DNA from: Escherichia phage SM_W22
Strand: one strand, 5' to 3'
Sequence record: PP920555.1
DNA length: 44,245 nucleotides
Shown: piece after piece, positions 1 to 44,245 of the stretch
How positions within the stretch are numbered: the first letter of the stretch is position 1
Layout of the letters: each line of letters begins with the position of its first letter
Made by a program: the position numbers and the translations under genes
Notes under the pieces: generated by a model
The model's database searches: none
Seen by the model: only the letters and a program-made list of their open reading frames with translations
Told to the model about the DNA's origin: nothing

Positions 1-22
1 ATGTTGCCGATGGTCGGCGCAT

Positions 23-595
23 ATGAACAAAAGGGCTTATATCATGGCAGAAATCAAAGTTAAGGGCCGACGCGCCAAACTGGACGGACGAGTAGCAGTA
101 ACCCCGCGCCGTAAACCAGGCGAGCAAACCGAGCACACCAATCTCGGACCTGAAATCGAGTACGGCAAGCGCCGTAAAGGCGGAAAATGTGGACGCCCTA
201 CTGACTACCGATCCGTTTACTGCGACCAGCTTCGCCGCTATTTTGCCGACGCCGACGCCTGGCAGGTAAACTACTCCGATAAAGGCGCTGCGCAAGTAAT
301 CCCCCGCAACAAAATGCCAACCTTCGGTCGATTTGCCGCTGAAATCGGCGTAGGCGTAGCTTGCCTGTACCGCTGGGCGCGAGCACATGAGGAGTTTGCC
401 GAAGCGATGGCGGACGCAATGGAACTGCAGAAAACTTTCCTGATGGAAGCCGGTGGCGTGACCATCGCGGCAGGCTTCGCTACGTTCCTGCTTAAAGCAA
501 ACCACGGCGTCCGCGACGATGTGCCGCTGGATGACGACGAAGATGATAACGGCGACGTCGTAGTGGAACCTACCGGCAAAGGCCAGGGTGAATAA
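23..595 (+). CDS. Terminase small subunit (putative); start may be the ATG at 44
   Basis: Small basic protein with HTH-like segment and acidic C-terminus, directly upstream of and overlapping (TAATG) the large terminase gene. Confidence 0.55.
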   Translation: MNKRAYIMAEIKVKGRRAKLDGRVAVTPRRKPGEQTEHTNLGPEIEYGKRRKGGKCGRPTDYRSVYCDQLRRYFADADAWQVNYSDKGAAQVIPRNKMPTFGRFAAEIGVGVACLYRWARAHEEFAEAMADAMELQKTFLMEAGGVTIAAGFATFLLKANHGVRDDVPLDDDEDDNGDVVVEPTGKGQGE

Positions 596-1980
596 TGCGT
601 AACTATGCGGCAGAACACCGCGCACTGGAACGCGCGATCGCAAAGCGCAACCGACCGCCGCGCCCGACACGCGTTGCGCAGGCCGTCCGCCTTTACCAGC
701 CCGATTGCCTTCCCCACCAGGTTGAACTACTGCGCGACACAAAGACTAAAATCCTCGGCCTGTGTTCCGGCTTCGGCGGTGGAAAGTCGTGGGTCGCTGC
801 GCGTAAGGTCATCCAGCTTTTAACCCTGAACCCCGGTCATGACGGCATCGTTACAGAACCGACTATTCCCCTCCTGGTTAAGATCATGTATCCGGAACTG
901 GAGAAGGCATTCGACGAGGCAGGCTTCCGGTGGAAGTTCAATAAGCAGGACAAGATCTATAACGTGCTTGTGAAAGGCAAATGGACCCGCGTTATCTGTG
1001 AGTCGATGGAGAACTACACCCGCCTTATCGGGGTTAACGCCGCGTGGATTGTTGCCGATGAATTCGATACCACGAAGCAAGACGTTGCGCTGGCGGCGTA
1101 TCACAAATTGCTCGGTCGTCTGCGTGCAGGCTTTGTACGCCAGTTCGTCATAGTGTCCACCCCGGAAGGCTACCGGGCGATGTACCAGATTTTCGAGGTG
1201 GAGAAGGATAGCCAAAAGCGCCTGATCCGGGCGAAGACCACCGACAACCACCATTTACCGGCAGACTTTATCGACACGCTGCGCAGTCAGTACCCGGCTA
1301 ACCTTATTGACGCGTACCTGAACGGCCTGTTTGTCAACCTTACATCGGGCGCGGTATACAAGATGTTTAATCGCGAGGAGAACGCCAGCACCGAAGAAGT
1401 ACAACCGGAAGACACGCTGATTATCGGTATGGACTTTAACGTCACGAAAATGGCGGCGGTCGTGTATGTAAGACGGCAGCGTACCACCGAGAACAAGGAG
1501 TTCCGCGACGAGATTCACGCCGTGGATGAATTCGTGGACCTGTTTGATACCCCGGCTATGATTGAAGCGATCGAGGAGCGCTACCCCGATCATTGCGCTG
1601 CCGGTCGTGTTGTCGTGTACCCGGATAGCAGCGGCAAATCCCGCAAAACGGTTAACGCTTCGTCGTCCGATATCGCGCAACTGGAGGATGCGGGCTTCGA
1701 GGTGGAATACGACAGCGTTAACCCGCCTGTGAAAGACCGATTGATCGCGATGAATACGATGATGTGCAACTCGAAGGGCGTGCGCCAGTATTTTGTCAAC
1801 CTGGATAAATGCCCTACACTAGCGAAATGTCTGGAACAGCAGGTTTACGACCTGAAGAAAGGCGAGCCGGATAAAACCGCCGGTGTGGACCACATGAACG
1901 ATGCCGCGGGTTATCCAATTGCGCACCTGTTCCCTGTGATTCGTCCAATCGCCGTTGTTCCTACCGTAGATTTCTACTAA
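595..1980 (+). CDS. terL: Terminase large subunit
   Basis: 461 aa; Walker A-like GFGGGKS near N-terminus, nuclease-like C-terminal half; position between TerS and portal. Confidence 0.88.
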   Translation: MRNYAAEHRALERAIAKRNRPPRPTRVAQAVRLYQPDCLPHQVELLRDTKTKILGLCSGFGGGKSWVAARKVIQLLTLNPGHDGIVTEPTIPLLVKIMYPELEKAFDEAGFRWKFNKQDKIYNVLVKGKWTRVICESMENYTRLIGVNAAWIVADEFDTTKQDVALAAYHKLLGRLRAGFVRQFVIVSTPEGYRAMYQIFEVEKDSQKRLIRAKTTDNHHLPADFIDTLRSQYPANLIDAYLNGLFVNLTSGAVYKMFNREENASTEEVQPEDTLIIGMDFNVTKMAAVVYVRRQRTTENKEFRDEIHAVDEFVDLFDTPAMIEAIEERYPDHCAAGRVVVYPDSSGKSRKTVNASSSDIAQLEDAGFEVEYDSVNPPVKDRLIAMNTMMCNSKGVRQYFVNLDKCPTLAKCLEQQVYDLKKGEPDKTAGVDHMNDAAGYPIAHLFPVIRPIAVVPTVDFY

Positions 1981-1991
1981 GGAAACCGACC

Positions 1992-3512
1992 ATGACCGTT
2001 AACGTTGACAACCAGCACCCGCTCTATGCGCGCATCGCGCCAGAGTGGAAAATGATCCGTGACTGCGTAGCAGGGGAGCGCGCCGTGAAGGCGTGCGGCC
2101 CATTGTACCTGCCTCATCCCGCCAGTGGCGACAATACTGACCCGAAAGCACGGGCGCGGTATAAGGCGTACAAGCAACGCGCTGTATTCCTGAACGCCAC
2201 CGCCCGCACACTTAACGCGCTGTTAGGCGTTGCCTTTGCTAAACCGGTAAGTCTGGACCTTTCCGGGGCGATGGCTGACCTGATTGACGACGTAGACGGC
2301 AGCGGTATGCCTCTGCCGCAACTCCTGCGCGGTGCTATGTCGGAAGTGCTGCAATCAGGACGTGCGGGCTTTATGGTGGACTACGACCGCCAGGCTAACT
2401 TTGATGAACTGGGTAACGTAGTTCCGCAGACAGCCGCCGAGATGGCGTCACACCGCCCGCTTATACGCCTGTACACGGCAGAACAGATCATCAACTGGCG
2501 GCAGACCCACGGCGTCGATACGCTAATTGTGCTGAAGGAAACGGACGAAATCAGCACCGAAGACCCGGACGACTTCGCAAACCACGAAGTAACAATCTGG
2601 ACCGAGCTTCGCATGATTAATGGTGCGGCACACGCCCGCCGCTGGTACTACAACGCGGACACGTCCGAGGTGCAAATGGATTTGCCGCGTGGATTCACCC
2701 GCACCGACCTGGTGCCGCTGGTGGATGCCTCCGGTAATGCGCTTACACAACTTCCGTTTTGCTGGTGTGGTGCGGTGGACAACAACGCAACGCCTGACGC
2801 CGCTCCGCTGGCGGATATCGCGTCCATCAACATTAAGCACTACAACGCCGAAGCGGACGTCGCCGAGATTGCGCACATCGTGGGCCAACCTACCCTCGTT
2901 GCGACGGGATTGACCCAATCATGGGCTGACAAGAACCTGAAGGGCGGCATTGCCCTCGGTGCGACTAAGGGCGTTATCCTGGGCCAGAACATGGACGCTA
3001 AACTGATTCAGGCCGAGGAGCGCAACTTGTCTGTTGCGCTGTGTGAGCGTCGCGAATTGCAAATGGCTAAACTTGGCGCGGCCCTTGTCGAGAAGGGGAC
3101 CGCACCTAAGACGGCAACCGAGGCGGCCTACGATGCGCAGACTGATAACAGTATCCTGTCGCTTATCGCCGGTAACGTTGAGAAGGCTTTCAACCGTGCG
3201 CTGCAAATCGTCCAGCTATTCACGGGCGACACCGCCGACCAGCGTGTGACGCTGAATAAGTTCTACACCGAAATCACTGTTGATGCTCAGCTTATGACCG
3301 CGATGATGTCGGGGGTGCAGACTGGTACGGTCCGCCTGGCTGACTTCATCAAGTGGATGATGGCGCAGGGCGTCATAGACGACTCGCAAACCGTCGAGCA
3401 GGTGGAAGACGAATTGCGAAATCAGAATCCATTGCCTCAAATGTCCCCTGATGCGGTAGAATCTACCGAAGAAGACCCGGACAAGGTAGCGGACAATGGC
3501 GAAGACAGTTAA
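1992..3512 (+). CDS. Portal protein
   Basis: 506 aa ORF immediately after terL with acidic C-terminal tail; canonical gene order. Confidence 0.8.
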   Translation: MTVNVDNQHPLYARIAPEWKMIRDCVAGERAVKACGPLYLPHPASGDNTDPKARARYKAYKQRAVFLNATARTLNALLGVAFAKPVSLDLSGAMADLIDDVDGSGMPLPQLLRGAMSEVLQSGRAGFMVDYDRQANFDELGNVVPQTAAEMASHRPLIRLYTAEQIINWRQTHGVDTLIVLKETDEISTEDPDDFANHEVTIWTELRMINGAAHARRWYYNADTSEVQMDLPRGFTRTDLVPLVDASGNALTQLPFCWCGAVDNNATPDAAPLADIASINIKHYNAEADVAEIAHIVGQPTLVATGLTQSWADKNLKGGIALGATKGVILGQNMDAKLIQAEERNLSVALCERRELQMAKLGAALVEKGTAPKTATEAAYDAQTDNSILSLIAGNVEKAFNRALQIVQLFTGDTADQRVTLNKFYTEITVDAQLMTAMMSGVQTGTVRLADFIKWMMAQGVIDDSQTVEQVEDELRNQNPLPQMSPDAVESTEEDPDKVADNGEDS

Positions 3513-4599
3513 TCAATATTTGGCGGATCGAATGATTCGCCGTCACATCTTCACCCAGCGCCTGAGCAATGATCAGGCGCGGAGGGTGCTGGCTATGTGG
3601 GAGAAGTTCCGGCCCACTTTACTTGGTAAGCTGACCGAGTTACTTGATGGCAAAAAGTCCATGAGCAACAAGGCACTTACCTCACTGTTAACGCAACTCG
3701 ACAAGACCGTCAAAACGGAACTGCGCGCCGAGTTTAAAGTGCTGGCGGAGAGCCTTCAGGAGTTCGCCGACACCGAGGCTGATTATCTCGCGGACACACT
3801 AACGGCAGCGATCCAGCCCGCTGTCGCCGTACCCGCTGTTGAAGTAGTTGGCGTTGTTACCGGCGCGCAGATTGCAGCGACGGCAATGAAAAACCCGTTC
3901 CAGGGTAATACTATGATGCAATGGCCTGATTCCCTTTCCGAGTGGACCAGGACGCAGATCGGGAATCAGGTGCGCGCCGGATTCATCCAGGGCAAGCCAA
4001 CGATGGAAATTATCGCGGACGTGAGGCGCGCGCTCGGCGGTCGTAGTGCGCAAGCAATCTCAAGCGTTGTTAAGTCCGCGGTCAACCACTATGCGGCGAC
4101 CGCCCGCGAATTAATGGTAAAAGCTAATGACGATATTCTCGAAGGTCGCCAATGGTTGGCTACATTGGACACGCATACTTCTCCCATGTGCCAGCTACGC
4201 GATCGCCTGTTTTATCCGGTTGATGTTACTCCCGACACCAAAGGAAAACGCGGCGGGAAAATGGTGGCTGGGTCACAATATGGCGCTGGTCCGGGCAAGC
4301 TGCATTATTGCTGCCGTTCGACGGAGACGTGGAAAGTCAAAGGTATGGAAGATTGGCCCAGTGGTAAGCGTCCGGCACTGAAGGCTGACGCGGGCCGATT
4401 GCTGAGTGAGCAGGTCGACGCGCAGACTGATTTCTTCTCCTGGGTGCAGCGCCAGCCGCGCCATATCCTGGAAGAATTATATGGAGTGCAACGCGCCGAC
4501 CAGATTATGCGCGGCGTGAAAGTGCCGAAGATGTTTACCGATTCTGGCGAACTGATGACTATTGCACAGCTTAAAAACCGGGGGTTATGGCGTGATTAA
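3496..4599 (+). CDS. Head morphogenesis protein (SPP1 gp7 / Mu F-like)
   Basis: 367 aa ORF overlapping portal stop; position and size typical of minor head/morphogenesis protein. Confidence 0.6.
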   Translation: MAKTVNQYLADRMIRRHIFTQRLSNDQARRVLAMWEKFRPTLLGKLTELLDGKKSMSNKALTSLLTQLDKTVKTELRAEFKVLAESLQEFADTEADYLADTLTAAIQPAVAVPAVEVVGVVTGAQIAATAMKNPFQGNTMMQWPDSLSEWTRTQIGNQVRAGFIQGKPTMEIIADVRRALGGRSAQAISSVVKSAVNHYAATARELMVKANDDILEGRQWLATLDTHTSPMCQLRDRLFYPVDVTPDTKGKRGGKMVAGSQYGAGPGKLHYCCRSTETWKVKGMEDWPSGKRPALKADAGRLLSEQVDAQTDFFSWVQRQPRHILEELYGVQRADQIMRGVKVPKMFTDSGELMTIAQLKNRGLWRD

Positions 4600-4900
4600 A
4601 TATGCAGCGATCGGACTGGTTATCGGTCTGGTGGTAGGATTCTGGCAGGGTGATTCCTACCGCGCTGCCGTTGTGGCGAGAGCAGCGCAAGAAGCGCAAG
4701 CGAAAGCCCAACGGCAGCAAACTAAGGTTGTCGAGGGGGCAGTGCAGGAAGAACAGGCCCGCGATGTGGAATACCGGACTATCACGAAAGAGGTTGTGAA
4801 ATATGTTACGCGTCCTAACCGTCCTGATTGCAGTTTTGATGCTGAGCGCGTGCGGATCAAGCAAAGCGCCATTGATGCCGCTAACCGAGTCGGTCTATAG
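4562..4900 (+). CDS. i-spanin (Rz-like); probable true start at GTG near 4592
   Basis: N-terminal hydrophobic TM segment (AAIGLVIGLVVGF) followed by charged coiled-coil region (AAQEAQAKAQRQQ); contains embedded lipoprotein ORF in +1 frame. Confidence 0.6.
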   Translation: MHSLKTGGYGVIKYAAIGLVIGLVVGFWQGDSYRAAVVARAAQEAQAKAQRQQTKVVEGAVQEEQARDVEYRTITKEVVKYVTRPNRPDCSFDAERVRIKQSAIDAANRVGL

Positions 4901-5033
4901 ACCGCCTTGCACCTTTGAGAATGCCTCGGCAGATCCAGACGAAGACTTGCTGGTTGATGTTAAGAATATGGAGTGTGGTGCGAAGCTGCGGGCGCAAGTG
5001 CTGGAGTTGCAGAAAATAATTCGGGGGCCGTGA
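4803..5033 (+). CDS. o-spanin (Rz1-like outer membrane lipoprotein)
   Basis: Signal peptide with lipobox LSAC, proline-rich mature part with Cys; overlaps i-spanin in different frame. Confidence 0.65.
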   Translation: MLRVLTVLIAVLMLSACGSSKAPLMPLTESVYRPPCTFENASADPDEDLLVDVKNMECGAKLRAQVLELQKIIRGP

Positions 5034-5048
5034 TGGCCCCCTTTCGTT
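5023..5048. terminator. Bidirectional intrinsic terminator between convergent genes
   Basis: GGGGGCC-gtgat-GGCCCCC hairpin followed by TTTCGTT; sits between plus spanin stop and minus ORF stop. Confidence 0.7.
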
Positions 5049-5811
5049 AGCGCGGAATACCGCAAATCTCGTTTAGTGTTTTCACGTCCAGCGCCACCGC
5101 CGTGGACTTCGGCTTGTCCGGGTAAGGAATGAACTGTTCAACTTCGGGCCACGCCTTGATCAGCTTCTTATCTGTATTGTGCATATCCAGCACGCCGGTA
5201 ACAGTTAGTTTGAACGCGTCATACTTAGCACGCAACTCACGGCGGGCCTTGTCGTTACGGTCCAGGCGCTTACAGAAATCATGGTCCGCCGGGTAGTCTA
5301 TACGACCGCGTGGCATATATATCGGCAGCGCTTTCCCGTCGTCATCGACTTCGCACACTGACGCTAACAAAATTTCCTCATACCCAGGCACAATATCGCC
5401 GAGATCGGGAGACAGTTTATTCATGTATTTATACTCCCCGTATCCGCGATATACTCGGACTCGGTGTCCGTCTCCGCTCAATGACACGGTACGGACGTTT
5501 CCGCCTGCGTTGATTTCGAAAGTGGCGTCGTAAACGCTGCCTACACCATATGGGCTGTCGGCGTCATGTCTATACGTCGCCTTGTTGGTGTACACACAGA
5601 CGCCGTACATCTGCGACGGGTCACCGCCGATTGCTGCAATGCGCTCACGTAGCTCGGCGAACGAATGAATGCCTTCCGGCATACAGTCCATCGTAATGGC
5701 GTACGCCAGATTTCGAGAGTCCATCATGATTGATTTGGCTTCGGTCGCGATTTCGTGGTCGCGCAGGATGTTAGCCAGAATCTGGTTTTTAATGTCTTTT
5801 GTCAGTCTCAT
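5047..5811 (-). CDS. Hypothetical protein (moron, opposite orientation to structural genes)
   Basis: 254 aa ORF with protein-like composition on minus strand inside plus-strand late module; no motif recognised. Confidence 0.55.
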   Translation of the reverse strand: MRLTKDIKNQILANILRDHEIATEAKSIMMDSRNLAYAITMDCMPEGIHSFAELRERIAAIGGDPSQMYGVCVYTNKATYRHDADSPYGVGSVYDATFEINAGGNVRTVSLSGDGHRVRVYRGYGEYKYMNKLSPDLGDIVPGYEEILLASVCEVDDDGKALPIYMPRGRIDYPADHDFCKRLDRNDKARRELRAKYDAFKLTVTGVLDMHNTDKKLIKAWPEVEQFIPYPDKPKSTAVALDVKTLNEICGIPR

Positions 5812-5854
5812 TTTTGTGTCCTCGTTGTTGGGGCTTTCGCCCCTGTTGGTTTAG

Positions 5855-6373
5855 TTAAAGTGCTTCTAGAATCTCGTAAAACTTATTTGCCAGCGCTTGG
5901 CGGCGTTCGAATTTTTCAGTGATAACCAATTCCGGGCGGTTAAATAGCTTTGCGTGGGTGTTCCAATTGAGGATTTCCGTTTCCATTATTTTCTTCCTGT
6001 CCAGCGCTTGGCGGCGTTCGAATTTTTCAGTGATAACCAATTCCGGGCGGTTAAATAGCTTTGCGTGGGTGTTCCAATTGAGGATTTCCGTTTCCATTAT
6101 TTTCTTCCTGTTGTAGTCGGTGTTTTTGATGCTAAATTCCTTGATAGCGTCATTAAGAAAATCAGTCATACACTCAACGTCTGTTCTCTTAACTTCGAAC
6201 GTACGGGACTCGATTGGGCTATTTGTGCGAAGTACGACGACTCCGCCGTGGTAGGTGTCGACTACCATATACTTATAAGTCACCCCATCCCACTCCGGAT
6301 CGAAAGGGCGCCCAAATACGTCGTCGGCTTTCCACACTTTCTGGTACGGTGTTTCTTTAATTAATGTTGGCAT
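5855..6373 (-). CDS. Hypothetical protein with internal 37-aa tandem duplication (moron)
   Basis: Track ORF 5855..6826 trimmed to Met at 6373 (upstream part is antisense of scaffold gene region); repeat KKIMETEILNWNTHAKLFNRPELVITEKFERRQAL occurs twice. Confidence 0.55.
   Translation of the reverse strand: MPTLIKETPYQKVWKADDVFGRPFDPEWDGVTYKYMVVDTYHGGVVVLRTNSPIESRTFEVKRTDVECMTDFLNDAIKEFSIKNTDYNRKKIMETEILNWNTHAKLFNRPELVITEKFERRQALDRKKIMETEILNWNTHAKLFNRPELVITEKFERRQALANKFYEILEAL
5890..6111. repeat. Perfect tandem direct repeat, 2 x 111 bp, in frame within minus-strand ORF
   Basis: Bases 5890-6000 and 6001-6111 read identical base for base; duplication also visible in translated ORF. Confidence 0.9.
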
Positions 6374-6401
6374 CTTGTTTACCTTCATATCTCTGTTGGT
6401 G

Positions 6402-6424
6402 TGCAACCAATATATGCAACCAAT
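6402..6424. promoter_or_regulatory. Two direct copies of TGCAACCAAT motif in divergent intergenic region
   Basis: TGCAACCAAT at 6402-6411 and 6415-6424, between minus moron start (6373) and scaffold start (6528). Confidence 0.4.
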
Positions 6425-6527
6425 ACGAGGATTGCAAGCGAATTTTGCGATTATTTTTATCACTGATAATATTAGAGGCGTGAAGTCGAGCGGGTGGCCT
6501 GCTCTGCCACAATCCCAGGGGGATAGC

Positions 6528-7232
6528 ATGAAACTTACTAAAGCAGAATATGACGCGTTGCCGGAAGGTATGAAGGCGCTTTTTGTTGCCGATGGCGACG
6601 GGTATAAATCAACTTTCATGACCGCAGAAGAAGTACAGGCGGAAATCAAGGGTCTGAAAGACAATAACGCGAAGCTGGTGAGCGAGAAGAAAGCAGAAGC
6701 CGAACGCCGCGCCGAAGCTGAGCGCCTTGCGAAAGAGAAAGAGGAAGCCGCCGCGCGCAAAAATGGCGACCTCGAAGCGATCGATAAATCCTGGAAGGAT
6801 AAGTTTGCGAAACACGAAGCAGACACATCTGGAAAAATCGAAGCCTACCGCAAGCAGATCCACGATCTAACCATCGGCAGCGCTGCCAAAGACCTGGCAT
6901 CGAAGCTGTTCGGTAAGAATGCTGGCATCATGCAACGTCACGTTATGGACCGCCTGACGCTGGAAGACGGCGAAGACGGCAGCTTGAAAGTGCGTGTCTT
7001 GCAGGATGGCAAACCGTCCGCGCTGACTATGGAAGAGCTTGAAAAAGAGTTCCGTAATAACGCCGATTTTGCATCCGTCCTGGCTGGCACGCCAGCCGGT
7101 GGCGCGCCTAGCAAACCGACGCAGGTTGTCGAAGATGTGAAGTCGAAAATCACTATGGGCCATAGCTTCGGCATCACTGACCTTACGAAACAGGCAGGTG
7201 ATATCATCGCTAAGATGGGCGACGACGAGTAA
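6528..7232 (+). CDS. Scaffolding protein (putative)
   Basis: Track ORF trimmed to Met preceded by AGGGGGA; K/E/A-rich coiled-coil protein immediately upstream of major capsid gene. Confidence 0.6.
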   Translation: MKLTKAEYDALPEGMKALFVADGDGYKSTFMTAEEVQAEIKGLKDNNAKLVSEKKAEAERRAEAERLAKEKEEAAARKNGDLEAIDKSWKDKFAKHEADTSGKIEAYRKQIHDLTIGSAAKDLASKLFGKNAGIMQRHVMDRLTLEDGEDGSLKVRVLQDGKPSALTMEELEKEFRNNADFASVLAGTPAGGAPSKPTQVVEDVKSKITMGHSFGITDLTKQAGDIIAKMGDDE

Positions 7233-7236
7233 GCAG

Positions 7237-7260
7237 ATTGCCCGCGAAAGCGGGCAATTT
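7237..7260 (+). terminator. Intrinsic terminator after scaffold gene
   Basis: TTGCCCGC-gaaa-GCGGGCAA hairpin followed by TTTT. Confidence 0.6.
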
Positions 7261-7329
7261 TGCGAGCGCGTAAATCTAAGGTAACATTAACGTCACTGGG
7301 CGAATGCTCACAACTCAAAGGATTTCGAT

Positions 7330-8430
7330 ATGTCTTTAACAGTGTTCCAGCGTAAACTCGTTACCGCGGTTACGCAAATGATCCCCGACAACCTGAACGT
7401 TTTCAACGCCGCCGCCAATGGCGCTGTTGTTCTCGGTACTGGTGAAGTGCTGAAGGATGTTATTGAGAAAATGTCCGTAGGCTTGATCGCCAACCTCGTT
7501 ACCGACCGTAACGCCTACGCCCCTGTCGGCACTCCGGCAACCGCGAAAGTTCTGGCGCGTATGCTGACCAACTCGGTTAACCTTTCCGCAAAAGTGGGTC
7601 CGGTAGCAATCACTAAGGCTATGATGGCTAAGATCGAAACCAACGTTAACAGCGTTGCGGCTGAGATTGCGGCACAGGCTACTCAAGCGATTATGCTGCA
7701 CTACCTGAAAGCTGGTATCGGCGCAAGTAAAGCGGCGATCGAAAGCAACGCAGCGGCAAAATACACCCAACCGGCGCGCGTTGATGGTGTTGGTGGTCGT
7801 ACCTTCCCGACCCTGGCAGACTTCCCGCTGGCGGCTTCTAAGTTCGGCGATCAGGCGTCTTTGATTAAGTCCTGGTTTATGGACGGCGTTACCTGGGCAA
7901 ACTTCATTGCGTACCAGGCACTCCCTTCCGCTGAACAGGTATTCGCAATTGGCGATCTACAGGTAATGGGTGATGGCCTGGGCCGTCGATTCATTATCTC
8001 CGATGCCGCTGCCGATGCTATGGGCGCTGGTAACATGCTGGGTCTGGTCCCTGGCGCGGTTGCAGTTACCACCAACGGCCTCGATATGCTGGCGCAGGAG
8101 AAAGGCGGTAACGAGAACATCGAACGCTGGTGGCAGGGCGAGTTCGACTTCAACGTGGCCGTTAAAGGCTACCGTCTGAAGGCGTCCGCTCGTACCCCGA
8201 TCGAAGGTGTGCGCTCGTTCAAACTGGACGATATTACCACTTCCGCTAACTGGGAACTGGACCAGGGCCAGGTAGACAACGCACCGGCAACCGTGCAGGA
8301 CGTTGGCGCTGTGGGTGATGGCGATACTAAAGGTCGTCGTAAGACCCCGGCCGCACAGGCAGTGCCTACCCGTCACATCAAGGAAACCGCTGGCGTACTG
8401 GTTACGCTGACGGCGACTACCGCGTCTTAA
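7330..8430 (+). CDS. Major capsid protein
   Basis: 366 aa ORF after scaffold, followed by strong terminator; size and position typical. Confidence 0.75.
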   Translation: MSLTVFQRKLVTAVTQMIPDNLNVFNAAANGAVVLGTGEVLKDVIEKMSVGLIANLVTDRNAYAPVGTPATAKVLARMLTNSVNLSAKVGPVAITKAMMAKIETNVNSVAAEIAAQATQAIMLHYLKAGIGASKAAIESNAAAKYTQPARVDGVGGRTFPTLADFPLAASKFGDQASLIKSWFMDGVTWANFIAYQALPSAEQVFAIGDLQVMGDGLGRRFIISDAAADAMGAGNMLGLVPGAVAVTTNGLDMLAQEKGGNENIERWWQGEFDFNVAVKGYRLKASARTPIEGVRSFKLDDITTSANWELDQGQVDNAPATVQDVGAVGDGDTKGRRKTPAAQAVPTRHIKETAGVLVTLTATTAS

Positions 8431-8447
8431 CGGGCGCACATCCCAAA

Positions 8448-8474
8448 TGGGCGGGCTTATGCCCGCCTTTTTTA
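8448..8474 (+). terminator. Intrinsic terminator after major capsid gene
   Basis: GGCGGGC-ttat-GCCCGCC hairpin followed by T8. Confidence 0.85.
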
Positions 8475-8488
8475 TAGGAGTGAATCTA

Positions 8489-8989
8489 ATGTATGGCGAC
8501 CCGCAAACCTTTGTCGATTATGCCGATGCGCGAGGCATTGAAATTACGCTGGGCGACGCAACGCGACACCTTACCATCGTTAATGACTTCCTTAACGGCA
8601 TCAACTGGATCGGCGAACAGGCGGACCAGACAGGAATAGACGCATGGCCCCGCATCAATTACCCATCGGACGGGAAGCCGGTGCGCGACACGCTAACCGA
8701 AGTCGTGGCGGTAGTGCCCGCCGGGCAGATCGTAGATTTTGCATCAATCCCCATTGCCGTCGAGCAAGCCGTTTACAGGTTGGCGATGTTGGTGGCGGAC
8801 GAGGTCGATATTTCTCCTGTTGGCAGTGGTAAGGAGACTATCCGCGAAACTGTCGGCCCGATCACGATGGAATATGACCCTGCGACGATTGGTAGCGGTG
8901 TCTCGTTCCCGTGGTGGGATGGCTTGCTGGGTCACTGGATTGGCTCAGACGGCAACGCAGCGGGTAATTTTGATGTATTCCGGGGGTAA
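8489..8989 (+). CDS. Putative head-tail connector / head completion protein
   Basis: Track ORF trimmed to Met with AGGAG RBS; position after capsid gene. Confidence 0.4.
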   Translation: MYGDPQTFVDYADARGIEITLGDATRHLTIVNDFLNGINWIGEQADQTGIDAWPRINYPSDGKPVRDTLTEVVAVVPAGQIVDFASIPIAVEQAVYRLAMLVADEVDISPVGSGKETIRETVGPITMEYDPATIGSGVSFPWWDGLLGHWIGSDGNAAGNFDVFRG

Positions 8990-9087
8990 TATGAATCCTG
9001 CATTACTGGCGGCTATTATCGCCGCAAATACTAAACGCCAACCAGAACCAGCGCCAGAACCGGAACCACCGGTACAGGAGGATGATA

Positions 9088-9441
9088 ATGGCGGGCTTTA
9101 ATTACGCGGGGTTAAAGCGGAAAGTCAATCCGCTGATTAAAAAGTTCGGCATGACGGCTACGGTGACGCGTCCGGGGTCGGTTGACCGCGTAGACGGCGA
9201 CGAAGTGATAATCCCGCCAACGTCGTTCGACGTCATCGGTCTTCGAGAGGAGTACAAGCCGAGCGAGATCGACGGGACGCGTATCGTTGCCGGTGATGTG
9301 AAGTTTTTGTGTCAGGCCGTCAAGCAGGTAAAGGTCGGGGATTTGGTTAGCCTGAACAATACAGACTACCGGGTTATCAATTCCAACCCACTGCAACCGG
9401 CGGGGACGACCATGCTGTTTCAACTACAGCTAAGGGGCTAA
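9088..9441 (+). CDS. Putative head-tail joining protein
   Basis: ORF with AGGAGG RBS about 10 nt upstream; position in neck gene block. Confidence 0.4.
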   Translation: MAGFNYAGLKRKVNPLIKKFGMTATVTRPGSVDRVDGDEVIIPPTSFDVIGLREEYKPSEIDGTRIVAGDVKFLCQAVKQVKVGDLVSLNNTDYRVINSNPLQPAGTTMLFQLQLRG

Positions 9442-9442
9442 C

Positions 9443-10036
9443 GTGGCTGAAGTCTACTCATTCGCCGCCACTATTGCTACGTGGGTGGATAAGACGAAGG
9501 AGAACAACGATAAGGCGGTGCGGGCGTACGGGATGCAAATACTCGGACGCCTTATTGAGATCTCCCCGGTGGGCGACCCTCGCCGGTGGAAAATTAACAG
9601 GGCTTACGCGCTGGCCCGCCAGCACGCGAACAAGGTGAACGCCGCGCAGCGTCGCAAGAATGGTGGCAAACTGAAGCGCGGGCAGAAAAAGCACGCCAGC
9701 GTGCTGGTATCATTCAAGACTAAAAACGGCAACGTCACGTTCCGCCAGCGTGGCTGGGCTGCGAAGAATTACACCGGCGGACGCTTCCGGGGAAACTGGC
9801 AGGTTACGTTCGACCGCCCGGCTGTTGGCGCTATTGACCGCGTGGACAAGGCCGGAACGGCAACATTAGCCGCTGGGCGTGAAGTGTTAGCGCACTATGA
9901 TTCGAGTGAATACGGGTCGATCTGGTTTACTAACAACGTGCCATACGCGCAGCGACTTGAGTATGGCTGGAGTAAACAAGCGCCCGCGGGGATTGTTCGC
10001 GTAGTAGCGGCAGAAATTAATTCGAAGGTGAAATAA
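9443..10036 (+). CDS. Putative neck / tail completion protein (HK97 gp10-like)
   Basis: 197 aa, GTG start per track; position in neck block; C-terminal EYGWSKQAP-like segment. Confidence 0.45.
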   Translation: MAEVYSFAATIATWVDKTKENNDKAVRAYGMQILGRLIEISPVGDPRRWKINRAYALARQHANKVNAAQRRKNGGKLKRGQKKHASVLVSFKTKNGNVTFRQRGWAAKNYTGGRFRGNWQVTFDRPAVGAIDRVDKAGTATLAAGREVLAHYDSSEYGSIWFTNNVPYAQRLEYGWSKQAPAGIVRVVAAEINSKVK

Positions 10037-10458
10037 TGAGCAATACTCTAATCCGCAAGGCGCTTAACCGCGTGGTAGAAGATTTATCGGTAAGCCTGAG
10101 CACCAGCCAGCGACCGATCCTTGTTAACTGGGAGAACGTGCAAGGGGACCACGCAAACGGCAGCGGTGTCTACCTGGAACCATATCTGCTTCCGGCCCCT
10201 ACCCAGTTTGTGGGCTTCCAGCAGAAGGGCCGGATCTATGCAGGCGTGTATCAGATTGCCGTGGTATTTCCTGCTGGCACGGGCACACAGTATGCGAGCG
10301 AACTGGCGGACGCCATTGCGACGTCAGACAAGTGGCAGGCCGTAAGGCTTACCGGCGCTGCATTCCAGCTTCAGGACGCGCCATACACCAGTTCAGTTAT
10401 TGAGGATGTTGATCGCGCCCGCATCGTGGTTACAGTACCCTACACCTGTTGCGCCTGA
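10036..10458 (+). CDS. Putative tail terminator / tail completion protein
   Basis: 140 aa ORF immediately preceding major tail protein gene. Confidence 0.4.
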   Translation: MSNTLIRKALNRVVEDLSVSLSTSQRPILVNWENVQGDHANGSGVYLEPYLLPAPTQFVGFQQKGRIYAGVYQIAVVFPAGTGTQYASELADAIATSDKWQAVRLTGAAFQLQDAPYTSSVIEDVDRARIVVTVPYTCCA

Positions 10459-10518
10459 TTTGGCGCAATTCTGCGCGTGCTGTATCATTAAACCGTATAT
10501 CTAAACAGGAGCTTTATT

Positions 10519-11244
10519 ATGGGTTATCAACTTCCCAACGGGTCCAGCGTCCAGATCGGGTCCGTATTAGGCAGCGGCATCGCGGTTACGGCAGCTACCA
10601 ACGCCGCGGCGTCAATCTCCGATCTTACGCAAGGTTGCGTAATTACCTGCGCGGCTTCGCATGGTCTGGTTGTTGGCGACGTTGTTATGTTCACTAAAAC
10701 CCCGTGGGTCCGAGCGCTTAACCGCGCATTCATCGTGGGTAAAGTGGACGCCAACGACGTTACGCTGGCGCGCTTCGACACCGAAGACGTCACAAAATAC
10801 CCGACAGGCGCTTTCAGCGTAGGCACTCCAGGCGAAGTGGTGAAGGTGTCTGGCTTTATCGACTTCCCTTTCATTACTAACGTTGCCGTGTCTGGTGGCG
10901 ACCAGCAGACGACTACCTTCCAGCCGTTGCAGGTGAACACCGCAATCAGTCTGAACACCACGAAAAACCCGTTGGTACAGACTTACACTTTCACCCACGA
11001 CGAAGAAGACCCGATCCGCCCAATCCTGGAAGACCTGGACGACACACAGAAAACCACTGTGATCAAGTTCACTAACCCAGCGGCAGCAAGCGGCAAAGGT
11101 GAGATCCGTATTTACCCGGCAAAGGTATCTTTCCAGAAGATTCCTTCCGCTGAAGTAAACAACGTGGAAACGGTGCAGTCCACTCTGACCATGCAGTCTG
11201 ATATGGTTATCTACCGTAAGGACCTGGTCGAGGCGATGTCTTGA
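10519..11244 (+). CDS. Major tail protein (tail tube)
   Basis: 241 aa, RBS ACAGGAG, followed by strong terminator and chaperone genes (lambda V-like position). Confidence 0.65.
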   Translation: MGYQLPNGSSVQIGSVLGSGIAVTAATNAAASISDLTQGCVITCAASHGLVVGDVVMFTKTPWVRALNRAFIVGKVDANDVTLARFDTEDVTKYPTGAFSVGTPGEVVKVSGFIDFPFITNVAVSGGDQQTTTFQPLQVNTAISLNTTKNPLVQTYTFTHDEEDPIRPILEDLDDTQKTTVIKFTNPAAASGKGEIRIYPAKVSFQKIPSAEVNNVETVQSTLTMQSDMVIYRKDLVEAMS

Positions 11245-11264
11245 TTTGGTCGCTTAAATAGCGA

Positions 11265-11289
11265 GTGTTAATATGGGGCCAGCAAGGCC
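11265..11289 (+). terminator. Intrinsic terminator after major tail protein gene
   Basis: GGGGCC-agcaa-GGCCCC hairpin followed by T8. Confidence 0.8.
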
Positions 11290-11315
11290 CCTTTTTTTTA
11301 TTGGAGAATACTACA

Positions 11316-11678
11316 ATGGCTAAAGCACCACTCTTCACACTTGACCCTAAACCAACATTTAAGCTGCCGATTGAGATCCCGCGCCCTGGTGAGAACGAAC
11401 CAGGCAAGATGACGTTTACCGTCCGCCACCGCCCTATCGACGAATTTTCGCAGACCATGCAGGACACCGAACGCAAGTTGTCGGAGTATGACGACAATGA
11501 CCCGGACGGCTTTAACGTTATGGTCGAGGCCATCATGCACGTCGCAGAAGGCTGGAATCTGCCGGACGAATTTAACGCGGAGAACGTCCGCCGCCTGGTG
11601 GTCAACTATCCACGCGCGTTCGGTGTGTTCCACACGTCGTACTATCTCGAACTGATGGGGTTGCGTGAAAAAAACTAA
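11316..11678 (+). CDS. Tail assembly chaperone (lambda G-like)
   Basis: Track ORF trimmed to Met after terminator; acidic protein upstream of tape measure; ends at slippery heptamer A AAA AAC. Confidence 0.65.
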   Translation: MAKAPLFTLDPKPTFKLPIEIPRPGENEPGKMTFTVRHRPIDEFSQTMQDTERKLSEYDDNDPDGFNVMVEAIMHVAEGWNLPDEFNAENVRRLVVNYPRAFGVFHTSYYLELMGLREKN

Positions 11679-11992
11679 TTGAGGCGGCGCGACGCTTTTA
11701 TGGCCCGCCGCCACCCTCCGAAGATTTAGCCGCAAGTTTATGGGGTGCGGCCCCCGAAGATGTTTGTCCGCCTGTTGCGCTATGGCCCGACAACGCGAAG
11801 GTAGTCGCAGTCTTCACAGATTGCTCCACGCAATGGCGCACCGGTTTTGGTGGCGCATACGGCATCGACTACGGCGTGCTGGAGTGGTTATTTAAGATGC
11901 ACGGTATCGAAAACGAACAGCGCGCGTTTAAAGATATCAAGCTAATGGAACGAATAGCGCTTGATGAGATGGCGCAGCAGAACCCCGCATAA
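11316..11992 (+). CDS. Tail assembly chaperone frameshift product (GT-like), predicted -1 frameshift at about 11669-11675
   Basis: Slippery heptamer A_AAA_AAC at last codons of G-like ORF; -1 frame is open for about 105 further codons with no start codon of its own. Confidence 0.5.
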
Positions 11993-11993
11993 T

Positions 11994-12375
11994 GAAGCGG
12001 GACAGGCGGGACGTCCCGTTTTGTCCCGCCTCTGTAAAACTGCATATCTACTCACTTCCACTGCATAAACTCAAAACGGGACAAGCGGGACGTCCCGTTT
12101 TGTCACGCCCTGTAAATATGCATACCTATGCAGATTTCGTGCATAAACCAAACGGGACAGAAAGCGGGACAAACAAGGGGCGGGACAAAGCGGGACAGCA
12201 CCCCATCCCCGCCAGTGCTGCCGCGGTTTTTAGCCGATCGGGACAGCGGGACAGCACCCCAGTCTTTCAGACTAGACGGGGGTCTATGGCCCCCCTCGTC
12301 TGAGACTGAATAAGGTTTGTTTTGAAATCGCTGATACAATATCCATCGGCAACTGCATAAAAAGGGGACTGCATA
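11994..12375. repeat. Iteron- and palindrome-rich noncoding region (copy A of duplicated element at about 12111-12313)
   Basis: About ten CGGGACA units, perfect palindrome CGGGACGTCCCG twice, CTGCATAA motifs; last roughly 200 bp near-identical to 39447-39654. Confidence 0.75.
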
Positions 12376-15018
12376 ATGGCAGATCAGGCAGCAGGCATCA
12401 CGCTAAAGGCGGATGTCGCACAAATCAGAACGGCGAATACTGTGCTGGATTCATTCGCACAGAAATCCGAGAACACAGAAAACAAGGTTAAGAAATTAAA
12501 CGACACTCTCGGCAAATCCAAAAAGGTGACGAGTGATGCCGCTGGCGGAATGGAGAAGCTGGCAAACGAATCGCAGCGCGCCGCCGATGGCATGACGAAA
12601 CAGGAGCGACTCGCCAACAGGTTAGGCATGTCGACTAAAAACCTGGGCTTTGCCTCGCGTAACGCCGCATTCCAGTTACAGGATATCGCAGTTACGCTTG
12701 AGATGGGGATGCCGGTACACCGCGTTATGCTTCAGCAGTTACCGCAGCTAACTGGGGCGTTCGGTGGATTGGGTAACACTCTGCGTTATGTTGCTGGCTT
12801 CCTCGGTCCAGTTGGGATCGGCCTTGCTGCGGTAACGGCAACGTTAGGCGTGGGCGTAGCAATTACGTCCCGCGCAGAGAACCAGGTCGCAGCGCTTAAC
12901 AAGACGCTGGCGCTGTCAGGTAACATTTCCGGCCTAACGGCAAACCAGATCCTGGTGCTATCCGAGAACGCCGAGCGCATGGGCGGATCATTCCGCAAGA
13001 CGCGTGACACAATCCAGGCGCTGGCGGCGGCGGGTGTGAAAGCGGGGGCGGACTTCGGCGCGCTGGCGAAGGTTGTGAATGACTTCGCGAAGGCGTCTAA
13101 TCAGCCGATCTCTGACGTGGTTGAATCCATCTCAAAATTGTCGAACGACCCAGTGGGCGGACTGCGTGCGCTGGCGGATAAGTATCATGTCGTTACCGAG
13201 GCGCAGATCCAGCAGGTGCAATCGCTTGTAGATATGGGGCGTGAAACGGACGCGGTTGCTCTGGCTAACAAAACAGCCGCTGCGTCGTTCTCCAGCATGA
13301 CCGATGAGGTAAAGTCCAACATGGGTACGCTTGAGCGGTCGATGAACGTAGTTACATCGGCAGCTAAATCTATGTGGGATGCCATCCTGGATGTGGGCCG
13401 CGCGCAGTCCTCGAATGAGTCCGAGATGAAAGCGCGTGAGTCCTTGCAGCGCATGACCACGGCGTACTATGCCGAGATGAGGGCGGTAAACGCTGCCGGT
13501 GGGGTGATGACCGAAGCGCAGAAAGCGCGTATTAACATGCTTTACAGCGAACTGGTCGCCCAGGAAAAGGTAGTAGCGTCGCTCACCCTTCGCAACCGTG
13601 CCGAGCGAGACAGCGCCAGCGCCGCGGATGAAGCAGCAAAGGCGAACGAGGAGGCAAACCGCGCCGCCCGCGACCGCGCCGCGTTTGAGAAGGAGTACGC
13701 AACCAACGCTAAGAAGCGCGCCGACGAGATCGCCCGCCTCAATTTGCTGAATAAGCGCGGCGTGATCGACGAGAAGGAACTGGCTGAGGCGGTGAAGCAG
13801 GTCAACGAGCGCTACAAAGACCCAGCACCGAAGAAGGCAGCGGCTGTTCGCGTGGATGCCGGCATGAAAATGCTGGAGGTCGCACGGAGCGAACTGGCAC
13901 AGCTTCGGGAATCAGGCAAGCAGATTGAGGCCAACTCCTCAACTCAGACCCGCACACAGCGCGCGCAAGCGGCCCTTAACAAGCTGATTGCCGATAATGA
14001 GCAGTTAATCGCAGCTAGTAAGGAAAGGGCACTCACGGCAGCAGAGAAGCAGCAATTAGTCGAATTTGGACGCGTGAAGGAAGTCCGCGAGCAGATCGTC
14101 GAAGAAGCCAAATTGCTGGACGCGAAAGAGAAGCAGGTCAAGGCGCACGCGCAGATCGATGCCTTCGTTAAGAACCAGAACGCAGAGCTAAAAGCCACCG
14201 CCGCGGGCTATGCACTTTCCACTCGCGAAGCGGCTAACCTTCGCGAAGAATTGCAGCTAATTGACCGCCTTCGTCGTGTTGGCGCTAACGATACCGATAT
14301 TGACCTGGCGGTGTCTAAGCTGCGCGAAGTGCAGGAAGCACAGACCGGGGCTAACGCCTCGCTATGGGATGGCTTCAGCCGCGGGCTTAAGGATAGCGTT
14401 GATGAAATGGGTAACGGATATACGCAGATGACGACACTCACAAAATTCACGTTCGGCGCTATGCAGGACACGATGAACGAGTTTTTCGAGACTGGTAAGC
14501 TGAACGCAAAGGATATGGTTAAGTCCATCCTGAGCGAATTAATCAAGCTGGCTACCTCGCAGGCGTTCAAGTCCATCGTTAGCGCTTTCGGTGGCGACGG
14601 CGGCAAAAACGGATTGTTCGGCGCTATCTTCTCTGGCCTTACTAAGAATGCGGACGGCGGAGCGTACGCAGGCGGCAATCTCGCGGCCTATTCGGGGAAA
14701 GTGGTAAGCCAGCCTACCTTTTTCAGTTATGGCGTCCAGGCGTTCGCTAGGGGCGCAGGATTGATGGGCGAGGCTGGTCCCGAGGCCATCATGCCGCTGA
14801 AGCGCGGGCCGGACGGGAAACTGGGCGTTGCCGCGTCTGGCGCAGGCGGTGGTATGGTCGTGACGACTAACGTTTACACGGGGGCCGGTAAAACGGATAC
14901 CAGTGTCAGCGGGCCGGATCCTCGTACCGCGCAGGCGTTCGGCAAGCAAATCACCGAGGCGGTGAAGGCCGAGATCGTGAAGGCGACGAAACCGGGTGGT
15001 GTACTTTACAAACGATGA
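12376..15018 (+). CDS. Tail tape measure protein
   Basis: 880 aa, long coiled-coil/Ala-rich protein with Gly-rich C-terminal region; position after chaperones. Confidence 0.88.
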   Translation: MADQAAGITLKADVAQIRTANTVLDSFAQKSENTENKVKKLNDTLGKSKKVTSDAAGGMEKLANESQRAADGMTKQERLANRLGMSTKNLGFASRNAAFQLQDIAVTLEMGMPVHRVMLQQLPQLTGAFGGLGNTLRYVAGFLGPVGIGLAAVTATLGVGVAITSRAENQVAALNKTLALSGNISGLTANQILVLSENAERMGGSFRKTRDTIQALAAAGVKAGADFGALAKVVNDFAKASNQPISDVVESISKLSNDPVGGLRALADKYHVVTEAQIQQVQSLVDMGRETDAVALANKTAAASFSSMTDEVKSNMGTLERSMNVVTSAAKSMWDAILDVGRAQSSNESEMKARESLQRMTTAYYAEMRAVNAAGGVMTEAQKARINMLYSELVAQEKVVASLTLRNRAERDSASAADEAAKANEEANRAARDRAAFEKEYATNAKKRADEIARLNLLNKRGVIDEKELAEAVKQVNERYKDPAPKKAAAVRVDAGMKMLEVARSELAQLRESGKQIEANSSTQTRTQRAQAALNKLIADNEQLIAASKERALTAAEKQQLVEFGRVKEVREQIVEEAKLLDAKEKQVKAHAQIDAFVKNQNAELKATAAGYALSTREAANLREELQLIDRLRRVGANDTDIDLAVSKLREVQEAQTGANASLWDGFSRGLKDSVDEMGNGYTQMTTLTKFTFGAMQDTMNEFFETGKLNAKDMVKSILSELIKLATSQAFKSIVSAFGGDGGKNGLFGAIFSGLTKNADGGAYAGGNLAAYSGKVVSQPTFFSYGVQAFARGAGLMGEAGPEAIMPLKRGPDGKLGVAASGAGGGMVVTTNVYTGAGKTDTSVSGPDPRTAQAFGKQITEAVKAEIVKATKPGGVLYKR

Positions 15019-15052
15019 TAAAATGGCCCTCACTACAACGTGGGGGCTTTTT

Positions 15053-15652
15053 ATGTCACAAGGTACAATCACACTAACGAAAGGAAGTAAGACCGTCACG
15101 GGCGCGGGAACGGCGTTCCTTAGCGAGATCGGGAAGGTACTCGTATTCGCCCGCATCGACGGCAACGACTACACCGGCAAAATTGCGGCATTCAACTCGA
15201 ACACGGTCATTACTCTGAAAGATAACTGGGCTGGGCCAACGAAATCCGGTGCGACATATGAGCTAATCGAAGCACACGACCCGCGATCAAACGAATGGCC
15301 CTATTACTGGCACATGCAATTGCAGGGCGGTGGCGACGTGCAGTTAGCTTTCCGGTCGGAGGAATTGCAATTCGGTAATGGCTACGGACAGAACATCGCG
15401 GACGGCCCGAACGCCGAAACGAAACAGTTCCCCGTGCAATTCGTCGGGCTGACTACTGACAAATGGTGCGACCCTAAACTGGTTTACAACTTCCTACGCG
15501 GGCACTTCGTAAAACCGTTCATTGTCACCGCGCCGGATGGCGAAACAGGTTTATTCGTGGTCGAGCGTTCGAGCTTGTCGTACACTGACAATGGGCACTA
15601 CACGGCAACCGTATCCGCTACCCTTAAGACTGCAATTGGATTCGTAAGATGA
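15053..15652 (+). CDS. Minor tail protein (lambda M-like position)
   Basis: Track ORF trimmed to Met with GGGGG RBS after tape measure stop; first gene of M-L-K-I-J-like block. Confidence 0.45.
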   Translation: MSQGTITLTKGSKTVTGAGTAFLSEIGKVLVFARIDGNDYTGKIAAFNSNTVITLKDNWAGPTKSGATYELIEAHDPRSNEWPYYWHMQLQGGGDVQLAFRSEELQFGNGYGQNIADGPNAETKQFPVQFVGLTTDKWCDPKLVYNFLRGHFVKPFIVTAPDGETGLFVVERSSLSYTDNGHYTATVSATLKTAIGFVR

Positions 15653-16437
15653 ATAAACTTTATCGCGAGGCGACGCGCTTTGACCCATCGGGTCGCGTTC
15701 GCCTGATTCACATTGACGCGCAGGACGTGGAACCAGGCGACGGTGCGATCGGCGCGGGCCATCACTATTTCCACTACTGCTTTATTCCGCACACTGCCGA
15801 GGATATTGCTGCCGCCGGTGGTGACGAGGATAAGCTAAAACCTAAATCAATCTTCTTCGGCGGGCAGGAGTTCGAATTTTGGCCCTTCGATTTGTCCGGC
15901 CTTAACTTCTCCACATCGACGGCGGCAGAACCGCAACTAACAATCGTCGATATTGGCGGCATAATCACCCGGCTGTCGCTGAATCACGACCAGCTACTTG
16001 GCGCGAAGGTTGAGATCATTGATACGTTCGCGAAGTTCCTGGACAACGGGACAGATCCAGACCCGACGCAGAAACGAGTTCAGGAGTATTACATCGACTC
16101 GCAGGTCGGGCGCAATCCGGGCAAGCAAATCACCTTCGCACTATCCTCACCTGCGGATATGGAAGGGCAGGTCGTACCCCGTCGCCAAATCATGAATATG
16201 TGCGAATGGGCGCTCAACGGGAAGTACGCCAGCGGGGACGGGTGCACCTGGAACCTTGCGAAGCCTGGTATCAAGTATTACGACGAGCGAGGTAATGAAG
16301 TCATCGCGAGGAACATGGACCGATGCGGCGGCTGTTTGTCCGACTGTTATCTTCGATTCGGGCAAGGGCTTGCGGACCCTAAAGCGGCGGTGCTGGACTT
16401 CGGCGGCTTTCCGGGGTCCAGATTAATTAAGGGGTAG
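15649..16437 (+). CDS. Minor tail protein L-like
   Basis: 262 aa; C-terminal Cys cluster (CGGCLSDC) as in lambda gpL; position. Confidence 0.65.
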   Translation: MNKLYREATRFDPSGRVRLIHIDAQDVEPGDGAIGAGHHYFHYCFIPHTAEDIAAAGGDEDKLKPKSIFFGGQEFEFWPFDLSGLNFSTSTAAEPQLTIVDIGGIITRLSLNHDQLLGAKVEIIDTFAKFLDNGTDPDPTQKRVQEYYIDSQVGRNPGKQITFALSSPADMEGQVVPRRQIMNMCEWALNGKYASGDGCTWNLAKPGIKYYDERGNEVIARNMDRCGGCLSDCYLRFGQGLADPKAAVLDFGGFPGSRLIKG

Positions 16438-16439
16438 TT

Positions 16440-17180
16440 ATGTTAACGAAGAAGGTTAAAAGCGATATCGCCGCACACGTCGCGGCCTGTCTGCCGGAAG
16501 AAGCCTGTGGCCTGGTTGTCATGGTGGGTCGTAAGCAAGTGTTCGTCCCATGTCTGAACGTATTCGAAGACCCGACCGGCGTGCGCTCACGCAAAGACGC
16601 TTTTACGATTAGTGATATGGCCTGGATGGATGCCGAGGATATGGGCGACGTCGTGCGCGTAGTCCACTCACACCCGGGTCAGCGCGAGTTAACCCCCTCA
16701 CTGGGCGACGTTAACGGATGCAACGGCAGCGGCGTAGTGTGGACCATCACTAACGAATATGGCGACTTTATTGAGATTGACCCGGAAGACCCGCCGCTGG
16801 TAGGCCGCCGATTTGTTCTCGGAATTACGGATTGTTACGGCCTCGTCATGGACTGGCACAAAAAGCAGGGAGTAAATTTGCCAGACTTCCGCGTGCCGTA
16901 TAACTGGTGGGAGACAGGCGAAAATCTGTATATGGATAACTGGTACGGCGCTGGATTCAGGGAATGCGAGGAGAATACGCCGGGGGCGATGGTCATCATG
17001 CAGATTAGCGCGCCAGTGCCTAACCACGCCGGGATATTCCTTCCAGGCAACCAACTCCTACACCATATCTACGGCAGTCTGTCGAGCGTGATACCCTTCC
17101 GGTCAGGATTTTTCCGGGACAATGTGGTTAAATGGGTACGTCATAAAGACCTACCGGGGAATATAACAGAATGGCAATGA
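16440..17180 (+). CDS. Tail assembly protein K-like (JAB/MPN + NlpC/P60)
   Basis: HSHP metal-binding motif (VVHSHPG) and downstream Cys/His-containing region; position after L. Confidence 0.7.
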   Translation: MLTKKVKSDIAAHVAACLPEEACGLVVMVGRKQVFVPCLNVFEDPTGVRSRKDAFTISDMAWMDAEDMGDVVRVVHSHPGQRELTPSLGDVNGCNGSGVVWTITNEYGDFIEIDPEDPPLVGRRFVLGITDCYGLVMDWHKKQGVNLPDFRVPYNWWETGENLYMDNWYGAGFRECEENTPGAMVIMQISAPVPNHAGIFLPGNQLLHHIYGSLSSVIPFRSGFFRDNVVKWVRHKDLPGNITEWQ

Positions 17181-17788
17181 CCACATTTAAATTATACGGC
17201 GTTTTAGGACGTCGATTCGGTAAAGTGCATAAGCTGGACTGCTTCACTCCGGGCGAGGGTATCACCGGCCTGTGCGTGAAGTTACCCGGCTTACAGGACT
17301 TTCTAATGTCGGCCCACCTGGACAATATGATGTTCAAGGTGCGCAAAGGCGACCACACGATGACCGGCTATGATGAGCTGGGCGAGTTCCACGGCAACCG
17401 CGTAGTTACCATCGCGCCGGTTATGACGGGCGCAAAAAGAGGGTTGGGACAATTGCTGGCGGGTGTCGCGATCGTAGTGGCGTCGTTCTATACGGGCGGA
17501 CTTGCTACTGCCGCTTTCGGGGCTTCGGCTGCAACCGCTGCCGCTATCGGGACGGCGACGTTTTCGTTCGGGATGTCGATGGCGCTGGGTGGCGTTATGC
17601 AATTGCTGTCGCCACAACCGAAAGGATTGCAGACAAGGCAGGACGTGGATAACAAAGCGTCGTACGCGTTCGGCGGGCCAGTGAATACAACAGCGCAAGG
17701 CACGGCGCTTGGTGTATTATGGGGCGAGCGTGAGATCGGCGGCGCTATTATTTCAGCCGGAATCGTAACCGAGGACTTGAACGAATGA
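17171..17788 (+). CDS. Tail assembly protein I-like
   Basis: 205 aa with Gly/Ala-rich C-terminal hydrophobic region, overlapping K stop and J start. Confidence 0.6.
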   Translation: MAMTTFKLYGVLGRRFGKVHKLDCFTPGEGITGLCVKLPGLQDFLMSAHLDNMMFKVRKGDHTMTGYDELGEFHGNRVVTIAPVMTGAKRGLGQLLAGVAIVVASFYTGGLATAAFGASAATAAAIGTATFSFGMSMALGGVMQLLSPQPKGLQTRQDVDNKASYAFGGPVNTTAQGTALGVLWGEREIGGAIISAGIVTEDLNE

Positions 17789-20700
17789 CGATTATCTACG
17801 ACGTCACAGGGCATAAAGGCGGCGGCGGCAAACAGCACACCCCACAGGAGACGCCAGATAGCCTGCATTCGCTGGCTAAAATCCGCATCTTGCTTGCGCT
17901 GGGGGAAGGGGAATTCGAAAGTATTACCAGCGCCAGCGAATTGCGGCAGCGTGTTTACCTTGATGGAACGCCGATCCAGAACGCTGACTTGTCCGAAAAC
18001 TTCCCTGGCGCGCGTGTGGAGTTCCGCCCCGGCACACAGCACCAGGATGTGATCCACGGATTTTCAGCGGTGGAAAGTGAGCAATCTGTCGGCGTAAAAC
18101 TGGAAAACGGTACGCCGTGGGTACGCCAGATTAACGATACCAGTCTGGACGCCGTTCGCATTCGCATCGGAATTCCGGCCCTGTACACTAACGAAGATAA
18201 TGGCGACCTGGTTGGCGGACGCATTGACTATAAGATCGTTGTGTATACGGATAACGCCGACCCGCGTGAGTTCAGATTCGCCGCCGTTGGTAAAACAATG
18301 TCGCTGTATGAGCGCGACCACCGCATCGAATTACCGCCGAACGTGAATACCGGCTGGCGCGTGGAGGTGCACCGCATAACGGCAGACTCCACATCGGCGA
18401 AAGTGGTGAACAATATTCAGGTACAATCAATTACTGAGATTATCGACGCCCGCCTGCGCTACCCGCTAACCGCGCTGTTATTCGTGGAGTTCGACGCTAA
18501 AGCGTTCCAGAACATCCCGCGCGTGTCCATTAAGTGCAAAGGCCGCAAAGTGCTGGTTCCGAACAACTACGACCCGATCAACCATACCTATTCGGGCGAC
18601 TGGGACGGGACGTTTAAACGCGCATGGACGGATAACCCTGCGTGGCACTGGTATGACATTTGTATTACTGAGCGCTTCGGCCTCGGTCGGCGTATCAAAC
18701 CGCAAATGCTAAACCGATACGCGCTCTACCAGATTGCGCAGCGCTGCGATCAGTTGGTCAGCGACGGCAACGGTGGCCGAGAAATCCGCTTTAAGAATGA
18801 TATGTACATTCAGTCACAGACGGATGCCTGGACCGTGCTTAAGGATTTAGCCGCCATCTTCGCCGGAATGACCTGGTGGGGCAACCAGATGTTGAATATC
18901 GTCAGTGACCAACCGGTCGCAGCAGTGTCGCACACTATCACCAACGCCTCGGTTATTGATGGGCGCTTCGACTACGCGTCCGGTAGCCAGAAAACTCGGT
19001 ACTCCACGTTCGCAGTAGCATACGGCAACCCGAAGAACCACTATGAAGATGCTATCGCAACGGGGCAACGTGTCGAACTGGTACGCCGCCATAAGATTAA
19101 CCGTCTCGATATTACGGCGATCGGCTGTACGCGTGAATCTGAAGCGCAGCGTCGCGGGCACTGGGCGCTAATTTCCAACCAGCTTGACCAGCAAGTTAGC
19201 TTTAAAGTTGGCATGGAAGGGTTATTCTTTATTCCCGGTAGCGTAGTCGCGATCGCGGATACAAACATTTCTGGCGGTTTTGAGACGCGCGGCGGTCGAC
19301 TGTTGTCGGACCCCGGAACTCGTACCGTGCTGAACACGGACAGCGAAATCACATTCCGCCCTGGCGATAAGTTCCTGGTACGCACCGATAGCGGTAATGT
19401 GGAGACTCGCGAGATCGCCAGCGTCAACGGCAACAAGGTAACGCTAAAAACCGCACTGGACGCCAACCCTATTCCTGACCAGCCGTTTTGCGTTGATGGC
19501 GACGATATCCAGTTGCAGAAATTCCGCATCACCGACCTGGAGTATGACGACTCTACGAGCACTTTCTCGGTGCGCGGGATTGAGTACAACGATAGCAAGT
19601 ATGATGCCGTTGATAATGGCGCGCGCCTTGATCCGGGTATCTTTACGCAAGTGCCTGACGGGGTAATGAAGGGGCCGGAATCCGTGACCATCACCCCGTC
19701 GCAGATTTCATCGCAAGGCCAGCTAATCACCAACGTGGATATTGTGTTCCCGCCGGTGAAGGATGCCGTTGTTTATGAGATCCAGTGGCGACGTACCAGC
19801 TTGCAGAATATGGCGGTCCAGTGGGGGAACGACTGGGTAAACATCCCTCGCACGGCATCGAACGGCGCTCACATCCCCAACGTGTTCTCCGGTAACTACC
19901 AGGCACGCGTCCGCGCAATCAGTATGGGCGAGATTTCATCCCCGTGGGTGTCGTCCGCTATCACGCCGGTGGAAGGTCGTCTCGGCGGTCTTAACGCGCC
20001 TATCATCACCAACGCGATTTCGGGCCTTCACCAAATTTTGTGGAAGTGGAACCACAACAACGCCGCGACGGATATTTCGTACACCGAGCTTGAAGTTCGC
20101 AAGACGGGTGAAACGGAATGGAAATTCCTAACCAACGTCCCATACCCGGGGTCGGAGTATGCGCAAACGTCGCTGGAGTTCGGCATCTATCAGCAGTTGC
20201 GCGCCCGTGTAGCGGATAAAATCGGCAACCTGTCGGACTGGTCGGCCCCGTTTGAAGGGCAGGTGAGTGACAATGTTGACGAGTATATGAAGGGGCTTGA
20301 CGACGCGTTTTTGACTTCAGAGGATGGTAAACGCTTCCAGGAAGCGATCGACACCATGCCGCAAGGCATTTATGAGGCCATGCTCACCGACGCGCAGCAA
20401 TTGTTCAACGCCCGCGCTGAGTATAAAGGGATTTATGCAGAAATCTCTGTCGCGTATAACGTGGCGGCAGATGCCCACCAGGCGGTAGCGCAACTGGAAA
20501 CGTTGATCGGTACTCGCCTTGATGACGCGGAAGCTGCGATCCACACGTTGCAGACCGCGCAGAGCACACAGGAACAAGCGTTCGCCCAGTACCAGCAAAC
20601 TGTTGCCGCTAAGTTCGGGGAACAGGAAGCCGCCATCCAGCAGGTACAAACGGCAACCGCAGACGTGGCGGGAGCGCTGGCGGAATATAAGACCCAGGTC

Positions 20701-21204
20701 GCTACACAGTTCGGTCAGCAGTCCGCCGCTATCGAGCAGAAGATGACGTCCTCGTTTAACCACTCTGGTGGTAGCGCCACGTATAGCCTTAAGGCTGGCG
20801 TGACATATAACGGGACTTATTATGATGCGGGTATGCAGCTTTCCGTTGTGACGTCTGGCAACGCGGTTAAATCGCGTATTGCGTTCAAGGCGGACCAGTT
20901 CTACATCATGCATCCGTCCAATGGGACGCTGTCGTCTGCGTTTATTGTGGACGGTGGCGCGGTGTATATCGACACGGCACGCATCAAGAACGCGTCCATC
21001 AACTTCGCGCAGATAACAGACACGCTGCAATCGAATAACTACGACGGCAGCACGCGCGGCTGGCGCTTAGGGAAAGATGGAACGTTTATCAACCTGGGCA
21101 CCGGTAGCGGCGGCGGGATGAAACAGACGAACACAAGAATCAGCGTGAAGGACGGAAACGGCGTTCTCCGCGTGCAGATTGGTGAGCTTACTGGTAGCTG
21201 GTAG
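17785..21204 (+). CDS. Host specificity protein J-like (central tail fiber / tip attachment)
   Basis: 1139 aa; N-terminus strongly resembles lambda gpJ-type proteins; canonical position. Confidence 0.85.
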   Translation: MTIIYDVTGHKGGGGKQHTPQETPDSLHSLAKIRILLALGEGEFESITSASELRQRVYLDGTPIQNADLSENFPGARVEFRPGTQHQDVIHGFSAVESEQSVGVKLENGTPWVRQINDTSLDAVRIRIGIPALYTNEDNGDLVGGRIDYKIVVYTDNADPREFRFAAVGKTMSLYERDHRIELPPNVNTGWRVEVHRITADSTSAKVVNNIQVQSITEIIDARLRYPLTALLFVEFDAKAFQNIPRVSIKCKGRKVLVPNNYDPINHTYSGDWDGTFKRAWTDNPAWHWYDICITERFGLGRRIKPQMLNRYALYQIAQRCDQLVSDGNGGREIRFKNDMYIQSQTDAWTVLKDLAAIFAGMTWWGNQMLNIVSDQPVAAVSHTITNASVIDGRFDYASGSQKTRYSTFAVAYGNPKNHYEDAIATGQRVELVRRHKINRLDITAIGCTRESEAQRRGHWALISNQLDQQVSFKVGMEGLFFIPGSVVAIADTNISGGFETRGGRLLSDPGTRTVLNTDSEITFRPGDKFLVRTDSGNVETREIASVNGNKVTLKTALDANPIPDQPFCVDGDDIQLQKFRITDLEYDDSTSTFSVRGIEYNDSKYDAVDNGARLDPGIFTQVPDGVMKGPESVTITPSQISSQGQLITNVDIVFPPVKDAVVYEIQWRRTSLQNMAVQWGNDWVNIPRTASNGAHIPNVFSGNYQARVRAISMGEISSPWVSSAITPVEGRLGGLNAPIITNAISGLHQILWKWNHNNAATDISYTELEVRKTGETEWKFLTNVPYPGSEYAQTSLEFGIYQQLRARVADKIGNLSDWSAPFEGQVSDNVDEYMKGLDDAFLTSEDGKRFQEAIDTMPQGIYEAMLTDAQQLFNARAEYKGIYAEISVAYNVAADAHQAVAQLETLIGTRLDDAEAAIHTLQTAQSTQEQAFAQYQQTVAAKFGEQEAAIQQVQTATADVAGALAEYKTQVATQFGQQSAAIEQKMTSSFNHSGGSATYSLKAGVTYNGTYYDAGMQLSVVTSGNAVKSRIAFKADQFYIMHPSNGTLSSAFIVDGGAVYIDTARIKNASINFAQITDTLQSNNYDGSTRGWRLGKDGTFINLGTGSGGGMKQTNTRISVKDGNGVLRVQIGELTGSW

Positions 21205-21206
21205 TA

Positions 21207-21228
21207 TAGGGGCTTCGGCCCCTTTTTA
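21207..21228 (+). terminator. Intrinsic terminator after J-like gene
   Basis: AGGGGC-ttcg-GCCCCT hairpin followed by TTTTT. Confidence 0.75.
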
Positions 21229-21240
21229 ACGAGGTTATTT

Positions 21241-21543
21241 ATGGCATTCGGTATCGCAACGTGGGACGCGCAAGGACGCCCAAACAACTACGGCATTAAA
21301 CCGGTAAGCGTGATCGGAAGGATTCATCTTGCGGAAGGACAAAAATCAGGCGCATGGTCATTCCCTGTACCGGCGGGGATGAAGGTCGGATACGTGGTCG
21401 CACTGGATAAAGGCGCGGTCGGGCCAGGCCGCAGAATAACCGCCAGCGGGAACACTATCACGGTTTCCGCGGCAAGTGCGGTAGGTGGCGGGGTTTACTC
21501 CGCATCTGAATGTGACGTTATTGTTTTTGTGGAGCGAGCATAA
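21241..21543 (+). CDS. Hypothetical protein (tail-associated?)
   Basis: 100 aa ORF after J terminator; no motif recognised. Confidence 0.45.
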   Translation: MAFGIATWDAQGRPNNYGIKPVSVIGRIHLAEGQKSGAWSFPVPAGMKVGYVVALDKGAVGPGRRITASGNTITVSAASAVGGGVYSASECDVIVFVERA

Positions 21544-22217
21544 TGGCTAATTACGGCGCGTTGATTGACTTACCAAACGGCAACCCGTTTATCACACCAG
21601 AATCGACGCCGTTTTGTCTATTCCGCCGTGTGGTTGTTGGGTCTTCGGCTAACGGCACTGCGCAGTCGGCGGCTGCCGATATTAATTTGGGTGGTGACTA
21701 CCCTGCAATAGCGTTTGTGAAAACTACGCACACCGCCCAGCCGACCGTCGTAGGGTCTTCTCGCGTTGGTAATGTGGTGAAGGTGAGCGCCAGCAATCCA
21801 TTCGGGAAAGGCTTCACGATGACGGCTTACATCTTTGCCATATTCCCACAGACCCTTCCGCGGTGGGGCTTCGCTATTTGGGATAAGACGGGGAAGCTAG
21901 TGCTTACTAATGAGAGTCGCGTACTAAGCGATTTAGTTACCGTCGGATCGCCAGGCGCTAACGGGGGGATTAACATTGACCAGACGCTAAATGGCAGCTA
22001 CGCCGTCGCTCCGGGCATATTGGGGTCTACGCTGATCCGGTTTTTTGTGCAGGGCCAGCCGCAAGTAATATCGGTAACGGCGTACACGGGGGCCAGATTT
22101 GATGGGTCGCGAACGCGTATATCGGCAGCGTCGGCGGGGAACGCCACGGGGGATGTGGTGGGGTATACTAACAACGGCAACGCGATTATGGCGATTAACA
22201 CGGCCAATTATGATTGA
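21543..22217 (+). CDS. Hypothetical protein (tail-associated?)
   Basis: 224 aa ORF, ATGA-coupled to upstream ORF; Gly/Ser/Thr/Asn-rich like fibre accessory proteins. Confidence 0.45.
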   Translation: MANYGALIDLPNGNPFITPESTPFCLFRRVVVGSSANGTAQSAAADINLGGDYPAIAFVKTTHTAQPTVVGSSRVGNVVKVSASNPFGKGFTMTAYIFAIFPQTLPRWGFAIWDKTGKLVLTNESRVLSDLVTVGSPGANGGINIDQTLNGSYAVAPGILGSTLIRFFVQGQPQVISVTAYTGARFDGSRTRISAASAGNATGDVVGYTNNGNAIMAINTANYD

Positions 22218-22239
22218 AGAAAATCCCCTTTCGGGGATT
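22216..22239 (-). terminator. Hairpin terminator between convergent genes (T-run on minus strand)
   Basis: AATCCCC-tttc-GGGGATT hairpin with A-run on plus side (T-run for minus transcript). Confidence 0.6.
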
Positions 22240-22456
22240 ATTCGCAGGTGGTGTTTTTGAAATGGTCTACCGACACGTACTGGAAGCTAAACGGATAACC
22301 CGCCCTTAGCATTTTATGCCCGGAGAAGTCCGCAACACCATACACAGGGACCACATAATCCATGCCGCTATTCTGGTATGTGGCGTCGCAGACTTTAGCG
22401 GGCATGTCGGCACAACCTGACAAAAGAACCGCACAAATCATAATTAAAGTTTTCAT
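22238..22456 (-). CDS. Small lipoprotein, candidate superinfection-exclusion / receptor-blocking protein (T5 Llp / Cor-like by architecture)
   Basis: Signal peptide MKTLIMICAVLLSGC with lipobox; about 57 aa mature protein with 2 further Cys; antisense and divergent from tail fiber gene. Confidence 0.6.
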   Translation of the reverse strand: MKTLIMICAVLLSGCADMPAKVCDATYQNSGMDYVVPVYGVADFSGHKMLRAGYPFSFQYVSVDHFKNTTCE

Positions 22457-22512
22457 GGTATCATCCTCTATATATTTGGTTGAGTTTTAGTATTACACCG
22501 CTCAACCAGGAT

Positions 22513-22522
22513 TGCAACCAAT
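22513..22522. promoter_or_regulatory. TGCAACCAAT motif upstream of tail fiber gene
   Basis: Motif in 82 bp divergent intergenic region between lipoprotein and fiber genes. Confidence 0.35.
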
Positions 22523-22538
22523 TTATGAGGATTTAGCT

Positions 22539-24128
22539 ATGGCAGCGGGTACGCTATCCGTAACGAACAATAGCACGGCGGTAGTAGGAGTCGGCACAAC
22601 GTTTACCGCGTTTAAAGCTGGCGACTTCTTAACGCTGGTGGTAGGACAAGTGCCTTACACAGTGGCGATCGCATCAATCGAAAGTAACACGGCGCTTACG
22701 CTGGTGTTGCCGTTCGACGGCCCAACGGCAACCGGCCTTGCTTGGGATGGTGTTAAGCGCGATACCATGTCGCTGGCAACGATGGGCGTTACCGTACAGG
22801 CCCAAAAAGCATTGCGCTTGATGATTGCAGATGAAAACAACTGGCGTGCAATCTTCGGCGATGCTGAAGAAATCACAGTCACGCTCCCGAACGGGCAAGT
22901 TATGCAGGGTATGTCGTGGGGCTACCTGTCGTCTTTGCTGAAGGAAGTAGACCCCGTTGAGATGCGCAACCTGCAACAACAAGCCGCCGCATCGGAAGCA
23001 GCCGCGCAAGGATTTCGCAATGAGGCCGAACAATTCGCTAATAGTGTTAACCCGGAAAACCTACTTGCGAAGGCCAACAACTTAAGTGATGTTGCGGATG
23101 TGGCTGTGGCGCGCGAAAACATTGGTGTAGACCGCCTAACGCAAAACATAACCAGCGGCGAAACACAAATCAGGACTGCGGCGAAGAATAAATGGATCTT
23201 CGTTAAGGAAAATGGCGACTGGGGTGGGTGGGATAATGCCAACAATAAAGCTATGCCGCTGCCGATTGCATTCGGTGGTACGGGGCGCGGCGATAACGTC
23301 GCCGAGTTCCGCCAATTCAAATCAAACGGCGACACCCAAGATGGGTTAATCATTACGCAGAACGGGTCTGGATTTGGTGGTGTATGCTGGGGGGATTCCG
23401 CCGATAAAGTACGCTGGCGCATGGGGATTAACGACGCCGCGGGTAATTTTAAGTTGCACTCATATGACGCGTCGGGCGCGTACCGCGATACCTTTATGGA
23501 GATCTCTGGATCGGGGATAAGCGGCATGGTGTGTCATCGAGATATCACGGTCCGCCCAACAGAGACAGCTCCAGTGTTGTCTTTCGTCCTAAACAACGGA
23601 AAAGCTACCGTCCCGGCTGGTAACGTCCGCACGATGTGGGATACGGTTAACATCAATAGTAATCTAATCTATAAATATTTTGAGAAGGGCGACGGCACGG
23701 GCTTTACGATCAATTGGCCTTCATCTGGTGGTGTTCTTGCCTTGCAAGGCACATCGGGGCGGGACTTTAAGAAAGATATTGTCGATGCAGACGTTACAGA
23801 AGCGGTTGCACGCATTGAACAAATGCGCATGGTGCGCTACGTGTATAAGGACGATGTGCAGGAGCGCGTCCGCTTCGGCATCATTGCCGAGGAAGCAGAA
23901 GAGATCGCGCCTCAATACATCAAACACCGTGAGGAGACGTACGATGTGGAGGTGGACCCCGAGACTAACTCCATCGTCGGGGGTAAGACGCGCGACCGTC
24001 CGTCGGTAGACGTTAACCCTATCGTGATGGACTTGATGGGGTGCGCACAATATGCGATCGCTGAGTGTAAACGCCTGGCGGCGGAAGTGGAGGATTTGAA
24101 AGCCGAGATCGCGGCGCTGAAGAAATAA
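22539..24128 (+). CDS. Tail fiber protein with C-terminal intramolecular chaperone (peptidase S74-like) domain
   Basis: Track ORF trimmed to Met with GAGGA RBS; fibre-like N-terminus; C-terminal GRDFKKDI...YVYKDD segment and terminal coiled coil typical of autocleaving chaperone domains. Confidence 0.65.
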   Translation: MAAGTLSVTNNSTAVVGVGTTFTAFKAGDFLTLVVGQVPYTVAIASIESNTALTLVLPFDGPTATGLAWDGVKRDTMSLATMGVTVQAQKALRLMIADENNWRAIFGDAEEITVTLPNGQVMQGMSWGYLSSLLKEVDPVEMRNLQQQAAASEAAAQGFRNEAEQFANSVNPENLLAKANNLSDVADVAVARENIGVDRLTQNITSGETQIRTAAKNKWIFVKENGDWGGWDNANNKAMPLPIAFGGTGRGDNVAEFRQFKSNGDTQDGLIITQNGSGFGGVCWGDSADKVRWRMGINDAAGNFKLHSYDASGAYRDTFMEISGSGISGMVCHRDITVRPTETAPVLSFVLNNGKATVPAGNVRTMWDTVNINSNLIYKYFEKGDGTGFTINWPSSGGVLALQGTSGRDFKKDIVDADVTEAVARIEQMRMVRYVYKDDVQERVRFGIIAEEAEEIAPQYIKHREETYDVEVDPETNSIVGGKTRDRPSVDVNPIVMDLMGCAQYAIAECKRLAAEVEDLKAEIAALKK

Positions 24129-24134
24129 ATAGAA

Positions 24135-24158
24135 GGGGCCATGCGGCCCCTTTTTTAG
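24135..24158. terminator. Bidirectional intrinsic terminator between late and replication modules
   Basis: GGGGCC-atgc-GGCCCC hairpin followed by T6; convergent gene ends on both sides. Confidence 0.8.
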
Positions 24159-24730
24159 TTTGAGTTTTCCCAATCCATTTTACGCCGCACCAGAGGGCTT
24201 TCGTAATATTCCTTGCCCTCCACTTCCACTAAGGGCCAATCATTAACAATCACGTAAGGCTCCGCGATATCTTCAATAACGCCGTGCGCGCTTTGCGGCC
24301 CTAACGACACACCAACCAGGATAACACCGGCAACACGACGGGCAAGATACTCGCGAGCGCAGCGTGCCTCTACCAGTCCGCGACGGATGCCGCTGGTGGC
24401 CTTAACTTCGTAGGTCCATACGGCATCGATCACATGCTCGCGGAAGTCGGGGCCGGACTTAACTTTGCGCTTGCCGACCATGATGATATCGCCGCGGTCA
24501 ATGGTATTGGCGCTAAACAGGCCGGTACGCATTAGCAAGCCTTGAGGAATACAACTGCGCCCTCCTGCCTGCCCTTCAAGATACATGCCTGCAAACATCT
24601 CGCCCAGCACACCGACCAGTCGGCTTTGCTTGCACACGTCAGACTTTAAGCGCCACTGGTCAAACTCGATGCTTGCTATCATTGCCGCCAGGTGGAATTG
24701 TTTACCGGATATTTCATATTCGCCGTACAT
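24155..24730 (-). CDS. Putative PD-(D/E)XK nuclease (possibly endonuclease I-like junction resolvase)
   Basis: 191 aa; GPDF...(about 12 aa)...YEVKATSG pattern resembles PD...(D/E)xK core; last gene of minus operon. Confidence 0.4.
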   Translation of the reverse strand: MYGEYEISGKQFHLAAMIASIEFDQWRLKSDVCKQSRLVGVLGEMFAGMYLEGQAGGRSCIPQGLLMRTGLFSANTIDRGDIIMVGKRKVKSGPDFREHVIDAVWTYEVKATSGIRRGLVEARCAREYLARRVAGVILVGVSLGPQSAHGVIEDIAEPYVIVNDWPLVEVEGKEYYESPLVRRKMDWENSN

Positions 24731-24772
24731 TGTGATCCCCTCATTGATGCGGGCCTAAGCCCGCGATTAGAA

Positions 24773-25327
24773 TTATTTCAGTGCGCCAGTCACCAGTGTT
24801 TTTTCCATGTTGCGGAAGTCTTCCGGCGTCATGAGGATTTTGGACCCATCCTCGCCAGTGAGCACGACCATAGGCTGGACGTCCTGGGCTACGACGCCGA
24901 AATCGGCGGCTTTAACAGTCTTCCCGAACGAGGCTACCACACCCTCGGCAACGCGCATTGCACTGTTATACGCATTAATCTCGCCGTCAAGACGCACGGA
25001 CAGATCTTTGAGGCTTTCAAACTGTTCTGCCGTTGTATCGATCTGAATCTCGTCGTGTACGGTCATGTACGACTCGCCCAGCAAAGCCGCATACGCTACC
25101 AGGTCGACGATATTGTCTTCCTGGTGCTTACGGTGCTGGCGCACCAGCTTCAGGCAGATCAGGAAGGTCCATGCTTCTTGCTCGGTCAGGTCGCGACCGG
25201 TAAGCGCGTTAAACACGGCGGCAATTTGTTTCGCGCTGCGTTCCTCTTTCGCGTTGTCATAGCCGTTTGCTTTCCCGCGCTGTTCCATAGTGGTGGCGGC
25301 GTTTTTGCAGTATTCGTATGCTTTCAT
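24773..25327 (-). CDS. Hypothetical protein
   Basis: 184 aa ORF with protein-like composition; no motif confidently recognised. Confidence 0.5.
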   Translation of the reverse strand: MKAYEYCKNAATTMEQRGKANGYDNAKEERSAKQIAAVFNALTGRDLTEQEAWTFLICLKLVRQHRKHQEDNIVDLVAYAALLGESYMTVHDEIQIDTTAEQFESLKDLSVRLDGEINAYNSAMRVAEGVVASFGKTVKAADFGVVAQDVQPMVVLTGEDGSKILMTPEDFRNMEKTLVTGALK

Positions 25328-25379
25328 GATGTTTTCCTTTTTAGTGGGAGGCGGTATTGCCCCCGACGAGTTAACTATA

Positions 25380-25403
25380 TTGCAACCAACCTATTGGTTG
25401 CAA
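25380..25403. promoter_or_regulatory. Palindromic pair of TTGCAACCAA motifs
   Basis: TTGCAACCAA-ccta-TTGGTTGCAA perfect inverted repeat; third partial copy TTGCAACG about 10 bp downstream. Confidence 0.45.
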
Positions 25404-25723
25404 GTGAATTTTGCAACGTTTATTGCGTAAATTTTCGGAACCAGATCGCCACACGCCCGACGAATTGCCGCGATGTTCTTCTCGCAATCTTCAATGATGA
25501 CCAGTTCCGACACGTCTGCGTAGCAGACCATTTTGAACACGGCGCACGCCTTAAACTCTGGCGGCGGGGTGTCGTCCAGCATGTGGCGCATGAACAATCG
25601 ACCTACGGGGAAGACCTTCAGTTGTTCGGCGGTCGTGTCCCAACATTCGCGCTGCCGGTTTGTCAGATACGCGATCTCGAAGCCTTGCTCTTTGTACATG
25701 CGCAGCAGCGGCAGCATATCCAT
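25391..25723 (-). CDS. HAD-like hydrolase C-terminal portion (gene appears frameshifted relative to upstream ORF 25551..25937)
   Basis: LPLLRMYKEQGFEIAYLTNRQ and MLDDTPP resemble HAD motifs II-IV; an N-terminal VDRDPAVVD motif-I-like segment lies in another frame upstream. Confidence 0.4.
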   Translation of the reverse strand: MDMLPLLRMYKEQGFEIAYLTNRQRECWDTTAEQLKVFPVGRLFMRHMLDDTPPPEFKACAVFKMVCYADVSELVIIEDCEKNIAAIRRACGDLVPKIYAINVAKFTCNQ

Positions 25724-25917
25724 GTTCAGATCTTCGCGGACGTGCGCTTCGCGCAGTAAAGGAGTTGCACACGAAATGGCAACGCTGAGTCATGACAAGC
25801 CAACCGGTGAGGTCAAGGCCCAGGATGTATTCGGGGCGAGACGCGCGCACCACACGATTGCGTCGCGGGTCAATACCGTAGTCTTTTTGCATTTGGTCTA
25901 CTACCGCGGGGTCGCGG

Positions 25918-26403
25918 TCAACGATTAAGATATTCAAGGAGTTCTCCTTCGCTCATTATTTCAATTTGTGCGCTGCCGATGGGCGGCGCTTCGTCAAATA
26001 TTATCAATTGCTGGCATTTGTTATTGCTCGGCCCGACTTCACCGGTGACGGCGTGAATGAATCTAATCCGCCAGTCCAGAAGAATTATCAGGTTTGCAGT
26101 CTTCCGGGCCATCCTCGCCCACTTCGTCGACGTGTCCTGATTCAGCAGCATGACAGTCCGGCGTCCGTGCGCCGCGCACTCTACCCACGGCAGCGGATCG
26201 GAATACGGCGGATTGCACCACTTCCACCCTTTCAACTCGGACCAGTCCACATCAAGCGCGCTATGTTCTGCTGTGAAGTAACGCGGTAGCAGGTGGTTGG
26301 CATCGCTTGCCGCCATATCGTAACGGAATCGGTATTTCCGACGAAGCGGTTTGAATAAAGCTGGCGGCGTGCGCCAGCTATCTTTTTGCTCACTCTCCGT
26401 CAT
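25918..26403 (-). CDS. DNA N6-adenine methyltransferase (phage Dam family)
   Basis: WRTPPALF near N-terminus and NPPYS catalytic motif; track ORF trimmed to Met at 26403 giving a 14-nt overlap with upstream gene. Confidence 0.75.
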   Translation of the reverse strand: MTESEQKDSWRTPPALFKPLRRKYRFRYDMAASDANHLLPRYFTAEHSALDVDWSELKGWKWCNPPYSDPLPWVECAAHGRRTVMLLNQDTSTKWARMARKTANLIILLDWRIRFIHAVTGEVGPSNNKCQQLIIFDEAPPIGSAQIEIMSEGELLEYLNR

Positions 26404-26854
26404 TCTGCGGGTCCAGTGCGTAAAGGGCAATCTTTTCGCCTTTGCCTCGGGTAAGTACGCGCTGGACCCGCGCCATCTCATCCTTGCCAAGAGGTCGGCA
26501 ATCGGAATAGTAGCTGCCGTTCGCACGCCACGCTACCAGCACCAGGTCTTTCCTGTCGATCGAAGACCGGCGACCCTTCGGGCGCACGTATTCCTCGGCC
26601 CGTTTGCAATGCTCGCGCAGGCCGTCGGCGGTGATGCGGTTTAGCGCAACGCTGGTTGTGTATCCGGTGCGCTGCATAATCCCCATCAATTCGAAAAGTA
26701 GTTCGAAGCGCTCCTCTATCTCCTGGCGCACTTTCTTCTCGCCTTCGTATAGCGCCTGGTTGGTGTCCGCCAGCGCGCTGACGCGTTCGACCTGTTCGCG
26801 GGCTTCGAGGCATTGCGCGGCCCAGTAATTTTTCTCTTCTTGTAAAATTTTCAT
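26390..26854 (-). CDS. Hypothetical protein (coiled-coil N-terminus)
   Basis: 154 aa ORF; no motif recognised. Confidence 0.5.
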   Translation of the reverse strand: MKILQEEKNYWAAQCLEAREQVERVSALADTNQALYEGEKKVRQEIEERFELLFELMGIMQRTGYTTSVALNRITADGLREHCKRAEEYVRPKGRRSSIDRKDLVLVAWRANGSYYSDCRPLGKDEMARVQRVLTRGKGEKIALYALDPQNDGE

Positions 26855-26908
26855 CGTGTTGTCTCCAGGTATTAAAAAAGGCGTCCAAACCGGACACCCT
26901 TAAGATAA

Positions 26909-26935
26909 TGCAACCAATATGATTATGCAACCAAT
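26909..26935. promoter_or_regulatory. Two direct copies of TGCAACCAAT
   Basis: Copies at 26909-26918 and 26926-26935 in intergenic gap upstream of minus gene starting at 26854. Confidence 0.4.
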
Positions 26936-27253
26936 TTACGCATAAAAGTTCGGGTCGCGTGCGACGTCTACCAGGTAAAGGTTGCTTATGCGGTTGCCGT
27001 AGTGCCCTGGAGTGCGCTGGCGGCACACAACGGCGAAGCCTGGAGGGATTGTATTGCCCGTCTCAATAATCCACGCCACGCGTGCGCCAGACAGCGTCTT
27101 GCCGTTGTATTCGATACGTGTTCCGCCATCGGCGGTATTGAGGTTGCCAATTTTGCAGCCGGTGGACTTCAGACGAATGACGCCGGTTTTGCTGTCGTAG
27201 GAGAATAACTGGTTAGTCATTGCAACCGAAAAATCGATGGCTTCGAATGTCAT
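26936..27253 (-). CDS. HNH_3-like domain protein (possibly catalytically degenerate)
   Basis: GNRISNLYLV matches the NNRIENLRLV-type C-terminal HNH signature; expected upstream D-H replaced by R-Q. Confidence 0.4.
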   Translation of the reverse strand: MTFEAIDFSVAMTNQLFSYDSKTGVIRLKSTGCKIGNLNTADGGTRIEYNGKTLSGARVAWIIETGNTIPPGFAVVCRQRTPGHYGNRISNLYLVDVARDPNFYA

Positions 27254-27960
27254 TTTAAATTTTCCTCGTTAACCGCTATCGCGAAGCCGCGCGGAGTGAG
27301 CGACCGGATTAATTTTGTGCGGGCTGATTTGCCTCCGAGGCGACTATACTGCTTCGAGTACCCTTTTTCAACGAATACAGGCTTTTTCTCTGGCATACGA
27401 AAGCCGTTGCCGGTCCATAAGCAGGTCCGCTTCGGATATGAATCGCGCGCGTTGATGTATTCCGGGAACAACGGGTGCACGTCATCCTCCGGCAGATAGC
27501 CGCCATACTCCCACGGATCAAACGAGTGGTCTGGCTTACGCCACTGTGTGGAAAGCACACTGCGCGGATTCTCAATCATATACGGCACTTCGAAGAAGTC
27601 ACCCAGGTAAGCTGCGATCTTCGCGGTGCGCACCGCCTTAAGCTGGAAGGCCGGGTCTTTAGCACGCTTGCGCGGGAAAGCTGGCGCGCCGCTCACTGCC
27701 AGATCCGTACACGGGGGGAAAGCATAAATGATATCCGGCGTACCGAAATCGCCATTCATCGCTCGGTCCACGAAGTCCAGATCGATAAACTCATTGCGAT
27801 ACCGGATCCCGCGACCATAAATCCGGTAGTCAAGGTATGACCCGTGATCAGCTTCGGAGTAGTTAAAACAGTAGCACTTATGCCCCATCTCGGCAGCACG
27901 CTCAATCATCAAGCCGCTGCCGTCAAACAGTGACCAGATTGTCATTTTCGCAATAGTCAT
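27250..27960 (-). CDS. DNA (cytosine-5)-methyltransferase-like protein, short form
   Basis: Motif I-like LFDGSG, motif IV-like FPPCT (PC catalytic Cys), motif VI-like ENP, motif IX-like RSLTPRGF; only 236 aa so target recognition region minimal. Confidence 0.5.
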   Translation of the reverse strand: MTIAKMTIWSLFDGSGLMIERAAEMGHKCYCFNYSEADHGSYLDYRIYGRGIRYRNEFIDLDFVDRAMNGDFGTPDIIYAFPPCTDLAVSGAPAFPRKRAKDPAFQLKAVRTAKIAAYLGDFFEVPYMIENPRSVLSTQWRKPDHSFDPWEYGGYLPEDDVHPLFPEYINARDSYPKRTCLWTGNGFRMPEKKPVFVEKGYSKQYSRLGGKSARTKLIRSLTPRGFAIAVNEENLK

Positions 27961-29381
27961 TTGCGCGCCTTCTTAGCTTTCATGTATTCCATCAAGTCGT
28001 CCTGAATGTCTCGCTTACTGTCGCGACGCTCGGCGACCAATTCGTCCAGTGTCCCGCGAGCCTGGATAATGTAGACGAATACTGGTCGAGGGTGTCCGGC
28101 TTGCATCTGGCGAACCGGCCCGATACGTTCAACGATCTGCGAAAAGTGTTCAAAGTTCCAGGTGTCGGAGAAGATTGCCAGGTGATGACCGCCGTCCTGC
28201 AAGTTAAGGCCGTGGCCCGCCGATGCCGGGTGTGCAAACATGATGGGGATCTCGCCCCTGTTCCATGCTTCCATATCCTTATTGCCCTGCTTACCTTTAC
28301 CCAACGCAACGCCGTGCGGGAATTTCTTCTTGAGACGTGCCAGATCATGCTTGTACTGGTAGGCAACGAGCAACGGTGCGCCGTTCAACTCCTCCACGAT
28401 ACTTTCCAGCGCGTCCAGTTTAGCGTCGTGAATTTTCACCCATTCGTCGGTGCGCTCGCCGTCTTCGTCGACCTTATACACGGCCCCGGAAGCAAGCTGA
28501 AGGCACTTAATAGTCTTCGAAGCAGCGTTCGCCGCCTCCACCGTTCCGCTTTCCAGTTCGGCAAATAGCTCGCTTTCAAACTGGTCGTAAATCTTGCGGG
28601 CTTTCTTCGGCAGGTCCACAACAACCGGCGTATAGATTGGCTTGTCACACCCGAAGTATTCAGCCGCATCAACGGTTAGCGACACGTCGGACAGTCGTTG
28701 TTGTATTTCTTTCTCGGAGTTCTTAAGCGGGGCGTGCTGCATCGTGAAGCTGCCAGGCTTAACAGGCTTGCTAATAAACCAGCGGTCCGTGAACGCCTTA
28801 TAGCTACTGCCGAGACGTTCGCCGCCGTCGACAAACCACGTCTGACCCCATAGGTCTTTCAGCCCGTTCGGTGCGGGTGTGCCAGTCAGGTTAATCCAGC
28901 GCTTGACGTGCTTATGTGCGATCGCTGCCAGCGCACGGGCGCGCTTACTTCCCTGCTTGCTTCTATAGCCTTTCAGCTTAGTGGATTCATCGGCAACCAC
29001 GACCGTAAAGGGCCACTCGTCGCCGCAATACTCAACAAGCCACTCAACTACATCATAGTTAATACAAACCACGTTAGCGTCGCTCTCAAGCGCAGCGATG
29101 CGGTCCTTCTCTGACCCAGTGCCATCTACTACCAGCAGGGCTGGGAAGCGCCATTTTTCCTGTTCCGGGGGCCATGTGCCAGATGCAACGCGCAGCGGGG
29201 CCAGCACCAGTACGCGGTCATCCTGGTTGGACAGGATGCCGGTCTGGAACATTTTATTCAGCGCCCACATAGTCGCACCGGTTTTACCAGACCCCATTGT
29301 CGCCCATATATTGCATCGCTTATGCTTGAGGATGAACGCGGTTATCAACTTCTGATATTCGCGACGTCGGAAACGTGCCAT
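27957..29381 (-). CDS. SNF2/DEAD-like ATP-dependent helicase
   Basis: Walker A GSGKT, DExx box VVADEST, helicase C-terminal motifs; start placed at MARFRR (track ORF extends to 29471). Confidence 0.75.
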   Translation of the reverse strand: MARFRRREYQKLITAFILKHKRCNIWATMGSGKTGATMWALNKMFQTGILSNQDDRVLVLAPLRVASGTWPPEQEKWRFPALLVVDGTGSEKDRIAALESDANVVCINYDVVEWLVEYCGDEWPFTVVVADESTKLKGYRSKQGSKRARALAAIAHKHVKRWINLTGTPAPNGLKDLWGQTWFVDGGERLGSSYKAFTDRWFISKPVKPGSFTMQHAPLKNSEKEIQQRLSDVSLTVDAAEYFGCDKPIYTPVVVDLPKKARKIYDQFESELFAELESGTVEAANAASKTIKCLQLASGAVYKVDEDGERTDEWVKIHDAKLDALESIVEELNGAPLLVAYQYKHDLARLKKKFPHGVALGKGKQGNKDMEAWNRGEIPIMFAHPASAGHGLNLQDGGHHLAIFSDTWNFEHFSQIVERIGPVRQMQAGHPRPVFVYIIQARGTLDELVAERRDSKRDIQDDLMEYMKAKKARK

Positions 29382-29385
29382 ATCT

Positions 29386-29604
29386 TTATCCCGCCTTTTT
29401 CCAGACTTCGGTTTCACTGTTCCAGTTCCTTTTTGTGGCGTCGTAGTTGGTGCTGTGCCCGATGTGTACACCCGTCGCCCGGAAGCTCTTAAATTTTTGC
29501 CAGCACACCGTCAACGGCAGCGGGTGATTCATGCCCGCGATAAACCATACGCGATCGCCTGGTTTGCATTCGCCCAGTGTGGTGAGTCGGTAGCGTTCTT
29601 TCAT
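29386..29604 (-). CDS. Hypothetical small protein
   Basis: 72 aa from ATG with GGAGAC RBS; follows a minus-strand terminator. Confidence 0.4.
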   Translation of the reverse strand: MKERYRLTTLGECKPGDRVWFIAGMNHPLPLTVCWQKFKSFRATGVHIGHSTNYDATKRNWNSETEVWKKAG

Positions 29605-29616
29605 CGTCATGTCTCC

Positions 29617-29641
29617 CAAAAATGGCGGGACAAGCCCGCCG
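29617..29641 (-). terminator. Intrinsic terminator (minus strand)
   Basis: On minus strand GGCGGGC-ttgt-CCCGCC followed by ATTTTT. Confidence 0.5.
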
Positions 29642-29647
29642 TATTAA

Positions 29648-29821
29648 TTATTTTTGCTCTGCGCGGTAGCGGCGCTGCCGTTCGCGCTCTTTTTTATTGC
29701 GGCACGATTTGCACTCCGCCCGATACCCGTCCGGGCTACGCGCAGTCTTGCCGGTGTATTTGTGGAACTGGGATAGCGGTTTAACGCAGCCGCAATTACT
29801 GCAACGTTTTTCTTCGATCAT
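29648..29821 (-). CDS. Zinc-ribbon protein (CxxC...CxxC)
   Basis: 57 aa from Met with GAGGA RBS; CSNCGC...ECKSC motif similar to N-terminal Zn modules of phage nucleases. Confidence 0.45.
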   Translation of the reverse strand: MIEEKRCSNCGCVKPLSQFHKYTGKTARSPDGYRAECKSCRNKKERERQRRYRAEQK

Positions 29822-29861
29822 CTCTAAAATCCTCGATATGGCTAACCGGCACACTATACCG

Positions 29862-30140
29862 CTATGCGACCAACTCAGCAACCAATAAATCACAGTCGGC
29901 TATGTTGTCAATAACGCGAACGTCGGCGCCGCGGCGAGCCATCCGCTCATGCTCTCGCACCTGGTGCGGCTTCGGTTTTCCTCCTGGGCGCTTCACTTCG
30001 ACGAATACTATGATGCCGTTGATGATGATAATCAGGTCGGGCGCACCTGCGCGCCCCTCCCATGCCACTTTGCGGCAGAATCCACCCACCGCTTTCACCC
30101 GACGCATCAGGTAGCGTTGAATCTTGCCTTCTGGAGTCAT
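29862..30140 (-). CDS. VRR-NUC domain nuclease
   Basis: GAPDLIII...VFVEVKRPGGKP...Q pattern of PD-(D/E)XK VRR-NUC domain; 92 aa. Confidence 0.65.
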   Translation of the reverse strand: MTPEGKIQRYLMRRVKAVGGFCRKVAWEGRAGAPDLIIIINGIIVFVEVKRPGGKPKPHQVREHERMARRGADVRVIDNIADCDLLVAELVA

Positions 30141-30328
30141 TTGGTTTGCAACTCCACGTTGCGCAGACAGAGGTCAACCGGTATGTCCGACCGACCGGTT
30201 AGCGCCAGCGCCAGGTTTTCAGGCGTGACAAGTGCCGTTATGGTTTTGCCACGTTCCAGTCTAATGACGATTCGAATCTCGTCTTTGTCCGCCGCGCCCG
30301 CGCGCATTATGCTAATTTCTGCTTTCAT
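30137..30328 (-). CDS. Hypothetical small protein
   Basis: 63 aa from internal Met of track ORF 30137..30400 (upstream part overlaps DNA polymerase end). Confidence 0.35.
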   Translation of the reverse strand: MKAEISIMRAGAADKDEIRIVIRLERGKTITALVTPENLALALTGRSDIPVDLCLRNVELQTK

Positions 30329-30359
30329 AATCTTATTTCCGTTAAATGCAACATTTCCG

Positions 30360-32651
30360 CTACTTGCGGTAGCGATACATGCAATCGCCTTCCGCGGCAA
30401 GCGGGAACCCTTTCGCCCAAATCGGCAGGTCGCACATCAGCGCGCAAAGTTCCTCGACAGTGTAGTCGTCAGTGTCTGGAACTTCGGTTATCAATTCATC
30501 ATGCACCGATAGAACGATTTCATAGCCCGCAGCTTCAACGCCAGGCATTGACCAGGCGAGAATATCACGGCACAACGCCTGTACTATGTTCTCCGTCAGT
30601 TTGCCGCCGTAGGTATACTGGAAGCCCCACTGGCGCGTCGTCTGATTCTCGCCCTGATATTTAATGCGGGTGCTGGTGCGTTTCTTGCCGGTATCTTCGT
30701 CGATCTCGGTCGTCACTGACAGCGCAATGCCTGGATAACTCATAATACGCCCCGACGGCAACTCAATTTTCAACCACCACCCCGCGGCGTTCGGGTCGTC
30801 GCGTTCCTCGTCGAAGGTTGGGTCATGCTTCGCCTTCGTGCGGACTATCTTGAGCGCTTTCTTACCATCCGGGCGAACGTTCGCGCCAGCCCAGTACGCT
30901 TTGCCCGGATTGCGGATTGCACACAACACCGCGTCCTCAAGCTCGGCCCAAAAGGCTACCGTCTTCGGGTGCGCCTCACGCCACATACGTTTGATTGCGT
31001 CACAAGTAAGCCATACGTTTTTCGGCAGTATGTAAGTCGGGCGCTCGTCCTTCTTGCCCGGCTTCGGCGGTCGCTTCGCTTCGTTAATTCGGGCGTACTC
31101 ATAACCCCGTTTAGCCGCTGCCCAAATGTGATCGGGGAATGTGCCCTTCATGACGTCCGCCATCGCGTAAAGGTCGAGGCCCAGGTTTTTAGCGAACTGC
31201 AAGAACGCAGCCACGCCGCCGCCATAGCCAAGTCCCAACTCACACGCCTTACCAATCTGGCGTAGGTCTTTGCGGTTGGCTTTAATGTATTCCGGGTCAA
31301 GGCCGAACATCTTACCGGCAGTTTCACAATAAATATCGCGACCGGCCCTAAACACCATTAGCGCGGTTTTCTCACCAGCGATCCAGGCGAGGCCACGCCC
31401 TTCCACGTTAGAGTAGTCCGCTACGACAAACTTCTTGCCCTTAGCCGGGATAATGCACCCGCGAACGGTCGAGGCTGTTAGCTTAGATATGTCATACGCC
31501 CAGTGCGCGGTCCCGCGTAACAGGGAATTGATGCCGTTGGTGAGCATGTGCGACCGGACCCAAAACGAGACGTCGCTCTCGCCTTCGCGGCGCTTAATCT
31601 TCCCTTCGTGGTCGTCGCTATACTCGCCGCGTGCCAGGTTTTGAGGCTGGAAGCCTTTACCGGCCCAGCGTAGCGTGCGCTTTGCACCACCATACTGAAG
31701 ACACCCACGGCGTCTACCATCGGCAGACAGACCATTAACGAGCGGATTGTACTTAGTCGATGCCGTTGACGACGCGCCGAGGCGCATTTCGATAAGCGCT
31801 TTGCCTTCGTCGGGGAAGTCCGGGTCTTCAAGCAAGTCGTTAAGTGTGGATTTCTGCGCGTTGTGGATCGTGAACGCCGGGGCGATATCACGCAGGATTG
31901 GCAGGAAGTCATTGCCTGTCAGCTTACCGCCAAATCGCTCCCAGGCTTCTTCCTTCAATTCTTCCTTATGCGCCTGTACCGCTTTGATCGCGGCGTTCGC
32001 CAGGTCAACGTCAACGTAGAAGCCGCGGTCGTTAATCAACTGGTCGATGAGCAGGATTTCATCTTCCTTCGGTGAGTTGCCCCAGTCCGGTATGCGCCAG
32101 TAGACTTCACGCATGGCAACAATATCCAGCGCGGCATAGCGCAAGAATTTGGCCCATTCTTCGGGGTGCGTCTCGCGTGTGTAGCGGCGGATTTTGTAGG
32201 TCTTAGGGGTGGGCTTACAGAATCGTTTAATCAGCGCCTTGCCTGCCTTATCTTTCGCGTGCTCTGCGTCAACGCCCAGCACCTGACACTGCATATCGAG
32301 GCTACCAGGCAGCGCGTGGCGAAAGGCCATAATCATTGTGTCTTCGATCTGGCTTACCGGCAGGTCAATACCCCACTTCTCGCGGATAACCAAGCGGTCA
32401 AACAGGAGGCCGTTAGCCATCACGATTTTTGCTTTCTTGCGGGATACCTGACGGAGCGCCTTGCGCAGTTCACGCGGCATTGTTGGGGATTCAGTAGCAT
32501 CCCATATCTGCACGCGGCCCTCGTCGATGGCGTATGTGCAAATCATAATCTCGGTGGTTGGGTGCTCTGCGTAGGCGTACGCCCCTACTTTCTTCAGGTC
32601 CACCCCGCTAAATGTCTCGGTGTCGAGAAACAGGCGTTCGAAGTCTTTCAT
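30360..32651 (-). CDS. DNA polymerase, family A, with 3'-5' exonuclease domain
   Basis: 763 aa; N-terminal exonuclease motif DTETFSG, C-terminal polymerase region with conserved acidic motifs (VHDELI). Confidence 0.9.
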   Translation of the reverse strand: MKDFERLFLDTETFSGVDLKKVGAYAYAEHPTTEIMICTYAIDEGRVQIWDATESPTMPRELRKALRQVSRKKAKIVMANGLLFDRLVIREKWGIDLPVSQIEDTMIMAFRHALPGSLDMQCQVLGVDAEHAKDKAGKALIKRFCKPTPKTYKIRRYTRETHPEEWAKFLRYAALDIVAMREVYWRIPDWGNSPKEDEILLIDQLINDRGFYVDVDLANAAIKAVQAHKEELKEEAWERFGGKLTGNDFLPILRDIAPAFTIHNAQKSTLNDLLEDPDFPDEGKALIEMRLGASSTASTKYNPLVNGLSADGRRRGCLQYGGAKRTLRWAGKGFQPQNLARGEYSDDHEGKIKRREGESDVSFWVRSHMLTNGINSLLRGTAHWAYDISKLTASTVRGCIIPAKGKKFVVADYSNVEGRGLAWIAGEKTALMVFRAGRDIYCETAGKMFGLDPEYIKANRKDLRQIGKACELGLGYGGGVAAFLQFAKNLGLDLYAMADVMKGTFPDHIWAAAKRGYEYARINEAKRPPKPGKKDERPTYILPKNVWLTCDAIKRMWREAHPKTVAFWAELEDAVLCAIRNPGKAYWAGANVRPDGKKALKIVRTKAKHDPTFDEERDDPNAAGWWLKIELPSGRIMSYPGIALSVTTEIDEDTGKKRTSTRIKYQGENQTTRQWGFQYTYGGKLTENIVQALCRDILAWSMPGVEAAGYEIVLSVHDELITEVPDTDDYTVEELCALMCDLPIWAKGFPLAAEGDCMYRYRK

Positions 32652-32818
32652 TGCTTTATCCTCACTACGGCGTCAGCGCTGCCGATCATGGAGAAGATGC
32701 CGTCGGACAGGGCGATCTCTTCTCCATTGTTGCGAATCTCGGCAACTGTGAAATACTCGCCCAGCAATTTGGACCATACCTGCATTCCGACTTTTACTTC
32801 GCTGGCTTTAATACGCAT
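32648..32818 (-). CDS. Small hypothetical protein upstream of DNA polymerase (coordinates approximate)
   Basis: About 56 codons with AGGA RBS; stop overlaps polymerase ATG (ATGA); below track size cutoff. Confidence 0.3.
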   Translation of the reverse strand: MRIKASEVKVGMQVWSKLLGEYFTVAEIRNNGEEIALSDGIFSMIGSADAVVRIKQ

Positions 32819-32833
32819 TTTTCATTGTCCTAT

Positions 32834-32857
32834 TAAAAAGCCCGCATTAAGCGGGCT
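32834..32857 (-). terminator. Intrinsic terminator after SSB gene (minus strand)
   Basis: AGCCCGC-attaa-GCGGGCT hairpin with A5 on plus side (T-run for minus transcript). Confidence 0.7.
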
Positions 32858-32876
32858 TGAATAGTGGGCTTTGCCC

Positions 32877-33659
32877 TTAACGGCGGCGACGTTTACGTGG
32901 CGCTTCGTCTTCGTCGTCGTCCTCATCTTCGTCATCGCGTGGCTTACGACGTTTGCGAGGTTTTTCATCTTCCTCATCGTCGTCGTCATCGCGGCGCTTG
33001 GATTTCTTGGACTTGCGCGGCTTGTCATCTTCATCATCGTCATCACGACGTTTTGACTTTTTGGACTTACGCGGGCTTTCGTCTTTGTCGTCGTTGTCCA
33101 GGTCTTCATCGGAGCAAGAAGACCCGCCACCGCCGAAGGCTTCACCGTCATCACGGAAGCGTAAACCCAGCAAGCCAGCACCGAGTCCCTTGCCGTTGGT
33201 GTTGTTCCACGCCCAAATATCAAGGGACACGTTGCAATAACAACCAGAGTAGATCTCCTGGCCTTCAATCTCGTCGCCGTCGATGGTCAGACCTTGTTCA
33301 GTCTGCTTCTCGCCGAGTGACGTTTGAATGATTGGTTGTTTGAACGATTTGGCGTTGATATACAACATGCCTTCGAATTCTTCGGTTACTTCATCGCGCT
33401 CGTCGCCGTCGCGCACTGCGCATTCCTTAGAATCCTGGGCGTAGTGGCGGTCCATCCACTTATCGGCATTCTTCTCGGATTTCAGCTTGTCGGTGAGCAC
33501 TGCGCGCGCTGCCGCTTCCACTTTGTCCACCTGCGGATCTTCTTTATCCAGAAGAATCACGGCACGGTATGCCGGTTTTTGTCCATCCTGTTTAGGGGTA
33601 TCACGTTCCCAAATTTTCAGGAAGCATACGCGCACATTTTTCAGGTTGACTTTAGCCAT
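32877..33659 (-). CDS. Single-stranded DNA-binding protein (DUF2815-like) with repetitive charged C-terminal tail
   Basis: N-terminus MAKVNLKNVRV typical of phage SSB of this family; C-terminus has tandem DDDDEDDKPRKSKKSKRR-like repeats. Confidence 0.55.
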   Translation of the reverse strand: MAKVNLKNVRVCFLKIWERDTPKQDGQKPAYRAVILLDKEDPQVDKVEAAARAVLTDKLKSEKNADKWMDRHYAQDSKECAVRDGDERDEVTEEFEGMLYINAKSFKQPIIQTSLGEKQTEQGLTIDGDEIEGQEIYSGCYCNVSLDIWAWNNTNGKGLGAGLLGLRFRDDGEAFGGGGSSCSDEDLDNDDKDESPRKSKKSKRRDDDDEDDKPRKSKKSKRRDDDDDEEDEKPRKRRKPRDDEDEDDDEDEAPRKRRRR

Positions 33660-33714
33660 TTTCCAATTCCTCATTTTCACATGTATCGGGGTTATTGGAA
33701 GCCACCCCGTTCGG

Positions 33715-33738
33715 CTTGGTTGCCAATTTACTTGGTTG
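33715..33738. promoter_or_regulatory. Two copies of TTGGTTGC (reverse complement of GCAACCAA) upstream of SSB gene
   Basis: Copies at 33715-33723 and 33730-33738, in gap between minus genes. Confidence 0.35.
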
Positions 33739-33749
33739 CGCTTAAGCGG

Positions 33750-33992
33750 TCAAGCATTTTCATTAAAAATATTTCTGGTCACGTAGTTGGTAGCGTTCTC
33801 GATCCAGCTTAACGGCGGGCGGTCGATGTTCTTCTCCACCCAATCGACGGCAACTTCGCTATAGCCGTCATCCAGCCAGCGGGTCGGATGGCGAATCATC
33901 CACGCCACCATTAACACGCCTTGCACGCAATGCAGGATAAAGCCCAGCGCTCCGAGCAAAAACATCAATAAGATTGCGAATACTTTATTCAT
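33750..33992 (-). CDS. Small membrane protein
   Basis: 80 aa with N-terminal hydrophobic TM segment (AILLMFLLGALGFIL). Confidence 0.45.
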   Translation of the reverse strand: MNKVFAILLMFLLGALGFILHCVQGVLMVAWMIRHPTRWLDDGYSEVAVDWVEKNIDRPPLSWIENATNYVTRNIFNENA

Positions 33993-35415
33993 TGCTTAAG
34001 TCCTCGTCAGTAGCTTCCGACCACGCAGGGCGCGGGTCGTCGATTGGTGCTAACACCGGTTTAGCTGGTGCGCGCGTGATTTTATCACACAGCTTCGCCC
34101 ACACTTTCGGTTTTTCGTCCTTCAGTACCTTCTCGGCATCGGTAGGGCTGAGCAATGTTTCTTTGTACATCACATCGCGCTTGATCCGGGCCTTCGTGAA
34201 GATTTCAATCACTTCGCTTTCGTCTGCCCACTTGCGAATCCCTTCCTTACCGGCAACCATCTTGAGGCCCAGCGATTCGCCATCGCCCGCCATAACCGCT
34301 TTGAATACCGCGGACTCGATAGCCTTGATGTGCTGGCGCATTGCGTCAAGACCTTCATATGCCTTGCGCAGTTCCGCGGCGGTCATAGCGCCTGGGGCCG
34401 CTTCTTTCTTGCCACGCTTCGCACGTCGTGCCGCTTTGCGGGCTTCGCGGGCCATATTGCGGTCGTGATTGGCGCATTCTTCCTCTGTCGCAATACTTAC
34501 GTCGTCGCCCAGGTCTTCGTCTGTTGCCGTTGGTGGGGTCATCGTGTCGATTGCAGCCTTAGCGCGGGCACTACACTGATCCGCAAATCTGCACCACTGA
34601 CACGCATCAACGCTCGGTCGGAAGTCTGCGCGGGTGAGTCCCTTCTTGCCTCGGGAATACGCCTCCAGTGCGGCAATAGCGCGCTTGGATGCAAACTTCG
34701 CGAATATCTCCAGCGCTTCTACCGAAATATCCCACTCCGACGCCCCGCCGCAATACGGCTGGAAGATAACCAGGCGAACGGTCGTAATGTCGTACATAGT
34801 TTGCAGCTTGCGTAGCAGGCCGAGCGCGTACAACATAAGCTGTTTGTTTTCTTTCGCCTCGACCTTATGCCGCCCGGTCTTCAGGTCGCCAACAATCAGC
34901 ATGTACGTTCCATCGGTCTTTTTCATGACCATGACCATATCGGCGGTACCGAACGTTTTAATCCTGTTGCCGTCGATCTCGTAGCCTGAGTGAAGGACGC
35001 GGGTCAGATCGGCGCGCATCTCAAGCTGGACAAACTCTGCCACTTCGAGGAGCGGGCGCCAGTGGTCGATGTACGCGTCGCACTGTTTCACCATATCGTC
35101 GTTGACCAGCACGCCGCCTTTCGGTGCTTTCGGGTGCGCCTTTACCGGCCCCTTACCTTCGTTCTCGACGTAACACCCTTTGTACGTCTTAGCGGTTATC
35201 AGCTTCTCACCGGCGATAATACGGTTGAGCACGACTTCAGATACGGTGTGCATACTCGTACCGTTAATCGCCGCTTGCCCGGATTCGTTCGGGATACCCT
35301 GTTCTACCACCAAGGCGGCGGGGCAACCCATCCATTTTTTAGCACCGGACGGGCCGAGTAATGAGTGTTCCGTATTGCTACCGGATTGCGTTTTACGTTT
35401 TGGTTTAATCGCCAT
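33985..35415 (-). CDS. PD-(D/E)XK exonuclease (DUF2800 / Cas4-like, with Cys cluster)
   Basis: 476 aa; nuclease core plus Cys cluster (CGG...CQWCRFADQC); paired with DUF2815-like SSB as in other phages. Confidence 0.65.
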   Translation of the reverse strand: MAIKPKRKTQSGSNTEHSLLGPSGAKKWMGCPAALVVEQGIPNESGQAAINGTSMHTVSEVVLNRIIAGEKLITAKTYKGCYVENEGKGPVKAHPKAPKGGVLVNDDMVKQCDAYIDHWRPLLEVAEFVQLEMRADLTRVLHSGYEIDGNRIKTFGTADMVMVMKKTDGTYMLIVGDLKTGRHKVEAKENKQLMLYALGLLRKLQTMYDITTVRLVIFQPYCGGASEWDISVEALEIFAKFASKRAIAALEAYSRGKKGLTRADFRPSVDACQWCRFADQCSARAKAAIDTMTPPTATDEDLGDDVSIATEEECANHDRNMAREARKAARRAKRGKKEAAPGAMTAAELRKAYEGLDAMRQHIKAIESAVFKAVMAGDGESLGLKMVAGKEGIRKWADESEVIEIFTKARIKRDVMYKETLLSPTDAEKVLKDEKPKVWAKLCDKITRAPAKPVLAPIDDPRPAWSEATDEDLSNE

Positions 35416-35594
35416 TATTCCACCCGTGTAAACTGGACAATTACATATTTCACATTCGCCAGGCCAGCTTTTTCGACTCGGCGCTTAACTTCATTTTGCG
35501 CGTCCACAAAGCAATTGCTTGCGTTGGTGTTTTCAACAATAAAAGAAGTGTGATCGTTTAATTCGTGGCATGTTGCCAGGACGAAGAATTTCAT
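35415..35594 (-). CDS. Small hypothetical protein (coordinates approximate)
   Basis: About 59 codons; start overlaps upstream stop (TAATGA) and stop overlaps exonuclease ATG, suggesting translational coupling. Confidence 0.3.
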   Translation of the reverse strand: MKFFVLATCHELNDHTSFIVENTNASNCFVDAQNEVKRRVEKAGLANVKYVIVQFTRVE

Positions 35595-35845
35595 TATTTT
35601 GTCTCCCAGCGGTCAATTGTTTTTGCTTCGGATGCAACGGCGAAGCGAACGTATTCCAGATTGGAGTCGGCCCAAATATAAAAGTCGGGATTAGTAAAGG
35701 TGGTGCGCTTAATTTGCGCGGGAGTGTTGCGGCGTTTATCAATTACGGCAACGCGCGATTGAAAGCTGCCGATGCGTTCGAATAGCCAATAGTACGGGCG
35801 CTGGTCGCGGGAGTCCACCGCCTCAATTAGCGTGAAGCGTGCCAT
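35594..35845 (-). CDS. Hypothetical protein
   Basis: 83 aa track ORF with protein-like composition; competing overlapping ORF 35533..35742 is Pro-rich and judged spurious. Confidence 0.5.
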   Translation of the reverse strand: MARFTLIEAVDSRDQRPYYWLFERIGSFQSRVAVIDKRRNTPAQIKRTTFTNPDFYIWADSNLEYVRFAVASEAKTIDRWETK

Positions 35846-35893
35846 TGTCTCGTCCTCTAAAAATAGGCCCGCTAATCTGCAGGCCGGAATATA

Positions 35894-36322
35894 TTAATCT
35901 TCCAGTTCGAAATAGGTTTCGACGATTTCTTTTAGCTCTTTGTGGAAGTCTTCGACGTCGTCATCTTCCAGCTTGGCGATTGATTTGATCTCGAACGATT
36001 CCAGCAGGTCGTCGAATTCGTCGTTCGCATCGTCGTCGTCACCACCGGCAATAATCGCGGCATACTGTTTGATCTCGTCGCGCATCTCTGCCAGCGGATC
36101 GGCATCTTTCTTGCCTTTGCCTTTTGCCGGTGCTTTTTTAGACTTAGCCGGTTTTTCGTCTTCAGCTTCATCGTCGTCATCTTCGACAACTTCTTTTTTG
36201 GCCTTAGACGGCTTCTTATCTTCCTGTTTACCAACGGCAGCGCCAACGGTTTCATAATGCTTTGCAATGGTTTCCAGTGCTACTACTCCGCGAGTGATCA
36301 GGTTTACGATTTGCTCAAACAT
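35894..36322 (-). CDS. Acidic early protein (first gene of leftward early operon)
   Basis: Track ORF trimmed to Met at 36322; about 142 aa with long D/E runs interrupted by a K-rich segment. Confidence 0.5.
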   Translation of the reverse strand: MFEQIVNLITRGVVALETIAKHYETVGAAVGKQEDKKPSKAKKEVVEDDDDEAEDEKPAKSKKAPAKGKGKKDADPLAEMRDEIKQYAAIIAGGDDDDANDEFDDLLESFEIKSIAKLEDDDVEDFHKELKEIVETYFELED

Positions 36323-36727
36323 GGTATATCTCCGATTGGTTAAGTTTAGGTGTCGGCAGTTAACTTCGTCGGTGGCCTTAACATATTGCCAGGTTACGCG
36401 TTCTCCCGTTCGGGTAGTGGACCTGGTTATATAATCACGGTTGGGAATCCTGACACTTCGATCCGGCCCCTGCGTTGCCCCTCTCCAGTTTGCGTCCTGC
36501 ATCCTGTCGACGGAGTGAATGATAGATTGGTTGCAGGATGGGTGTCAACAACTAATTTCAAAAAAAAAAAAGCGCCGAGGCAAAATGCACCGGCGCTAAC
36601 CAATAAGAGACAATGAGACGGGAATTATTATTACACGCGTGCGCGCCCGTTTCAATATCCAAAGGATTTGACACCTTGTGGTTTTAGGTGTAGTTTCATT
36701 GGTCATTAACCAACAGGAGACTGAATT
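36323..36727. promoter_or_regulatory. Divergent early control region
   Basis: About 400 bp noncoding between divergent operons; contains TTGACA -35-like hexamer, ATTGGTTGCA motif (36526-36535), A12 tract and hairpin. Confidence 0.45.
36559..36597 (-). terminator. Terminator-like hairpin with 12-A tract (T12 on minus strand)
   Basis: AGCGCCG-13 nt loop-CGGCGCT preceded on plus strand by A12; oriented to stop leftward transcription. Confidence 0.35.
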
Positions 36728-37057
36728 ATGAATATCAAAGAAGCAATTGAAGTGTTATCTAATGCAATCCGCGGCGAAGCGGGTAAATCCTGGTATTACA
36801 CAAATGCGGTGGATACTCTGTTATTTGAAGTGTCCAGATTATCGCGTGCTGAGAAGGAGCTTACCGCGAAGCTGGAATTGCTCAACGGCACGGCAGCAAG
36901 CAAGCTGCAAAAACACAATGAAGAAATGGAAGAATACAAAAAACAGGTTATCCGTCTACGTGAGGAAGGTAAATCCTGGGCGATGATTGCCGAGTTGACC
37001 GGAATTAATCAGAGCACAGTGCGCTCCTGGGTACGCAATAATAAAACTTCTAAGTAA
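36728..37057 (+). CDS. HTH DNA-binding protein (putative transcriptional regulator)
   Basis: 109 aa; C-terminal helix-turn-helix-like segment SWAMIAELTGINQSTVRSWV; first gene of rightward operon; RBS CAGGAGA. Confidence 0.55.
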   Translation: MNIKEAIEVLSNAIRGEAGKSWYYTNAVDTLLFEVSRLSRAEKELTAKLELLNGTAASKLQKHNEEMEEYKKQVIRLREEGKSWAMIAELTGINQSTVRSWVRNNKTSK

Positions 37058-37067
37058 GGCCACGGCA

Positions 37068-39332
37068 ATGAGCTTAATTAAATTCGCTGTAACAAGACCC
37101 GCTAAAAAAGGCGAAAAAGCCAGGGCGGAAAACTTCCAGATGACGACCGATGAATTTTTCGAATTTATCAAAGATGCGAAAGAGATATCGTCGGTGCATA
37201 TCAACAAGACGGAAGATAAAGCCGAGTATGCGCGCCGCAAGCGTAAGGCCGATGGCATCGTGGCGTATACCAGTGACGGATTGCGTCGTAAGACCAGTGC
37301 GGTGGACCTCTCGATCCTGTTCTTTGATATTGACCGCACCGACACCCGCACCCTGCGCCGCTGCCGTAAGGCGTTCATCGACTCGGGTCTGGAACACGTA
37401 TTTCACACCACCACCGGCGACCGCCACCCGCTGAAGGGCGGCACGCGTTGCGCCCGTTTCCTGGTGCTCACTGACAAGCCTGTACCGGCTGAAGACCTGG
37501 GCCGCGTCCAGTATGCACTATTACACCAACTGGGTCTGTCAGATGTGGACTTCGACGATTGCACGAAAGATACAAACCGCCTGATGTACCTGCCACACCA
37601 GCAGTCCGTTATTAAGTGCCACTATGGCAAGCGCGCCAATGTGCGTCGTCTACTCCGTCGGGCGGACAAGCTGGGGGTGGAAAAAGAGGAAGTACGCCGC
37701 GAGCTTACCCAGGGCGACGACGCAGTGGCAGACGGCATTCTGGACTGGTGCTTCCAGGCCGGATTCGAGGAGTTATCTTCTGGTCGCGGTTATGAAGTGC
37801 CGTGCCCGAACGAACATCTGCACAGCGGCGAAGGGTCGACGGCTATCATGGTCAAGGATGGCGAGATCCGTTTCAAGTGTATGCACACCGGCAACGAGTG
37901 TTGCTCGGAGCTGAACAGACACCAGCACCTGGCGCTACGTCTTATCGGGATCCCGGACCACCTGAACGTCGAGCCACACAACATGTCCCGTAAGCAAATC
38001 GCCGCCATCCTCCCCGGACTGGACGACGAGGAAGTGGAATCGTGCTATGAACATATCGTTGATGCGGTCGGAGACGGCGACGAGTACGGCGGATGTACCG
38101 ACGCTGACCTGGATAACGAACCGGTCGCACTGTTCAGTAAGCACGACCCGATCATAGAAGGCCTGGTCAACTTCAAATCGACCTGGTATATGGCTGGCGA
38201 GTCGAACATCGGTAAATCGTTCTACGTGCTGGGGCAAATGGGTGCGGTTGCCGCGGGGATTCCGTTCGGCGGTGCGAAGGTCGTCCAGTCCCATTGCTTC
38301 TATTTCGACGCGGAAGGTGGCGAAGCCTCCAACCAGCGTAAGGAAGCATTGCAGATCAAATACGAGCACGACCTCGACAAGCTGCACATTATCGATCTGC
38401 AATCACGCGGCTGGGATATCACCAGCAAATCCGGCTTGCGTGAAGTTATCAGCTTCATCAACCGCACCGCTAACGGCGAACCGGTTGGCCTGGTGGCGTT
38501 CGACTCACTCAACCAGACGGTTGCGCTGCGGTCCGCCGATGCCAAACCGTTCGACGAGAACAACGCCAGCGATATGGGCGAAGTGGTCAAGGCGCTGAAG
38601 GCCATCGCGGAAAATACAGGCGGCAGTGCGGGCGTCATCCACCACCCGGCGAAGGGTGCAAACGGCAGCAGATCACCCCGCGGGTCCGGCGCGCTGCATG
38701 GTGCTGTCGATTCTGCGTTCTTCCTGGAGCAACCGGACGACAATCAACCAGGCCAATTGAACCTGTATCACGAAAAGGCACGTAACGGCATCAAGCAAGC
38801 GCCGCGTGGCTTCGTCCTGCTCAAGTGCAAGGTGAAGGTAGATCTCCGCAAGTCCGAGGCGTTCGAATCGCACCAGTCCACCAGCACCGGGCCTGACTTC
38901 GGCGACGTCGTTGCCGGTTGGGACGTCAAGCCGATTGCCTCCACGCCACGCGACGAGACTCTGTACCTCGTACCGGTCGCCCTGGCACCGTTCGCCATCG
39001 AACAGGCGAAGGCCGCAGGAAAAGCCGCGGTTAAGGAAGAGAACACCGCAGGACCGCGCACCGAAAAAGAAAAGGTACTTTACGCGGCCCTGGAAAAACT
39101 GATGGAAGATAACCCGGACCATACTGGTTTCAGTAAATCGGCAATCGTCCGCCAGGCGGGATTGGCAAAAGGTGGAACATCGACGAAGGCAATCGACGAT
39201 ATGGTCGAGCGCGGCGTACTCGGTTTTTATACCGATCCGCACACCGGGGCCATCTATGGGTCGTCTAATATCGTCATAAAAACAAACATACCAACCACAC
39301 TTTCGGCGACCGACGACGACTTAAAAGATTAA
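37068..39332 (+). CDS. DNA primase / replicative helicase (primase-polymerase N-domain plus RecA-like ATPase)
   Basis: 754 aa; N-terminal region with DxD (FFDIDRTD) and Cys/His cluster, central Walker A-like GESNIGKS. Confidence 0.7.
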   Translation: MSLIKFAVTRPAKKGEKARAENFQMTTDEFFEFIKDAKEISSVHINKTEDKAEYARRKRKADGIVAYTSDGLRRKTSAVDLSILFFDIDRTDTRTLRRCRKAFIDSGLEHVFHTTTGDRHPLKGGTRCARFLVLTDKPVPAEDLGRVQYALLHQLGLSDVDFDDCTKDTNRLMYLPHQQSVIKCHYGKRANVRRLLRRADKLGVEKEEVRRELTQGDDAVADGILDWCFQAGFEELSSGRGYEVPCPNEHLHSGEGSTAIMVKDGEIRFKCMHTGNECCSELNRHQHLALRLIGIPDHLNVEPHNMSRKQIAAILPGLDDEEVESCYEHIVDAVGDGDEYGGCTDADLDNEPVALFSKHDPIIEGLVNFKSTWYMAGESNIGKSFYVLGQMGAVAAGIPFGGAKVVQSHCFYFDAEGGEASNQRKEALQIKYEHDLDKLHIIDLQSRGWDITSKSGLREVISFINRTANGEPVGLVAFDSLNQTVALRSADAKPFDENNASDMGEVVKALKAIAENTGGSAGVIHHPAKGANGSRSPRGSGALHGAVDSAFFLEQPDDNQPGQLNLYHEKARNGIKQAPRGFVLLKCKVKVDLRKSEAFESHQSTSTGPDFGDVVAGWDVKPIASTPRDETLYLVPVALAPFAIEQAKAAGKAAVKEENTAGPRTEKEKVLYAALEKLMEDNPDHTGFSKSAIVRQAGLAKGGTSTKAIDDMVERGVLGFYTDPHTGAIYGSSNIVIKTNIPTTLSATDDDLKD

Positions 39333-39345
39333 ATTCTGCGCGCGT

Positions 39346-39442
39346 TGGTTGCCGATATGTGGATCCCCATATCGCTAAAAGACTAAATTTTGCGCGCATT
39401 GGTTGCCATTTTGAGTGTTTTTATCCAGTCGCATTGGTTGCC
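39346..39442. repeat. Three direct copies of GCGC(G/A)TTGGTTGCC-containing repeat flanking a GGATCC-centred palindrome
   Basis: TAAATTcTGCGCGCgTTGGTTGCC and TAAATTtTGCGCGCaTTGGTTGCC 54 bp apart, third GCATTGGTTGCC copy downstream; GATATG-tggatcccc-CATATC hairpin between. Confidence 0.6.
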
Positions 39443-39446
39443 GTGT

Positions 39447-39654
39447 AGTGTAAATATAATGAATAGTTATGCAGTTTTGCTGCATAAAGTAAGCGGGACA
39501 AAAAGCGGGACAAACAAGGGGCGGGACAAAGCGGGACAGCACCCCCGTCCCGCCAGTGCTGCCGCGGTTTTTAGCCGATCGGGACAGCGGGACAGCACCC
39601 CAGTCTTTCAGACTAGACGGGGGTCAATGGCCCCCCTCGTCTGAGACTGAATAA
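39447..39654. repeat. Copy B of duplicated roughly 205 bp iteron element (GCGGGACA repeats)
   Basis: Aligns by eye at roughly 90-95% identity with 12111-12313, including five GCGGGACA units and a GC-rich terminal hairpin. Confidence 0.75.
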
Positions 39655-39804
39655 AATCCGGAGATTGCAAAATACACGGCAACATGATGCGAAGTGCGGT
39701 CGTCGATGAACTAGGCAACCAATGCGGGTTGTATTATGCTGAGTGAAAAATGCAGTTTGCAGCCACAGCAGATAGCGATCAACTTTTTCATACGCGTGAT
39801 TAAT

Positions 39805-39844
39805 ATTGGTTGCATCCGTGCCAGCACCCTGCTATATTGGTTGC
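39805..39844. promoter_or_regulatory. Two direct copies of ATTGGTTGCA upstream of 39869 gene
   Basis: Copies at 39805-39814 and 39835-39844, 30 bp apart; a further GCAACCAAT at 39714-39723. Confidence 0.4.
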
Positions 39845-39868
39845 ACATCAACATGAGGACTGAACAAA

Positions 39869-40345
39869 ATGAAATTTCCAGTAATCATCAAAGACGGTAA
39901 ATCAACTATCACCTTCACCAGCAACGACCACGGCACTTACGAGAGCGGCGCGGCTTGCATGTCCACCCTGGAAGATATGATGATTCGTGTTAATTCAGGT
40001 AAAGCCTCAATTATTACCACCCTCGCGGAGAGTACCAAAATGAAAGCACTAATCTGGAATTACTCACTGGCCCTGGCAAAGCTGAACGAAGCGAAGGCGC
40101 TGAACGGCAACGTAGACCGTGCGCGCCAGTTTGCGACACTGGCACACCAGTCAATCATGTGTGCGCTAGACGATATGGACGCCAGCATGGATGGCCTGGG
40201 TCCGCTGCGTAAGGCAATCCATGAATACGCGCTGGCATTCTCCCGTGAGCGCCTGGCTTATCGCTTCGGTATTGGCGAGAAGGCAGTGACAAACGTCGCC
40301 AGGATTAAAGCCCAGCGTGAGCTATTCGCCCAGCTTGCGAAATAA
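39869..40345 (+). CDS. Hypothetical protein
   Basis: 158 aa ORF with RBS GAGGA; no motif recognised. Confidence 0.5.
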   Translation: MKFPVIIKDGKSTITFTSNDHGTYESGAACMSTLEDMMIRVNSGKASIITTLAESTKMKALIWNYSLALAKLNEAKALNGNVDRARQFATLAHQSIMCALDDMDASMDGLGPLRKAIHEYALAFSRERLAYRFGIGEKAVTNVARIKAQRELFAQLAK

Positions 40346-40354
40346 GGGGCTAAA

Positions 40355-40624
40355 ATGGGACGTAGACGAGCAAAACAGCTTTCGTGGCATATTCCCCTGC
40401 ATTGCATACGAATATGGGCTGAGAATGCAGTTGAGGGCGATTCTGTGTACTGGTGCTATCGCGACGACGTAAAGCCGTTGACGCAGACTCGCTACTTGCA
40501 CCAGTTCGCAGCACAACACGATTTCAGGGTGCGGACTTCCTTGCAACCAATGGGGATTCGTATTACATTACGCCGGAAGCCCGCCGTTGAGCGGGTAGGC
40601 AAACACTGGAGACTGAGCAAATGA
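40355..40624 (+). CDS. Hypothetical protein
   Basis: 89 aa basic ORF; contains TTGCAACCAAT motif near its 3' end. Confidence 0.4.
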   Translation: MGRRRAKQLSWHIPLHCIRIWAENAVEGDSVYWCYRDDVKPLTQTRYLHQFAAQHDFRVRTSLQPMGIRITLRRKPAVERVGKHWRLSK

Positions 40625-41166
40625 AATTACTATTCCGCCGCAACCACGACGGCTGTATCGTGGAGCCGGTCCAGGTAATGGCCTTGACTAAGAACGTGCT
40701 CCTATGCCACCAGGCAAGCGGCAAAGTATTCCGCACGCCAACCAGCACGCTGCCGCAGTTCTTCACAGTCCACACCCACGATATTGAGCGCGGCGATGTG
40801 CCGCGTAATATTCGCGACGGGCAACTGTGGGTCGTCGAGTACACCTCCCAGCACGGCTTGCGTATGCAGACCCGCAAGGGCGGCGTATCGGGCAACATGA
40901 TTAGGGGTATGACGTACTTCGGGCTAATCCACTACGAGCGCGTGGGGCGCAAGTACAGACTCCGCAAGTCGCAGCCAGCCTATGCGACCTACGACGCCCA
41001 CCAGGTGCAAGCGAAGATGGGCCGTGCCATACACGAAATCGTCAATCGCTTTGATGCCGTCACGAATGCACAGCGCCATGCGCAGGAATATGGCGTGGGG
41101 CTTATCCGGGTAGAACAAGACGGCAGCATGAAAGCTATCGACCCGCGCTCGGTGATTCTGAAATGA
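40621..41166 (+). CDS. Hypothetical protein
   Basis: 181 aa ORF, ATGA-coupled to upstream ORF. Confidence 0.5.
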   Translation: MKLLFRRNHDGCIVEPVQVMALTKNVLLCHQASGKVFRTPTSTLPQFFTVHTHDIERGDVPRNIRDGQLWVVEYTSQHGLRMQTRKGGVSGNMIRGMTYFGLIHYERVGRKYRLRKSQPAYATYDAHQVQAKMGRAIHEIVNRFDAVTNAQRHAQEYGVGLIRVEQDGSMKAIDPRSVILK

Positions 41167-41385
41167 GCGCGTCTATCCGTGATATGCTGATGCATAACCG
41201 ATTTGAGATAGGCGGTCGGGTATTTCGCAATTACTTCGTGGCGCGTGCATGGGCGCGCCATATTGGCAAACCGGAAGGGGCAATTCGATGCTATACGTCT
41301 TCGCGGTAGTATGTGGCGGTAGTCTGGCGGCCCTGGTGCTGTTGGCGTCGGTTATTAGTCTGGTTAAATACCTATGGGGCAGATT

Positions 41386-41673
41386 ATGATTCATGATGTG
41401 ATTTATTGGTTTGGTTTGATCTGCGGGCTGTGCCTGCTTACCGCGGTGCTGTTGGGCATCCTGATGTTCGTCGTATGGCCTGCAGTGGAAGCCGCCAGCA
41501 TTACCCGCATGACGTTCGAGGTATACAAGCGCCGCGGGATCACGGAGCACCCGACCAGGTTGCGCATGTGGTGGCTGTGGTATCGGGATATGATAGGCGG
41601 GCGAACATTCGAGGCCGTCCGGTCGAGTGGATGGGAGTGGAAAGGCGTCGGCAAGTGGTCCATTTTCGATTAA
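41386..41673 (+). CDS. Small membrane protein
   Basis: Track ORF trimmed to Met; hydrophobic TM segment (WFGLICGLCLLTAVLLGILMFVVW). Confidence 0.45.
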   Translation: MIHDVIYWFGLICGLCLLTAVLLGILMFVVWPAVEAASITRMTFEVYKRRGITEHPTRLRMWWLWYRDMIGGRTFEAVRSSGWEWKGVGKWSIFD

Positions 41674-41690
41674 TTATGCAAGCGTGATAT

Positions 41691-41725
41691 AGTCCCAGTG
41701 AGCTAAAACTTACTGGGACTTTTTT
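41691..41725 (+). terminator. Hairpin plus T-run immediately upstream of holin gene
   Basis: AGTCCCAGT-12 nt loop-ACTGGGACT perfect 9-bp stem followed by TTTTT, ending at holin ATG. Confidence 0.5.
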
Positions 41726-42016
41726 ATGGATAAGCTAAACGAGTGGTTATTTGCCCTCGCATGTCTGGCAGGCGGCTTCGTAGGCGCACGCATTCACGGC
41801 GAGGCTACGAAAGGGCCGCTAAACTTCGTGTTATATATCGTAGTTGGCTTCCTGTGTGCCATCTTTGGTGCGCCAGCTATCGCCGAGTGGGCTGGCTTAT
41901 CTGGCGAGCGCACTGTCGCCGGTTTGGGCTTCGTAACTGCAATCTTCTGGATGCCAATAGCAGCCCGGATCAGGGAGACTATTGAGTCGTTCCGACTTCC
42001 GGGGGGCGCAAAATGA
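41726..42016 (+). CDS. Holin-like membrane protein
   Basis: 96 aa with three hydrophobic segments and charged C-terminus; directly upstream of second membrane protein and endolysin. Confidence 0.5.
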   Translation: MDKLNEWLFALACLAGGFVGARIHGEATKGPLNFVLYIVVGFLCAIFGAPAIAEWAGLSGERTVAGLGFVTAIFWMPIAARIRETIESFRLPGGAK

Positions 42017-42258
42017 TTATCTCCGTCCTGTTGTTTGTTATCATAGGGGCTTCGTCCCTGTTTAACGTGTATGCGCCGTCCGTCCAGGATGGCATTTTAG
42101 GCCGGGTGCTGTATCTGTTAACGGCAATGACCTGTATTGTCGGTCTGTTGCAAACGGGAGACGTATCTGACGCCACCTGGACCGCGTTAATCTGGCTGTT
42201 TGCATTGCGCACACTGCGTAATGCTGTTTTGAATGGGGTAAAACATGCGATTCAGTGA
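42013..42258 (+). CDS. Second holin/antiholin-like membrane protein
   Basis: 81 aa, two to three hydrophobic segments; overlaps neighbours (ATGA). Confidence 0.45.
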   Translation: MIISVLLFVIIGASSLFNVYAPSVQDGILGRVLYLLTAMTCIVGLLQTGDVSDATWTALIWLFALRTLRNAVLNGVKHAIQ

Positions 42259-42736
42259 CAACGGTCTGAGATTTACGGCAGCATGGGAGCAATTCAGCCC
42301 AGTGCCGTATTTCGCGACTAAGAAAGAGCAGGCCCGCGGCCTGTATACCTGGGGCTATGGTCACACCGGCACTAATCCGCCGCGGAGCATTACCCGTGCG
42401 GAAGCACTGGAGCTACTCAAGCGCGACGTGGCGTATGCCGAAAACTGGGTGAACAAGTACGCACACCCGAGCATCAATCAGGCGCAATTCGACGCGCTGG
42501 TGGACCTGGTTATCAATGCCGGTCCTGGTCCGATCATGCCGGACGACGTCGCTGGTGACTTCGACGATGCGATCCGCCTGGGTGACTGGGCAAAAGTCCG
42601 TGCTACATTGCCACAATTCCGCAAGCAAGGCGGGGTGGTGCTCAAGGGGCTTGTCCGTCGTGCAATCGGCAGGCAAGCGCTATTCGATGGTAAGCAGTGG
42701 GACGTTGCCGAGCGAATCGGTCGTAACGCTGCATAA
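42245..42736 (+). CDS. Endolysin, lysozyme (GH24-like)
   Basis: 163 aa; TWGYGHTG and FDALVDLVINAG segments match phage lysozyme family signature with N-terminal catalytic Glu. Confidence 0.8.
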   Translation: MRFSDNGLRFTAAWEQFSPVPYFATKKEQARGLYTWGYGHTGTNPPRSITRAEALELLKRDVAYAENWVNKYAHPSINQAQFDALVDLVINAGPGPIMPDDVAGDFDDAIRLGDWAKVRATLPQFRKQGGVVLKGLVRRAIGRQALFDGKQWDVAERIGRNAA

Positions 42737-42752
42737 TACGAGGTGACACGAT

Positions 42753-42920
42753 ATGTTAAAAAGTATTCTTGATCATAATGCGGACGCGCTCGCCGCGCTG
42801 GCTAAAACCGAAGACCCTGGCGCACGCGCTATCATCGCGGACACTATCAGCCATGCAGGCGTCTTTGACGCGAAGCTGCCTAGCCCGCCGCCACAGGAAG
42901 AATCTGACCCAGTGACGTAA
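42753..42920 (+). CDS. Small hypothetical protein (coordinates approximate)
   Basis: About 55 codons after AGGTGA RBS, ending just before terminator; below track cutoff. Confidence 0.3.
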   Translation: MLKSILDHNADALAALAKTEDPGARAIIADTISHAGVFDAKLPSPPPQEESDPVT

Positions 42921-42926
42921 ACAATC

Positions 42927-42951
42927 AAGCCCGGTTAATTCCGGGCTTTTT
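42927..42951 (+). terminator. Intrinsic terminator after lysis cassette
   Basis: AGCCCGG-ttaatt-CCGGGCT hairpin followed by T6. Confidence 0.75.
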
Positions 42952-43015
42952 TATTTATTGCCCCAGTACCGTGGTATATTGCATCCAGGTCATCTCAATC
43001 TGGAAGTAAATTAAT

Positions 43016-44158
43016 ATGCACCCGCAAACTAAAATCACCGACGAGCAATTGATCGCAGAATTGCAATCCGGCACTACCGCGAAAGAGATTGCGAAGAAGT
43101 ACGGCCTTTCCCTACGAAATGTCTACATGCGCAAAGCCCGCCTGTCGAAGAAAGGTATTGGTCATGGTAACGATGCCGTAATCCGTAAGCGCGTTGCCGA
43201 TGGCTTTGGCGTTAAGCGCGTATCCGCCCTGGTGCGCGGCAATGGTGAAGAGGTCATGTCGTGGGTTATCACTGAGCAGGACAAGGAGCGCCAGCTTGAA
43301 GCAATGCGCGCCGTTGTCGAGGGTATGAACAGCGAAATCACACCGGCAGCACCAGTAAGCGCCCCGCCAGTCCCGATCCAGGCACTTGACCTACTTAACC
43401 TGTACACCGTGTCCGACTTCCACCTGGGCATGTTGGCCTGGGGCGAGGAGACTGGCGAAGACTGGGATATGGCGATTGCCGAAGACCTGTTCTACCGCTG
43501 GTTTGTCGAAGCCTTCGCACGCGCACCGGACGCAGGCACCGCCGTAATTAATATTCTCGGTGATATGGCGCACTTTGATAGCCTCGATGCCGTCACCCCA
43601 GCCAGCGGGCACGTACTGGACGCGGATACTCGCTACCAGAAGCTGGTCCGCTACATGATTCGCATGGTGCGCAACGTGGTGGAACTGGCGCTGCAAAAAC
43701 ACCACAAAGTCAAACTGCTAATCGTCCAGGGGAATCATGACGAGTCTGGCATGATTTGGCTGGCTGAGATGTTCAATACTCTGTACGAGAACGAGCCGCG
43801 CGTCGATGTGGATACGTCCCCGGACGTGTACAAAATGGTGCAACACGGCAAGACCACGCTATTCTTCCACCACGGGCATAAGGCGCGTTTTGACGCTATT
43901 GAAACCGTCATGATTTCAAAATTCAGACAAGCGTTCGGATCCAGCGAGTACAGCTACGCGCATGTAGGCCACTTGCACCACCAGAAGATTGTTGAATCCC
44001 GCAACATGATTGTTGAGCAGCACCGGACACTCGCAGCGAAAGACGCATATGCCAGCCGCGGCGGTTGGATGTCCGGTCGTAGTGCCAACGTAATCACCTA
44101 TAGCGCCAACTACGGCGAAGTAGCGCGCTTAACCATTAGCCCGGAAATGTTGAAGTAA
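43016..44158 (+). CDS. HTH domain fused to calcineurin-like metallophosphoesterase
   Basis: N-terminal HTH-like TAKEIAKKYGLSLRNVY; C-terminal GDMAHFD, GNHDE and HHGH metallophosphoesterase motifs. Confidence 0.6.
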   Translation: MHPQTKITDEQLIAELQSGTTAKEIAKKYGLSLRNVYMRKARLSKKGIGHGNDAVIRKRVADGFGVKRVSALVRGNGEEVMSWVITEQDKERQLEAMRAVVEGMNSEITPAAPVSAPPVPIQALDLLNLYTVSDFHLGMLAWGEETGEDWDMAIAEDLFYRWFVEAFARAPDAGTAVINILGDMAHFDSLDAVTPASGHVLDADTRYQKLVRYMIRMVRNVVELALQKHHKVKLLIVQGNHDESGMIWLAEMFNTLYENEPRVDVDTSPDVYKMVQHGKTTLFFHHGHKARFDAIETVMISKFRQAFGSSEYSYAHVGHLHHQKIVESRNMIVEQHRTLAAKDAYASRGGWMSGRSANVITYSANYGEVARLTISPEMLK

Positions 44159-44199
44159 CGGCAGCCAGTAATCCTCCCAGCCTGCCGATTTGGTGGGCT

Positions 44200-44216
44200 T
44201 TTTTGTGCCTGTTATA
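44200..44216 (+). promoter_or_regulatory. Possible promoter (extended -10 TGTTATAAT) reading toward terminase genes across window junction
   Basis: TGnTATAAT-like sequence CTGTTATAATCC near window end; terminase ORF starts at window start. Confidence 0.3.
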
Positions 44217-44245
44217 ATCCCACTTAGATGGCAGGGCCGTCTCCT

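What the first reader, a model, noticed from the sequence alone, without database searches (positions are those of the whole stretch)
39447..39654. Second copy of the GCGGGACA iteron element, downstream of primase
Copy B shares about 90-95% identity with 12111-12313, including both GCGGGACA pairs and the terminal GACGGGGG...CCCCCCTCGTC hairpin; the differences I saw fall mostly in a predicted loop. A conserved noncoding duplicate in a compact 44 kb virulent genome implies function, possibly a replication origin next to the primase gene or a substrate for recombination or inversion between copies.
Basis: seen in the sequence. Interest (0 to 1): 0.7.

Follow-up and report, generated by a model that had tools for sequence, protein, structure and literature searches.

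The report
Duplicated iteron-type replication origin element
This coliphage carries two copies of a roughly 200-base non-coding element, one after its helicase-primase gene and one inside the tail operon. The element combines an AT-rich stretch, short repeats and a hairpin, and it most likely serves as the binding site and replication origin for the phage's own helicase-primase.

Summary
The duplicate is real. Window 12118-12313 and 39459-39654 are 93% identical over 196 nt without gaps. The window is a Dhillonvirus, and every complete record among 158 related phage records has at least two copies.

Each copy has three parts:
- an AT-rich 5' part with two conserved boxes;
- six CGGGACA repeats plus inverted copies;
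- a ~50-nt imperfect hairpin.

It is not coding, matches no Rfam family and is not a canonical terminator.

Related elements follow the helicase-primase gene in Guernseyvirinae and in sister lineages of Dhillonvirus. The architecture is the same but the short repeat differs by lineage: CGGACAA, CCGACA, GGGATAA, GGGGATR, GTGTGGCA or GTGTGCCA.

In one natural pair (Pantoea phage AH01 and an IMG/VR contig), the upstream HTH regulator is 71/72 identical. Divergence is confined to the C-terminal ~100 aa of the helicase-primase plus the element. That C-terminus models as a winged helix, and the N-terminus as an AEP primase.

Where the repeat switched to GTGTGGCA, both copies switched.

Best reading: an iteron-type origin bound by the helicase-primase, duplicated as in SPP1 oriL/oriR. 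This is comparative inference with no experiment behind it.

The 93% identity in this window reflects a gene-conversion tract; typical within-genome identity is about 82%.

The parts
39451..39654 (+). Copy B of the element, in the 536-nt non-coding gap between the helicase-primase gene and the next + strand ORF (39869).
   Evidence: Present at this position in all 15 aligned Dhillonvirus genomes. Homologous elements sit at the same position in Guernseyvirinae.
12111..12313 (+). Copy A of the element, in the 380-nt non-coding gap between the tail assembly chaperone G/T (ends about 11993) and the tape measure gene (12376).
   Evidence: Also present in sister lineages upstream of the tape measure gene. 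Absent from Hafnia phage TS33, where chaperone and tape measure genes abut.
39459..39488 (+). AT-rich 5' part of copy B, with box 1 (A)TGAATAGTTATGCA and box 2 TGCATAAA at a fixed 21-nt start-to-start spacing. Candidate DNA-unwinding element.
   Evidence: 39445-39492 is 73% A+T against 46% for the window. The boxes are invariant and the spacer variable across 31 copies. Box 1 is shared by lineages whose iterons differ.
12118..12147 (+). AT-rich 5' part of copy A (ATGCATACCTATGCA ... TGCATAAA).
   Evidence: 64% A+T.
39493..39594 (+). Iteron field of copy B. CGGGACA starts at 39494, 39506, 39522, 39532, 39580 and 39588; inverted GTCCCG lies at 39547-39552. The variable middle segment lies between.
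   Evidence: The iterons are nearly invariant while the spacers vary.
12152..12253 (+). Iteron field of copy A. CGGGACA starts at 12153, 12165, 12181, 12191, 12239 and 12247.
39601..39649 (.). 3' imperfect inverted repeat (hairpin or cruciform) of copy B: CAGTCTttCAGACtaGAcGGGGG-loop-CCCCCcTCGTCTGAGACTG.
   Evidence: Folded as DNA: -13.4 kcal/mol, z = -4.4. Within Dhillonvirus the loop varies and the stem is constant. In other lineages the arms differ in sequence but stay complementary.
12260..12308 (.). 3' imperfect inverted repeat of copy A.
39549..39625 (+). Gene-conversion tract: 77 nt of copy B identical to copy A (12208-12284). It includes the 'A-type' middle segment, which the copy B of the 14 other aligned genomes does not have.
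11995..12109 (+). Two extra CGGGAC-based palindromic hairpins (11995-12030 and 12074-12109) upstream of copy A. They are separated by a spacer homologous to the AT-rich box region, so region A is a tandem of three modules.
   Evidence: (family D3).
37068..39332 (+). Helicase-primase, 754 aa: N-terminal AEP prim-pol fold, a conserved Cys/His motif, a RepA-like AAA_25 helicase core (aa 357-531) and a C-terminal winged helix (aa about 660-740, nt about 39045-39290). Proposed iteron-binding initiator.
12330..12353 (+). Invariant GCTGATACAAT (extended -10-like) followed by CGGCAAC, just downstream of copy A and upstream of the tape measure ATG. Probably an internal promoter.
   Evidence: invariant in 15 genomes. 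The counterpart after copy B is TTGCAAAATACACGGCA(A/G)C, with CGGCAAC at 39677. Consensus match only.
39345..39844 (.). TTGGTTGC boxes flanking copy B: + strand at 39345, 39399, 39434, 39806 and 39837; - strand at 39715. This is a second, genome-wide motif, probably an operator or promoter box and distinct from the iterons.

Best explanation
The element is the DNA site that the phage's own helicase-primase recognises. It is an iteron-type replication origin, and Dhillonviruses carry two copies.

Proposed mechanism (inferred, not shown):
1. The C-terminal winged-helix domain of the 754-aa AEP-primase / RepA-like-helicase protein binds the CGGGACA repeats.
2. Several protomers assemble on the six direct repeats and the inverted repeats.
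3. The adjacent AT-rich boxes melt, and/or the 50-nt inverted repeat extrudes as hairpins.
4. The helicase loads itself and the primase domain primes, much as RSF1010 RepC, RepA and RepB' do as separate proteins.

Copy B, next to the gene, is the ancestral site shared with Guernseyvirinae. Copy A, in front of the tape measure gene, is a later duplication. It is kept by Dhillonvirus and its sister lineages, and it must be read by the same protein because its repeats change in step with those of copy B. Copy A may be a second firing origin or an initiator-bound auxiliary site like SPP1 oriR or P4 crr.

What is shown directly: the anatomy, the conservation, the co-variation and the fold predictions. 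What is inferred: DNA binding, unwinding, priming and origin firing.
For: 1. Anatomy typical of iteron origins. There are six direct 7-mers plus inverted copies, enriched 20 observed against 6 expected. An adjacent segment is 73% A+T with two conserved boxes at fixed spacing. A GC-rich imperfect palindrome follows, with z = -4.4.
2. Position. The element lies immediately downstream of the helicase-primase gene in Dhillonvirus, in sister lineages and in Guernseyvirinae TS33, AH01, phiEap-2 and three IMG/VR contigs.
3. Lineage-specific repeats in one architecture. The variants are CGGGACA, CGGACAA, CCGACA, GGGATAA, AGGGAT, GGGGATR, GTGTGGCA and GTGTGCCA. A more distant lineage has TTGCGAGT repeats and a GC-rich palindrome at the same position, in a different arrangement.
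4. A natural domain swap between AH01 and L035. The XRE-HTH upstream is 71/72 identical and helicase-primase aa 1-650 is about 98% identical. Nucleotide identity falls to 46-60% from codon ~650 through the end of the element and returns to 93% directly after it. The repeat therefore travels with the C-terminal domain, not with the HTH.
6. Both copies switch repeat together. In sample ERR13731138 the copy upstream of the tape measure gene (L063) and the copy after the helicase-primase gene (L164) both carry GTGTGGCA.
7. Selection. Both copies are kept in every complete record among 158 records. Orthologs (88% and 87%) are more alike than paralogs.
8. Precedents. SPP1 has two similarly organised origins, oriL in the replication region and oriR interrupting the late genes, both bound by gp38 (PMC6316719). 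P4 alpha binds origin repeats through a C-terminal winged helix. pRN1 ORF904, a prim-pol/helicase/WH protein, uses a stem-loop just downstream of its own gene. RSF1010 uses iterons plus ssi hairpins (PMC4234260).
Against: - There is no experimental evidence of binding or initiation. GC skew simply follows gene orientation and says nothing about an origin.
- Several Jersey-like relatives (L029, L030, L034, L036) have ordinary terminators and convergent genes after the helicase-primase gene, with no repeat cluster nearby. The association with position is therefore not universal.
- Both copies are co-oriented with transcription and each is followed by a conserved -10-like box, so a transcriptional role is not excluded.
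- A second origin in the middle of a tail operon has no obvious need, and Guernseyvirinae do with one copy.
- Assigning the two ERR13731138 contigs to one genome is an inference from sizes and complementary gene content.
Confidence: 0.6

Rival explanations
1. Binding array without origin function. The helicase-primase, or another lineage-specific protein, binds both copies. Its role there would be as a roadblock or regulator that gates read-through into the late genes (copy B) and the distal tail genes (copy A), or that autoregulates. Replication would start elsewhere.
For: Both copies lie at operon junctions on the transcribed strand. Each is followed by a conserved -10-like box plus CGGCA(A/G)C. 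In sister lineages copy A sits next to divergently transcribed minus-strand genes and TTGGTTGC operator-like boxes. Co-variation with the winged helix fits any function that depends on binding.
Against: An AT-rich repeated-box segment plus a conserved 50-nt palindrome are not needed for a roadblock. Placement next to the initiator gene, and the AEP-primase/helicase/WH domain set, match origin-initiator pairs. Guernseyvirinae have no equivalent site in the tail operon.
Confidence: 0.17
2. Cis-acting RNA element: a structured leader, processing or stabiliser site, or a put-like antiterminator, transcribed as part of the long + strand transcripts. Or a small RNA made from the promoter-like boxes at its 5' end.
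For: The + strand RNA folds well, at -79 kcal/mol with z = -3.1. The two 5' boxes have promoter-like conservation, with fixed spacing and a variable spacer. Both copies have the orientation of transcription. Two lineage variants keep the outer stem through T-G, which is a G-U pair only on the + strand.
Against: The - strand folds equally well. Nothing reaches a family's gathering score in Rfam. No sigma-70 promoter or U-tract terminator is detected at the element. The repeats occur in both orientations and are replaced wholesale between lineages, together with a DNA-binding domain of the neighbouring protein. An RNA structure under selection would not be expected to behave that way. One lineage's repeat (CCGACA) lacks GGA, which excludes a CsrA-sponge reading.
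Confidence: 0.1
3. Recombination substrate or selfish duplicated insertion. The second copy would be a by-product of illegitimate or homologous recombination, or a small mobile element, with no function of its own.
For: This window shows a 77-nt conversion tract between the copies. The TAC-to-tape-measure gap is a hotspot that holds extra genes in sister lineages. Metagenome assemblies break at the copies.
Against: Both copies are retained in every complete record among 158 records and in sister lineages, with repeats, boxes and hairpin conserved and spacers free to vary. Copy A changed its repeat in step with copy B in the GTGTGGCA lineage. The direct orientation makes crossing-over lethal. 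No transposase or target-site duplication is present.
Confidence: 0.06

Closest known systems
Bacillus phage SPP1 oriL / oriR with origin-binding protein gp38 (G38P)
   Same: SPP1 is a virulent ~44-kb siphovirus with two similarly organised origin elements, each with direct repeats plus an AT-rich unwinding segment. One lies in the replication gene region. The other interrupts the late structural genes and is bracketed by transcription signals. One initiator binds both, and oriR is proposed to stall forks and trigger the theta-to-sigma switch (PMC6316719).
   Different: There is no sequence relationship. The SPP1 initiator is a separate origin-binding protein that needs a loader (gp39) and a DnaB-type helicase (gp40) plus host DnaG. 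Here primase, helicase and the putative DNA-binding domain are one polypeptide. SPP1 oriL lies inside gene 38, whereas here the site is downstream of the gene. The 50-nt palindrome has no described SPP1 counterpart.
Satellite phage P4 alpha protein with ori and crr
   Same: P4 alpha is a single multifunctional primase-helicase whose C-terminal winged helix binds short repeats at the origin (PMC4234260). From my own knowledge, not checked here: P4 also needs a second, distant repeat-bearing cis site (crr).
IncQ plasmid RSF1010 oriV with RepC, RepA and RepB'
   Different: In RSF1010 the three activities are separate proteins, and the iterons are 20-mers in tandem. Priming at the hairpin is untested here. 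The phage also encodes its own DNA polymerase.
Lambdoid phage O protein and ori iterons (specificity module)
   Same: Initiator DNA-binding domain and cognate iterons diverge together as an exchangeable module between otherwise similar phages. This comes from general knowledge of lambda, phi80 and P22. Stx-phage O-ori complexes are the subject of PMC7466680, which I saw listed but did not read.
   Different: Lambda ori lies inside the O gene, and O is only an origin binder that recruits host DnaB through P. There is a single copy per genome.
pRN1 ORF904 and its downstream stem-loop origin
   Same: ORF904 is a prim-pol / helicase / C-terminal winged-helix replication protein preceded by a small repressor gene. 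The origin is a stem-loop directly downstream of the gene and stays functional when moved elsewhere. Similar arrangements are noted in some phages (PMC4234260).

Membership tests
Iteron-type replication origin | Cluster of several copies of a short repeat (iterons) in a non-coding segment | tested here: met
   Six direct CGGGACA plus inverted copies per element. The window holds 20 against 6.0 expected, and 0 of 100 shuffles reach that. They are nearly invariant in 31 copies.
Iteron-type replication origin | Adjacent AT-rich segment able to act as a DNA-unwinding element | tested here: inconclusive
   39445-39492 is 73% A+T and 12110-12151 is 64%, against 46% for the window, with two conserved boxes. 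The composition fits, but unwinding is not testable here.
Iteron-type replication origin | Cognate initiator with a sequence-specific DNA-binding domain, usually encoded next to the origin | tested here: met
   The helicase-primase gene ends 119 nt upstream of copy B. Its C-terminal ~80 aa model as a winged helix. Actual binding was not tested.
Iteron-type replication origin | Iteron sequence and initiator DNA-binding domain co-vary between relatives | tested here: met
   In AH01 versus L035, divergence is confined to the C-terminal ~100 aa plus the element, while the HTH is 71/72 identical. Sister lineages with CGGGACA, GTGTGGCA or GTGTGCCA have different winged-helix sequences.
Iteron-type replication origin | Replication initiates there, or the element supports initiator-dependent replication | not testable with these tools
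   GC skew only mirrors gene orientation. This needs marker-frequency analysis, 2D gels or a plasmid ori assay.
SPP1-like dual origins (oriL/oriR) | Two similarly organised repeat-plus-AT-rich elements, one in the replication region and one within the late genes | tested here: met
   Copies at 39451-39654 and 12111-12313 share the same parts in the same order. The SPP1 description comes from PMC6316719.
SPP1-like dual origins (oriL/oriR) | The same initiator binds both copies | tested here: inconclusive
   This is inferred only. Both copies carry the same repeat in every genome, and both carry GTGTGGCA in the lineage sampled in ERR13731138. That the two contigs belong to one genome is itself an inference.
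P4 alpha-type initiator | DnaG/Toprim-type primase plus SF3 helicase plus C-terminal winged helix in one protein | tested here: not met
   The primase domain has an AEP fold and the helicase core is AAA_25/RepA-like. Only the winged helix is shared. It works like P4 alpha but is not a member.
Intrinsic (rho-independent) terminator | GC-rich hairpin directly followed by a U/T tract | tested here: not met
   No + strand terminator-like site was found in either region. The hairpin is followed by TGAGACTGAATAA. The 'terminator' annotated in phage CS16 falls on the internal CGGGAC inverted repeat, which has no T tract.
Known structured RNA families (Rfam 15) and tRNA/tmRNA | Match to a covariance model at gathering score | tested here: not met
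   There were 0 Rfam matches and 0 tRNA or tmRNA genes in the whole window.
Protein-coding gene (the ORFs 11992-12303 and 39390-39644, annotated as 'hypothetical protein' in some records) | One reading frame kept open across orthologs | tested here: not met
   Most of the 31 copies have stop codons in all six frames, and no frame is open in all copies. Single-base indels separate orthologs.

The most novel reading that the evidence does not exclude
Copy A may not be a second firing origin. It could be a programmed docking site for the helicase-primase inside the tail operon. When occupied, it would arrest the fork coming from copy B and so trigger the switch from theta to concatemer-forming replication, as proposed but never proven for SPP1 oriR. 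At the same time it would gate transcription into the tape measure and distal tail genes. That would couple late tail-gene dosage to the replication state of the genome.
Probability: 0.15. Interest if true: 0.7.

Novelty: new variant of a known kind. Interest (0 to 1): 0.5.

Why it matters
Dhillonviruses and Guernseyvirinae (Jersey-like phages) are among the siphoviruses most often isolated on E. coli and Salmonella, and they are used in reference collections and in therapy work. In the papers I could search, I found no description of their replication origin.

This analysis gives three things:
- a concrete origin candidate that can be tested;
- an assignment of origin recognition to the C-terminal winged helix of a fused AEP-primase / RepA-helicase protein;
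- a natural series of at least eight repeat variants paired with their protein domains, which is ready-made material for studying how a winged helix changes DNA specificity.

The second copy offers a Gram-negative counterpart to the long-standing SPP1 oriR question of what a second origin in the late genes is for.

There are also practical consequences. The element breaks short-read assemblies, is mis-annotated as small hypothetical proteins, and should be kept intact when these phages are engineered.

Tried and rejected
- Rfam at gathering thresholds and the ARAGORN tRNA/tmRNA scan found nothing.
- Sigma-70 promoter and terminator scans of both regions found nothing on the + strand at the element. 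The 5' boxes look like -35/-10 by their conservation pattern, but the -10-like hexamer (CATAAA) lacks the conserved final T, so I dropped the promoter reading.
- CsrA-sponge idea (GGA in every repeat): rejected, because the L035 repeat CCGACA has no GGA.
- The idea that the arms of the 3' hairpin are degenerate iterons fits L033, TS33 and L038. It fails in L063 and L164, where the repeats are GTGTGGCA but the arms stay AGTCT/AGACT.
- The small HTH protein upstream of the helicase-primase as the repeat binder: rejected, because it is 71/72 identical between AH01 and L035, whose repeats differ.
- GC skew as an origin indicator is uninformative here, since it tracks gene strand.
- Coding potential: rejected.
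- A protein search with only the C-terminal 130 aa returned two fragments. The full-length query was needed.
- An IMG/VR scan for GTGTGGCANGTGTGGCA gave 98 stretches, none with the hairpin signature, so these are chance matches.
- Literature searches for HK578 promoters, for the repeat sequence, and for Dhillonvirus/Jerseyvirus origins found nothing relevant.
- phmmer of the helicase-primase against PDB sequences gave no hits.
- A search for a second copy in Guernseyvirinae found only one full copy in TS33, AH01 and phiEap-2. A weak AGGGAT cluster at TS33 22.8 kb was not pursued.

Full report
**1. What the window is**

The window is a Dhillonvirus, an HK578/SO-1-like virulent E. coli siphovirus. 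The region around the finding matches 158 phage records at 80-95% identity, almost all Escherichia or Shigella Dhillonviruses. A collinear annotated relative, JohannBuxtorf_Bas84, gives the gene map:
- structural genes on the + strand from the terminase to the tail fibre, at about 0-24 kb;
- replication genes on the - strand, at about 24-36.6 kb;
- again on the + strand, a small HTH protein, the helicase-primase (window 37068-39332), a set of small genes and the lysis genes, running round to the terminase.

**2. The observation**

The duplicate is real. Window 12118-12313 and 39459-39654 are 196 nt long, ungapped and 93% identical, with 14 mismatches. With a 3-nt indel the homology extends to 12111/39451, and the flanks are unrelated.

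CGGGACA occurs 20 times in the window against 6.0 expected. No shuffle reaches 20, and 15 of the 20 lie in the two regions.

Each copy has six direct CGGGACA in three pairs, plus inverted GTCCCG. Most differences between the copies lie in the AT-rich 5' part, not in a loop.

Copy A lies in a 380-nt non-coding gap between the tail chaperone G/T and the tape measure gene. Two extra CGGGAC palindromes precede it, at 11995-12030 and 12074-12109. Copy B lies in a 536-nt gap after the helicase-primase gene.

**3. Conservation inside the genus**

I aligned both copies from 15 genomes, 31 copies in all. The following are invariant or nearly so:
- the six repeats;
- two 5' boxes, GTG(A/C)ATA... and TGCATAAA, at a fixed 21-nt spacing with a variable spacer;
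- the 3' imperfect palindrome CAGTCTttCAGACtaGAcGGGGG-loop-CCCCCcTCGTCTGAGACTG, whose loop varies.

Spacers between repeats vary and carry single-base indels. Most copies have stops in all six frames, so the small ORFs annotated there in some records are not genes.

Orthologous copies (A-A 88%, B-B 87%) are more alike than paralogous ones (within genome 81.6%, between genomes 79.9%). The two copies are therefore maintained separately.

A-type and B-type copies normally differ in a ~30-nt middle segment. In this window copy B carries the A-type segment, which gives 77 identical bases at 39549-39625. That is a gene-conversion tract, and it explains the unusually high 93%.

**4. What it is not**

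- No Rfam family reaches its gathering score, and there is no tRNA or tmRNA.
- No sigma-70 promoter or U-tract terminator is found on the + strand at the element.
- Both strands fold about equally well as RNA.
- GC skew follows gene orientation and is uninformative.

**5. The wider family**

Distant relatives of the helicase-primase (37-48% identity) carry an element with the same order of parts directly after the gene. Those parts are AT-rich boxes (TGAATAGTTATGCA is shared), paired short repeats with an inverted set, a pair of repeats just before a ~50-nt imperfect palindrome, then ACACGGCA(A/G)C and a promoter.

The short repeat differs by lineage:
- GGGATAA in L033;
- (T)CCGACA in L035;
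- GGGGAT(G/A) in L038;
- AGGGAT in Hafnia phage TS33;
- CGGACAA in Pantoea phage AH01.

These phages belong to Guernseyvirinae.

Closer sister lineages (helicase-primase 66-70% identical) have CGGGACA (L059), GTGTGGCA (L064, L164) or GTGTGCCA (L065). A further lineage, L060, has TTGCGAGT repeats and a GC palindrome at the same place.

The palindrome arms differ between lineages (CAGTCT, ATCCTC, ATCATC, TCTCC) but stay complementary. All ten representatives fold better than shuffles, with z from -2.4 to -4.4.

Some Jersey-like relatives instead have plain terminators and convergent genes after the gene, with no repeat cluster nearby.

**6. Which protein reads the repeats**

AH01 and L035 provide a natural experiment. 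Their XRE-HTH regulators are 71/72 identical and helicase-primase residues 1-660 are about 98% identical. The last ~100 residues are only ~45% identical.

At the DNA level, identity drops to 46-60% from codon ~650 through the end of the element and returns to 93% immediately after it. So the repeat (CGGACAA against CCGACA) travels with the C-terminal domain of the helicase-primase and not with the HTH.

Within the sister lineages, the three repeat types also go with three different C-terminal sequences.

The protein is therefore primase plus helicase plus a putative site-specific DNA binder in one chain.

**7. The second copy**

Guernseyvirinae have a single full copy:
- in TS33 the chaperone and tape measure genes abut, and self-comparison finds no second copy;
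- AH01 and phiEap-2 each show one place.

Dhillonvirus and its sister lineages have copy A in front of the tape measure gene. In the sister lineages one or two minus-strand genes lie between the chaperone and the element.

In sample ERR13731138, a 34,491-bp contig carries a tape-measure-side copy (L063) and lacks exactly the helicase-primase region. A 10,904-bp contig carries the helicase-primase and its copy (L164). Together they make ~45.4 kb, so I take them to be one genome broken at the repeat. Both copies there carry GTGTGGCA repeats with the usual AGTCT/AGACT hairpin. When the repeat changed, it changed in both copies, as expected if one protein must read both.

**8. Mechanism proposed**

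Shown directly:
- the anatomy;
- purifying selection on repeats, boxes and hairpin in both copies;
- lineage-specific repeats;
- co-variation with the C-terminal winged helix;
- the primase and helicase folds.

Inferred:
1. The winged helix binds the repeats.
2. Several protomers assemble.
3. The AT-rich boxes melt and/or the palindrome extrudes.
4. The RepA-like helicase loads, the AEP primase primes, and the phage polymerase takes over.

This matches the logic of RSF1010 (iterons with RepC, RepA helicase, RepB' primase at ssi hairpins), of P4 alpha (a winged helix binding origin repeats) and of pRN1 ORF904 (an origin stem-loop just downstream of the gene). All three are described in PMC4234260.

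The two-copy layout matches SPP1. Its oriL and oriR have similar organisation and are both bound by gp38. oriR sits in a segment that interrupts the late genes and is proposed to stall forks and trigger the switch to concatemeric replication (PMC6316719).

I cannot decide whether copy A fires or is an auxiliary or barrier site.

**9. Rivals**

- A binding array with a purely transcriptional or roadblock role remains possible. Both copies are at operon junctions, and each is followed by a conserved -10-like box, with GCTGATACAAT invariant before the tape measure gene.
- A cis-acting RNA is less likely. The repeats occur in both orientations and are replaced together with a protein domain.
- A pure recombination or selfish-insertion reading conflicts with universal retention and with the concerted repeat switch.

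**10. Novelty**

I found no description of this element or of a replication origin for Dhillonvirus or Jersey-like phages in the searchable literature. Absence from that library is not proof.

The kind of system is known: an iteron origin with a cognate winged-helix initiator, and dual origins as in SPP1. The particular combination appears undescribed. It consists of a fused AEP-primase/RepA-helicase/WH initiator, an origin built from repeats plus a palindrome, and a duplicate inside the tail operon.

I rate it a new variant of a known kind, of moderate interest.

Noticed in passing
window 5890-6111: A perfect 111-nt tandem duplication (5890-6000 and 6001-6111, 100% identical) lies in the region upstream of or overlapping the head scaffold gene.
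   Followed up: no
window, 20 sites: 6403, 6416, 13699, 17047, 22514, 25382, 25394, 26910, 26927, 29878, 33716, 33732, 36527, 39345, 39399, 39434, 39715, 39806, 39837, 40543: The 8-mer TTGGTTGC recurs, often in pairs 12-31 nt apart. Most sites are in intergenic, promoter-like places and on the strand of the downstream gene. It is probably the operator or promoter box of a phage regulator. Related boxes occur in relatives (TATGTTGGCTG in TS33, GCAACCAAC in L037).
   Followed up: partly
window 39322-39375: An optional 54-nt unit sits upstream of copy B. It holds a TTGGTTGCC box plus a palindrome (GATATG.GGAT.CCCATATC). It is present in 6 of 15 aligned genomes, including the window, and absent in 9.
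   Followed up: no
window 12330-12340: GCTGATACAAT is invariant in 15 genomes, 36 nt upstream of the tape measure ATG. It matches an extended -10 promoter, which suggests an internal promoter for the distal tail genes.
   Followed up: partly
L061 2174-2554, L062 2174-2922, L063 2177-2350: Sister lineages carry one or two minus-strand genes (57-126 aa, no Pfam hit) inserted between the tail chaperone T part and copy A. The chaperone-to-tape-measure gap is therefore an insertion hotspot in this phage group.
   Followed up: no
L063 and L164 (Logan sample ERR13731138): Contigs of 34,491 and 10,904 bp have complementary gene content and sum to ~45.4 kb. Each has an element copy. The assembly apparently broke at the duplicated element, a practical hazard for assembling these phages.
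   Followed up: partly
L055 (Hafnia phage TS33) 11214-11226 and 22800-22900: A run of 13 G lies in the intergenic region after the TS33 element. A weak cluster of AGGGAT-like motifs sits in a late intergenic gap at ~22.8 kb and might be a degenerate second site.
   Followed up: no
L036 6940-6985: An 8-nt tandem repeat (GCAGCATG, 6 copies) lies ~1.7 kb downstream of the helicase-primase gene in a Jersey-like contig that has no element directly after the gene. It may be that lineage's repeat cluster.
   Followed up: no
L001 3227-3254 (phage CS16), L054 11149-11620 and 38970-39197 (Bas84): Public annotations place a 'terminator' on the internal CGGGAC inverted repeat and small 'hypothetical proteins' over the two non-coding regions. 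These are probably annotation artefacts.
   Followed up: partly

What the first reader, a model, noticed from the sequence alone, without database searches (positions are those of the whole stretch)
39869..41673. Block of unknown-function genes between replication and lysis modules
Three ORFs (158, 89 and 181 aa) plus several small membrane ORFs (41163-41673, including two under 50 aa) have no motif I can recognise. They sit just downstream of motif-bearing promoters and just upstream of the holin genes. Such blocks commonly encode host takeover, lysis timing or anti-defence functions.
Basis: inference. Interest (0 to 1): 0.4.

Follow-up and report, generated by a model that had tools for sequence, protein, structure and literature searches.

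The report
Accessory small-gene operon of a Dhillonvirus
This is a real, tightly packed operon of six small genes that almost every phage of the Dhillonvirus genus carries between its replication and lysis genes; its function is still unknown, but two of its genes are the fastest-evolving shared genes among the five genomes compared, which points to a role in dealing with the host rather than in lysis.

Summary
The window is a near-complete Dhillonvirus (HK578/SO-1-like coliphage). The ORFs at 39869-41673 are real. They are conserved in about 150 sequenced relatives, under purifying selection, and linked by ATGA-type overlaps. A conserved sigma-70-like promoter precedes them and a near-invariant intrinsic terminator separates them from the holins. 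No Pfam, NCBIfam, PADLOC or PDB match exists; all but one belong to 'unknown function' PHROGs.

Corrections to the finding:
- The 158-aa ORF fuses a mobile ~50-aa module to the resident 101-aa gene, modelled as a four-helix bundle.
- The 48-aa ORF is a soluble, basic, almost invariant protein, not a membrane protein.
- The membrane ORFs are best read as 33 aa and 95 aa.

The 181-aa protein is modelled, at modest confidence, with SH3/Tudor-like barrels. It and the 101-aa protein are the two most divergent of 50 genes shared by five genomes, ahead of Ksap1 and anti-Tmn, the two Dhillonvirus proteins with published immunity roles. Both of those lie outside the block.

The spanins are encoded 37 kb away, and relatives of the 95-aa protein sit away from lysis genes in other phages, so a lysis-timing role is not supported.

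Most likely this is a non-enzymatic accessory operon acting on the host (takeover, anti-defence or immune trigger). It is an ordinary, already catalogued block with unknown function.

The parts
39810..39838 (+). Sigma-70-like promoter of the block: TTGCAT (39810-39815), 17-nt spacer, TATATT (39833-39838). A TTGGTTGC motif overlaps each hexamer (39806-39813 and 39837-44).
   Evidence: Read from the sequence. In 12 relatives both motifs and the hexamers are conserved while the spacer varies. ATTGGTTGC occurs 14 times in the window against 0.48 expected. The promoter scan did not list it, so it is an inferred promoter.
39869..40039 (+). A_N: the first 57 codons of the 158-aa ORF. It is a mobile small-protein module, fused in frame here to the next gene.
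   Evidence: AlphaFold pLDDT is below 50. tblastn finds it in 25 phage records, 17 of them among the Dhillonvirus-type coliphages; it is a separate 56-aa gene in WFI. It also occurs in the early region of a Slopekvirinae podovirus and in Klebsiella and Aeromonas phages. The same N-terminus is joined to unrelated C-termini in P0213, P0226, P0228 and P0232. P0228 ends in a Stp-like PF08133 domain, E=7e-11.
40040..40345 (+). A_C: the 101-aa core protein (phrog_9839). An internal ATG with a GGAG ribosome-binding site marks the start used in most relatives. Predicted four-helix bundle with a variable first half and a near-invariant C-terminal helical hairpin.
40355..40624 (+). B: 89-aa basic protein (pI 10.9, net charge +11), phrog_12533. 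Restricted to the genus and present in nearly all members.
   Evidence: 156 records, 60-99% identity; dN/dS 0.17; 55 of 89 positions invariant; the cysteines are not conserved. Its stop overlaps the start of C (ATGA).
40621..41166 (+). C: 181-aa basic protein (pI 10.1), phrog_10243. N-terminal SH3/Tudor-like beta-barrel region, a linker that varies in length, and a C-terminal helix plus hairpin. It is the most divergent shared gene of the genome.
41163..41309 (+). D: 48-aa soluble, very basic protein (pI 11.2), phrog_13628. Almost invariant; its start overlaps the stop of C (ATGA).
   Evidence: 151 records, most above 90% identity; dN/dS 0.05; no hydrophobic segment; 35 of 48 positions invariant.
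41288..41389 (+). E: possible 33-aa single-pass membrane peptide. The maximal ORF is 41249-41389 (46 aa). It is an optional insert.
   Evidence: Annotated as 33 aa in GeorgBuechner and SM_S22. A GGAAGGGG ribosome-binding site precedes ATG 41288, and none precedes 41249. Present in 5 of 12 relatives with almost no variation. No PHROG family. Similarity to the membrane segment of F is weak (8 of 1000 shuffles score as well).
41386..41673 (+). F: 95-aa protein with one N-terminal membrane helix and a conserved, tryptophan- and arginine-rich 64-aa C-terminal domain, inferred to face the cytoplasm. phrog_2531. An alternative start at 41374 gives 99 aa.
   Evidence: most homologues are 95 aa; hydropathy 2.86; ATGA overlap with the stop of E. 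(variation confined to the membrane helix; the C-terminal domain is almost invariant). (476 phage records, including 302 Salmonella phages). (46 cluster representatives among 1.84 billion proteins; nearly all stand-alone proteins of about 90-130 aa with no informative domain fusion). The topology is inferred from charge distribution, not tested.
41691..41726 (+). Intrinsic terminator closing the block: 12-bp stem, 6-nt loop, then a T-run that runs into the holin ATG at 41726.
   Evidence: terminator scan. (-24.1 kcal/mol, z = -5.8 against shuffles). (the 52-nt stretch between F and the holin is almost invariant in 12 relatives, with most changes in the loop). Also annotated as a terminator in phage WFI.

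Best explanation
The block is the genus-specific accessory operon of a Dhillonvirus. One host-type promoter (39810-39838) drives six translationally linked small genes, and an intrinsic terminator (41691-41726) ends the unit before the lysis genes.

The products are four small, strongly basic soluble proteins (A, B, C, D) and one or two small inner-membrane proteins (E, F). None carries a catalytic motif.

I think they most likely act by binding host or phage macromolecules at the phage-host interface: host takeover, inhibition of a defence system, or being sensed by one. They are not part of the lysis, replication or virion machinery.

Within the operon, A_C and C are the rapidly diversifying components, while B, D and the soluble domain of F are conserved. 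The position directly after the promoter is a slot where small genes are exchanged between phages.

Shown: gene reality, operon anatomy, conservation pattern, lack of known domains, evolutionary rates, the exchangeable slot. Inferred: the timing of expression, binding as the mode of action, and the host-interface role.
For: Anatomy:
- ATGA or short overlaps link B, C, D, E and F, and each gene has a ribosome-binding site.
- The promoter and terminator are conserved in relatives.

No enzyme or structural signature in Pfam, NCBIfam, PADLOC or PDB sequences. The fold models give only a four-helix bundle and SH3/Tudor-like barrels, both typical binding modules.

All soluble products are basic, pI 9.7-11.2.

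Evolution:
- Against SM_S22, jat, Envy and Opt212, C (mean 53.5% identity) and A_C (55.1%) rank first and second of 50 shared genes. The Ksap1-locus protein is at 69.4% and anti-Tmn at 77.8%, while primase, polymerase and capsid are at 97-99%.
- pN/pS is 0.60 for C and 0.49 for A_C, against 0.43 for Ksap1, 0.25 for anti-Tmn and 0.03-0.09 for core genes.

Gene exchange: at least four different gene arrangements follow the same promoter and leader. The A_N module is shared with a T7-like phage early region and with a Stp-like fusion protein.

Possible dispensability: a fusion of the N-terminal part of C to the C-terminal part of F, lacking D, E and the membrane helix of F, occurs in two independent metagenome assemblies in an otherwise normal context.
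Against: - There is no experimental or homology-based link to any host target or defence system. PADLOC found nothing, and the published Dhillonvirus immunity-related proteins all map outside the block.
- pN/pS stays below 1 everywhere, so fast evolution could be relaxed constraint plus recombination between alleles rather than an arms race.
- B, C, D and F are present in almost every member of the genus. That fits a conserved life-cycle role at least as well as a dispensable accessory one.
- The model of C has modest confidence (pLDDT 62.7), and its structural matches are to a very common fold.
- The deletion variant comes from low-coverage metagenome contigs, and its viability is unknown.
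- Expression timing was not measured.
Confidence: 0.5

Rival explanations
1. Transcription control. The block would be the counterpart of the lambdoid nin-Q region. A_C would be an autoregulated DNA-binding protein recognising the TTGGTTGC motifs at its own and other promoters. C would contact RNA polymerase through Tudor-like barrels. Together they would switch the phage to late (lysis and structural) transcription past the terminator at 41691-41726.
For: - The layout (replication genes, small genes, terminator, lysis genes, terminase) resembles lambdoid phages; this comparison rests on my own knowledge.
- A_C is the first conserved gene after a promoter whose -35 and -10 are each overlapped by an invariant motif. 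That motif is 30-fold over-represented.
- The invariant segment RERLAYRFGIGE(T/K)AVTNVARI fits the classical helix-turn-helix residue pattern, and there is a weak HTH_Tnp_4 hit with E = 0.1-0.2.
- All soluble products are basic.
Against: - A much better motif-binding candidate exists upstream: the 109-aa protein at 36728-37057 passes the Pfam thresholds for HTH_23 and Sigma70_r4_2.
- C is hypervariable, whereas host RNA polymerase is conserved.
Confidence: 0.18
2. Replication or origin accessory factors. The basic, conserved proteins B and D (possibly with A_C) would bind the GCGGGACA repeats of the adjacent repeat region (39333-39868) and help the neighbouring primase-helicase start replication. 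F would tether this activity to the membrane.
For: - The block directly follows the primase-helicase gene and a repeat region with five GCGGGACA copies. The motif occurs 13 times in the window against 2.3 expected, with a second cluster at 11997-12253.
- B and D are highly basic, present in nearly all members of the genus and well conserved, matching the invariant repeats.
Against: - No similarity to any known initiator or DNA-binding family.
- The block has its own promoter after the repeat region.
- A deletion variant lacks D.
- F homologues in Jerseyvirus and Klebsiella phages lie among late genes, not next to replication genes.
Confidence: 0.12
3. Lysis timing. The small membrane proteins E and F would be antiholins or holin modulators that belong functionally to the adjacent lysis cassette.
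For: - F ends 52 nt before the first holin gene.
- Its Jerseyvirus homologue lies about 0.9 kb downstream of the endolysin.
- Both E and F have a single membrane helix.
Against: - A strong, near-invariant terminator lies between F and the holin.
- F has no match to any PHROG in the lysis category or to a Pfam holin family.
- The cassette already has two holins and an endolysin, and the spanin pair is at 4562-5033.
- In Klebsiella phage MK54 the F homologue sits between the large terminase and portal genes, about 5 kb from the endolysin.
- E is absent from 7 of 12 relatives.
- A deletion variant that keeps the holins lacks the membrane helix of F.
Confidence: 0.1
4. Superinfection exclusion. 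F (with E) would sit in the inner membrane and block DNA entry of related phages, while the soluble proteins have unrelated roles.
For: - The architecture is that of a small bitopic membrane protein.
- The family is scattered over several phage genera at varying genome positions, as expected of a mobile accessory gene.
- The comparison with known small membrane exclusion proteins rests on my own knowledge.
Against: - Relatives are annotated with a separate cor-type exclusion gene next to the tail-fibre genes.
- The conserved part of F is the domain inferred to face the cytoplasm, not a periplasmic one.
- No homology to known exclusion proteins was found.
Confidence: 0.08

Closest known systems
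The orthologous hypothetical-gene block of sequenced Dhillonviruses (SO-1 gp49-gp53, GeorgBuechner bas16_0053-0059, SM_S22 CDS0057-0064, and the HK578_049 and HK578_054 genes cited in the WFI annotation)
   Same: Same order, same neighbours and the same PHROG families. Identity to the window is 91-100% for D and 74-100% for F. Every record annotates them as hypothetical proteins.
   Different: The window carries the fused A_N plus A_C form (158 aa), also seen in jat and BMA1 but not in most relatives. It has the optional 33-aa gene E and lacks the 50-aa insert found between B and C in SM_S22.
Ksap1 and anti-Tmn, the two Dhillonvirus small proteins with published immunity roles (PMC11564622, PMC11846954)
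   Same: Small proteins of unknown biochemical function, almost confined to the genus, with fast amino-acid divergence.
   Different: Neither lies in the block. The Ksap1 locus maps to about 25722-25901 (-) and the anti-Tmn orthologue to 26390-26854 (-). No sequence similarity to block proteins was noticed. No immunity phenotype has been reported for any block gene.
Lambdoid nin region (small genes between the replication genes and Q/lysis); comparison from my own knowledge
   Same: A run of short, overlapping, mostly uncharacterised genes between the replication and lysis modules, followed by a terminator and then holin and endolysin genes.
   Different: No sequence relationship to any Nin protein was found. 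There is no recognisable Q-type antiterminator, and this is a virulent phage.
T4 Stp / anticodon nuclease activator family (PF08133)
   Same: A metagenomic protein (P0228) joins the A_N module to a Stp-like C-terminus, E = 7e-11. This places the module among small early-gene arrays.
   Different: The window's own A protein has no PF08133 match. The link is by shared module only.
CarD / Mfd / UvrD Tudor-like polymerase-interacting domains and other SH3-like barrels

Membership tests
PHROG families phrog_9839, 12533, 10243, 13628 and 2531 (all 'unknown function') | Significant full-length profile match | tested here: met
   E-values from 3.9e-50 to 1.6e-36, full-length for B, C, D and F. For A only residues 58-158 match. 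E has no family.
Holin / antiholin (lysis cassette membrane proteins), for E and F | Sequence membership in a known holin or antiholin family | tested here: not met
   No Pfam or lysis-category PHROG hit for E or F. The two downstream genes match the holin families phrog_2359 and phrog_2508.
Holin / antiholin (lysis cassette membrane proteins), for E and F | Placement in the same transcription unit as holin and endolysin, conserved across phages | tested here: not met
   A conserved terminator lies between F and the holin. The F homologue is about 0.9 kb past the endolysin in Jerseyvirus and about 5 kb from it in MK54.
Holin / antiholin (lysis cassette membrane proteins), for E and F | Effect on lysis timing | not testable with these tools
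   Needs lysis curves of deletion mutants.
Spanins (i-, o- or u-spanin), for F | Membrane helix plus periplasmic coiled-coil partnered with an outer-membrane lipoprotein gene, or a lipobox plus a C-terminal membrane helix | tested here: not met
   No partner lipoprotein gene was seen overlapping or adjacent to F in the ORF list. The window's spanin pair is elsewhere: the i-spanin at 4562-4900 and the o-spanin at 4803-5033 with lipobox LSAC. This agrees with the Jersey/HK578 spanin family of PMC6139136.
Helix-turn-helix transcription factors, for A_C | Significant match to an HTH family | tested here: not met
   The best hit is HTH_Tnp_4 at E = 0.1, 12.7 bits against a cut-off of 27. A profile search of PDB sequences found nothing.
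Helix-turn-helix transcription factors, for A_C | HTH geometry in the structure | tested here: not met
Helix-turn-helix transcription factors, for A_C | Specific DNA binding | not testable with these tools
   Needs a gel-shift assay or ChIP with TTGGTTGC-containing DNA.
CarD_TRCF_RID / Tudor-like RNA-polymerase-binding domains, for C | Fold match with good score on a confident model | tested here: inconclusive
CarD_TRCF_RID / Tudor-like RNA-polymerase-binding domains, for C | Sequence-profile membership | tested here: not met
   No Pfam hit at E up to 1, and nothing relevant in PDB profile searches.
Known anti-phage defence or counter-defence proteins | Match to PADLOC models, or identity with Ksap1, anti-Tmn or Stp | tested here: not met
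   No PADLOC hits. Ksap1 and anti-Tmn map to the minus-strand module. PF08133 is absent from the window's A protein.

The most novel reading that the evidence does not exclude
C, perhaps together with the invariant, translationally coupled D, and A_C are undiscovered immunity-interface proteins of Dhillonviruses: either inhibitors of a host defence system or the signals that a host sensor recognises. Their extreme allelic diversity, greater than that of Ksap1 and anti-Tmn, would then record an ongoing arms race. On this reading the SH3/Tudor-like barrel region of C would most likely be the recognition surface.
Probability: 0.25. Interest if true: 0.5.

Novelty: already known. Interest (0 to 1): 0.22.

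Why it matters
The block shows how much of a well-sampled coliphage genus is still unexplained. Six genes carried by nearly every Dhillonvirus, including phages of the BASEL reference collection, have no assigned role.

The comparison made here gives a short priority list for experiments. C and A_C evolve faster than the two proteins of this genus already shown to interact with bacterial immunity, so they are sensible first targets in screens for defence triggers or inhibitors. D and the soluble domain of F are the conserved parts most likely to contact a fixed partner.

The analysis also removes the block from the lysis module, which matters for annotation. None of this changes current understanding of phage biology.

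Tried and rejected
Searches that found nothing useful:
- Pfam, NCBIfam and PADLOC scans of all ORFs: no significant hit.
- Single-sequence and profile searches of PDB sequences for A, B, C, D and F: nothing.
- The AlphaFold-database library was not available.
- Exhaustive HMMER search with an F profile: 46 cluster representatives, with no informative domain fusion. The one long hit, P0313, is a repetitive protein that I judge spurious.
- Rfam on the region: one sub-threshold hit on the terminator hairpin.
- Literature: Dhillonvirus papers place Ksap1, anti-Tmn, nmad5 and the portal, SSB and polymerase triggers outside the block. A proteomics paper did not list these proteins among those detected, as far as I could map its CDS numbering.

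Ideas considered and rejected:
- F as a spanin or disruptin-like lysis factor: the true spanin pair is at 4562-5033.
- E as a tandem duplicate of the 5' end of F: protein similarity is marginal and DNA similarity is not significant.
- Zinc binding by B: the cysteines are not conserved.
- Co-variation between A_C alleles and the repeat motifs of the upstream region: the motifs are invariant, so there is no signal.
- A shared late-promoter motif like GTGATATAGT elsewhere in the genome: no other exact copy.
- Positive selection in a particular domain of C: pN/pS is uniform at about 0.5-0.6.
Full report
**What the window is.** The 3-kb stretch around the finding matches 158 phage records at 80-95% nucleotide identity. 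Almost all are Escherichia phages of the genus Dhillonvirus, such as jat, GeorgBuechner/Bas16, Oekolampad and SO-1. Gene order matches those genomes: primase-helicase (37068-39332), a repeat region, the block, two holins, an endolysin, a phosphoesterase, and then the terminase genes at the start of the window.

By tblastn, B, C and D occur in 156, 155 and 151 phage records, nearly all from E. coli or Shigella phages. F occurs in 476 records, including 302 Salmonella phages of the Jerseyvirus type and a few Klebsiella, Erwinia and Pectobacterium phages.

Codon-level comparison with 12 relatives gives these median dN/dS values:

| Gene | dN/dS |
|---|---|
| A_C | 0.41 |
| B | 0.17 |
| C | 0.37 |
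| D | 0.05 |
| F | 0.18 |
| primase | 0.04 |
| endolysin | 0.06 |

These are therefore coding genes under purifying selection.

The genes are packed as an operon. A stops 9 nt before B. B/C and C/D overlap as ATGA, D overlaps E by 22 nt, and the stop of E overlaps an ATG of F. Each start has a ribosome-binding site.

**Corrections to the gene models.**
1. The 158-aa ORF is composite. Only residues 58-158 match phrog_9839, and most homologues are 101 aa and start at the internal ATG 40040, which has its own GGAG site.
2. The first 57 codons (A_N) are a separate 56-aa gene in phage WFI and are fused in frame in the window, jat and BMA1. The same N-terminal module is joined to unrelated C-termini in metagenomic proteins from other kinds of phage. 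One of these ends in a Stp-like 'anticodon nuclease activator' domain (PF08133, E = 7e-11). The module is also a free-standing gene in the early region of a Slopekvirinae podovirus.
3. D is not a membrane protein. It has no hydrophobic stretch and a pI of 11.2.
4. E is best read as 33 aa and F as 95 aa.
5. E is present in only 5 of 12 relatives and hardly varies, so its coding status cannot be tested.

**Boundaries.** Upstream, TTGCAT-17 nt-TATATT (39810-39838) is conserved in relatives while its spacer varies. An invariant TTGGTTGC motif overlaps each hexamer. The extended motif ATTGGTTGC occurs 14 times in the window against 0.48 expected.

Directly after this promoter and leader, relatives carry one of at least four arrangements: A_N, a 59-aa gp49-like gene, a different N-terminal extension, or nothing before A_C.

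Downstream, a 12-bp hairpin followed by a T-run (41691-41726) folds at -24.1 kcal/mol, z = -5.8. The whole 52-nt stretch between F and the holin is almost invariant across 12 relatives, although synonymous sites in the flanking genes differ by 0.3-0.5 substitutions per site. The block is therefore a transcription unit separate from the lysis cassette.

**What the proteins look like.** No Pfam, NCBIfam, PADLOC or PDB-sequence match reaches significance.

- Charge: A_C, B, C and D are all basic, with pI 9.7-11.2.
- F: one N-terminal membrane helix, which carries nearly all of the variation, and a nearly invariant tryptophan- and arginine-rich 64-aa domain. From the charge distribution I infer that this domain faces the cytoplasm. 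An exhaustive profile search found 46 cluster representatives, nearly all stand-alone proteins of about 90-130 aa, with no informative fusion to a known domain.

**Evolutionary pattern.** This is the most informative result. Taking the genes of SM_S22 as reference, I compared them with the window, jat, Envy and Opt212. Fifty genes have orthologues in all four.

| Gene | Mean aa identity | pN/pS |
|---|---|---|
| C | 53.5% (rank 1) | 0.60 |
| A_C | 55.1% (rank 2) | 0.49 |
| Ksap1-locus protein | 69.4% | 0.43 |
| anti-Tmn | 77.8% | 0.25 |
| primase, polymerase, capsid | 97-99% | 0.03-0.09 |

Portal and large terminase are also at 97-99% identity.

Ksap1 is the trigger of the KpAvs2 sensor (PMC11564622). 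Anti-Tmn is an inhibitor of the Tmn system (PMC11846954). I mapped anti-Tmn to SM_S22 CDS0035 because phage SM_A8 lacks exactly that gene, as the paper states. Both lie in the minus-strand module, at about 25722-25901 and 26390-26854 of the window, not in the block.

C and A_C thus evolve like, or faster than, proteins known to be engaged with host immunity. pN/pS is below 1 and uniform along C, and phage welsh carries a recombinant allele. So relaxed constraint plus recombination between alleles is an equally valid reading of the numbers.

**Is it a lysis function?** The evidence is against it:
- The cassette already has two holins and an endolysin.
- The spanin pair lies at 4562-4900 and 4803-5033, with a lipobox. 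This matches the Jersey/HK578 spanin family of PMC6139136.
- The terminator separates F from the holins.
- F homologues are about 0.9 kb past the endolysin, just before the small terminase gene, in Jerseyvirus.
- In Klebsiella phage MK54 the homologue lies between the large terminase and portal genes, about 5 kb from the endolysin.

**Can part of the block be lost?** A 157-aa fusion of the N-terminal part of C to the C-terminal part of F removes the end of C, D, E and the membrane helix of F. It occurs in two independent metagenome assemblies, followed by normal holin, endolysin and terminase genes. The contigs have low coverage, so this is suggestive only.

**Conclusion.** The finding is real but ordinary. 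It is the conserved, already catalogued hypothetical-gene operon of Dhillonviruses.

My best explanation, at about 50% confidence, is a non-enzymatic accessory operon acting at the phage-host interface. C and A_C would be the diversifying components; B, D and the soluble domain of F would be the conserved ones.

The rivals are late-transcription control, replication-origin accessory factors, lysis timing and superinfection exclusion. Each has some positional or compositional support, and each has the specific counter-evidence listed in its entry. No published experiment addresses any of these genes.

Noticed in passing
window 6403-6424, 22514, 25382-25401, 26910-26935, 29878, 33716-33739, 36527, 39345-39441, 39715, 39806-39844, 40543: The motif TTGGTTGC(A/C) recurs, often in pairs 13-31 nt apart or as a palindrome, mostly in intergenic promoter regions of both arms. 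ATTGGTTGC occurs 14 times against 0.48 expected. It looks like the operator or promoter element of a phage regulator. The best candidate binder is the 109-aa protein at 36728-37057.
   Followed up: partly
window 40543-40551 (- strand), inside gene B: A copy of the motif lies inside gene B. The run TTGCAACCAAT is identical in all 13 sequences compared, including the synonymous positions of three codons, although flanking codons vary. With the similar site at 39715-39730 it brackets the promoter and gene A. This suggests selection at the DNA level, such as a regulator site or an antisense promoter.
   Followed up: partly
window 39493-39594 and 11997-12253: There are two clusters of GCGGGACA repeats (13 copies in the window against 2.3 expected). 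SO-1 annotates the one after the primase gene as repeat 'region B', similar to a 'region A'. The repeats are invariant in relatives, and SM_S22 carries a duplicated set. They may be replication or regulatory repeats.
   Followed up: partly
window 41674-41726: The near-invariant stretch between F and the holin contains TGATATAGT, an extended -10-like element, overlapping the 5' arm of the terminator hairpin. The 3' arm contains the GGGA ribosome-binding site of the holin. A transcript starting inside the hairpin would escape termination and free that site. This is speculation; no other exact copy of the element exists in the genome.
   Followed up: partly
window 4562-4900 and 4803-5033: An overlapping i-spanin/o-spanin pair (membrane helix; lipobox LSAC) sits between the head-morphogenesis and scaffold genes, about 37 kb from the holin-endolysin cassette.
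   Followed up: yes
window 36728-37057: This 109-aa protein is annotated in relatives as 'Gam nuclease inhibitor', 'transposase' or 'resolvase'. It passes the Pfam thresholds for HTH_23 and Sigma70_r4_2, so it is more likely a DNA-binding regulator. It is also fairly divergent (77-94% identity).
   Followed up: partly
window about 25722-25901 (-) and 26390-26854 (-): These are the orthologues of the Ksap1 locus (KpAvs2 trigger) and of anti-Tmn. They are 60% and 76% identical to the SM_S22 proteins, so their immune phenotypes cannot be assumed for this phage.
   Followed up: partly
L020 935-1408 (ENA ERZ15185719) and L021: A Dhillonvirus-like variant carries a fusion of C to F, and its contig also has no phosphoesterase gene between the Big_2 protein and the small terminase gene.
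   Followed up: partly
window 42753-42920 and 42927-42948: The gene after the endolysin is variable. It is 55 aa here, but a 135-137-aa Big_2-domain protein in GeorgBuechner, WFI and SM_S22. A hairpin with T-runs on both strands follows it.
   Followed up: no
L006 40739-40891; L002 1993-2172: Some relatives carry extra small genes in the block: an acidic 50-aa protein between B and C, and a 59-aa gp49-like protein in the slot after the promoter. A 50-aa protein of Dhillonvirus 011D5, which I did not match to either gene, resembles one barrel of C structurally, but not significantly (BFVD rank 35, E = 0.18, TM 0.86 over 52 columns).
   Followed up: no

What the first reader, a model, noticed from the sequence alone, without database searches (positions are those of the whole stretch)
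44160..44245. Window appears to be a circularly permuted complete genome; promoter-like element reads across the junction
The terminase genes start at the first bases of the window, and the last 45 bp contain an extended -10-like TGTTATAAT oriented toward them. Modules for packaging, structure, replication and lysis are all present within 44.2 kb, so the window likely corresponds to a whole phage genome opened upstream of terS.
Basis: inference. Interest (0 to 1): 0.25.

Follow-up and report, generated by a model that had tools for sequence, protein, structure and literature searches.

The report
Complete phage genome opened inside leader
The window is one complete genome of an ordinary, well-known type of E. 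coli virus (Dhillonvirus), cut open by database convention just before its DNA-packaging genes; the cut runs through a conserved terminator, promoter and two-hairpin RNA leader that probably starts transcription of the virus's structural genes.

Summary
Observation confirmed. TGTTATAAT, a perfect extended -10 (TGnTATAAT), lies at 44210-44218 on the + strand and is the only copy in the window. The motif alone is not significant (0.78 expected per window).

Interpretation supported. The window is a complete 44,245-bp Dhillonvirus genome.
- Its last and first bases are adjacent, without gap, in relatives opened elsewhere. An 800-nt junction query is one contiguous match in 102 of 156 records.
- Phage bob's own record ends are contiguous inside the window.
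- It is absent from 5,426 complete E. coli genomes.
- Published read-end (PhageTerm) analyses of close relatives mostly report headful, circularly permuted DNA.

The opening point is a convention, not a physical end. terS starts at 44 (or 23), not at base 1.

What lies at the junction is a conserved module:
- an intrinsic terminator (44179-44199) whose 3' arm supplies a weak -35;
- the extended -10;
- a two-hairpin 5' leader (44226-44242, and 44245 plus 1-23);
- a ribosome-binding site and terS.

The window boundary cuts hairpin 2. A covariance model built without any Dhillonvirus sequence finds this leader once per genome, upstream of terS, in Dhillonvirus, Jerseyvirus, CR01-like Guernseyvirinae, PSP2-22-like and Eiauvirus phages. 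Covariation is strong and there is no Rfam match. Its function is unknown.

The leader RNA is a modest new lead.

The parts
43016..44158 (+). Last gene of the window: a calcineurin-like phosphoesterase / DNA repair exonuclease. It ends the rightward early/middle gene block.
   Evidence: It matches PHROG 704 at E = 2.9e-161. It has weak Pfam Metallophos hits. The homologous gene is annotated this way in bob, welsh and UDS3lw.
44179..44205 (+). Intrinsic terminator: hairpin AGCCTGCC-GATTT-GGTGGGCT followed by TTTTTT.
   Evidence: The terminator scan finds it. It folds at -12.3 kcal/mol, z = -2.27. The homologous site is annotated as a terminator in WF5505 and CS16. The 5' arm varies only in ways that keep pairing (U-G to C-G, G-U to A-U), while the 3' arm is invariant. 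A terminator directly upstream of the promoter is also seen in eiAU, SE2 and CR01.
44190..44195 (+). Weak -35-like hexamer TTGGTG, 17 nt upstream of TATAAT. It lies inside the 3' arm of the terminator stem.
   Evidence: Read directly from the sequence. It is invariant in 22 of 24 junction sequences. Its role as a -35 is inferred.
44210..44218 (+). Extended -10 element TGTTATAAT (TG at 44210-44211, TATAAT at 44213-44218). The predicted transcription start is about 44224-44226 (inferred).
   Evidence: It is unique in the window. A perfect TGnTATAAT lies 78-79 nt upstream of the terS ATG in 24 of 24 junction sequences, and was re-created in the diverged L015/L041 lineage. TATAATC or TACAATC sits at the same place in four other phage groups.
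44226..44242 (+). Leader hairpin 1: AGATGGC-AGG-GCCGTCT. It starts at or within 2 nt of the predicted transcription start. The loop sequence YAGGG is conserved across clades.
   Evidence: Predicted by folding. Its pairs are 100% kept in 16 Dhillonvirus variants, with one compensatory pair. Across clades, 5 of its 8 pairs show compensatory changes, and there are many G-U pairs, which are specific to the sense strand.
44245..44245 (+). First base of leader hairpin 2 (the lower stem pairs 44245 with 23). The window boundary falls inside this hairpin.
   Evidence: Mapped from the structure-aware alignment A6 onto window coordinates.
1..23 (+). The rest of leader hairpin 2. The lower stem pairs 1-3 with 20-22. 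The upper stem is GCCGA (6-10) / TCGGC (14-18). The loop is TGG (11-13). The core GA-UGG-UC is invariant.
   Evidence: This stretch is invariant in all Dhillonvirus junctions. Across clades the stem covaries (CCGATGGTCGG, CTGATGGTCAG, ATGATGGTCAT, TGGATGGTCCA) around a fixed loop. The covariance model R1, built without Dhillonvirus, hits it at 31 bits, E about 5e-6.
31..35 (+). Ribosome-binding site AAGGG, 8 nt before the ATG at 44.
   Evidence: Read from the sequence. It is conserved in the junction alignment.
44..595 (+). terS, the small terminase subunit. The longest ORF starts at 23.
   Evidence: It matches PHROG 3064 at E = 2.2e-73. It has weak Pfam GP3_package and Sf6_terminase hits. The gene is annotated from the homologous ATG (window position 44) in SM_A8, bob and UDS3lw.
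595..1980 (+). terL, the large terminase subunit, of the T4/P22-like type.
   Evidence: Pfam Terminase_6N (E = 3.2e-13) and Terminase_6C (E = 5.2e-07) match. PHROGs 10250 and 2 match.

Best explanation
The window is one complete genome of a virulent Dhillonvirus (HK578/SO-1-like) coliphage. It is a circular-map assembly linearised by convention 43 nt upstream of terS.

In virions the DNA is most likely packaged by the headful mechanism, and so is circularly permuted and terminally redundant. The window ends are therefore not physical ends.

The 130 nt that straddle the artificial junction form one conserved expression module:
1. An intrinsic terminator ends rightward transcription of the preceding early/middle block.
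2. Overlapping it is a sigma-70 promoter with a weak -35 and a perfect extended -10.
3. The transcript starts at about 44224-44226 and begins with two hairpins (44226-44242, and 44245 plus 1-23).
4. These are followed by the ribosome-binding site, terS and the 24-kb + strand packaging and morphogenesis operon.

Shown: contiguity of the ends, completeness, conservation of the motifs, and covariation of the hairpins. Inferred: promoter activity, the start site, and the role of the leader.

My estimates for the separate steps:
- complete genome: 0.97;
- headful, permuted virions: 0.85;
- functional promoter: 0.75;
- real sense-strand RNA structure: 0.85.

For the role of the leader I commit to a 5'-terminal stabilising and regulatory leader of the late mRNA, recognised through its conserved loops (about 0.4). 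Alternatives are processive antitermination (about 0.25), translational control of terS (about 0.15) and a DNA-level site (about 0.1).
For: Identity. 156 phage records, nearly all Dhillonvirus, match both ends of the window at 90-98% identity.

Junction:
- An 800-nt query made of the last 400 and first 400 bases is a single contiguous match in 102 of 156 records.
- A 174-nt junction query is 100% identical and ungapped in bob and UDS3lw.

Reciprocal closure. The window maps colinearly around the whole of bob, and bob's record ends (45256|1) map to window 30504|30505. UDS3lw behaves the same way.

No terminal repeat: there is no end overlap of 8 bases or more.

Size. 11 metagenome contigs are 43.7-45.0 kb, with terS at scattered positions.

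Not a prophage.

Packaging type:
- TerL matches Terminase_6N/6C, and TerS resembles P22 gp3 and Sf6 small terminase.
- PhageTerm reports headful or permuted DNA for Opt-212, UDS3lw, BF9 and 4 of 5 bovine isolates.

Promoter:
- The perfect TGnTATAAT is unique in the window.
- It is kept in 24 of 24 junctions at a fixed distance from terS, including a re-created copy.
- No other phage-type promoter motif lies on the + strand of the 24-kb operon.

Leader:
- The model R1, built only from CR01-like Guernseyvirinae, Jerseyvirus and PSP2-22-like sequences, hits Dhillonvirus, eiAU and L073 once per genome, on the terS strand.
- 95.6% of cells are paired, against 83.1% in shuffles (0 of 500 shuffles reach it) and 18-57% in slid controls.
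- 10 of 17 pairs show compensatory changes.
- RNAalifold predicts the same two hairpins.
Against: - There are no reads, so terminal redundancy and permutation of this phage's own virion DNA are not shown.
- One paper reports a 10-nt 5' cos end for the relative EE09, and one bovine isolate is called 'fixed'.
- The motif alone is expected 0.78 times per window, the -35 is poor, and the generic scan misses the promoter.
- No transcription start has been mapped in any relative, and I found no paper on it.
- The leader fold energy of a single sequence is unremarkable (z = -0.96 and -0.37).
- Alignment A6 is fitted to the model, and the clades are few, so covarying cells are not independent events.
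- A constitutive sigma-70 promoter does not by itself explain late timing.
Confidence: 0.85

Rival explanations
1. The window ends are real physical ends, either cohesive ends or a fixed pac cut, located just upstream of terS.
For: - Many GenBank relatives open within the same 130 nt. EP23, SO-1 and others start exactly at TATAAT; SM_A8, KS_S9 and Dru_SM5 start at window base 1.
- One bovine isolate that starts at TATAAT is listed as having 'fixed' termini.
- In SPP1-type phages the pac site lies at the promoter and 5' end of the small terminase gene (my own knowledge).
Against: - At least four different opening points occur within those 130 nt. Two of them are simply terS ATG codons, which is typical of convention.
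- The junction is read through in 102 records and in all 11 metagenome contigs.
- There is no terminal repeat.
- The only published cos claim lies elsewhere, at window 26897-26906.
Confidence: 0.05
2. TGTTATAAT is a conserved but non-promoter sequence. On this view, terS and the late operon are transcribed by read-through from upstream promoters (for example the ATTGGTTGCA-type promoter at about 39805-39846).
For: - The motif is expected by chance about once per window.
- The -35 is weak and buried in a terminator stem.
- The upstream genes are on the same strand, so read-through is possible.
- No transcription start data exist.
Against: - Three terminators lie between the upstream promoter and terS: 41691-41720, 42927-42948 and 44179-44199.
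- The -10 is kept, or re-created, at a fixed distance in 24 of 24 junctions.
- TATAAT or TACAAT followed by C occupies the same place, right after a terminator and right before the hairpins, in four other phage groups whose flanking sequence is otherwise different.
Confidence: 0.15
3. The two inverted repeats act as double-stranded DNA, either as a binding site for a regulator or as the TerS recognition (pac) site, and not as RNA hairpins.
For: - They lie between the promoter and terS, where operators and some pac sites lie.
- The two half-sites of a palindromic operator can also appear to covary when protein specificity drifts between clades.
- The upper stem of hairpin 2 contains only Watson-Crick pairs.
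Against: - Hairpin 1 has many G-U pairs (for example U-G in 16 and 11 sequences at two positions). These would be A-C mismatches on the other strand and asymmetries in a palindrome.
- The invariant centre GATGGTC is not itself palindromic, whereas the arms vary freely. This is the opposite of an operator.
- The stem bulge moves from the 5' side to the 3' side between clades.
- The reverse strand scores about 15 bits against about 90 bits.
Confidence: 0.1
4. The window is a fragment or a prophage, with more phage or host DNA beyond its ends.
For: None was found.
Against: - In relatives the ends join each other, with no extra base.
- The size equals that of the complete relatives.
- There is no match in complete E. 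coli genomes or in species-representative genomes.
- I saw no integrase among the proteins I scanned or in the bob and UDS3lw annotations.
Confidence: 0.01

Closest known systems
Dhillonvirus phages (HK578, SO-1, EP23, bob, UDS3lw and others)
   Same: - 92-98% nucleotide identity in the regions compared, with colinear gene order around the whole circle.
- The same size (about 44 kb), GC content (54.4%) and lack of tRNA genes.
- An identical junction module: 174 of 174 nt match in bob and UDS3lw.
   Different: Only the usual mosaic differences:
- the tail-fibre region at about 21.6-23.7 kb;
- small genes near 5.8-6.4 kb and 39.9-41.4 kb;
- this phage lacks the roughly 70-residue extra gene that some relatives carry between the phosphoesterase gene and the terminator.
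P22/Sf6/P1-type headful (pac) packaging
   Same: - TerL is of the Terminase_6 type, and TerS resembles P22 gp3 and Sf6 gp1.
- Relatives assemble as circles.
- PhageTerm reports headful or permuted DNA.
   Different: - The pac site is unmapped.
- No solved terminase is close enough to be found by sequence.
- One relative was reported as 5' cos.
HK022 put RNA (a promoter-proximal double hairpin that makes RNA polymerase terminator-resistant; PMC8632103)
   Same: - Two adjacent hairpins separated by 1-2 nt, in the nascent transcript just after a promoter.
- They sit at the head of a long operon that contains strong internal terminators: after the capsid gene (8449), after the major tail gene (11275) and after the tape measure gene (15025).
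   Different: - The two-hairpin RNA is shorter, about 48 nt against about 65 nt.
- It sits at the very 5' end of the transcript.
- My model finds nothing in the HK022 genome.
- Antitermination has not been tested. The resemblance is one of layout only.
5'-terminal stabiliser hairpins of E. coli mRNAs (ompA type; my own knowledge)
   Same: Hairpin 1 begins 0-2 nt from the predicted 5' end in every clade. This is the arrangement that protects against 5'-end-dependent decay.
   Different: Stabilisers need only a structure. Here the loop sequences (YAGGG, and GA-UGG-UC) are conserved across clades, and there is a second hairpin, which suggests specific recognition.
Lambda late promoter PR' with its Q-loading site (my own knowledge)
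   Same: A single sigma-70 promoter at the head of the late operon, with conserved signals in the first transcribed bases.
   Different: - No Q homologue was identified.
- There is no -10-like pause element.
- No terminator follows the leader; the terminator lies upstream instead.

Membership tests
Genus Dhillonvirus | High nucleotide identity over most of the genome to members of the genus (the genus threshold of about 70% is from my own knowledge of ICTV practice). | tested here: met
   95.5% of the window aligns to phage bob, in blocks of mostly 77-96% identity (one short block at 68%). The two window ends match 156 Dhillonvirus records at 90-98%.
Genus Dhillonvirus | Genome of about 42-47 kb, about 54.5% GC, no tRNA genes (as described in PMC10059673 and PMC6563267). 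| tested here: met
   44,245 bp, 54.4% GC and no tRNA genes.
Complete genome with a circular map | The two ends of the record are adjacent in independently assembled relatives, and the relatives' ends are adjacent in this record. | tested here: met
   
Headful (pac) packaging with circular permutation | Large terminase of a headful-type clade. | tested here: inconclusive
   Pfam Terminase_6N/6C match and TerS resembles P22 gp3, which is consistent. No phylogeny against terminases with known ends was made here. A published tree groups a Dhillonvirus TerL with that of P1.
Headful (pac) packaging with circular permutation | Virion DNA ends spread around the genome, with terminal redundancy. | not testable with these tools
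   No reads are available. Relatives are reported as headful or permuted, with one 5' cos report and one 'fixed' report.
Sigma-70 extended -10 promoter | TGnTATAAT upstream of a gene and oriented towards it. | tested here: met
   The motif lies at 44210-44218 on the + strand, 79 nt before the terS ATG, and is conserved in 24 of 24 junctions.
Sigma-70 extended -10 promoter | A primary transcript 5' end 6-8 nt downstream of the -10. | not testable with these tools
   No transcript data were found.
Intrinsic terminator | A GC-rich hairpin followed by a U run. | tested here: met
   The hairpin at 44179-44199 is followed by TTTTTT. The homologous site is annotated as a terminator in WF5505.
HK022 put RNA | Sequence and structure similarity to putL/putR. 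| tested here: not met
   Model R1, run with filters off, gives no hit at E up to 10 in the HK022 genome. The test runs in one direction only: no put model was searched against the leader.
HK022 put RNA | A double hairpin in the nascent RNA that is required for read-through of terminators. | not testable with these tools
   The double hairpin is present and covaries. The activity is unknown.
Any Rfam family | A match to a curated covariance model. | tested here: not met
   There is no match at E up to 1 on the junction of bob, nor on the leader itself in the eiAU, SE2, PSP2-22, CR01 and L073 loci. In L053 only weak sub-threshold matches fall outside the leader: on the eiAU terminator (319-410) and one at 1515-1560. 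Nothing in the window reaches a gathering score.

The most novel reading that the evidence does not exclude
The double-hairpin leader that the window boundary cuts would be a new processive antitermination RNA. It would work either alone, like put, or by binding a factor, like nut.

Only transcripts started at the insulated terS promoter carry it. It would license RNA polymerase to read through the strong internal terminators after the capsid, major tail and tape measure genes of the 24-kb late operon.

It would be shared by several hundred sequenced virulent enterobacterial siphoviruses (Dhillonvirus, Jerseyvirus and other Guernseyvirinae, Eiauvirus). I know of no described late-transcription control for these phages, and my searches found none.
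Probability: 0.22. Interest if true: 0.7.

Novelty: new member of a known kind. Interest (0 to 1): 0.3.

Why it matters
For the finding as written, it matters little. It confirms that the record is a whole genome of a well-sampled genus, and that its ends are a bookkeeping choice. This is useful mainly as a warning: features spanning the artificial junction are invisible to linear scans. My own model finds nothing in the linear window.

The by-product is more useful. It is a conserved module of terminator, promoter and two-hairpin leader at the head of the late operon. It shows strong covariation, conserved loop sequences and no Rfam entry, and it is shared by several genera that include widely used therapeutic and model coliphages and Salmonella phages.

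It gives a concrete, easily testable handle on how these phages express their structural genes. I know of no described late-transcription control for these genera. It also gives a defined promoter and leader cassette for engineering them.

Tried and rejected
- The generic sigma-70 scan over the whole window gave promoter counts no higher than shuffles and missed the junction promoter.
- A search for terminal redundancy found none.
- Sequence searches of TerL and TerS against solved structures found nothing usable.
- Rfam found nothing on the junction, on other clades or on the whole window.
- The single-sequence fold of the leader is not better than shuffles. The structure rests on covariation only.
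- A plain MAFFT alignment across clades (A3) put GATGGTC one column out of register, so I did not use it for pair counts. I used a model-based alignment instead.
- A lambda boxA-like reading of CGCTCT in CR01-type leaders was rejected, because the sequence is not conserved in the other clades.
- A CsrA-site reading of the loops was rejected, because GGA is absent from most clades.
- Literature searches found no description of promoters or leaders in these genera.
- I could not decide whether the shared record start at window 39766 is a real pac end or a copied convention.
- I did not use the large protein searches or structure prediction, because the question did not need them.

Full report
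**What is at the coordinates**

The last ORF of the window, a phosphoesterase / DNA repair exonuclease, ends at 44158. Downstream come:
- a terminator-like hairpin at 44179-44199, followed by TTTTTT (fold -12.3 kcal/mol, z = -2.27);
- TGTTATAAT at 44210-44218, a perfect extended -10 of the form TGnTATAAT.

This is the only such motif on either strand. The motif alone is unremarkable, since 0.78 copies are expected per window. The only -35 candidate, TTGGTG at a 17-nt spacing, lies in the 3' arm of the terminator, which is why the generic scan does not list a promoter.

The window starts with 43 nt of leader, not with terS. The longest terS ORF starts at 23. The ATG at 44 has a ribosome-binding site (AAGGG at 31-35), and the homologous ATG is the annotated terS start in SM_A8, bob and UDS3lw.

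**Is it a whole genome?**

Both ends of the window match 156 phage records, almost all Dhillonvirus, at 90-98% identity.

The junction is contiguous in relatives:
- In records opened elsewhere, the base matching window 44245 is followed directly by the base matching window 1. Examples are welsh 34197|34198 and BEK2-2 32891|32892.
- An 800-nt query made of the last 400 plus the first 400 bases is one contiguous match in 102 of 156 records.
- A 174-nt junction query is 100% identical, without gaps, in bob and UDS3lw.

A local BLAST shows the window colinear with bob around the whole circle. Bob's own ends (45256|1) fall at window 30504|30505, and the ends of UDS3lw fall at about 39762-39766. Each record therefore closes the other.

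Further support:
- The window has no terminal overlap of 8 bases or more.
- Eleven metagenome contigs carrying the same terS are 43.7-45.0 kb long, with terS at scattered positions.
- No relative of TerS occurs in 185,579 species-representative genomes, and the first 4 kb has no match in 5,426 complete E. coli genomes.
- Packaging, head, tail, replication and lysis genes are all present.
- There are no tRNA genes.

**Are the ends physical?**

No evidence says so. Relatives open their records at four or more points within the same 130 nt:
- at TATAAT (EP23, SO-1, JLBYU60, bov25_1D);
- at window base 1 (SM_A8, KS_S9, Dru_SM5);
- at the ATG at 23 (HK578, EC115);
- at the ATG at 44 (the BASEL collection phages).

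PMC9022532 says that such genomes assembled as circles, that PhageTerm predicted headful packaging for Opt-212, and that the records were therefore oriented with the small terminase first. Headful or permuted DNA is also reported for UDS3lw, BF9 and four of five bovine isolates.

The terminase type agrees: TerL matches Terminase_6N/6C and TerS resembles P22 gp3 and Sf6. A published tree groups a Dhillonvirus TerL with that of P1.

There are two dissenting reports. EE09 was reported with a 10-nt 5' cos end, ATCTTAAGGG. That sequence lies at window 26897-26906, far from the junction. One bovine isolate is called 'fixed'. Without reads, the permutation of this phage's own DNA remains an inference.

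**Is the promoter real?**

Within the genus, all 24 junction sequences I could read keep a perfect TGnTATAAT 78-79 nt before the terS ATG. Some of these are copies of the same GenBank records.
- Twenty-two share an invariant block running from the terminator's 3' arm to the -10. This holds even where the upstream gene differs, because some relatives carry an extra gene of about 70 codons there.
- In the diverged lineage L015/L041, the old site reads TGCAATTCT and a new TGATATAAT lies at the same distance from terS.
- The terminator's 5' arm varies only in pair-preserving ways.

On the + strand of the 24-kb operon there is no copy of the phage's other promoter-like motif. Three terminators separate terS from the nearest upstream promoter of that kind.

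I therefore rate promoter function at about 0.75. The transcription start (about 44224-44226) is inferred.

The bases after the -10 form two hairpins, 44226-44242 and 44245 plus 1-23. The window boundary cuts the second one.

TerS homologues at 30-50% identity occur in 453 further phage records, mainly Salmonella and Escherichia phages. Upstream of terS in eiAU, SE2 and CR01 the same order recurs: terminator, TATAAT or TACAAT followed by C, hairpin 1 with loop YAGGG, hairpin 2 with the invariant core GA-UGG-UC, ribosome-binding site, ATG. PSP2-22 shows the same order from the -10 onward, but there the upstream neighbour is terL and I did not check for a terminator. The stem sequences differ between clades.

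I built a covariance model from CR01-like Guernseyvirinae, Jerseyvirus and PSP2-22-like leaders only.
- It finds one hit per genome, on the terS strand and at the expected place, in Dhillonvirus (31 bits, E about 5e-6), eiAU (28 bits) and another clade, L073 (34.5 bits).
- On the resulting alignment, 95.6% of cells pair, against 83.1% in shuffles (0 of 500 reach it) and 18-57% when partners are slid.
- 10 of 17 pairs show changes on both sides.
- RNAalifold predicts the same two hairpins on its own.
- Frequent G-U pairs in hairpin 1, a conserved non-palindromic loop with free arms, and a bulge that changes sides all point to a sense-strand RNA rather than a DNA operator.

Rfam has no match. 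The model finds nothing in HK022, so the leader shows no detectable similarity to the put sites by this test. It also finds nothing in the linear window, because the ends split the element.

Caveats: the alignment is fitted to the model, the clades are few, and single-sequence fold energies are ordinary.

**How it most likely works**

- Shown: the layout and its conservation.
- Inferred: rightward early/middle transcription stops at the 44179 terminator. RNA polymerase starts afresh at the overlapping promoter. The new transcript begins, with 0-2 unpaired bases, in hairpin 1 and runs across the artificial junction into terS and the morphogenesis operon.

The constant position at the very 5' end favours a protective 5' leader. 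The conserved loops and the second hairpin suggest recognition by some factor. I give this reading about 0.4.

The operon contains strong terminators directly after the capsid gene (8449-8468), the major tail gene (11275-11291) and the tape measure gene (15025-15048). The terminator after the capsid gene abuts the next gene, and no promoter-motif copy lies on this strand downstream of any of the three. An antitermination role in the manner of put or nut (PMC8632103) is therefore plausible, at about 0.25, but untested.

**Verdict**

As stated, it is ordinary and already known for the genus. The added value is the conserved leader RNA, a modest but testable new lead.

Noticed in passing
window 12118-12313 and 39459-39654: A 196-bp direct repeat at 93% identity, rich in GCGGGACA (13 exact copies in the window against 2.3 expected; 4 to 5 in each repeat copy). 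One copy lies in the unannotated gap before the tape measure gene. The other lies in the 540-bp non-coding gap after the helicase-primase gene. Both copies also cross-match in bob and UDS3lw. It could be an iteron-like origin or a regulator-binding array.
   Followed up: partly
window 39344-39844, 6403-6424, 26910-26935, 25382-25401, 29866-29886, 36526, 22514, 40543: The motif ATTGGTTGC(A) has 14 exact copies, and 26 with at most 1 mismatch against 12.3 expected (0 of 100 shuffles reach this). The copies cluster in intergenic gaps on the strand of the downstream genes. Paired copies can form TTGCAt-N17-TATATTGGTTGCA, for example at 39809-39846. This looks like a second, phage-specific class of promoter or operator for early/middle genes. 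No exact copy lies on the + strand of the late operon; one 1-mismatch copy lies inside a gene at 8888.
   Followed up: partly
window 39766: Five GenBank relatives from different laboratories (UDS3lw, PTXU06, BMA1, PEC9, Pandora71) begin at exactly the homologous base, CAGCAGATAGCG..., about 100 nt before their first gene. The UDS3lw authors ran PhageTerm and report a preferred pac site. This may be the real start of the packaging series, or a copied convention.
   Followed up: partly
window 26897-26906 (- strand): The 10-nt '5' cos' sequence ATCTTAAGGG reported for relative EE09 is present here. It lies 4 nt downstream of a tandem ATTGGTTGCA promoter-like pair, that is, at a likely -10 and transcription start. 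This makes me suspect a read-start artefact or a nick rather than a cohesive end.
   Followed up: partly
window 5890-6111: A perfect tandem duplication of 111 bp (two copies, 100% identical) lies in a region (5832-6393) that has no match in bob. It could be a real recent duplication or an assembly artefact.
   Followed up: no
between the phosphoesterase gene and the terminator, e.g. L051 191-403 (WF5505); also AV129, BF9, KS_S9: Some relatives carry an extra gene of about 70 codons here. It is annotated as a transcriptional regulator in AV129 and as an HTH LuxR-type domain protein in BF9, is similar to SO-1 gp59 in WF5505, and overlaps the phosphoesterase stop codon in WF5505 and KS_S9. The window lacks it. 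The terminator-promoter module stays downstream of the insertion.
   Followed up: partly
L117, L118, L122, L095 (SETP3-type Jerseyvirus records), positions 1-31: Several Jerseyvirus reference records also open inside the same leader, between hairpin 1 and hairpin 2. In SE2 (L054), an ATG inside hairpin 2 is in frame with terS, so these records apparently start at the longest terS ORF. The same kind of artificial cut as in the window therefore hides the element in other genera too.
   Followed up: partly
PQ843332.1 (Escherichia phage P-GXEC-L2P5, 88,607 bp): This record is about twice the genome length and holds the junction sequence two to three times. It is probably a dimer-length assembly of a circular or concatemeric genome.
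   Followed up: no
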